Notes: a model not told the origin generated them from the sequence alone. Numbered from the stretch's first letter, positions 1 through 32,000 are shown. The stretch: DNA of 32,000 nt from Cuniculiplasma divulgatum (GCF_900083515.1 NZ_LT671858.1:1800001-1832000); one strand, 5' to 3'. Numbers and translations: made by a program.

Positions 1-2
1 TA

Positions 3-1088
3 ATGAGGCACAGAATTCCGGAGATTGGTAGAAATATCATTAAAAAATCCAAATTAACAAGAGATTCTTTCATTGATTTCCTTGAGGAAGTAAAGGGTAT
101 TAAAGTCTTTAAAAAACGTGAATCTATGGTTGTAGATTACTGCAAGACTAATGGGCTAGACTCACATATTTCTGAAGTGATGGAAATAGTTGAAAATGAT
201 ATAGATTATGAAATGCCCGTTTCTCTACTAATGGATAAGGTTAACCCAGGGCTGAAGGAAAAACAGGTCAGACAGATAGAAAAGATCTCTGACTATTATA
301 ATTTGCTTTCAAGAATAGATATGATGAAACTTGAGATGTGCTCATCTGATTTGCCGGAGCGGGAGAATTTAAAACTAAATATTAAAACTCTGGAGAGAGA
401 GTGTAATAAGAAATATTTTCCTCTAAAGATCTCGTTATTGTTTAGTAAGAGATTCATGTTAAAGGAATTCGTAAAAGAAGCCAGGGCATATTCCATAGAG
501 ACCATGAAATCAATTGGAATTGAAAGGGCGGAGTCCATATTTAATAAATATCACGATCAGCTACCTCCGGGAATAAGACACTTATGTCTTTTTGGTCTCG
601 CAATAATAGGAGACCCAGATCTTATGATACTGGATGAACCCACTTCGTCCATGGACACTTTTACCCAGACGAAGTTACTTGACTCTGTTAGAAAATTATC
701 ACATTCAAAGGGAAAGACAGTTCTTTTTATCACAAACGAGATTGCATTGCTTGCAGGAATAGCTGGAAGATTGGGAATAATCTATGCGGGGAACTTAATA
801 GAGGAATCAACAACTCTTGAGATATTCAACAATTCAAAACACCCATTTACCATTGATTACCTCTCATCTTCAAAAGTCAGTATGGAAGGTACTGAAAATA
901 ATGTTCCTCTTGAATTCATACAGGGTGAACCGCCAGATCTGGTGAATCCACCCAGTGGATGCAAATTTCACCCCAGGTGCAAATTTGCAATGGATGTATG
1001 TTCAGTGAAGGTTCCGGGAATGATAGAAGTGTCAAGAAATCACAGGGTAGCCTGCTTTTTATATTCTGACAAAACGGAGGTTCAGTAA
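3..1088 (+). CDS. Opp/Dpp-type oligopeptide ABC transporter ATP-binding subunit, 5'-truncated by the window edge
   Basis: The frame is open to position 1 and no Walker A occurs in the 361 aa seen, so the gene starts upstream of the window. Walker B is LMILDEPTSS. The Opp/Dpp ATPase C-terminal tail is present: HPFTIDYL ... GCKFHPRCKFAMDVC ... HRVACFLY. The signature position reads LPPGIRH and the H-loop position reads FITNE. Confidence 0.8.
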   Translation: MRHRIPEIGRNIIKKSKLTRDSFIDFLEEVKGIKVFKKRESMVVDYCKTNGLDSHISEVMEIVENDIDYEMPVSLLMDKVNPGLKEKQVRQIEKISDYYNLLSRIDMMKLEMCSSDLPERENLKLNIKTLERECNKKYFPLKISLLFSKRFMLKEFVKEARAYSIETMKSIGIERAESIFNKYHDQLPPGIRHLCLFGLAIIGDPDLMILDEPTSSMDTFTQTKLLDSVRKLSHSKGKTVLFITNEIALLAGIAGRLGIIYAGNLIEESTTLEIFNNSKHPFTIDYLSSSKVSMEGTENNVPLEFIQGEPPDLVNPPSGCKFHPRCKFAMDVCSVKVPGMIEVSRNHRVACFLYSDKTEVQ

Positions 1089-1089
1089 A

Positions 1090-2541
1090 ATGGTTGATGG
1101 TAAAATTGTGCTTTATGCCTCTCATATCTCCTATAATACTCCAAAAAGTGATATATTTGGTATGGAAAATTCAGGTATAAGAATACTTGATGATATATCA
1201 TTTAAACTTCACGAGGGTGAATCCATGGGTATCATAGGAGAATCAGGAAGTGGAAAAACTGCACTTATTGATATTTTATTATCCCTAATTAAACCAACTT
1301 CTGGAGAATTATTCATGGATGTTACTAAGGAGGTTGGTGAAGAGCTAGATGAAATTAACAGGCGAATAGAAAAGATAAATGAACTTTTTATAGAAAAATA
1401 TGGATATAATCCTGATGAAGAGGAGATAGAGGGAAATGATGAACTCGATCTTCTTACAGAGAGATATGAAGAATTGTGCAAAGAGCTCTCCATATTCAGG
1501 ATGAATAATAGAGAGATAAGCAAAAAACGTGGATATATTCAACCAGTATTTCAGGATGTATATTCAACTCTTGATCCAAAAAAGGACATTATGAGTTCCC
1601 TGTCAGAACCCTTAAGGTACATCCAGCACATTAATCGTGAAGAAATAGGTTACAGGTTACAGAATATTATGACTGAAGTAGGAATAGATGAGAAATCACT
1701 TTCCAAATATCCAGTCCATCTTAGCGAGAGTGAGAAACAGAAAGTTGCCATTATGAGAGCATTATCAGTAAACCCCAGGATAGTTGTTATGGATGACCCT
1801 ACAGCATATCTAGATGTCACAATGAAAATAAAGCTATTCAACCTTATAAATCAGAGAAGATCAGAGAATGGGACGTCATTTATAATAGCCAGTAGCAACC
1901 TAAGTTTTATCAGCACTTTCACACAAACTGTGGCAGTCTTATGCAGGGGGAGAATAGTAGAAATAGGTCCATCCATAGATATTTTCTCCAATTCGCTTCA
2001 CCCTTACACAAAGGCACTGATTTCTTCCATTCCCAGTTCTGATCCGTCAATTAAAATTGAGGGCATAGCTCTTAGAAAACATGGACCTGACTATGAACAA
2101 ATACCAAAGGGATGCGTATTCCATTCCAAATGCCCAAACGTTATGAGTAATTGTGGCTGGTCAACTGAGGATATTCAACCTTACATCAGAGAAATTATTG
2201 ATGAATATAGACTTGATGATCCTGCTTCCATACCTGAAATTGAGAATATAATATCTGACGAGGGCGAAAATCTGATTGAAATTTCATTCAGGGATGAAGA
2301 GAATTATGATCAAAATATAGTGAGAAGAAAGATTGAGGAGCTTATTGAAATAAGAAAACAAAAACCTGATGGAATCAAATTTGGAGCAATTGATTTCATA
2401 GAGTTTGAGGCTGAGAATAATAATCTTATCATACAGTTGATAAAGCCGGTTTTACCAAAAATGATAGAGGTCTCAGAGGATCATTTTGTTTCATGTTTCA
2501 TGTATACTGTAGATGAAGAAGAGAAAGAGCCCCAAAACTAA
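1090..2541 (+). CDS. Opp/Dpp-type oligopeptide ABC transporter ATP-binding subunit (second ATPase) with two large insertions
   Basis: ATG lies 1 nt after the upstream stop. Walker A is GESGSGKT (1237-1260) and the Q-loop is IQPVFQD. The signature position is LSESEKQK and Walker B is IVVMDDPT. The C-terminal tail reads HPYTKALISSIP ... GCVFHSKCPNVMSNC ... DHFVSCFMY. Confidence 0.85.
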   Translation: MVDGKIVLYASHISYNTPKSDIFGMENSGIRILDDISFKLHEGESMGIIGESGSGKTALIDILLSLIKPTSGELFMDVTKEVGEELDEINRRIEKINELFIEKYGYNPDEEEIEGNDELDLLTERYEELCKELSIFRMNNREISKKRGYIQPVFQDVYSTLDPKKDIMSSLSEPLRYIQHINREEIGYRLQNIMTEVGIDEKSLSKYPVHLSESEKQKVAIMRALSVNPRIVVMDDPTAYLDVTMKIKLFNLINQRRSENGTSFIIASSNLSFISTFTQTVAVLCRGRIVEIGPSIDIFSNSLHPYTKALISSIPSSDPSIKIEGIALRKHGPDYEQIPKGCVFHSKCPNVMSNCGWSTEDIQPYIREIIDEYRLDDPASIPEIENIISDEGENLIEISFRDEENYDQNIVRRKIEELIEIRKQKPDGIKFGAIDFIEFEAENNNLIIQLIKPVLPKMIEVSEDHFVSCFMYTVDEEEKEPQN

Positions 2542-2599
2542 GTTCACACATTTTAGAAAAGTCTATACTGTATTATACTAATTTTTAATTCTGCTCCAT

Positions 2600-3499
2600 A
2601 TGCATGATCTCCTGTATATTATTCTTACAGAAATACTAATGACGCCATTCATAGTGTTTGTAGTACTTTTCGTTTCTTCAAAATTTAGTTCCATGACTGT
2701 AAGAAGCATTTCCCTCATCCTCTTTCTACTGTCAATGATGTCAGGAATGCTGAATTCTCTGAACTATTATCTTCTGTATCCTCATGGCTTCCTAAACCAG
2801 GTAATGGCAATCAACATTTCAATGTTTGAAATGACAATTATTATTTCATATATTCTTGTTTCAGCTTTCAACGGTAATATTGGCAAAATGACAAAGACAC
2901 ATGCTAAATGGATAGGAATACTTGTTGGGTGGAATGAGGTCTCAATGGCTCTGTTCCTGTACTCACTAGCATATGGCTTTGGGACAAACGGAGAACTGGT
3001 GAATACAATTAATATAATCGGAGCTGGAATCACGAACTACCTTTTTACCATCCCCATGATTATTGAAATGGTATCGCTTCTATTTCTAAAGATTCACAAC
3101 GGATTGACGTTGAGAATTTCAACTGGAATAATTGCAATGCAGGCCTCAGATCCTGGTCTTTTCAGTGGTCTCTATTCTATTCCGCTTATTATTGTGTTTT
3201 CCACAGTAATGATAGTAGTTCTATATTTTGTTCTATCGTACACATATAAGAACAGAAAGAATTTGGAAAATGAATGGAGAAAAATGTTGAATTATTTCAT
3301 CTTTCTAATACTTCTTTCATCTATTGGTCTTGTCATGAGTGCCATAATTCCAGGGCCATTTGGAGTTAAATGGATAATTTTTGCCCTTTCAATGGCCTTC
3401 TCAATGGTATATTATTTCCTTATATCCTTTAAGTTCTTTGACTCCAGCACACCAGTAGCAATCAGGAGGAAATTACTTGAAAGTGAAAGCACAGACTGA
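2600..3499 (+). CDS. Polytopic membrane protein of unknown function (about 8-9 hydrophobic helices), paralogous to the N-terminal module of the neighbouring 3534-5513 ORF
   Basis: ATG start and hydrophobic composition throughout. Shared motifs with the neighbour: LLSMMSGML, SMFEM, IPMIIEMVSLLFLKI. Confidence 0.6.
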   Translation: MHDLLYIILTEILMTPFIVFVVLFVSSKFSSMTVRSISLILFLLSMMSGMLNSLNYYLLYPHGFLNQVMAINISMFEMTIIISYILVSAFNGNIGKMTKTHAKWIGILVGWNEVSMALFLYSLAYGFGTNGELVNTINIIGAGITNYLFTIPMIIEMVSLLFLKIHNGLTLRISTGIIAMQASDPGLFSGLYSIPLIIVFSTVMIVVLYFVLSYTYKNRKNLENEWRKMLNYFIFLILLSSIGLVMSAIIPGPFGVKWIIFALSMAFSMVYYFLISFKFFDSSTPVAIRRKLLESESTD

Positions 3500-3533
3500 T
3501 TATGAAAATATACATCAATGATTCGTCACTACT

Positions 3534-5504
3534 TCACTCTTTCTTCATTACCTTTTCTTTTAGGAAATTTCTAACATCATAGAAGAATATATTTTCATAT
3601 GGGCATGCCTCTACGCAATCTCCTACGCCAACGCATCTTGAATTCTTGAACTGTCCTTGGGATATAAAACTGCCTGGCTGGGATGATAACCCTACTGGGC
3701 ATGCAAGAGCACAGTCTTTTGTCTTACATGTTACACACTGACTAGGATCCTTAACCTTTAGTTTAAAAAGCCCATATTTTCCAACAAAGCGATTGAAATT
3801 TCCCCAGTGGCAGTAACCTGTGTTAATACATCCATAATTTCCGAAATATGGCATCGTGAGGAAAACTGCGTACCACATTATGTCAAATATAATTATGTAC
3901 ATGAAAAAAAGAGGATCAGTACCGTAAATTTCGTAGTTTAGGATATGATAATGATATAAGAAGGAGAAAAGGGCAGCAACTGCCAGAGAGATATAGATTG
4001 TAAATGAAACTACCCTGTAAATAAGATTTCTTTCTCCCCCAGTGCTCAATTTTTTGGCAGTAGGTGTTGTCCTGTTAAATTTCTTCATAGAATCGTAAAA
4101 AGTGCCCTGATACATAAGTGGAGCTGTACAGAATACTGAACACAGTTGCCTTGCACCAAAGAGAAGTGATAATGAACCACTTATAACGTAAGTAAGAAGC
4201 ATAGGTATTATTAGAGCTGGAGCAAGCCCTCCAGCTGTGCCTATTCCCATGGACCACCCAATAAAGGGGTATATCCTGGAGTTTGTTACAAGGAAGCTTG
4301 GTATAAGGATTGAGTAGATACCATAGGCACCAATCATCAGTCCTAACCTGATTTTGTTTTCAAGTTCTCTTGTTTTCATTATTTTGAAAACTACCAGGGA
4401 ACCCATTTCAAATCCCATCATTATGAGAAACCATGAGGAACCTGTAATACCACCTACAAATACAACTGTATTATAGAAGAATTCTGTAATCATATTGATG
4501 ATACTTCCAGAAAAAACAGCAAGATGGAGACTGTTTATGAAGAATGACGTTCCATAATATTGAAAATCAAATGTTGCTCCCATTGCAAATTCAGCAATAA
4601 AAACATCCATAAGGAAGAGCGTTGACCACTCTTTATTAGCAAGCCAGTAAACTTTTCCCTTGCCACTAAAATAATTCTTTCTAAGAATTGCATTGATATA
4701 TACAATCATTTCAAGAAGAACCGCGATAGATACAATTAAAACTGATGATTCGTACTGAAAAATCATTACCCCAATCATCATGAGGCCGTAGATCAGCAAT
4801 ATCTGTAATAGATATCTTGAAAAATTCTTATTGACATAACTTTCCCTGTAGAGACTTTCGAAAATGAATATGAGAAGGGCAGTCATTACTGCGCCACCAG
4901 CGAACACTGAAATGCTGATCCATGTATTTTGAGGGATAGCAGTTGGTGTGAAAAACATGACCAGTGACTGAAAAATTATGAAAATGAATGCTATCTTTTC
5001 CCCTTTTCTTATTGTGAAAATTGCGGTTAGTCCCATTTCCAGTGCCATGGGAAAAATGAACCAGAATGATGAAACCGTTTGAGAGATTAATGCCACAAAA
5101 CTTGTTCCATAAATCGTAAATATTGTTTTTGATAGGATTATTGAATTAAAATCAAGACTCATCAGAAATTCATTCAGTAATGTGAGAAATATTATGACTG
5201 GTATGCTTATTCTTATTTCAATATCTTCCTGTTCAATTGAACGTACAAAGAGGATCAGTGGGTATATGATTTCTATTGCCATCAGCCCTGCTGAGATGAC
5301 AATTGCATCTTCCAGTGAGATTGTGATAACTCCTGAAAGATATATCGAAGGACCGAGCAACATTCCGTTCATCATTGCCAGCAATATGTATGTGATAATT
5401 TTTCTCAGAGGGTTTTCAGCAGTTCTTGACAAATACAAAATATATGATGTGAATATTCCCATGAGACCCGCAATAAGTCCCAGTATCCACATATCATAGT
5501 TCAT
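3534..5504 (-). CDS. Large polytopic membrane protein with a duplicated membrane module and a C-terminal polyferredoxin-like (COG0348/NapH-like) Cys-rich domain
   Basis: The track start at 5513 is TTG. The first ATG is at 5504 (MNYDMW...). Numbering from 5513, Cys pairs C458-x3-C462 and C562-x5-C568 lie between hydrophobic helices. They are followed by C593-x2-C596-x4-C601-x3-C605-P and C627-x5-C633-x3-C637-P. Confidence 0.7.
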   Translation of the reverse strand: MNYDMWILGLIAGLMGIFTSYILYLSRTAENPLRKIITYILLAMMNGMLLGPSIYLSGVITISLEDAIVISAGLMAIEIIYPLILFVRSIEQEDIEIRISIPVIIFLTLLNEFLMSLDFNSIILSKTIFTIYGTSFVALISQTVSSFWFIFPMALEMGLTAIFTIRKGEKIAFIFIIFQSLVMFFTPTAIPQNTWISISVFAGGAVMTALLIFIFESLYRESYVNKNFSRYLLQILLIYGLMMIGVMIFQYESSVLIVSIAVLLEMIVYINAILRKNYFSGKGKVYWLANKEWSTLFLMDVFIAEFAMGATFDFQYYGTSFFINSLHLAVFSGSIINMITEFFYNTVVFVGGITGSSWFLIMMGFEMGSLVVFKIMKTRELENKIRLGLMIGAYGIYSILIPSFLVTNSRIYPFIGWSMGIGTAGGLAPALIIPMLLTYVISGSLSLLFGARQLCSVFCTAPLMYQGTFYDSMKKFNRTTPTAKKLSTGGERNLIYRVVSFTIYISLAVAALFSFLYHYHILNYEIYGTDPLFFMYIIIFDIMWYAVFLTMPYFGNYGCINTGYCHWGNFNRFVGKYGLFKLKVKDPSQCVTCKTKDCALACPVGLSSQPGSFISQGQFKNSRCVGVGDCVEACPYENIFFYDVRNFLKEKVMKKE

Positions 5505-5554
5505 CAGAATCAACTTAGTAGAAAATATTGGTATTTAAGATATGCCAGAAAAAT

Positions 5555-6847
5555 TTAGAGAACGATAATACTTTCCACGTAAAGTGTCATCAGCGTAATA
5601 AACAGAACGGGAATACCTACAATAAGTCCCAGTTTCATATATTCAATCGTATTTATCTTTATCTTGGCCTTTCGATCCAGCATATATAGCCATACGAGAG
5701 TCGCCAGAGATCCTATGGGTGTAAATTTTGGCCCTATGTCATTGCCTATTGCATTTGTCAGTAGAATTATTCCAGATATGTGAAGATGCTGTAGTGTAAG
5801 ATCACCCAGCAATACTGAAGGAAGATTATTCATTATAGAGGCTGTGAATGCAAACAGGAATCCAGTCATAACAAAATTCATACCAAAGGGGAATGATTGA
5901 AAGTACCCTACTGCCTTTGCCATGTAAAAAACCATCCCATTTGTTGCAAGTGCATAGACCACTATGTACATTCCAAGAGAGAAAAGGATAATCTGCCATG
6001 GGGCTTCTTTCACAGGCTTTACATAATCTATTTTTCTGTTTTTTCTTGCAAGTAGCAACATGAAAACTGCTGCCGGCATGGCAACTATTGAGACTGGAAT
6101 ATTATAGATTCCACCTACTGAATATAATACCACAAGACTAATGATTACTGGAAAGAAAAGTTTAAAAATTACAGGATCTTTGATATCCTCATTCTTGAAC
6201 TCAACTTTTTTTGGGATTTTAACGGGTATTGACTTTCTGAAATAGATTAAAAGAAATAGGAGGCTCGCAATAATGCTCACCAGATCGGGGACTATCATTA
6301 CCTCCATATAAGGAAAGAAATCTATTCCAAAATATGTGGCTGCTATAATATTTACAAGATTACTAACCAGAAATGGGATACTGGCAGAGTCAGCTATGAA
6401 GCCAACTGCCATTATATAAGCGAATATAGCTTTCTTATCAAGACCTATCCTGTACAGAAGGGCCACTATCACCGGGGTTAAAACGAGGGCCGTACCATCG
6501 TTGGCAAAAAAGGCTGAAATAAAAGATCCCACCAGGATTACTAGTATGAATAATCTCTTTCCCGATCCACCTGAATAATTGAGTATCTTTGTCGCAAGAT
6601 ATTCGAAAACCCCTGCTTCATCAAATACCAGTGCTATAATCACGACGGATACAAATGTCAGGGTTGCGTTCCAGACAATCGATACAACATTTAAGAAATC
6701 CACAAATGTTGTGAAACCAGCTAAAACTGTTATTATTGCTCCGATTGATGCTGAGTATCCAATTTGAATTCCCTTTGGCTTCTTAATTACAAGACTTAGG
6801 GTAAATATGAAAATTCCAAGACTTATGATGAAATCAACTAAGTTCAC
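5555..6847 (-). CDS. arsB: Arsenical pump membrane protein ArsB (arsenite efflux permease)
   Basis: Alignable by eye along its full length with E. coli ArsB: VWNATLTF, FANDGTALVLTP, FIADSASIPFLVSNLVNI, IKDP, APWQIILFSLGMY, SIMNNLPSVLLG, GPKFTPIGSLATLVWL. GTG start at 6847 overlaps the arsC stop by 14 nt. Confidence 0.9.
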   Translation of the reverse strand: MNLVDFIISLGIFIFTLSLVIKKPKGIQIGYSASIGAIITVLAGFTTFVDFLNVVSIVWNATLTFVSVVIIALVFDEAGVFEYLATKILNYSGGSGKRLFILVILVGSFISAFFANDGTALVLTPVIVALLYRIGLDKKAIFAYIMAVGFIADSASIPFLVSNLVNIIAATYFGIDFFPYMEVMIVPDLVSIIASLLFLLIYFRKSIPVKIPKKVEFKNEDIKDPVIFKLFFPVIISLVVLYSVGGIYNIPVSIVAMPAAVFMLLLARKNRKIDYVKPVKEAPWQIILFSLGMYIVVYALATNGMVFYMAKAVGYFQSFPFGMNFVMTGFLFAFTASIMNNLPSVLLGDLTLQHLHISGIILLTNAIGNDIGPKFTPIGSLATLVWLYMLDRKAKIKINTIEYMKLGLIVGIPVLFITLMTLYVESIIVL

Positions 6848-7238
6848 TTGACAGTTCCCCGACCTTTTTAATGATTTGATCCCTAATGCTCCTTACCTCT
6901 TCCAGAGATTTTCCCTTAGGGTCCTCTAATTCCCAGTCTACCATTTTTTTCTTAAGTCCAGCAACCAAAGGAGCTGGACATGAGTCTTCTGCTGAACATC
7001 CCATTATGATCACCATATCGGCCCATTGAAGCATTTCTGCATCCATCTTTTTCGGGAGGGTTAAATTAATATGAATTCCAAGTTCTTCCATTACCTCAAT
7101 TGCCAACGGGTTAATACTAGTCCCGGGCAATGTTCCTGCACTTTTGCAAGTTAATCCAATATGATTTCCATAGGCCTCAGCCATTTTGCTTCTGGCTGAA
7201 TTCTCAACACACAGGAAAAGTATTCGGTTTTTATTCAT
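6834..7238 (-). CDS. arsC: Arsenate reductase, thioredoxin-coupled LMW-PTPase-fold type
   Basis: P-loop C10-VENSA-R16-S matches CX5R(S/T). The distal Cys pair C81/C87 sits in MGCSAEDSCP, and the DP motif is WELEDPKGK. The gene lies between arsR and arsB. Its ATG overlaps the arsR stop by 8 nt. Confidence 0.75.
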   Translation of the reverse strand: MNKNRILFLCVENSARSKMAEAYGNHIGLTCKSAGTLPGTSINPLAIEVMEELGIHINLTLPKKMDAEMLQWADMVIIMGCSAEDSCPAPLVAGLKKKMVDWELEDPKGKSLEEVRSIRDQIIKKVGELSSELS

Positions 7239-7572
7239 TTAATGAACCTTTCAAAATTTTAGATCCTATTGCACTGGTTTTGTAATAAATCCACCTTCCA
7301 TCTTTTCTTCTGTTCAACAACCCACTTCTAAAAAGTTCTTTTATTTCATTTGATACAGTTGGCTGTGGTGAATCGGTTATGGCTGAAATATCACATACAC
7401 ATAACTCCATTTTTTCAAGCAAATGGATAAACAAGAGTCTTTTTCCATCGGACAATGCTCTGAACATCATTTCTTCCGTACGAATATTTGAGACAAACTT
7501 ATTTTCAGATACAAATTGCCTAAGCTCCAGAAGTTTCTCTTGGTCAATTTTTCTACAAGTTTCAACATTCAT
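7231..7572 (-). CDS. arsR: ArsR/SmtB family metalloregulator
   Basis: ELCVCD metalloid-binding motif followed by a winged-HTH segment (ISAITDSPQPTVSNEIKELFRSGLL). First gene of the ars cluster. Confidence 0.85.
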   Translation of the reverse strand: MNVETCRKIDQEKLLELRQFVSENKFVSNIRTEEMMFRALSDGKRLLFIHLLEKMELCVCDISAITDSPQPTVSNEIKELFRSGLLNRRKDGRWIYYKTSAIGSKILKGSLNE

Positions 7573-7625
7573 ATATTCTGATATATAAATGTGTTACTTA
7601 AAATTGACTATATATTTTATGGATG
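7573..7625 (-). promoter_or_regulatory. Candidate ars promoter/operator region
   Basis: On the minus strand there is an AAAATATATA box around 7609-7618, about 41 nt upstream of the ATG. A second TTTATATAT box lies at 7581-7589. The dyad ATATAT-TCTG-ATATAT (7571-7586) abuts the start codon. Confidence 0.3.
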
Positions 7626-7688
7626 GATATGCCCAGATGTGACCACAAATTTTAAAATTCCTTCGGTTTTCCGAAAAGGGTTTAATTC

Positions 7689-9164
7689 CTAAGATTCTAG
7701 CCTTCCAAATTGGATTTCCCCTAATAGATAGAATATGATAGTCCAAATCAAGCTAGCTGTAAAAACTTCTATGAATGTAAAACCTACTGTATTTGCGTTT
7801 ATACTTAATTTCTGAAAAGCATTTATAGGGCTAATGATAGAGATATAAGTTATATTTGGAGTGAGGAGTAAGTCACTCCTAATAGTGCTGAAAGGAACTA
7901 ACCTCGTAAAGAACAAAGATATTCTACTAAAACCGTAGAAAAGGAATAGAATGAGAGTCAGTGGATAAATGAGCTGTTTGGCCTTGTTTTTCGTTCCGCT
8001 AATAAGAAAAAAAGTTAGGGATGAAGCTGACATGCCAACCATGAAAAGATCGCTAAAAACATAAAGAGAACCAAATTTTGTCAAAAATGTTCCAAGGAGA
8101 TATATTGATGACAGATAGGATGTTAGGAATGTCGCCAAAACTGCAAGGAAATTTGCTGTTGCTAAAGCCAGGTATTTACCAGCATAAATATTCCATCTCT
8201 TCACGGGTAGAGAGAGAATAAAATCAGTTTGACCATCGCTTACGGGAAAACCTACTATAAATATTATTGTAAGAGCCTCAAATAAAATTAGAAACAGGGA
8301 TAACACAGTAGATATCTCTCCAATGAATTCTGAATTCACTGTACCTTCTGATGGAAGTATGTAGAACAACTGATATGTTTTATTATTGATCTTATCTGTG
8401 CCGTTACTTATTCCATAATCTCTAGGTATGGATAGATGAGACGTTACCCATGATCCATTTACGCGATGTTCTAGTAATCCCCATGCATTTCCGTGGGTAA
8501 AATTATATGAGATAGATAATGTCTCGTGAGTAAAACCCCCACTCTCCCCTAGATTTATGATTTTACCATTAGAGAGGAGAAGACGATAATCCATTGTTTT
8601 TGTATATTCAGGGAATACATTTACATTAATTATTTCAAGAGATCCCTTGTACGCCAATGCACAATCATAAACTGGAAAGTAATAAGTAGTGTTTACTGGT
8701 GTAGAATTTACCGGCACAATAATTTCTGGCTCAGAGCCGTATTTTGCAATTGGTGAAAAGACACGATAAGCTTTATTAGATCGAAACGAAGTAAATGCAT
8801 ATCCATTCTTTATTGTAAAATTAAGACGGTGAATAATGCTGCCCGAAGTGAAATTGCAGTTTGCCTTATCTGTTGGACCAACCTCAAGGAAACACTTCTC
8901 ATTATTGAATGGAATCCCGCTAGTCGCATGATAATAATATATGCCAAAGTTATATGTACCATTTTCGTAATCATAAGTAATAAAACCTCTTTCCTGCGCC
9001 CCGATGGATTTCTTATTTTTTGGAGAGTAAGCAAAGGCAGTAATAGACATTATTATAATTATAAAAATAATCATTGCAATGAAGCTTTTTTTTCGGACTG
9101 TGTTGATAAAAGTATTTATTATCTTGTTTTTGCACCTCTTTCCCTTAAATGAAATTCCATTCAT
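7689..9164 (-). CDS. ABC-2-type transporter permease with a large N-terminal ectodomain (paralog 2 of 2)
   Basis: The track start at 9257 is TTG. The ATG at 9164 forms an ATGA overlap with the upstream stop (9161-9163). Architecture is an N-terminal anchor helix, a sequon-rich ectodomain of about 270 aa, then a multi-helix C-terminal domain. It shares motifs with the 9161-10663 product, for example SLPVKRWNIYAGKY versus SMPIKKWQIFLGKY. Confidence 0.65.
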   Translation of the reverse strand: MNGISFKGKRCKNKIINTFINTVRKKSFIAMIIFIIIIMSITAFAYSPKNKKSIGAQERGFITYDYENGTYNFGIYYYHATSGIPFNNEKCFLEVGPTDKANCNFTSGSIIHRLNFTIKNGYAFTSFRSNKAYRVFSPIAKYGSEPEIIVPVNSTPVNTTYYFPVYDCALAYKGSLEIINVNVFPEYTKTMDYRLLLSNGKIINLGESGGFTHETLSISYNFTHGNAWGLLEHRVNGSWVTSHLSIPRDYGISNGTDKINNKTYQLFYILPSEGTVNSEFIGEISTVLSLFLILFEALTIIFIVGFPVSDGQTDFILSLPVKRWNIYAGKYLALATANFLAVLATFLTSYLSSIYLLGTFLTKFGSLYVFSDLFMVGMSASSLTFFLISGTKNKAKQLIYPLTLILFLFYGFSRISLFFTRLVPFSTIRSDLLLTPNITYISIISPINAFQKLSINANTVGFTFIEVFTASLIWTIIFYLLGEIQFGRLES

Positions 9165-10663
9165 TCCTTTTTTGACCAAATAATAACGCCTCCAACTGAA
9201 AATATAACAATCCAAAAAATTATTGAAACTATCACTTTTTGATTGTCTGGTAAGCAAAGAGAGTGAACTGGAGAACCCTGATAGGAAAAGAAGATGCGAT
9301 AGTACTCAAAAGGGTTGAAAAATTCAAAGTTTAGTACTTCTGAATAATAAACGAGGAAACTAGAAACTAAGCGATCATAGACATAGTAAGTAAATAAAGT
9401 TATTACTATCGGCAATGATATTATTTTAATAAGACTCTTTGATATTGAAGTTATAAAAAAGGATAGGGATACACCAAACATGCCCAAAAGGAGTATGGGA
9501 ATAAAAACCTGAGCAATTCCGGAGTTGTTTGTAAAGAAAGAGTTTAAAATAGTATTCGTTAAATATGAGGATAAAAGTACTGTCAAAGTAAATATCCCTG
9601 TGACAAATAACAGAGAGATGTACTTCCCAAGGAAAATTTGCCATTTCTTTATTGGCATAGAGTTGGCAAACTCTATTTCCCCGTTAGTTTTTTGAAACCC
9701 GAATGCAACTGTGGAAATTATGGAGCAAAAAATGACCAAAATTAGAGAAAATTGTCCAGAAAATTGCATTCCAAGGTTATCAGTAATTATGGTAACTGAG
9801 GGGTATGAATAGAAATAGATTGGGTATTGTGTAGAGTGTAAAGATGAGGTTGTCCATGTGCCATTTACCTTTTTCTCAAGCTCTCCGGTTACAACACATC
9901 GTGCAGTTAATTCTGAGCTGGATAGTAATGGACCTGAAGCATGATTATTCTTAAGTTGCTCCTTTGTTGGCACCGGAATTGATATAACTCTGTGTTCAAA
10001 CCCGCCTAATAACCCGAGATTAAGAGTTACATTGTCCGATTCAACAAGCCGATATTCATAGTATGAGGTTGGTTTATAATTATAAACATTGTTTACCAAT
10101 AGGAGAAAGCCAATGTTTGTATTATTCCCATCATAAACGGATTGGTAAGAGATGTTATTGTTAGAAATATTCCCATTTATAGGGCTCAATGTCCCTCCTG
10201 TGCTTCCCAAATTATTAAATGATACGTGGCAACACCAATATTTGTCAGATTTAAAAGAAATATTTGCATATCCACTTGAGTTAGTTGTAAAATTGATTGT
10301 AATAGTCCTCTTTCCTGAAAGGCTTTGGTTTTTTATCAGAAGGTCGGGGCTTAGTCTGACATGTCCTTTTAAACCTGACAAAGGCTTACCGCAGTTTGAG
10401 GAGTATGCGTGAATTCCGAAGTAGTAAGTCTGATTGTGATAAGTAGTACAGGATTCACAATAATTTGCAGCATTTATGCTCTCACTTGTTTTTTGGGTTC
10501 CAGAGATGCTAAACACAGTTAGAAAAATCATAAAAAATATGATTGACATAAGAAATATCTTCTTTCTAAAAGTGTTTTTAATTACTGACACAATTCTATT
10601 CGCTGATCTTCCTTTTGAAATACTCCTCCACCTCCTCTTTTCTTTCACTGAGAGAAATGACAT
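9161..10663 (-). CDS. ABC-2-type transporter permease with a large N-terminal ectodomain (paralog 1 of 2)
   Basis: ATG at 10663 overlaps the ATPase gene by 68 nt. Alternative GTG starts are at 10648 and 10591. Architecture matches the 7689-9164 product. Conserved blocks: TY.FGI, NFT..GYA..SF, YRL....NLG..GGF.H, VNG.W.TS. Confidence 0.65.
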   Translation of the reverse strand: MSFLSVKEKRRWRSISKGRSANRIVSVIKNTFRKKIFLMSIIFFMIFLTVFSISGTQKTSESINAANYCESCTTYHNQTYYFGIHAYSSNCGKPLSGLKGHVRLSPDLLIKNQSLSGKRTITINFTTNSSGYANISFKSDKYWCCHVSFNNLGSTGGTLSPINGNISNNNISYQSVYDGNNTNIGFLLLVNNVYNYKPTSYYEYRLVESDNVTLNLGLLGGFEHRVISIPVPTKEQLKNNHASGPLLSSSELTARCVVTGELEKKVNGTWTTSSLHSTQYPIYFYSYPSVTIITDNLGMQFSGQFSLILVIFCSIISTVAFGFQKTNGEIEFANSMPIKKWQIFLGKYISLLFVTGIFTLTVLLSSYLTNTILNSFFTNNSGIAQVFIPILLLGMFGVSLSFFITSISKSLIKIISLPIVITLFTYYVYDRLVSSFLVYYSEVLNFEFFNPFEYYRIFFSYQGSPVHSLCLPDNQKVIVSIIFWIVIFSVGGVIIWSKKE

Positions 10664-11528
10664 CCAATTGTATTTTATTTAGTGATTCTGCAACCTTGAA
10701 GGAACTGCCCTTTTTTCCTGAATAGTTTTTGATTGTTGCTTTTCCATACCTTTTACTTTCTTCAATTGATAATTCCACATCTCCAAAGGCAGACAATATG
10801 TTGACGATATTTTCATTATCAATTTCATTTTTACAGTAGAATGAGACTTCCACCGTTACTTTATTCACTATGTCATCTACCATTACATTGTCTAAGATCT
10901 TTCCCTTATTAATGATGATGAGTCTGTCACATAGTTCGGATATTTCCGGAAGTATGTGTGTGGAGAGAAGTACGCTCTTCCCTTCTTTTTTAAGATTCCT
11001 TATGGTGTCCTTGAGAAAGAATACTCCAGATGGATCAAGACCATTGAATGTTTCATCTAACAGGTAGTTCTTAGAATCCATGAATATTCCTATGGCAATA
11101 TGCATCCTTTTCCTCATGCCGTTTGACATGTTTCCGATTCTGATGTTTGCCTTGGTATCTAAGGACACAGCCTTCATGGCTTTTTGCATTCTCTCAATGA
11201 TCTCGGCTCTTCTCATACTCAAATAAGTACCGACTTCCATGAAAATGCTTTTGGGTTTTTCCATATTATCCAATAGGGAGTTCTCCGGAACCCATGCAAC
11301 TGCACCATTAATCCTTATTTTATCTTTTCTTACAGACATACCGTCAATAAGAACATCTCCTTGACTGGGGTTAATGACCCCACAGGCTATTTTCATTGAT
11401 GTGGTTTTGCCAGCACCATTCAATCCTGCAAAACCTACCACTTCTCCTTCTTTAACAGTAAAGTCCACCTGATCCAAAGCTTTAAACTTTCCGAAATTCT
11501 TTGATACATCCTGGAATTCAATGGACAT
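10596..11528 (-). CDS. ABC transporter ATP-binding protein (ABC-2 / DrrA-like subfamily)
   Basis: Walker A GLNGAGKTT, variant signature MSNGMRKRM, Walker B YLLDETFNGLD, H-loop LLSTH. First gene of a three-gene minus-strand operon. Confidence 0.9.
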   Translation of the reverse strand: MSIEFQDVSKNFGKFKALDQVDFTVKEGEVVGFAGLNGAGKTTSMKIACGVINPSQGDVLIDGMSVRKDKIRINGAVAWVPENSLLDNMEKPKSIFMEVGTYLSMRRAEIIERMQKAMKAVSLDTKANIRIGNMSNGMRKRMHIAIGIFMDSKNYLLDETFNGLDPSGVFFLKDTIRNLKKEGKSVLLSTHILPEISELCDRLIIINKGKILDNVMVDDIVNKVTVEVSFYCKNEIDNENIVNILSAFGDVELSIEESKRYGKATIKNYSGKKGSSFKVAESLNKIQLDVISLSERKEEVEEYFKRKISE

Positions 11529-11582
11529 ATGCAGGAATTACAACTAATGTACTTAAATGTTGCTAAGTATTTATTAAAACGG

Positions 11583-11596
11583 TATATATATATATA
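11583..11596. promoter_or_regulatory. (TA)7 tract acting as a likely TATA box in the divergent intergenic region
   Basis: tatatatatatata ends 22 nt upstream of the ATG at 11618. That spacing suits a leaderless or very short-leader archaeal mRNA. Confidence 0.3.
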
Positions 11597-11617
11597 GTGG
11601 TTTGTGTATTATATTTT

Positions 11618-12553
11618 ATGGACGAACAGAAAAAAAACCTTGAGAAAGTTATTCTTTCTATTGCAATAGTGTTTTTGTTTGTTGCGATGGGAGGTATTAA
11701 TGTTATGAGCGATAGACCTGGAAGTGCTGTTCCGAGACAGCATTATAAAATCGAAGCCAAAAATGTTGTCATGGGAGGACTAGCTGATAAGGGAAATATA
11801 ACGATGGACAATTTAGTAACAACTTATAATTGGGCAGGATATTGCTTCTTTGATGCGAAACCTTGGTACTATTTCACATCCACGCCGTATGAAATTGACT
11901 GGGTATCGGAATATATACATGTGCCAACTACTTCACCGCCTCCCGCAACTGATACTGAACCTTCTTTGATAACTATGTGGGATGCCCTTTCATCCAATTC
12001 ACAGGGTGATAATATGTACCAAGCAGGAATTCAGATAGACCCATACAATGGTTGTGTCTCTGTTGTTTGTGAACATTTTGCGGAAGGTGTGCCGGGGCAT
12101 GAAAAAATATATGACTATGCCTCACATAACAAGAAGCCTGTGCTTGAAGGACAAAATTTGTATATATATCTTGTGCATAATCAAAACAAATTCACATTTG
12201 AAATCAGCGATATAAGTAATGGATGCGTGTATGAAAATAATACCACAATAACAAGAACCCCATTAACTCCGAGATTTTTCTTGTCGGTAATTGAAACTCC
12301 AACAATCAACGAAGTGAATGGCGAGTATCGCTACTTTTCTGTACCTCCATTTACAACTTTCGTTGTAAATAGTTTGGTTTATCAATCCAACGAAAAAATT
12401 ACTGGAGCAAGTTCATACAATTCTGGCAGTTATGGAAAATATACATTGAGGCAGTCAGGCAGCATATCGCAAAATATAAAGACAAGTTTTAGCACAGCTT
12501 GCAGTCCAGATGGTGGTTATTCCGTTCAGTACTGTAGCTCAGATTATACTTAA
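11618..12553 (+). CDS. Exported or membrane-anchored glutamic peptidase (MEROPS G1 / eqolisin, Peptidase_A4)-like protein
   Basis: The track start at 11597 is GTG, and the first ATG is at 11618 (MDEQKK...). An N-terminal hydrophobic anchor ILSIAIVFLFVAMGG is present. G1-like motifs occur in the family order: YNWAGY, MWDALSS, YQAGIQID (Q codon 12020-12022), SVIETP (E codon 12293-12295), FSVPPFTTF. Confidence 0.6.
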   Translation: MDEQKKNLEKVILSIAIVFLFVAMGGINVMSDRPGSAVPRQHYKIEAKNVVMGGLADKGNITMDNLVTTYNWAGYCFFDAKPWYYFTSTPYEIDWVSEYIHVPTTSPPPATDTEPSLITMWDALSSNSQGDNMYQAGIQIDPYNGCVSVVCEHFAEGVPGHEKIYDYASHNKKPVLEGQNLYIYLVHNQNKFTFEISDISNGCVYENNTTITRTPLTPRFFLSVIETPTINEVNGEYRYFSVPPFTTFVVNSLVYQSNEKITGASSYNSGSYGKYTLRQSGSISQNIKTSFSTACSPDGGYSVQYCSSDYT

Positions 12554-12571
12554 AATTATAATTCCCCATTA

Positions 12572-12594
12572 TTTTTATAAAATTTATTCTTTTT
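12572..12594 (+). terminator. Oligo-T tracts, candidate archaeal terminator for the peptidase gene
   Basis: TTTTT runs at 12572-12576 and 12590-12594, within 45 nt of the stop at 12551-12553. Confidence 0.3.
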
Positions 12595-12699
12595 ATGCAG
12601 TTCCTTGATGGAAGACCTTAGTATCACTTAATGAAAATTTCTGAATGTGTTAAATCATAGATAGATATTAAATTTATAAAATACAAACTGGTGCAACCA

Positions 12700-13241
12700 A
12701 TGTTGATAAATGTATACCTAGGACGAAAGAGTGCAATTGTGAGTAAATCGCTTGATGTACTTTCAATGAAGGGAAATAAAAAGCCCTTTATAGAGGATTA
12801 TTCTTCAATGGAGATTCATCTTCACCAAGATGTTCACATGTAATTTTCAAATGGTTAGATAATCAGACAAAGATAGAAAATTTATCAGAAGGGAAGGTTG
12901 AACCCACAGTTCAAAAGGAATTACTGCTTGTGATGACTAACTCAATCTAAATTATTATGTCGCAGCGAATAAATCAAACATTCCGAACATCCACTATGTT
13001 CTCCAATGGAACTTAGGATGTAAAGCATTTACACACACCATCTCCGAAAAATATAATTGCTATTGAATATAATGTTACAATATGCTTGGATGTCAACTAT
13101 GGCGATCCCGTTAAAAATGTAAAACCAGAAATGACTCTTTTACTGCCTGAATGTTTCTACAATCTTAGAAATGATTTGGCAAAAAAGGGGAATCACCTAG
13201 AGTTTTTTTCAGAATGCACCAGTAGCTTATTTTTACATTAA
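12700..13241 (+). pseudogene. Possible decayed coding region (unknown family) with one frameshift and two in-frame stops
   Basis: A frame-1 ORF runs 12700-12843. Frame 3 is then open from 12780 to 13241, apart from in-frame TAA at 12948-12950 and TAG at 13014-13016. The last segment is open for about 74 codons, which is long for AT-rich non-coding DNA. Confidence 0.3.
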
Positions 13242-13485
13242 AATTTTGTTACGTAACCTGTAGTCTCCAACTAATAATTTAAAACTGAATTCTTATATTT
13301 TGAACTTAACAATGATTACCTAAGTCTGAAGTTCTAATCAAACAAACGTAATCCTTTTCAGTTTAAGCTACATATATCCATATCTTCAAATTATAGGGAT
13401 TTGATTAGGGATATCTCACCTTCAAAGAGGGTTAAATTGTTGGCTCTGAACCCATAGTAAAAATAATATCAGAAATTTCATAAAG

Positions 13486-13568
13486 CGCTGGGAGGGAGAT
13501 TCGAACTCCCGAGCTACAGGAGCACAAGCTTTCCAGACTTGCGCCTTACCAGGCTAGGCTATCCCAGC
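13486..13568 (-). tRNA. tRNA-Ser (anticodon GGA), class II with long variable arm, no encoded CCA
   Basis: The reverse complement folds by hand. Acceptor stem is GCTGGGA/TCCCAGC and D arm is GCCT-AGCCTGGTA-AGGC. The anticodon arm is CAAGT-CTGGAAA-GCTTG. The variable arm is 14 nt, the T arm is GGGAG-TTCGAAT-CTCCC, and the discriminator is G. Confidence 0.9.
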
Positions 13569-13588
13569 TTGTACCTCAATTGTTTTAA

Positions 13589-13600
13589 CATATTTATTAC
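13589..13600 (-). promoter_or_regulatory. Candidate TATA box for tRNA-Ser
   Basis: The minus strand reads TAATAAATATGT, centred about 27 nt upstream of the tRNA 5' end at 13568. Confidence 0.3.
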
Positions 13601-13647
13601 TTTAGAGAATTAAGTTGAGGGCTATAGATAACATATATGGCATTGTA

Positions 13648-13656
13648 TTTATATAT
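13648..13656 (+). promoter_or_regulatory. Candidate TATA box for the USP gene
   Basis: TTTATATAT lies about 30 nt upstream of the ATG at 13685, suggesting a leaderless or short-leader transcript. Confidence 0.3.
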
Positions 13657-13684
13657 CCTTAGGTTATGATATAATGGTGATTAC

Positions 13685-14137
13685 ATGACTCAATTAAAAA
13701 TTAAAAAAATCCTTTGTACAGTCGACTTTTCTGATGAGTCAAAAAAGGCATTGGACTTTGCTTATTCGCTATCTTCCCAGATTCCTGGGTGTGAACTGGT
13801 TGTTATAAGTGTGTTAAGGCCCATACCCACCCCGATAGGAGATTTTACCGGCGCAAACGAGACGTTAATCGATGATGATCAGGATAACCTGAAGGCAGTG
13901 AGTGAAAGACTCAACACTCTGGTCCATGACACCAAGGGAGACTGTATGGCAAAGATTACAGATAAGGCTGTACTTGGAAACCCAGTTGATGAAATACTCA
14001 GGAACATAAATGAGGAAAAACCTGATCTTGTAGTGATGGGTAATAAGAAACACGGATTCAGGAGAGGTATTTTTACCGGTTCAGTTTCTGAGAGAGTATC
14101 TGCTGATTCTCCTGTATCTGTGTTGATTGTAAGGTAA
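13685..14137 (+). CDS. Universal stress protein (UspA family)
   Basis: KILCTVDFSDESKKALDFA at the N-terminus. The ATP-binding-type motif G-x2-G-x9-G(S/T) appears as HGFRRGIFTGSVSERV. The C-terminus is PVSVLIV. Confidence 0.85.
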   Translation: MTQLKIKKILCTVDFSDESKKALDFAYSLSSQIPGCELVVISVLRPIPTPIGDFTGANETLIDDDQDNLKAVSERLNTLVHDTKGDCMAKITDKAVLGNPVDEILRNINEEKPDLVVMGNKKHGFRRGIFTGSVSERVSADSPVSVLIVR

Positions 14138-14621
14138 GATCCACTCCCTGTCTAGAAATGGCAGGTGTAAATATCTTAATTTGCACGAAGAGGCAAAGGT
14201 GGCTTTATGTTACATATTTAATCATTTGATTTCCTGAAATGTGGAGAACTGAATATAAATTCTTGGAAGTTTAACTATTGTTGACTTTTCTTCGAATCAA
14301 GGAATGATTGGTGAATGATTTACTTCACTTATTTTTTTCTCTTATATCATTCTTTGTCTTCCCGTGAATGGTTCATATTCTCAATGAACGATCACTTAAT
14401 GAGTCCGAAATACTTCTTGATCAGCACTAATGAAACTATTCTGAGTGCATATTAATCACAGAAGTTTTAAAAACTTTTCATTAAAAAAATTAGTTTCCCA
14501 TTAGATGTGTGTATATTTTTAGGAATTAATAGATTCATATTACTTCATTCAAGCAACTGTGGGTGTTATAAAACAATATAAGCTTTTGAAATGCTTTTAA
14601 TTGAGTTTGCAATATCAATAT

Positions 14622-15986
14622 ATGTCAAGAATTGAAAGGGATGTAATAGGTGAAGTAAAGATTGAAGATAATGAATATTACGGAATAAACACGTTCCGTG
14701 CAATGAATAACTTCCAAATTTCTGGAATCGTTGAGGATAGAGATCATATAAGGTCAATGACAATTGTGAAGAGATCTGCTGCAATTGCCAACAACAAACT
14801 TAAAGCTCTTCCTGATGATAAAAAGGAGTATATTGTAAAGGCTGCCGATGAGGTACTATCAGGCAAATATGACTCACAGTTTGTAATTGACGTTTATCAG
14901 GCTGGAGCTGGAACTTCCTTCAACATGAATGCAAATGAGGTTATAGCAAACATTGCACTGGAACTGTGGGGGAAGAAAAAAGGAGAATATCAGTATCTTC
15001 ATCCTAACGATCACGTTAACATGAGTCAATCAACAAACGACTCCTATCCTACCATGATGAGGATCAGTGCCATAATGAAGGCTGAAAGATATATTGATGA
15101 AATCAAGAATCTTATAAAATCAATGGAAAAAAAGGCCGAACAGTTTAAGAACAGTAAGAAACCAGGAAGAACGCATCTTCAGGATGCGGCCCCTGTTACG
15201 CTTGGAATGGAATTTTCTGCATACGCCTACACTTTGAAGAAAAACCTGAAGGATTTTGAGAATGCCATAGATTTTGTTCTTGAATTGAACATCGGTGGCA
15301 CTGCAACCGGTACCGGTATAAATACACCAAAAGGGTACAAAGAGGAGATTGTTAAGGAAATATCGAGTTTCACTGGATTCAACTTCAGACCAAGCGATAA
15401 TTTACCTGGAATAATGGAATTCCAGTCTGATTTTGCAAGGATGATGAATGCCATAGCGGTTAATGCTCTTGATATAAACAAAATGGCGAATGATATAAGA
15501 TTAATGTATTCCGGACCTGGGGCAGGACTTCATGAGATATTTATTCCCGCAGTACAGCAGGGATCTTCCATTATGCCTGGAAAGATAAACCCTTCAATAG
15601 CAGAGGCAATGAACATGATTTGCCATTCAACCATAGGAGCCCAACAGGCACTGAATCTGTCAGTTCAGGCGGGGCAGCTTGAACTCAACGTGATGATGCC
15701 AAACATTGACTATGAACTATCAAGGTCCCTTGATATAATGACAAACGGAATGAAGATGTTCAGAACATTGCTGATTGATGGTATAAATGTGAACGAAGAG
15801 GCATGTAATGAACATCTCTCAAAAAGTTTCGGATCAGCAGCACTATTGAACCCCGTTCTTGGATACGATACTGTAGCAAAAGTGGTCAAAGAGGCTCTTG
15901 ATACACACAAGTCAATAAAGGAAGTAGCATTAAAAACGGGAAAGATAACTGAGGAACAGTACACAAAGATAATGACAGGAAAGTGA
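14622..15986 (+). CDS. aspA: Aspartate ammonia-lyase (class II fumarase/aspartase family)
   Basis: The track start at 14601 is TTG, and the ATG at 14622 gives MSRIERD. The family signature GSSIMPGKINP is present. AspA-like blocks: YYGINTFRAMNNFQISG and KGEYQYLHPNDHVNMSQSTNDSYPT. A fumarase (FumC) identity cannot be fully excluded. Confidence 0.8.
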   Translation: MSRIERDVIGEVKIEDNEYYGINTFRAMNNFQISGIVEDRDHIRSMTIVKRSAAIANNKLKALPDDKKEYIVKAADEVLSGKYDSQFVIDVYQAGAGTSFNMNANEVIANIALELWGKKKGEYQYLHPNDHVNMSQSTNDSYPTMMRISAIMKAERYIDEIKNLIKSMEKKAEQFKNSKKPGRTHLQDAAPVTLGMEFSAYAYTLKKNLKDFENAIDFVLELNIGGTATGTGINTPKGYKEEIVKEISSFTGFNFRPSDNLPGIMEFQSDFARMMNAIAVNALDINKMANDIRLMYSGPGAGLHEIFIPAVQQGSSIMPGKINPSIAEAMNMICHSTIGAQQALNLSVQAGQLELNVMMPNIDYELSRSLDIMTNGMKMFRTLLIDGINVNEEACNEHLSKSFGSAALLNPVLGYDTVAKVVKEALDTHKSIKEVALKTGKITEEQYTKIMTGK

Positions 15987-16035
15987 TTCTAAAGAATTTG
16001 GAATTTATCATTTTCTCCCAAATTCTCCGAATTCC

Positions 16036-16644
16036 CTATTTTTTTAGTTTCAGAAGGTAGTTCATGTATACATGGTTTTTAGGCTGATACGTTTTCATTT
16101 CCACAGTTTCAAAATGAGTTCCTTTCAGTAAATCCCTGATCTTGTCCTCAGTGTACATCTCAAAATATCTGACATAATTTGAATCACCCATTTTTCTTTC
16201 TTCGTTTCTTTCTCCCCTGATTAAACCCAGTAACATAACTGTCCCTTCATTCATGCTTTCAGATAATTTCATGAGAAGTTTCCTTGATTCTTCAAAAGAG
16301 ATGTGTATCAACGAAGAATACGCCCAAACTCCATCATATCCAGACATATCCAGTTTAAGATCTCTCAAATCAGAAATTATGGTTGTGAATCCTTTCTTAC
16401 GTGTCTGTTCCGCCATTTTAGCCGATGCGTCCACACATAATACATCCAGCCCTACTTCTCTTAGAAGAACAGCATCTCTACCGGGACCGCTTCCAAGATC
16501 AACAACCCTACTGCCTTTTAAATTACTCTTAAAGTCTTGAATTATGTCTTTAGGAAACCCATCCCAGAAATCAGCCGTTTCAGCATCGTATACCTCACTA
16601 TATATATCGTATGCCTTAATGGTTCTATCATCTTTCTTTTGCAT
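16036..16644 (-). CDS. Class I SAM-dependent methyltransferase
   Basis: Motif I is VVDLGSGPGRDAVLL. An acidic residue ends the following strand (VLCVDAS). Confidence 0.8.
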   Translation of the reverse strand: MQKKDDRTIKAYDIYSEVYDAETADFWDGFPKDIIQDFKSNLKGSRVVDLGSGPGRDAVLLREVGLDVLCVDASAKMAEQTRKKGFTTIISDLRDLKLDMSGYDGVWAYSSLIHISFEESRKLLMKLSESMNEGTVMLLGLIRGERNEERKMGDSNYVRYFEMYTEDKIRDLLKGTHFETVEMKTYQPKNHVYMNYLLKLKK

Positions 16645-16773
16645 TATATTTGATCCTAAGTGGAAATTAGAAATATATATTTTAAAATGACCTTCTATTT
16701 CTTTCTCTCCATTGTATATTAGAATTTCGTGCTCTGCGATAATATTAAATCTATTAGTCTTATCCCATAAAAT

Positions 16774-17907
16774 ATGAAAGCAGTAAAGGCAAATTTACTC
16801 TATGACGGAAGGTCATCGCAAAAAGATGTGTATATTGAATTTGATGGTACCACAATAAGAAATATTTCACAGAAGAAGCCTGAGTGTGATATTGTTGCAG
16901 AGGGCATAGTTACGCCTGCCTTCATAGATCCACACAGCCATATAGGGCTTGACAGGGCAGGAGAACCAGGATCAGAAAGTGAAGCGAATGATAAGCTTGA
17001 CTCAATGATTCCACTGGGAAGAGCTGTTGATGGCGTATACATGGATGATCATGCATTTAGAGAATCTGTTGAGAGTGGTGTTTTGTACTCTGTTGTACTT
17101 CCAGGAAGTGGAAATATTATAGGTGGAATGGGGTCACTCATAAGAAATTTTTCTTCCAATATAAAAGATGCACTGGTAACTGATATTGGGGTTAAGATGG
17201 CACTTGGATACAACCCGAGAAGCACCACTGAATGGAAGGGAAAGAGACCAACCACAAGAATGGGTGTAGGTGCTATCATAAGAGAAAAATTCACCATGGC
17301 ACAGAAAGCATCAAACCTTCTGGATAGTGGAAAGAAGACCCTTGATGAAATTGATGTGGAGACGGAATTCCTCATCAAACTAATAAAGGGGGAATATAGA
17401 ATAATGTGCCATCTTCATAAGGAAGATGATGCCCTGTTCTTAATGTCACTCGTTGATAAATTCTGGATTAAACCAATAATTAATCACGGAATGGATTTTC
17501 ACAGCAAAGATATTTTTGATGAAATAAAGAGGAGGGACCTTTCTCTGGTTTACGGTCCACTTGATTCCCATCCGTACAAGGTAGAATTAAAGCATGAATC
17601 CTGGAGAAATGTTGGACTTGTACAGAATTCTGGTGTAAGGTTCTCTCTTATATCAGATCATCCAGTTATACTGCAAAGAACACTCTTCCTGACTACCAGA
17701 CATTTCATGAGATTTGGTGCCACTAAGGAACAGTGCATTTCCTATGTCTCATCTCGTCCAGCAGAGATTCTAGGTCTTAAGGACCTCGGAACTGTGGAGA
17801 AGGGCAAGCTTGCTTCATTTTCCGTATGGAACAAGGACCCATTTGAACTGGACGCCTATCCGAAATTTGTATTTGGTGAGGGGAAACTTGTTCATGAAGA
17901 GAACTGA
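16774..17907 (+). CDS. Metal-dependent amidohydrolase family protein (COG1228-like)
   Basis: FIDPHSHIG metal-binding HxH motif near the N-terminus, with internal His and Asp in MCHLHKED and LISDHPV. Confidence 0.7.
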   Translation: MKAVKANLLYDGRSSQKDVYIEFDGTTIRNISQKKPECDIVAEGIVTPAFIDPHSHIGLDRAGEPGSESEANDKLDSMIPLGRAVDGVYMDDHAFRESVESGVLYSVVLPGSGNIIGGMGSLIRNFSSNIKDALVTDIGVKMALGYNPRSTTEWKGKRPTTRMGVGAIIREKFTMAQKASNLLDSGKKTLDEIDVETEFLIKLIKGEYRIMCHLHKEDDALFLMSLVDKFWIKPIINHGMDFHSKDIFDEIKRRDLSLVYGPLDSHPYKVELKHESWRNVGLVQNSGVRFSLISDHPVILQRTLFLTTRHFMRFGATKEQCISYVSSRPAEILGLKDLGTVEKGKLASFSVWNKDPFELDAYPKFVFGEGKLVHEEN

Positions 17908-17986
17908 AACTGTGTTTGTAAATAGTTTCATAAAACACTTTTTAAAAATAAAAACTTTTAACGGTAATCAAAATTCCCATAAATAG

Positions 17987-19204
17987 ATGTCAAGGAAGAT
18001 TTATGTTGAATCGTATGGCTGCACTCAGGAAAAATCTGAGACAGGACTATATGTCAACAAAATAATGGGAGATGGAGACAAAATAACACAGGATCCTGAG
18101 GATGCGGATCTGAGGGTAATAGGAACCTGCGTTGTTATTAAAAAAACAGAAAATAAGATGCTGGAGAGAATCGGTTATCTTTCAGAACTTGGACAGACTA
18201 CAGTTATTGGGTGTTTGCCTCCCATATCATCTGGTACTCTTATAGAAAAAAATGTGAATGTAATCAGTCAAAGTGAGTTCAGATCCCTATACAGGGGAGA
18301 TATGGACGATATAGAGATAAAGGAACCTTCTATTCTTGATGGGGTACCAATTAACCAGGGCTGCACAGGGAATTGTAATTTTTGTATTTCAAGGGTGGCA
18401 AGAGGTAAACTCCTTTCAAGAGTTCCTGATAAGATATGCAATCAAATAGGAATGATACTTGAAAGAGGAAAAAGAGAGATAAGAATAAGTTCCCTTGATA
18501 CCGCAGCATACGGTAAGGATATTGGTATAAGACTTCCAGATCTAATTAAAAAGATTACCTCCATTGATTCTTTTTTCAAATTGAGAGTAGGAATGATGGA
18601 ACCAAAAAATACTGAGGAAATACTTAATGATCTGATAAGAGAATACAGGAACGAGAAGGTATTCAAATTTCTACATTTACCAGTACAGGATGGGGATGAT
18701 CGTATCCTTGAACTAATGAACAGAGAATATTCAGTAAGTTCTTATTATAACATAAATGAAAAATTTAGAAACGCATTTAAAAATGGGGTTTTTTCTACAG
18801 ACATAATCGTTGGCTACCCTGGTAGTGATGAGGAATCTTTCCAGAAGACGTGTGAATTGCTTTACAAAAGTCGACCAGACATAGTTAATATTACAACCTT
18901 TTCTCCCAGACAGTATACAAGAGATTTTAATAAGAAGATGCCCCAGTCGAATCTCATAAAGAAATGGAGTGCGGAATATACAAGGATTCATAAGGAAATT
19001 TTAAATGAAAATCAATCGAGGTTCGTTGAAAGAGAAATTAGTATATTCATCACCGAGCAGGGAAAGACAGGAACTGTTATTGGTAGAGATGAATCTTACA
19101 GACCTGTTGTGGTGAAGAATGAAATACCTCTTTACTCCAAGGTAGATGTAGAAATTGTTGAAACGGGACCCACATATTTAATTGGAAAACAACTCAGGGC
19201 ATAG
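17987..19204 (+). CDS. Archaeal-type MiaB-like radical SAM methylthiotransferase (tRNA t6A37 methylthiotransferase family)
   Basis: N-terminal UPF0004-type Cys residues occur in ESYGCTQE, IGTCVV and IGCLP. The radical SAM motif is CTGNCNFC. The C-terminal segment is TRAM-like. Confidence 0.85.
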   Translation: MSRKIYVESYGCTQEKSETGLYVNKIMGDGDKITQDPEDADLRVIGTCVVIKKTENKMLERIGYLSELGQTTVIGCLPPISSGTLIEKNVNVISQSEFRSLYRGDMDDIEIKEPSILDGVPINQGCTGNCNFCISRVARGKLLSRVPDKICNQIGMILERGKREIRISSLDTAAYGKDIGIRLPDLIKKITSIDSFFKLRVGMMEPKNTEEILNDLIREYRNEKVFKFLHLPVQDGDDRILELMNREYSVSSYYNINEKFRNAFKNGVFSTDIIVGYPGSDEESFQKTCELLYKSRPDIVNITTFSPRQYTRDFNKKMPQSNLIKKWSAEYTRIHKEILNENQSRFVEREISIFITEQGKTGTVIGRDESYRPVVVKNEIPLYSKVDVEIVETGPTYLIGKQLRA

Positions 19205-20195
19205 TATCGACATTAACTATCTCATCCATGATATATTTCCCATTTCCTTTCTTCTTGAATATCATGTTGAATTCCTGTGCTGTTAGAATAGGACTCTTGT
19301 ATCTGTCAAAGTCATCTGTTGCAACTCTTGGACACCCTGTGAAGATTATGCAGTCTGCCATCATGTTTTCAAATTCAACTGGCGATGATTCGTTAGAGTA
19401 TGCAAGTACTGCACTTTTACCCATATCCTGAATTTCTTTTATCATTTTTTCTGCAAGTTTCATTCTGTACTGACCAACCTTTGTGTCTACAACTACTACG
19501 AATTTTTTAGCCTCAAGCGCCCTTGCCATATTGGCATATCTTCTTCTTATGTGCCGCTCAGCCTCACTTTTCATTGATCTGAGCCTGAACGGTTCACTCA
19601 TATCCAGTATAAATACCTCCTTTTCAACAGATAGTTGTGCCCCAAGAGCATGAAATACCCCTGTGGATACAATAATATGACAATCATTCCTGCTTTCCTG
19701 ATCGTGTAGTGGGCTAAAGTTACAGCCAAGTAACTGTCCATCATATTTTAATCTGCTATCATGCTTTCCCATGCTTACATTGTATCCCTTTTCCTTAAGG
19801 AATTTAGAAAGTTCTTCTGCACTTTGTCTATACTGTATGGAATATGCCAGACTTATATTCTTATAATTATTGCGTTCTAATTCTGTCAGATCAAGATCGT
19901 TAAAGCTTCTATGATCCTCGTTTATGTATTCCTCGAAAATCACTGGTACCTTATAATTTACATTTGGAATCTCTGTATGACCCAGTTGAACTACTGCATC
20001 CACGTTCTTCCATTCATCCATAGTCCCTGTGTCACAGGCACCGTAGAAACCAGAGGAACTAACAATTACATTGAAATTCTTCGAAAGTTCATTGAAGTAA
20101 TCGAAGACATGAGGTTTTAATCCGTCAGGTAACTGCAATAATATTCTTTTTGCCTTTATTTCCTTTAATCTCTCTATGACCCTTCCTGGGTCCAT
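19194..20195 (-). CDS. dph2: Diphthamide biosynthesis enzyme Dph2 (2-(3-amino-3-carboxypropyl)histidine synthase)
   Basis: The track start at 20204 is TTG, and the ATG at 20195 gives MDPGRVIERLKE. The ILLQLPDGLKP block is present. Three spaced Cys residues (YGACD, LLGCNF, FTGCPRV) are as expected for the archaeal radical SAM Dph2. Confidence 0.8.
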   Translation of the reverse strand: MDPGRVIERLKEIKAKRILLQLPDGLKPHVFDYFNELSKNFNVIVSSSGFYGACDTGTMDEWKNVDAVVQLGHTEIPNVNYKVPVIFEEYINEDHRSFNDLDLTELERNNYKNISLAYSIQYRQSAEELSKFLKEKGYNVSMGKHDSRLKYDGQLLGCNFSPLHDQESRNDCHIIVSTGVFHALGAQLSVEKEVFILDMSEPFRLRSMKSEAERHIRRRYANMARALEAKKFVVVVDTKVGQYRMKLAEKMIKEIQDMGKSAVLAYSNESSPVEFENMMADCIIFTGCPRVATDDFDRYKSPILTAQEFNMIFKKKGNGKYIMDEIVNVDTMP

Positions 20196-20219
20196 GTATG
20201 CCAATAGAAAGATATCTGA

Positions 20220-21470
20220 TCAGGGTTTAATGCTTTTTCTCATAATTTTTTTCATATCCAGAACTTTACCTTCCTGAATAACTGTAACCTGTGTATTTGT
20301 CCAGTCGTAAAACATGTCTCTCATCTCCCCTGCAGAAATAATAAGAAGATCTGCGTCTGCTCCATGATTTAAATTTCCCTTGACACCATCAAGTCCCAGA
20401 GAATGGGCCGGAATGGTCGTTAAACCATTTAACAATGCCTCCGGACTCATAGAGCAGTTACGTATGGCAAGATTTCCATGAAACTTGATATCAGTAACTG
20501 GATTGAGTGGTGATATATCAGAAGCGACTGCAACTGGAATATGCCTGTTTATCCACTCCCTGCTGTCAACATATTTCTCACCCAGTGAGAATGCTGTCCC
20601 CGGTAGAATTGTAGCCACTATATCCTTACCTTTTATCCTTTCCATATTTTCTGTGGATGTGTGAAGGAGGTGATCCACTGATTTTAGCAAGAATTTATCC
20701 GCCAGTTCAAGTGCACCCACATCCTTAATTTCATCGGCATGAATCCTGAGTGCCATACCAAGCTCACTGGCCTTCTTGAAAAAATTAAAAGTTTCTTCTT
20801 TCGTGAAGGCTCCTTCATCACAAAAAGAGTCAACGAAATCTGCCCTTTTATAAAGTTCAGGAAGTATAACTTCTGTGCTTTCCTTAACATATTCTTCCTT
20901 TGTTTTACCTGGTGGCATTGCATGTAATGGTAATAGTGTCTTTACAATGTTTACCGGTAAATGTGATTTCATTATGTCCATCACATCAAGTAATTTCTCC
21001 TCGTTTTTAAGGTCAAGACCATAACCTGTTTTCACTTCTACAGTTGTAACTCCGTTCCTAATATGGTTTAATAATCTTCTGGCAGATTGTGAAACTATCT
21101 GATCTGTAGAACATGCCCTGGTATCTCTTACAGTTTTTAGAATTCCATTCCCACTTTTCAAGAAATCTATATATTTTGCCCCCCTGGCTCTCAGAACAAA
21201 TTCCTCACTCCTCTCTCCACAGTAAGCAAGATGAGTATGACTATCTATAAATCCAGGAGTGATGATCATTCCAGTAGCATCTACGATTTCATCAACTTCA
21301 TATCTACCAGATATACTTGCTGTGGAAACTATGGAATCTATAGATTTTCCATTAATTATTATGGAGCTATCCTGAAGAATTGTTACATCTTCCTGATTCC
21401 CATTTCTCACTGAATCTATGGGCTCCGGCACGTAGATTTTATCTGGATTAAATATGATTTTCTTCTTCAT
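20220..21470 (-). CDS. hutI: Imidazolonepropionase-like amidohydrolase (HutI family)
   Basis: The track start at 21479 is TTG, and the ATG is at 21470. Blocks seen: PGFIDSHTHLAYCG, GNGILKTVRDTRA, LRIHADE, SVDHL, ILPGTAF, VAVASDISP. Confidence 0.7.
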   Translation of the reverse strand: MKKKIIFNPDKIYVPEPIDSVRNGNQEDVTILQDSSIIINGKSIDSIVSTASISGRYEVDEIVDATGMIITPGFIDSHTHLAYCGERSEEFVLRARGAKYIDFLKSGNGILKTVRDTRACSTDQIVSQSARRLLNHIRNGVTTVEVKTGYGLDLKNEEKLLDVMDIMKSHLPVNIVKTLLPLHAMPPGKTKEEYVKESTEVILPELYKRADFVDSFCDEGAFTKEETFNFFKKASELGMALRIHADEIKDVGALELADKFLLKSVDHLLHTSTENMERIKGKDIVATILPGTAFSLGEKYVDSREWINRHIPVAVASDISPLNPVTDIKFHGNLAIRNCSMSPEALLNGLTTIPAHSLGLDGVKGNLNHGADADLLIISAGEMRDMFYDWTNTQVTVIQEGKVLDMKKIMRKSIKP

Positions 21471-21475
21471 TTTTC

Positions 21476-22177
21476 TCAAATCACCGTTGATAATGAAACA
21501 GATATAACAGTCAGAATAAAGGCTATGGTGATGAATACCATGAAAGGTATGTTATACGATACATACTCACTATCCCCAATGGTTACTCTCCTGAACTTTA
21601 TTTTACTTATATCATTGTTGTTGTTCACTCTGGCACGGTAAGAAAATTTTCCAGTTTTCATATATGTGTAGTAGAGTGAGAAAATCATCGCAATAACAGA
21701 ACTGAATCCAAGATTCAGGAAGAATATTATTGAAAAAGGCAACCTTATTATTGAGTAGGAAATTGTTAAATAAAAGTTAGCAGTTGAAAATATTATAAGA
21801 ACCAGAGCCTTAATATCTCCAACTCCGAATAGTACCTCACCTATAACCATATTTGCAAAGATAATTTCGATTACCCACGGAACTATAAGTGCAGGTTCCT
21901 TGAGTAGTATTAGAGCTGAACCTGCAATGGCTATAAGTGCAGATAGTGTGATGAACAAGCGGGTTTTCGTGGCTAAAAACAGCAGGCCAAACAGTACAAT
22001 ACTTAAAACAGAGAAGAGTTCAATTCTAAAAAATAAGACATTAATTATAAGACTAACAATTAGCGCCGGGACAAATATGAGATACCAAATTCTCCTCTTC
22101 TTAATATCATAATATGAAGCAATGATCAAAGAAACGATAATTATGAGATATAGTAAAGTGCTTAAAATTTCATTCAT
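21476..22177 (-). CDS. A24-family aspartic membrane peptidase (archaeal prepilin/preflagellin peptidase-like)
   Basis: The track start at 22210 is GTG, and the ATG is at 22177 (MNEILSTL). A first Asp lies in SYYDIKKRRIW after helix 1 and a second in FGVGDIKAL (GxGD-type). The protein is polytopic. Confidence 0.55.
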   Translation of the reverse strand: MNEILSTLLYLIIIVSLIIASYYDIKKRRIWYLIFVPALIVSLIINVLFFRIELFSVLSIVLFGLLFLATKTRLFITLSALIAIAGSALILLKEPALIVPWVIEIIFANMVIGEVLFGVGDIKALVLIIFSTANFYLTISYSIIRLPFSIIFFLNLGFSSVIAMIFSLYYTYMKTGKFSYRARVNNNNDISKIKFRRVTIGDSEYVSYNIPFMVFITIAFILTVISVSLSTVI

Positions 22178-23030
22178 TTTTCTTCTTTGTGTAGAAGAGA
22201 GACACTGCACTCATATCATCCTTACCGTGCTCTCTCATTTCCATTGAATAAATGCTCTTTGATACCGCTCCAAGAAAAGACGGTATTCCAAGCTTACTTT
22301 GTTCCTCCAGAGCGTAGTTAAGATCCTTATACTGATGTGCAAGCAGGAATTGTGGTGAAAAGTCCCCATCTTGAAGTTTTTTTGCCTTCAGATCGAGTAT
22401 TTTTAATGCTGCCCCACCTGCCTGTACTGCCTCCGTGAAGACATCATCCTTTATCCCAAGCTCTCTGGCCAGGCATAATCCCTCAGAAACAGCAATCATA
22501 TTGATTCCCATTATGAGGTTATTTACAAGCTTCATGGCAATCCCCTTTCCTGCATCTCCTGCATATATCTGTTTTGAAGTAAACGTTTTCAGCATCGGGC
22601 TAATTCTAAGAAATGCTTCCCTTGCGCCGCCACATGAAGCAGCCAGTGTTCCAGTTTCTGCGGCAGGTACGCTTCCTATCACAGGACAATCAAGATACTC
22701 AACGTCTGAAGTAAAACATATTTTGTGGTTATCCAGACTCTGTTCAACTGATATTGTTGACATATCCACGATTAACTTTTTATCTCCACTGTGAGTTTCT
22801 ATGATTTCCTTCAATATTGAAGCAGATGCTGCAGAATCAGTTACTATCATGAAGATGATGTCAGAATTTCTTACAAGTTCTGAGATTGATTTCACAGCTA
22901 TTTTCCTAAATTCCTCAGGAATCTTAGATTCTGTCCTGTTGTATACTGATACTAGAGAGAACTTTTCTCCAATCCTCCTGGAAATTGGGATGCCCATTCT
23001 TCCCATTCCGATAAATCCTATCCTTTCCAT
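22170..23030 (-). CDS. NAD(P)-dependent 3-hydroxyisobutyrate/6-phosphogluconate dehydrogenase-family oxidoreductase
   Basis: The track start at 23075 is GTG. The ATG at 23030 gives MERIGFIGMGRMG (Rossmann GxGxxG) and removes the overlap with the upstream gene. Further blocks: DCPVIGSVPAAETGTL and GKGIAMKLVNNL. Confidence 0.8.
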   Translation of the reverse strand: MERIGFIGMGRMGIPISRRIGEKFSLVSVYNRTESKIPEEFRKIAVKSISELVRNSDIIFMIVTDSAASASILKEIIETHSGDKKLIVDMSTISVEQSLDNHKICFTSDVEYLDCPVIGSVPAAETGTLAASCGGAREAFLRISPMLKTFTSKQIYAGDAGKGIAMKLVNNLIMGINMIAVSEGLCLARELGIKDDVFTEAVQAGGAALKILDLKAKKLQDGDFSPQFLLAHQYKDLNYALEEQSKLGIPSFLGAVSKSIYSMEMREHGKDDMSAVSLFYTKKKNE

Positions 23031-23034
23031 TAAC

Positions 23035-23775
23035 CTACACCTCAAATATAGACGACCCATAAAGTTGTCTTGCACATTCTATTCCCTTATACTTAATATT
23101 TCTATTGTCCAGAAAATCTCTTACGGTAAGATATGCAATTTCCTGTGTATTATTTTCGTCTGAGAGATGGAGTAATATAATCTGTGACTTTTGTTCGCTC
23201 AGTTCTCCAAGTGCAAGTGCACACTGATCATTAGAAAGGTGTCCGTAGTTACTCATTATTCTTTTTTTTAAACTTTCCGGATAAGGCCCAGTTTTCAACA
23301 TATTTGTATCATGGTTGGCCTCTATTGCAAGTATATCAGACCCCTTAATCAGGTCAACATTATCCATTGGAAAATATCCAAGATCAGAGAAAATTGATAT
23401 CTTCCTTCCCCTGTTTTCAATGACATATCCAACAGGATCAACTGCATCATGAGACACTGAAACACTCCTTATGAAAAAATTACCTATGGTGAGTTCATCT
23501 CCAATAGTGAAAGCACGGTCGAAACCCATCTTTAATTTTGCCTTTTCACGGAGATATATTTCTGCTTTCATTTTTCTTGAAGCTGCCCCGAGTCCGGAAC
23601 TGTGATCACTGTGTTCATGTGTAATCAACACTGATAAGGGGATATCCCCAATGTTTAATTCTTCAAATCTCTGTTTGAATCTTTTTACAGAAATGCCAAA
23701 GTCAACTACTAATGCATCGCAATCATCCCATATAATTGTGGAATTTCCCTTACTTCCACTCGATACAACATTCAT
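23035..23775 (-). CDS. MBL-fold metallo-hydrolase
   Basis: The track start at 23808 is GTG. The ATG at 23775 gives MNVVSSGSKGNSTII, typical of YycJ-like MBL proteins. The HEHSDH (HxHxDH) motif is present. Confidence 0.8.
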   Translation of the reverse strand: MNVVSSGSKGNSTIIWDDCDALVVDFGISVKRFKQRFEELNIGDIPLSVLITHEHSDHSSGLGAASRKMKAEIYLREKAKLKMGFDRAFTIGDELTIGNFFIRSVSVSHDAVDPVGYVIENRGRKISIFSDLGYFPMDNVDLIKGSDILAIEANHDTNMLKTGPYPESLKKRIMSNYGHLSNDQCALALGELSEQKSQIILLHLSDENNTQEIAYLTVRDFLDNRNIKYKGIECARQLYGSSIFEV

Positions 23776-23811
23776 GAACAGGTTTGACAATATTTCAGAA
23801 TACTCCACTCA

Positions 23812-23828
23812 CACTTAAATTTTAAGTG
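23812..23828. promoter_or_regulatory. Perfect 17-nt palindrome CACTTAAATTTTAAGTG upstream of the MBL-led gene cluster
   Basis: 8-bp arms around a single central T, centred about 45 nt upstream of the ATG at 23775. The A/T core could double as a TATA box. Confidence 0.3.
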
Positions 23829-23937
23829 AAATTCAAACTTTCAAAGGAGATTACTGCCAGAGAACATGTGTTTACTGATTAATCTGTATAAACAAAAGGG
23901 GAATAAATAGAACTATTTGAATATTCATTATAGTGAA

Positions 23938-24522
23938 TTAGGGAGAGCCAAATCTGCTTAAATTTATATTATTCCTTATTGCAGAAAGAATTTTCTCAGG
24001 TTCTGGCATAGATCCATTTTTCTTTGTTCCATTACCTGTACCTGTTTCCTCAGAATTAGCTTCAACAATTATGTTCCCAAAGCTCCTCAGCTTATCTATA
24101 TTGCTTTGCACTATCCTGTTTCTTCTCATCTTCTCGTTCATGTTTGGAACGAAAATAATTGGTTTTTCATATGCAATAAAAGATGTCGATAGAAGATCGT
24201 CACCTATCCCACTAACTGCCTTTGCCAGAGAATTTGCACTGGCAGGAGCAACAATGAAAACATCGGCAAGTCCTGTCAAATCAACGTGTGGTATTCTGAT
24301 ATTCCCCTCCTGGCTAAACATATCGCTGAATACAGGATTTTTTGTTTTTAATCCTACAGAATATGGAGATATAAAATTTCTTGACGCATCTGTCATTATG
24401 GTCATTATTTGGCAATCCAGATTACTCATCACATAACTCATATAATCAGTTATATTTATAGAACCCAGTGATCCGGTAATTCCCCACAGTATTGTAACTT
24501 TTTTAACCTCTTCATTTTTCAT
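23938..24522 (-). CDS. Flavoprotein of the HFCD / phosphopantothenoylcysteine decarboxylase-like family (stand-alone)
   Basis: ILWGITGSLGS N-terminal nucleotide-binding turn, PASANSLAKAVSGIGDDLLS, VPNMNEKM. Confidence 0.7.
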   Translation of the reverse strand: MKNEEVKKVTILWGITGSLGSINITDYMSYVMSNLDCQIMTIMTDASRNFISPYSVGLKTKNPVFSDMFSQEGNIRIPHVDLTGLADVFIVAPASANSLAKAVSGIGDDLLSTSFIAYEKPIIFVPNMNEKMRRNRIVQSNIDKLRSFGNIIVEANSEETGTGNGTKKNGSMPEPEKILSAIRNNINLSRFGSP

Positions 24523-24877
24523 GTTTAAGTATTAGTCTGTGATATTAAACTTCTTTATTCACTCAGATATAATATACGATGGATCATTTTAACTGGGAAG
24601 TATCTGATGTTGTATAAAAATGAAGTAAAATGTCCTATGCATTAATTACTCCCCTATTAAAATTGAGGCTTAATTATTATCTTACCTGTCAGGGTCCAGT
24701 TTAAAAATAGCTGAAATATTCCTTTTTATCTCTGCTGGCTGATGGTGTTCCTCCTCTTAAAAAAAAGGAATTTCTATTTATCTCTATAATTAATTTGTAT
24801 ATCTTATTTAATGTCTATTGAGCTTAATTTTCATCGATTAAGTTAATTTACCACTTTTTGATTTACATGGGAAAATA

Positions 24878-25402
24878 GTGAGGAAAAATATTGTTAGAGT
24901 TGGGTTGGTTCTAATCGTTTTTGGTATCATACTTGTTGTTGCTGGAATAGGTTTGACCTCGGATTACCTCACTGTTAGTCATACATTTGTAAAGGATAAA
25001 TATTATTATGCATCAAAGGAGATAAACATTACAAGTGATGGCCTGGTAGCTCTTGATGGCAATACAACATTCTACCTTGTTAATGCTAACAATATTTCAC
25101 TGGTGAATCAAACAAATGTGCAGAATTATTCAATAGCGCCAACTGGACCCACCCATGATGGTTACGGAACAGAATTCCTCGTGGGCTCAGGGTCTTACTA
25201 CCTGGTGTCGCTTCTAGCTCCCTCAACAGGACTTGTTTATTCTTATACAAGTCACTTCAGCACATTTACAGATCTAGGGATAATTCTTCTGATTGGTCTC
25301 TTTCTCATAGTCGTGTCGATAATCATGCTGGTTATTGGATTCGTCTTAAAGGGTAAGAAGAGAGATAAAGAAGAAGATTTTTTAAACGATGAAACACAGT
25401 AA
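24878..25402 (+). CDS. Small bitopic membrane protein with a sequon-rich extracytoplasmic domain, first gene of an ABC-2 operon
   Basis: GTG start. Hydrophobic helices lie at both ends (VGLVLIVFGIILVVAGIGL and LGIILLIGLFLIVVSIIMLVIGFVL). The gene sits 14 nt upstream of the ABC ATPase gene. Confidence 0.55.
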   Translation: MRKNIVRVGLVLIVFGIILVVAGIGLTSDYLTVSHTFVKDKYYYASKEINITSDGLVALDGNTTFYLVNANNISLVNQTNVQNYSIAPTGPTHDGYGTEFLVGSGSYYLVSLLAPSTGLVYSYTSHFSTFTDLGIILLIGLFLIVVSIIMLVIGFVLKGKKRDKEEDFLNDETQ

Positions 25403-25416
25403 AATAGGTACAATTT

Positions 25417-26256
25417 ATGATTGAAATCAAAGATATAAGAAAGGTATACAAAGGAGGGAAGGTCGCTGTAGACGGAATTACTGAAGTGATGGACAAAAGA
25501 GTCACAACTCTGATAGGCAGAAATGGGGCTGGGAAGACCACACTTTTGAGAATGCTTTCAACACAGCTTTATCCTACCTCAGGGACTGCTCTAATTAATG
25601 GACTTGATATTGTAAGAGATGCTGCTAAGATAAGAAAAATTGTGGCCAGCATACCACAGGAGGCGTCACCTCTTGGAATACTTTCCCCTTATGAACAGGT
25701 CAATATGTATCTATTGGGTAGAAAATTCAATTTTTCCGATGCAAAGAAAGCTGCAAACGATGCTCTGGAAACAGTTGGACTGTGGGACGTGAGAAATAAG
25801 CCATCAGATACTCTGAGCGGAGGAATGAAGAGAAAAATGTTTGTTGCACTTGCGCTTGCATCTAATGCAGAACTTGTTTTTTTGGATGAACCAACAACAG
25901 GTTTGGACCCACTTTCCAGACTTGAGATATGGTCAGCCATCAAGAAGCTTTCAGGAAATGTACTGCTAACTACCCACTACATGGAAGAAGCAGAAAATCT
26001 ATCAGATGTTGTATATCTTCAGGACAGTGGCCATATTATAGATAGGGGAACAGTTAAGAAACTACTATCAAGATTCGCAGGTAAGGTAAGGGTTGAATCA
26101 CAAACAGAACTGTCCGATTCGTTTAGAGTGGGTGGGATATACGTGAAATATGATACAATTGAAAATTCTGAAACATACATACGAGAAGGCAGGACTGTTA
26201 AAAAAATCACACTGGACGATCTATTCATAATGAGGGGTGTTGATCTTGAATCTTAA
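25417..26256 (+). CDS. ABC transporter ATP-binding protein (canonical motifs)
   Basis: Walker A GRNGAGKTT, Q-loop IPQE, signature LSGGMKRKM, Walker B LVFLDEPTTGLD, H-loop LTTHYM. Confidence 0.9.
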   Translation: MIEIKDIRKVYKGGKVAVDGITEVMDKRVTTLIGRNGAGKTTLLRMLSTQLYPTSGTALINGLDIVRDAAKIRKIVASIPQEASPLGILSPYEQVNMYLLGRKFNFSDAKKAANDALETVGLWDVRNKPSDTLSGGMKRKMFVALALASNAELVFLDEPTTGLDPLSRLEIWSAIKKLSGNVLLTTHYMEEAENLSDVVYLQDSGHIIDRGTVKKLLSRFAGKVRVESQTELSDSFRVGGIYVKYDTIENSETYIREGRTVKKITLDDLFIMRGVDLES

Positions 26257-26995
26257 ATTCATTTTTACCTTTGCATGGTATTATGGTGTGAAGGTAATTG
26301 TCAGAGGTCCTTCGTACATTATAGCGTCACTTGTAACGCCTCTTACACTTCTCTTTGTTGTGTATGTTCTCACTCAGGGAGCACTTGTACAATATGCAGT
26401 AGTTGGAGGAATGATAACGCTGATAGCATCCATAGGCCTTCAAAGCGCAGGAGATGCCACGTTCATGAGACTTCAGCTAAGAATACAGGAAATGTACGTG
26501 GCCAGTGAAGTAACTCCTATAGATTATATGCTCAGTATGACCCTGAGCTTTCTTGCCTTCTCCATACCAGGTATAGTTGTGTACAGTTTCCTTGGTTCCT
26601 ATTATCATTTGTACAACATTTTTACAGCACTTTACATGCTGTTCCTGATCTTTATACTTATCCTTTCTACTTCTGCAATTTCATTTATCATATCAAGCCT
26701 CGTAAACCACGTTAGGAATATATGGGGAATCACCTCAATCCTTTCCATTGTGATGACGGTAATCCCCCCAACGTTTTATCCATACACTTATCTTCTCGGG
26801 AAGTTCGGGCAGAATGGTCTCATTTATGCACTCTCGCTCTCACCTGCAACTCCAGCAGCGGTGTCGGCACAGATATTCTTCGGGCTAGAGCCATGGAACT
26901 ATAATGAGTTCATAACAATGGTTATAATCATGTTGATTGAAACCATTGTTTACTTTGCCATTGCAAAATACCTTACAAGATGGAGAGAGCACTGA
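26237..26995 (+). CDS. ABC-2-type transporter permease
   Basis: GTG start overlaps the ATPase gene by 20 nt. About six hydrophobic helices. Positioned immediately after the ATPase. Confidence 0.7.
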   Translation: MLILNLKFIFTFAWYYGVKVIVRGPSYIIASLVTPLTLLFVVYVLTQGALVQYAVVGGMITLIASIGLQSAGDATFMRLQLRIQEMYVASEVTPIDYMLSMTLSFLAFSIPGIVVYSFLGSYYHLYNIFTALYMLFLIFILILSTSAISFIISSLVNHVRNIWGITSILSIVMTVIPPTFYPYTYLLGKFGQNGLIYALSLSPATPAAVSAQIFFGLEPWNYNEFITMVIIMLIETIVYFAIAKYLTRWREH

Positions 26996-27106
26996 TCAGG
27001 TAAGCTTTAATTTTTAATTCTATCTTAAACTTACATTCTACCTACACTGTAGCTGAATCCTATACACGTTTAACAATAATTAAATATAATATAAAGATGA
27101 TATTAA

Positions 27107-29494
27107 ATGAATCCAATTGTAGAAAAATATTCATTATCACTGAATTTCATGAATGAAAATGAATTCAGCGGAATATGCCACATTTTCTTAAAGAGCGAAG
27201 AGGAGAATTTAATACTGGACGCCAGAGAAATGGAAATAGAAAAGTTACTGGCCAATGGAAAAGAAGCATCCTATTCCTATGATGAAAGAAAGAGAAAAAT
27301 TGTTTTAAAAGAAATAAGAACTGGTGAGGTTGAACTGGAAATCTCTTATAAGAGGAAATATGGAGAGGGACTGGCAGGCTTGTACAGAGCAGGTAAGGGA
27401 GATCAGTCCATGATAACAACACAGTTTGAATCCAATGATGCATCCACAGCTTTTCCCTGCTTTGACAGTCCAGCTATTAAAGCTAAATTTGAAGTCACAC
27501 TTACAATTAGTGAGGATCAGGATGCAATTAGTAATATGCCTCAGATATCAAACAGAAAGATATCAGAAGGATCAAAAGAAATAAAATTTGATACAACGCC
27601 ACCCATGTCTACCTATCTTCTATATATTGGTGTTGGAAAATTCCTCACAAAAACAAGAAATCACGGAAAATGTGAAATTATTCTCGCAAGACCAGGGAAA
27701 GATATGAGATCGGATGACTTTCCACTGGAGGTAGCGGATAAGTGTATAACCTTCTATGAAGACTATTTTGGAATCCCATATGCTCTCCCGAAGATGCATC
27801 TTATAGCAGTTCCTGACTTTGCTGCAGGTGCAATGGAAAACTGGGGCGCAATAACATTCAGGGAAGATGTACTGCTAAATAATGAGAATACAGACTCTGA
27901 GGGAAAAATATTGATTGCCATAGTTATTGCCCACGAGATCGCTCATCAGTGGTTCGGGAACCTTGTAACAATGAAATGGTGGAATGACCTGTGGCTGAAT
28001 GAGAGCTTTGCCACTTTTATGTCTTCTCTCTGCGTTAATAGTTTATTCCCTGAATATGAGGAAGAAAAGACGTATTATCTAAATGAAACCGTAGGTTCAA
28101 TGGCAAGCGATGCACTTCTGAGTTCCCATCCAATTAATGTAGAGGTGAAGGAACCTGAGGATATAGAACAGGTTTTCGATGATATAAGCTACGGAAAGGG
28201 TGGGAGTATTCTAAGAATGATACATCATTATATGGGAGAGGAAAAATTTAGATCAGGACTTTCCTCCTACCTTGAAAAATTTAGATATGGAAATGCAGAA
28301 GGAAATGATCTCTGGACTGAACTTGAAAAAAGTTCTGAGTTGAATATATCCTCAATAATGAACAACTGGATAAATCAATCAGGTTTTCCACTTATAAATG
28401 TGGATTACGATGGAAAAAATCTTAAACTGGAACAGCACCAGTTCCTTCTATCTGGAGAGAAAAGCGAAAAGATATGGAAAATACCAGTTTTTATACAGAC
28501 AGAAAATGAGGAAATTAAAATCCTGATGGAGAATAGAACCTTTGAATTAGAGGTGAAAGGGTTCCAAAAGTTAAATTCTAGAGGAACGGGATACTATCAA
28601 ACAATCTATAATGATTTAATGCTGGACAGTTTGAAAGAAAGAATGAAGAAAATGGATCCAATGGATAAGGCCGAGATTGTGGGAGACAGTTATTTCCAGC
28701 TGATTTCAGGCAGAATGAGTGCTGAAAAATTCTTCGCCTCTGCAAATGAAGTTGCAACATCTTTTTCAACACCATCCTCTCTTTTACTCGTCAATAATCT
28801 TGATCGGTTAAATGGTATTCTGTATGATAAGAATGAGTTTTCAAGATCAAGTGCTAAAATAATCAAGAAAATAATAGAAAGCGGTGAAAGTAAAGGCAGC
28901 AAAATGACTATACTTGACCAGATCACCATAAAAAAAGCAAAGGTCGCATATGCTAAAGTAAATCATGAGTTTGCAATGACAGAGTCTGAAAAATTCAATT
29001 CCTATTTCAACCTGAAACCTGACGATAGGGAGTTGGTAGCACTGTCTAAGGCAATAGTGGCAACTGATCTGGGTGAAATGATAGCTAAACTGGAAGAAGC
29101 AGAGGATGATTCAGATAGGGAAACGCTTATAGTAGCAATGGGATGGGCAAATGGAAAGAAGAACCACAAAAAAATAATTAAATTACTTATACAGGGAAAA
29201 ATAAAGAAACAGGATGCTCCATCTGCAGTGTTCACACTCATAAGAAACCCGGATTCAAGAAAGTATGTTGCCAGTATACTTCTTCCCTTGCTAAGAAATA
29301 TGAGCAAGGCTTTTGGGAACACTGGAATGCTCTCAACGGCTGCGTTTATGACAATTCCGTTACTTGGACTCGAGAATGAGGCAAAGGTTAGAAAGGTGAT
29401 GTCTAAACTTAATTATAATGAGATAAGAATGGGTTATGAGAAAGGATTAGAAATGCTTGAAGTGTACAAAAAGATGAGGGCCTCTATTTACTAG
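27107..29494 (+). CDS. M1-family zinc aminopeptidase, tricorn protease-interacting factor F2/F3-like
   Basis: GAMENWG exopeptidase motif and HEIAHQWFGNLVTMKWWNDLWLNESFA (HExxH-x18-E). Its 795-aa size matches the Thermoplasma F2/F3 class. Confidence 0.9.
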   Translation: MNPIVEKYSLSLNFMNENEFSGICHIFLKSEEENLILDAREMEIEKLLANGKEASYSYDERKRKIVLKEIRTGEVELEISYKRKYGEGLAGLYRAGKGDQSMITTQFESNDASTAFPCFDSPAIKAKFEVTLTISEDQDAISNMPQISNRKISEGSKEIKFDTTPPMSTYLLYIGVGKFLTKTRNHGKCEIILARPGKDMRSDDFPLEVADKCITFYEDYFGIPYALPKMHLIAVPDFAAGAMENWGAITFREDVLLNNENTDSEGKILIAIVIAHEIAHQWFGNLVTMKWWNDLWLNESFATFMSSLCVNSLFPEYEEEKTYYLNETVGSMASDALLSSHPINVEVKEPEDIEQVFDDISYGKGGSILRMIHHYMGEEKFRSGLSSYLEKFRYGNAEGNDLWTELEKSSELNISSIMNNWINQSGFPLINVDYDGKNLKLEQHQFLLSGEKSEKIWKIPVFIQTENEEIKILMENRTFELEVKGFQKLNSRGTGYYQTIYNDLMLDSLKERMKKMDPMDKAEIVGDSYFQLISGRMSAEKFFASANEVATSFSTPSSLLLVNNLDRLNGILYDKNEFSRSSAKIIKKIIESGESKGSKMTILDQITIKKAKVAYAKVNHEFAMTESEKFNSYFNLKPDDRELVALSKAIVATDLGEMIAKLEEAEDDSDRETLIVAMGWANGKKNHKKIIKLLIQGKIKKQDAPSAVFTLIRNPDSRKYVASILLPLLRNMSKAFGNTGMLSTAAFMTIPLLGLENEAKVRKVMSKLNYNEIRMGYEKGLEMLEVYKKMRASIY

Positions 29495-30126
29495 GCCTTT
29501 CTCACCACAGTGATGAACTCTTCTATATTCCTGCATATAAATTCAGGATTGTACTCTTTTAGAATTTCTTCAATTCCACTTCCCCAGGTAGCACCTGCAC
29601 TCCTTATTCCTGCAGCCCGTGCCGCGATTATGTCATAGGGTTGATCTCCAACATATATTGTATTTTCACTGATCGCACCTATTTTTTCCATACACCTAAT
29701 TATGGGATCAGGTTCTGGTTTATGATATAGTGTATCTTCCTGACCTACAACAGCATCAAAATAGTCTATAAGACCAGTCATGGTTAATAAAAGATACGCA
29801 GTGTCACGGTGACTGGATGTTACCACTGCCATATTGATTCTCCTTTCCTTTAGATAATTCAGCAGTTCAATAACCCCTTCAAATGGAGATATGCTCTTTA
29901 TATGCTTCTCGAAAAATTCTCTCCCCTTGAGATAGGCTATTTCCCCCTTCTGGTCATAGAACTCTTTCATCAGTAATTGCACAGGTCTCCCAATGAGTTT
30001 AGAATGTTCTTCATCTGTTAGCTTTCTCCCAAAAACTTCCTGAAACCCATAATCCGTTGCAACTCTTGAAAGGGTTTCACTATCAAGAAGCGTCCCGTCC
30101 ATGTCGAAAATTACTGTTTTAATCAT
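29491..30126 (-). CDS. HAD-superfamily hydrolase (phosphoglycolate phosphatase / PpaX-like subfamily IA)
   Basis: Motif I is VIFDMDGTLLDS, motif II is VVTSS, and motif IV is YVGDQPYDI. Confidence 0.85.
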   Translation of the reverse strand: MIKTVIFDMDGTLLDSETLSRVATDYGFQEVFGRKLTDEEHSKLIGRPVQLLMKEFYDQKGEIAYLKGREFFEKHIKSISPFEGVIELLNYLKERRINMAVVTSSHRDTAYLLLTMTGLIDYFDAVVGQEDTLYHKPEPDPIIRCMEKIGAISENTIYVGDQPYDIIAARAAGIRSAGATWGSGIEEILKEYNPEFICRNIEEFITVVRKA

Positions 30127-30175
30127 AGAATATCCCTCTTTTATTATTAATCAAACATATTTTCATTTTTCATGA

Positions 30176-31318
30176 TTAATTCAGTTTAACCCAGAGTTCC
30201 TTGAACCCATAAACTATTGTACTTTCCTGTGGAATCATCTTCCTGTTTCTTAGTATTTCATATGAATCAAAGTTTTCAGTCATGTACTCCATCGCAATTT
30301 TAGCCTCAAGTCTGGCCAGGGGTGCACCAAGACAGTAATGAATGCCTTCTCCAAAGGCTATGTGTCTGTTTTCCTTCCTGCCAATAATGAATTTATCTGC
30401 ATCTTCAAAAATACTTTCATCCCTGTTGGCTGAACCGATCCACGGAACCATTATGCTCCCCTTCCTGATTGGAACTCCACTCAGATCTGTATCGTCTCTT
30501 GCTACTCTGTAAATAGATTGTACTGGACTCCTGTATCTAAGCACTTCCTCAAGAGCCTGTGGAATAAGTTTGGAATCATCTCTCATGGCCTCATAAGTAC
30601 CTGGATTTTCACTGAATGTGAGAAGAGCATTTGAAAGCAGGTTGGTTGTGGTTTCATTTCCAGCTACAAGTAGAAGGATAAAAAATCCCAGACTTTCCAT
30701 CATTGTCAGCTTTTCTCCATCTACTTCAGCATTTAACACGGAATATACAAGGCTTTCGTCAGGGTTTTTCTCTTTTTCTATCATAAGTTTCTGGAAATAT
30801 CCTTTCATATCTTCTATGGTTTTAGGAAAATTTGTAAAAGAAGTCTCAGACCCTCCAACTATTGTATCTGACCATTTCTTGAACATATCCATATCTTTAA
30901 GTGGTATTCCAAGCATGGTTGCAATAACAGTAATGGGAAGGGGTGATGTGAATTCTTTTATTATGTCGACTTCGTGTCCTTTTTTTGCATTCAAGAGGCT
31001 TTCTGCTATTTCCCTGATCTGTGGAGCCATTTTTTCAATTGTCCTTGGGGTAAATGCCCTCGATACAATATTCCTGAGCTTTGTGTGCTTTGGTGGATCG
31101 AGATTTATGATGCTCTCAGATATTGGTCCACCTGCTGGGTTGAAAGCTTTACCAAACTGTGATGAGAATTTGTTAAAATTTCCCAGTGTTTCTTTAACAT
31201 CCGTATATCTGAAAACATTTACGAGCCTGTATTCTGGATCATAGTATACAGGGTTCTCGGATCGCATTCTTTTGTACCAGGGGAAGGGATTCATTATATC
31301 CCTGCTCATCTCATCCAT
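30176..31318 (-). CDS. Cytochrome P450
   Basis: Heme-thiolate loop FGEGIHYCLGAPLARLE, K-helix EEVLRYRSP (ExxR), I-helix VAGNETT. Confidence 0.9.
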   Translation of the reverse strand: MDEMSRDIMNPFPWYKRMRSENPVYYDPEYRLVNVFRYTDVKETLGNFNKFSSQFGKAFNPAGGPISESIINLDPPKHTKLRNIVSRAFTPRTIEKMAPQIREIAESLLNAKKGHEVDIIKEFTSPLPITVIATMLGIPLKDMDMFKKWSDTIVGGSETSFTNFPKTIEDMKGYFQKLMIEKEKNPDESLVYSVLNAEVDGEKLTMMESLGFFILLLVAGNETTTNLLSNALLTFSENPGTYEAMRDDSKLIPQALEEVLRYRSPVQSIYRVARDDTDLSGVPIRKGSIMVPWIGSANRDESIFEDADKFIIGRKENRHIAFGEGIHYCLGAPLARLEAKIAMEYMTENFDSYEILRNRKMIPQESTIVYGFKELWVKLN

Positions 31319-31569
31319 ATTCTCATAATACTGGATCTGAATTTATAATTATCTTCATTTATTGCCTGCTATGAACTCAGTTTGTATTATCTTGATTTAA
31401 CGCTTTTGCTTTAAATATATGTGATTGTACATTGAGTTTAATTTGGGATAATGTCTTTATTGATGATATTAAATGAAATTTTAGTGTGAATTTATTAATT
31501 TCTTCTTACCTGTAGATTAACTTTAATGAACTCATAGGGCTTTATATAGTAATTTTTCATGTTATAACG

Positions 31570-32000
31570 TTGTCCTTCCCTAAGTTAATAATTATTGCTC
31601 TTAGAAGAAATTTGCAACCTCGAATTTTACTTGTTATACTATTTGCTTCCATCTTGTTGGTTCCGGCTTTTACATTTGATAATAATGAAATTTCCAGAAA
31701 TATATCAAACAACTACTTTCTTGGAGATGTCCAATCTCAGAATAATACCATTATTAACAACAATACAGTTTGTTTTGTTTTGATAGGAAATTCTCTTGAT
31801 GAATTAAACAGCACTGGTGTAAATTTTTACATCTCAGCAGAATATATTGTTTTGGGAGTACCAGCTTCCGATCATCTAGGTAACAGGGCTTCAATATTTT
31901 ACAACACAGTGACCAATAAAGGAGGGAGGGTCTATATCAAAACTTCCCATATTGACTACCTTATATATTCAAGACTTAAACAATACGTAAACATTTCTTT
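31570..32000 (+). CDS. Exported or anchored protein of unknown function, 3'-truncated by the window edge (absent from the ORF track)
   Basis: I translated frame 1 by hand and it is open from 31516 to position 32000 with no stop. There is no ATG; the candidate start is TTG at 31570. The N-terminus is signal/anchor-like: RRNLQPRILLVILFASILLVPAFTF. Several N-x-S/T sequons follow. All three minus-strand frames of 31800-32000 contain early stops. Confidence 0.45.
   Translation, partial: MSFPKLIIIALRRNLQPRILLVILFASILLVPAFTFDNNEISRNISNNYFLGDVQSQNNTIINNNTVCFVLIGNSLDELNSTGVNFYISAEYIVLGVPASDHLGNRASIFYNTVTNKGGRVYIKTSHIDYLIYSRLKQYVNIS

What the first reader, a model, noticed from the sequence alone, without database searches (positions are those of the whole stretch)
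2600..5513. Convergent pair of paralogous membrane proteins with conserved intramembrane Glu motifs, one carrying a duplicated module fused to a polyferredoxin-like domain, directly downstream of arsB
The 299-aa ORF (2600-3499, +) and the first ~215 aa of the 659-aa ORF (3534-5513, -) match at equivalent positions. LLSMMSGML (43-51) matches LLAMMNGML (44-52). SMFEM (E77) matches MAIEI (E81). FTIPMIIEMVSLLFLKI (E156) matches FIFPMALEMGLTAIFTI (E159, codon 5037-5039). Inside the large ORF the pattern recurs about 210 residues later: AVLLEMIVY (E268) and SSWFLIMMGFEMGSLVVFKI (E369). The latter gives 9/20 ungapped identities to residues 151-170. So the large ORF holds two tandem modules and the neighbour holds a free-standing third copy. 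The C-terminal ~200 aa has Cys pairs between helices (C458-x3-C462, C562-x5-C568). These resemble degenerate CxxxCP pairs of NapH/COG0348 polyferredoxins, reading CTAP and CHWG here. One full motif follows (C-x2-C-x4-C-x3-CP) and one three-Cys motif (C-x5-C-x3-CP). Charged residues buried in repeated helices plus a cytoplasmic Fe-S domain suggest a membrane redox or ion-coupled machine. I cannot assign it to a named family. The large gene starts only 41-50 nt after arsB on the same strand, so it may belong to the ars transcript. A TTAAATA box at about 5534-5541 could instead give it its own promoter.
Basis: partly seen in the sequence, partly recalled or inferred. Interest (0 to 1): 0.7.

Follow-up and report, generated by a model that had tools for sequence, protein, structure and literature searches.

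The report
Archaeal Met-rich membrane iron-sulfur protein pair
Two neighbouring genes of the acid-loving archaeon Cuniculiplasma encode related membrane proteins of an undescribed family; the larger carries a NapH/CcoG-type iron-sulfur domain, and its relatives sit beside copper-dependent respiratory genes, so the pair probably handles copper and is not part of arsenic resistance.

Summary
BLASTP does not detect the paralogy (E 0.36). Profile comparison does (98.5 %, E 2.6e-15), and so do full-length proteins that bridge the two families.

B consists of TM1, two parallel 6-TM repeats, and a NapH/YccM-type region with two Cys pairs and a dicluster ferredoxin whose second site has three Cys. A matches TM1-TM9 of B and is a truncated paralog, not a single module.

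The invariant core is Met and Glu: Met is 13 of 34 invariant positions, and four Glu lie mid-membrane. No Pfam, NCBIfam or PDB fold matches the membrane part.

A lies next to B in every Thermoplasmatales locus with enough flank, usually convergent. In Bathyarchaeia an A-like unit is fused to B. The arsRCB linkage is limited to Cuniculiplasma relatives, and B has its own TATA box. Elsewhere, relatives lie in heme-copper oxidase and cupredoxin clusters.

Best reading (inferred): an A-B membrane complex that reduces and moves copper, like CcoG. It is a new variant of a known kind.

The parts
2600..3499 (+). Gene A, 299 aa. A 9-TM membrane protein and truncated paralog of B (equivalent to TM1-TM9 of B). 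Invariant residues: M47, M50, M75, W111, E113 (2936-2938), M116, P152, M153, E156 (3065-3067), M157, P185.
   Evidence: ORF. Family alignments. hhalign vs B family 98.5 %, E 2.6e-15. AF2 model pLDDT 76.9, with the same helix pattern as the first 10 helices of B. No Pfam or NCBIfam hit.
3500..3533 (.). 34-nt spacer between the convergent stop codons of A and B. No hairpin terminator.
   Evidence: Sequence; scan. In 16 of 30 convergent loci elsewhere the two coding regions overlap at their 3' ends.
3534..5504 (-). Gene B, 656 aa from the ATG at 5504 (659 aa if the TTG at 5513 is used). A membrane Fe-S protein of an uncharacterised archaeal family.
   Evidence: ORF. Homologs are 656 aa and start MNY/MNW. 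AF2 model pLDDT 83.5, pTM 0.85.
4848..5504 (-). B residues 4-222: TM1 plus repeat 1 (TM2-TM7). Invariant residues: M51, M78, E115 (5169-5171), M118, W151, F152, M156, E159 (5037-5039), M160, Q182, M186, P190, M210.
   Evidence: Alignments. Module HMM and hhalign. Topology.
4218..4847 (-). B residues 223-432: repeat 2. Invariant residues: M269, E308 (4590-4592), M311, M365, M366, E369 (4407-4409), M370. Also contains the conserved outer loop G419-W-S-M422-G-x-G425.
   Evidence: hhalign module 1 vs module 2: 93.6 %, E 2.2e-7. Alignment.
3762..4217 (-). B residues 433-584: NapH/YccM-type membrane region. It contains TM14, Cys pair 1 (C458 at 4140-4142, C462 at 4128-4130; C-x3-C-T-A-P), a K/R-rich cytoplasmic stretch, TM15, TM16 and Cys pair 2 (C562 at 3828-3830, C568 at 3810-3812; C-x5-C).
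   Evidence: NCBIfam NapH/MauN E 7e-7 over residues 439-648. 28 of 31 family members hit NapH. hhalign vs E. coli NapH 90.9 % and YccM 89.8 %, with the Cys pairs aligned to their C-x3-C-P motifs.
3579..3761 (-). B residues 585-645: dicluster ferredoxin domain. Motif 1 is C593-x2-C596-x4-C601-x3-C605-P. Motif 2 is C627-x2-V630-x2-C633-x3-C637-P, with the middle Cys missing, so one cluster has only three Cys ligands.
   Evidence: Pfam Fer4_10 scores 27.3 bits against a cutoff of 25.5. PDB sequence hits cover only this domain. Motifs.
5532..5538 (-). TTAAATA, a TATA-like box about 27 nt upstream of a start site next to the ATG at 5504. Probably B's own promoter for a leaderless or near-leaderless mRNA.
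   Evidence: Sequence. A TATA-like box at a similar distance recurs in most of the other Cuniculiplasma-family arsB-B spacers compared, although the spacer sequence diverges.
5555..7572 (-). Context: the arsR (7231-7572), arsC (6834-7238, LMW-phosphatase type) and arsB (5555-6847) operon, directly upstream of B on the same strand. A T5 run follows the arsB stop codon.
   Evidence: Pfam and NCBIfam. Synteny with B is seen only in 11 Cuniculiplasma-family loci. Sequence.

Best explanation
A and B are the two subunits of a membrane complex found only in archaea.

Shown:
- B is a fusion of three parts: (i) a leading helix; (ii) two parallel 6-helix repeats, each with a mid-membrane cluster of invariant Met and Glu on one helix face (MMxxM, E-x2-M, PM-x2-EM); (iii) a NapH/YccM/CcoG-type module.
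- The NapH-type module has two cytoplasmic Cys pairs at the membrane surface and a dicluster ferredoxin. One of its clusters has only three Cys ligands.
- A is a truncated paralog carrying one Met/Glu site and no redox domain. In other lineages the A-like unit is a full-length paralog, a separate short gene, or fused to B.

Inferred mechanism:
- Electrons from a cytoplasmic donor or the quinol pool pass through the Fe-S clusters to the four-Cys site.
- There a soft metal, most likely Cu(II), is reduced. This is what CcoG does.
- The thioether-lined membrane modules of B and A bind and pass Cu(I) across or within the membrane, either to supply extracellular copper proteins (heme-copper oxidase, cupredoxins) or to dispose of copper.
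- Met ligands work at the very low outside pH of these organisms, where His and Cys ligands would be protonated.

In Cuniculiplasma the pair sits next to arsRCB but is probably transcribed from its own promoter.

The confidence of 0.4 refers to the copper reductase/translocase function. The homology, architecture and A-B partnership parts are about 0.9.
For: Homology and architecture (shown):
- Profile-profile and HMM evidence.
- The bridging full-length paralog P0187 is 33 % identical to B over its whole length (E 1e-85) and matches the A profile at about 1e-60.
- The AF2 models of A and B have identical helix patterns over the shared region.

Partnership:
- A is adjacent to B in all 34 Thermoplasmatales loci with enough flank: 30 convergent, the rest co-directional.
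- Short paralogs with the same architecture as A follow B in Nitrososphaerales.
- In Bathyarchaeia an A-like unit is fused in front of a complete B.

Redox module:
- NapH is the model hit by most members (28 of 31, best 7.9e-11).
- The alignment with E. coli NapH and YccM is collinear, motif by motif.
- The paralogs keep a canonical C-x3-C-P motif, and P0201 has a near-threshold Fer4_5 hit.

Metal signature:
- Met is 13 of 34 invariant positions in residues 1-430, against 6 % Met overall (Fisher p 2e-9). In A it is 6 of 16 (p 1.6e-4).
- Four invariant Glu lie mid-helix.
- There are no conserved His, so heme b is unlikely.

Copper and oxidase context:
- Among about 50 loci lacking A there are COX1 (11), COX2 (8), heme O synthase (7), cupredoxins (about 17) and DUF1404 (8), with recurring B-C-cupredoxin and B-C-DUF1404 orders.
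- P0187 is divergent from a COX2-COX1-plastocyanin-UbiA operon.
- Oxyplasma has a 'polyferredoxin NapH superfamily' gene inside its oxidase/cupredoxin cluster (PMC11349054).
- C. divulgatum has a heme-copper oxidase (PMC5155288).
- CcoG is an Fe-S cupric reductase needed for oxidase assembly (PMC7558416; PMC13038864).
Against: - No experiment or structure shows metal binding. Copper is inferred only from Met/Glu chemistry, the CcoG analogy and gene context.
- In the window itself, and in the other Thermoplasmatales A-B loci, no oxidase or copper gene is adjacent.
- The oxidase-linked loci come from a limited number of related lineages, so the counts are not independent events.
- I could not obtain model coordinates, so I did not test whether the Met and Glu residues line one cavity.
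- The NapH-family scores are far below the curated cutoffs. The COG0348 superfamily also includes quinol dehydrogenases (NapH), so the redox partner could be a quinone and not a metal.
- The Fe-S domain was poorly modelled (pLDDT below 60).
Confidence: 0.4

Rival explanations
1. Respiratory electron-transfer module. B is a NapH-like quinol dehydrogenase, or a quinone reductase. It moves electrons between the quinone pool and a partner such as a cupredoxin or the oxidase. The buried Glu serve proton uptake or release, or ion coupling. The Met-rich modules form a quinone or lipid site, not a metal path.
For: NapH is the closest named family. A three-Cys cluster, probably [3Fe-4S], is typical of quinone-linked Fe-S subunits (established knowledge of SdhB/FrdB; motif). 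The gene is embedded among COX1, COX2 and cupredoxin genes. PMC5155288 notes that the electron path to the oxidase in C. divulgatum is unresolved.
Against: The Fe-S clusters and all Cys are on the cytoplasmic side, while cupredoxins and CuA are outside. No heme-binding His is conserved that could carry electrons across the membrane. Thirteen invariant Met are not a known feature of quinone sites. No NapG-like partner lies nearby.
Confidence: 0.25
2. Redox-coupled handling of another transition metal, such as Fe(III)/Fe(II), Mn or Ag, or a generic ion-coupled transporter. Met plus carboxylate sites also occur in Fe/Mn transporters of the NRAMP and VIT1 types.
For: The Met/Glu intramembrane signature. 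The habitats are iron- and metal-rich acidic sites (record titles; PMC5155288). A and B sit beside a metal(loid) resistance operon.
Against: No iron-uptake or iron-storage genes recur in the neighbourhoods, whereas copper proteins do. CcoG, the only characterised reductase of this superfamily, reduces Cu(II) but not Fe(III) (PMC7558416).
Confidence: 0.15
3. Arsenic function. B (with A) is a fourth gene of the ars operon, co-transcribed with arsRCB. It would supply reducing power for arsenate reduction or handle an arsenical.
For: B starts 41-50 nt after arsB on the same strand. This junction is kept in 11 Cuniculiplasma-family loci, down to about 50 % B identity.
Against: No ars gene lies near B or its paralogs in the other roughly 70 loci (Picrophilus, Ferroplasmaceae, other Thermoplasmatales, Nitrososphaerales, Bathyarchaeia). 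A conserved TATA-like box sits in the spacer, and a T5 run follows the arsB stop. As(III) chemistry favours Cys, and the membrane modules contain none. The ArsC here is a thiol-dependent LMW-phosphatase type that needs no Fe-S partner (established knowledge).
Confidence: 0.06
4. No real relationship. The A/B and module 1/module 2 similarities are compositional artefacts of hydrophobic, Met-rich helices.
For: BLASTP E 0.36. HMMER's bias filter removes the cross-hits, and the bias scores are high.
Against: The alignment is collinear over about 260 residues and the invariant motifs coincide. Controls against B's own C-terminal membrane region give E 0.4-0.75. The bridging paralogs are significantly similar to both A and B. 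The predicted helix patterns are identical. Adjacency is conserved and a fusion exists.
Confidence: 0.01

Closest known systems
CcoG / FixG / RdxA and E. coli YccM (COG0348 membrane Fe-S proteins; CcoG is a cupric reductase for cbb3 oxidase assembly)
   Same: A membrane-anchored region with two cytoplasmic Cys pairs flanking two TM helices, followed by a dicluster ferredoxin. It aligns collinearly with YccM at 89.8 %, E 1.8e-6. Relatives are linked to heme-copper oxidase genes.
   Different: B has a roughly 430-aa N-terminal 13-TM Met/Glu-rich domain that CcoG and YccM lack. It has no FixG_C Ig-like domain. Pfam Fer4_5 and Fer4_18 do not hit B. Motif 1 reads C-x3-C-T-A-P, motif 2 reads C-x5-C, and the second Fe-S site has three Cys. 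The family is archaeal, and the associated oxidases are not shown to be cbb3-type (the C. divulgatum enzyme is A1-type). Activity is untested.
NapH / MauN family (TIGR02163, NF007013), the quinol dehydrogenase ferredoxin subunit
   Same: This is the best-scoring named family for B and for its paralogs. The order of Cys motifs and TM helices is the same.
   Different: Scores of 28-40 bits fall far below cutoffs of 213-234 bits. There is no napG or napA context. B has the extra 13-TM domain, degenerate C-x3-C-P motifs and one ferredoxin Cys missing.
Met-motif Cu(I) transporters (Ctr1 MxxxM, CcoA MFS Met motifs, CusA Met triad)
   Same: Invariant Met lie on one face of the TM helices at mid-membrane depth, together with carboxylates. 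This is resemblance by chemistry only, from established knowledge.
   Different: No sequence or fold similarity was detected: no Pfam hit, and Foldseek matches to MFS structures have E above 1 and TM about 0.1. The architecture here is 1+6+6 TM with N-out, and a fused reductase.
Archaeoglobus fulgidus CopZ with an Fe-S domain, the only archaeal cupric reductase described (PMC7558416)
   Same: An Fe-S domain proposed to reduce Cu(II) in an archaeon.
   Different: CopZ is a soluble cytosolic chaperone fusion. It is unrelated in sequence and has no membrane domain.

Membership tests
NapH/MauN (NCBIfam NF007013, TIGR02163) | Whole-protein score at or above the curated cutoff (234 / 213 bits) | tested here: not met
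   28.6 and 28.9 bits for B. The best member E-value is 7.9e-11, still far below the cutoff. The paralogs score 40.4 bits.
NapH/MauN (NCBIfam NF007013, TIGR02163) | Two C-x3-C-P motifs on the cytoplasmic side, separated by two TM helices | tested here: inconclusive
   The positions align with NapH C105/C109 and C197/C201. In B, however, motif 1 is C-x3-C-T-A-P and motif 2 is C-x5-C-H-W-G. Motif 1 is canonical (YCSTLCP) in the paralogs P0187 and P0201.
NapH/MauN (NCBIfam NF007013, TIGR02163) | Two complete four-Cys [4Fe-4S] motifs at the C-terminus | tested here: not met
   Motif 1 is complete. Motif 2 is C627-x2-V630-x2-C633-x3-C637-P, which lacks one Cys.
NapH/MauN (NCBIfam NF007013, TIGR02163) | Genomic association with napG/napA or mau genes | tested here: not met
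   The window neighbours are arsB, gene A and opp-type ABC genes. No such genes appear among the recurrent neighbours in about 80 loci.
CcoG/FixG cupric reductase | Pfam Fer4_5 (PF12801) / Fer4_18 membrane-linked Fe-S region | tested here: not met
   No hit in B or in the 31 members scanned at E <= 0.01. Paralog P0201 has Fer4_5 at 20.8 bits against a cutoff of 22.
CcoG/FixG cupric reductase | C-terminal Ig-like FixG_C domain | tested here: not met
   B ends about 15 residues after the ferredoxin domain, and there is no FixG_C hit. YccM-type homologs also lack this domain (PMC7558416).
CcoG/FixG cupric reductase | Cu(II)-specific reductase activity and Cu binding sites | not testable with these tools
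   This needs purified protein.
CcoG/FixG cupric reductase | Linkage to heme-copper oxidase genes | tested here: inconclusive
   Not met in the window. Met for paralog P0187 and for many non-Thermoplasmatales B loci. It is also reported for Oxyplasma.
Dicluster ferredoxin domain (Pfam Fer4_10, PF13237) | Score above the gathering threshold | tested here: met
   27.3 bits against a cutoff of 25.5 at residues 587-638. 31 of 31 members hit.
ars operon component | Co-occurrence with ars genes across the family | tested here: not met
   arsB lies upstream of B in 11 of 80 loci, all Cuniculiplasma relatives. There is none near the paralog loci.
Known copper transporter families (CopD, Ctr, CcoA-type MFS, CusA) | Sequence or fold similarity of the membrane domain | tested here: not met
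   No Pfam or NCBIfam hit for A or for B residues 1-427, even at E <= 10 / 1. No Foldseek PDB hit with E <= 0.001.

The most novel reading that the evidence does not exclude
B with A is a self-contained archaeal copper reductase-translocase with a previously unseen membrane fold. One complex couples Fe-S-driven reduction of Cu(II) at a four-Cys site to passage of Cu(I) through thioether/carboxylate-lined modules. It would replace the bacterial three-protein CcoA-CcoG-CcoI route, and it uses Met ligands because they still bind at an outside pH near 1.
Probability: 0.25. Interest if true: 0.8.

Novelty: new variant of a known kind. Interest (0 to 1): 0.62.

Why it matters
How archaea, especially extreme acidophiles, load copper into their terminal oxidases and blue copper proteins is essentially unknown. 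The only archaeal cupric reductase described is a soluble CopZ fusion (PMC7558416).

This family gives a concrete candidate that can be tested. It has a NapH/CcoG-type redox head fused to a new Met/Glu-lined membrane domain. It has an obligatory partner that is separate, co-directional, convergent or fused in different lineages. It also recurs next to oxidase and cupredoxin genes.

The work also defines a new membrane-protein family for Pfam-type classification: only 51 representative clusters among 1.84 billion proteins are visible to the A profile, and neither model matches any solved fold. It corrects a tempting misreading that these genes belong to arsenic resistance.

Tried and rejected
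- BLASTP of A vs B gave no significant hit. Default HMMER cross-searches in the window also failed because of the bias filter. Profile-profile comparison and --max were needed.
- Pfam and NCBIfam on A, on B residues 1-427 and on partner C, at permissive thresholds, found nothing.
- A PDB sequence search with the family profile matched only the ferredoxin domain.
- Foldseek of both AF2 models against the PDB gave no match with E <= 0.001. The top rows (MFS, MATE, rhodopsins, importins) have TM 0.1-0.4 and were rejected as generic all-helix matches.
- I tested whether the unknown genes upstream of B in a Nitrososphaerota locus (L001) were A homologs. They are not. One is cupredoxin-like.
- I tested whether partner C is related to A or B. 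It is not (hhalign E 0.09-0.66).
- The sigma-70 promoter and hairpin terminator scan is not informative for an archaeon. I read the spacer directly instead.
- A literature search for DUF1404 returned nothing. The CcoG primary paper (PMC6800367) is not held, so CcoG properties are cited from reviews.


Full report
**1. What is in the window**

The window matches Cuniculiplasma divulgatum. Protein A is 100 % identical to a C. divulgatum protein. ORF A (2600-3499, +, 299 aa) and ORF B (3534-5513, -, 659 aa from a TTG) are present. Homologs of B are 656 aa and begin MNY/MNW, so the ATG at 5504 is the probable start.

Upstream of B on the same strand lie arsB (5555-6847), an LMW-phosphatase-type arsC (6834-7238) and arsR (7231-7572). 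A and B converge, with 34 nt between their stop codons. The only slip is that the 9/20 internal match is to residues 149-168, not 151-170.

**2. Is the A/B resemblance real?**

BLASTP says no (best E 0.36). The profile evidence says yes:
- Profile-profile comparison of the family alignments gives 98.5 % probability, E 2.6e-15. A residues 11-279 align collinearly with B residues 15-279.
- B residues 4-222 against 223-432 gives 93.6 %, E 2.2e-7.
- The same queries against B's own C-terminal membrane region give E 0.44 and 0.75, so hydrophobic composition alone does not produce the signal.
- HMMER's bias filter hides the cross-hits. With the filter off, the B-family HMM finds window A at 1.3e-14.
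- An exhaustive profile search with the A family against 1.84 billion representatives returned only 51 proteins.
- Those 51 include full-length proteins P0187 (665 aa), P0189 and P0201 (728 aa, Picrophilus). Their N-termini are A-type (about 1e-60 to 1e-40) and they continue into a second module, a canonical YCSTLCP motif and the ferredoxin domain.
- P0187 is 33 % identical to window B over its whole length (E 1e-85), so it bridges A and B.
- The AF2 models (B: pLDDT 83.5, pTM 0.85; A: 76.9, 0.78) have the same helix boundaries over the shared region.

**3. Anatomy**

I anchored the Fe-S domain in the cytoplasm and applied the positive-inside rule to the predicted helices (this step is inference). 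The result for B is:
- N-terminus outside, then TM1.
- Repeat 1 (TM2-7, about residues 35-224).
- Repeat 2 (about residues 229-456), in the same orientation as repeat 1.
- Cytoplasmic Cys pair C458/C462 and a K/R-rich stretch.
- TM15 and TM16.
- Cytoplasmic Cys pair C562/C568.
- The ferredoxin domain.

A equals TM1-TM9, that is repeat 1 plus the first two helices of repeat 2. It is not a single free-standing module.

In an 86-sequence alignment, 34 positions of residues 1-430 are invariant. Thirteen are Met (region average 6 %; Fisher p 2e-9) and four are Glu (E115, E159, E308, E369), all mid-helix. They sit on single helix faces: M47/M48/M51, E115/M118, M156/E159/M160, E308/M311, M365/M366/E369/M370. 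A has the equivalent M46/M47/M50, E113/M116 and M153/E156/M157. No His is conserved, and the membrane part contains no Cys.

**4. The C-terminal third**

Pfam sees only a dicluster ferredoxin (Fer4_10, 27.3 bits against a cutoff of 25.5). NCBIfam's NapH/MauN models match residues 439-648, including the membrane part, at E 7e-7. NapH is the model hit by most family members (28 of 31), but always far below the cutoffs.

Against E. coli NapH and YccM, the family profile aligns collinearly (90.9 % and 89.8 %). C458/C462 fall on the first C-x3-C-P motif, C562/C568 on the second (x5 instead of x3), and both ferredoxin motifs are in register.

The second ferredoxin motif is C-x2-V-x2-C-x3-CP. One cluster therefore has three Cys ligands. 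By established knowledge of SdhB/FrdB-type subunits, that pattern is typical of [3Fe-4S] centres. This assignment is inferred.

**5. No known family or fold for the membrane part**

A, B residues 1-427 and partner C have no Pfam or NCBIfam match, even at permissive thresholds. The PDB has no sequence relative outside the ferredoxin domain. Foldseek finds no structural match with E <= 0.001 for either model. Databases call the protein '4Fe-4S binding protein' or 'polyferredoxin'. The only literature mention I found is a passing annotation in the Oxyplasma genome paper.

**6. Gene neighbourhoods (80 reference-genome loci plus look-ups)**

(a) A follows B in all 34 Thermoplasmatales loci with enough flank.
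- 30 pairs are convergent, and in 16 of these the coding regions overlap at their 3' ends.
- The pair is co-directional in Picrophilus (33-nt gap), in a Ferroplasmaceae MAG and in one further MAG.

(b) In Nitrososphaerales, short paralogs with the same architecture as A (module 1 plus about 60 residues of module 2) follow B. In Bathyarchaeia such a unit is fused in front of a complete B, giving proteins of about 1005-1012 aa. This is a Rosetta-stone argument that A and B form one complex.

(c) arsRCB lies upstream of B in only 11 loci, all Cuniculiplasma relatives.
- Their spacers diverge but most keep a TATA-like box about 23-29 nt before the ATG.
- In the window this is TTAAATA at 5532-5538, and a T5 run follows the arsB stop codon.
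- B therefore most likely has its own promoter. Read-through from arsB cannot be excluded without RNA data.

(d) Outside the Thermoplasmatales, B sits among copper and oxidase genes.
- Counts are COX1 (11 loci), COX2 (8), heme O synthase (7), cupredoxins (about 17) and DUF1404 (8).
- A conserved unknown membrane protein 'C' with an invariant Cys-Cys pair occurs in 22-23 loci, giving recurring B-C-cupredoxin and B-C-DUF1404 orders.

(e) The full-length paralog P0187 is divergent (223 nt) from a COX2-COX1-plastocyanin-UbiA operon. Picrophilus P0201 lies 3.5 kb from COX1.

(f) C. divulgatum itself has an A1-type heme-copper oxidase elsewhere in its genome (PMC5155288). No oxidase or copper gene is in this window.

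**7. Mechanism**

Shown: a NapH/YccM/CcoG-type Fe-S head; two (B) plus one (A) Met/Glu intramembrane sites; the A-B partnership; and recurrent oxidase/cupredoxin context in relatives.

Inferred: the complex reduces Cu(II) at the four-Cys site, as CcoG does (PMC7558416; PMC13038864). It then binds or passes Cu(I) through the thioether-lined modules, for maturation of extracellular copper proteins or for copper tolerance.

The habitat pattern fits, because thioether ligands are insensitive to pH (my own knowledge). The family occurs in acidophilic Thermoplasmatales, Marsarchaeota and Sysuiplasma, and in soil and peat Nitrososphaerales and Bathyarchaeia.

I put this copper reading at about 0.4. 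The main rival is a NapH-like quinol-linked electron-transfer role (0.25), followed by another metal (0.15) and an arsenic role (0.06).

**8. Verdict**

It is wrong or incomplete on the ars link, on the nature of A, and on which residues matter.

The system is a new variant of a known kind: the COG0348 redox module fused to an undescribed membrane family with an obligatory paralogous partner. It is a good experimental target for archaeal copper biology.

Noticed in passing
window 3470-3570; loci L014-L032, L039, L082: The A/B pair keeps a convergent (tail-to-tail) arrangement across family-level divergence. In 16 of 30 convergent loci the two coding regions overlap by 4-55 nt at their 3' ends, so their transcripts must be antisense to each other there. 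In the window the stop codons are 34 nt apart and there is no hairpin.
   Followed up: partly
L051:12043-12849 and 22 other loci (e.g. L035, L040, L045, L049, L058): An unknown membrane protein family 'C' of about 268 aa lies directly next to B in Nitrososphaerales, Sysuiplasma and related lineages. It has invariant H97, E106 and a vicinal C211-C212 pair, and a cupredoxin or DUF1404 gene often follows it. It has no Pfam or NCBIfam match and is not related to A or B.
   Followed up: partly
L068:9965-14176 and L079:9959-14170: In two Bathyarchaeia genomes the B-type ORF (A-like unit plus B) reads on without a stop into MacB_PCD and FtsX permease domains (1403 aa in total). An ABC ATPase gene follows. 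This is either a real fusion to an ABC exporter or a shared assembly or annotation artefact.
   Followed up: partly
L086/L087:8197-8982 and 4416-5909 (Picrophilus): The full-length paralog P0201 is flanked by two conserved genes with no Pfam match, of 261 aa (downstream, same strand) and 497 aa (divergent). Picrophilus therefore has both a B+A locus and a separate paralog locus near COX1.
   Followed up: no
window 3-2541: There are two Opp/Dpp-type ABC ATPase genes. The second (1090-2541) has an insertion of about 70 aa inside the ABC_tran domain (residues 33-239 against a 137-position profile) and a C-terminal extension of about 130 aa after the oligo_HPY domain.
   Followed up: no
window 6834-7572: arsR, arsC and arsB overlap by 8 and 14 nt, forming a tight operon. 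The ArsC is of the LMW-phosphatase type but scores far below the NCBIfam arsenate reductase cutoffs (80 bits against 215).
   Followed up: no
window 7689-11528: Two large ABC-2-type permease genes (522 and 500 aa) and an ABC ATPase gene lie on the minus strand. The first permease has an N-terminal region of about 340 aa with no domain match.
   Followed up: no
window 30176-31318 (-): A cytochrome P450 gene (Pfam p450, E 1e-34) in this archaeon.
   Followed up: no
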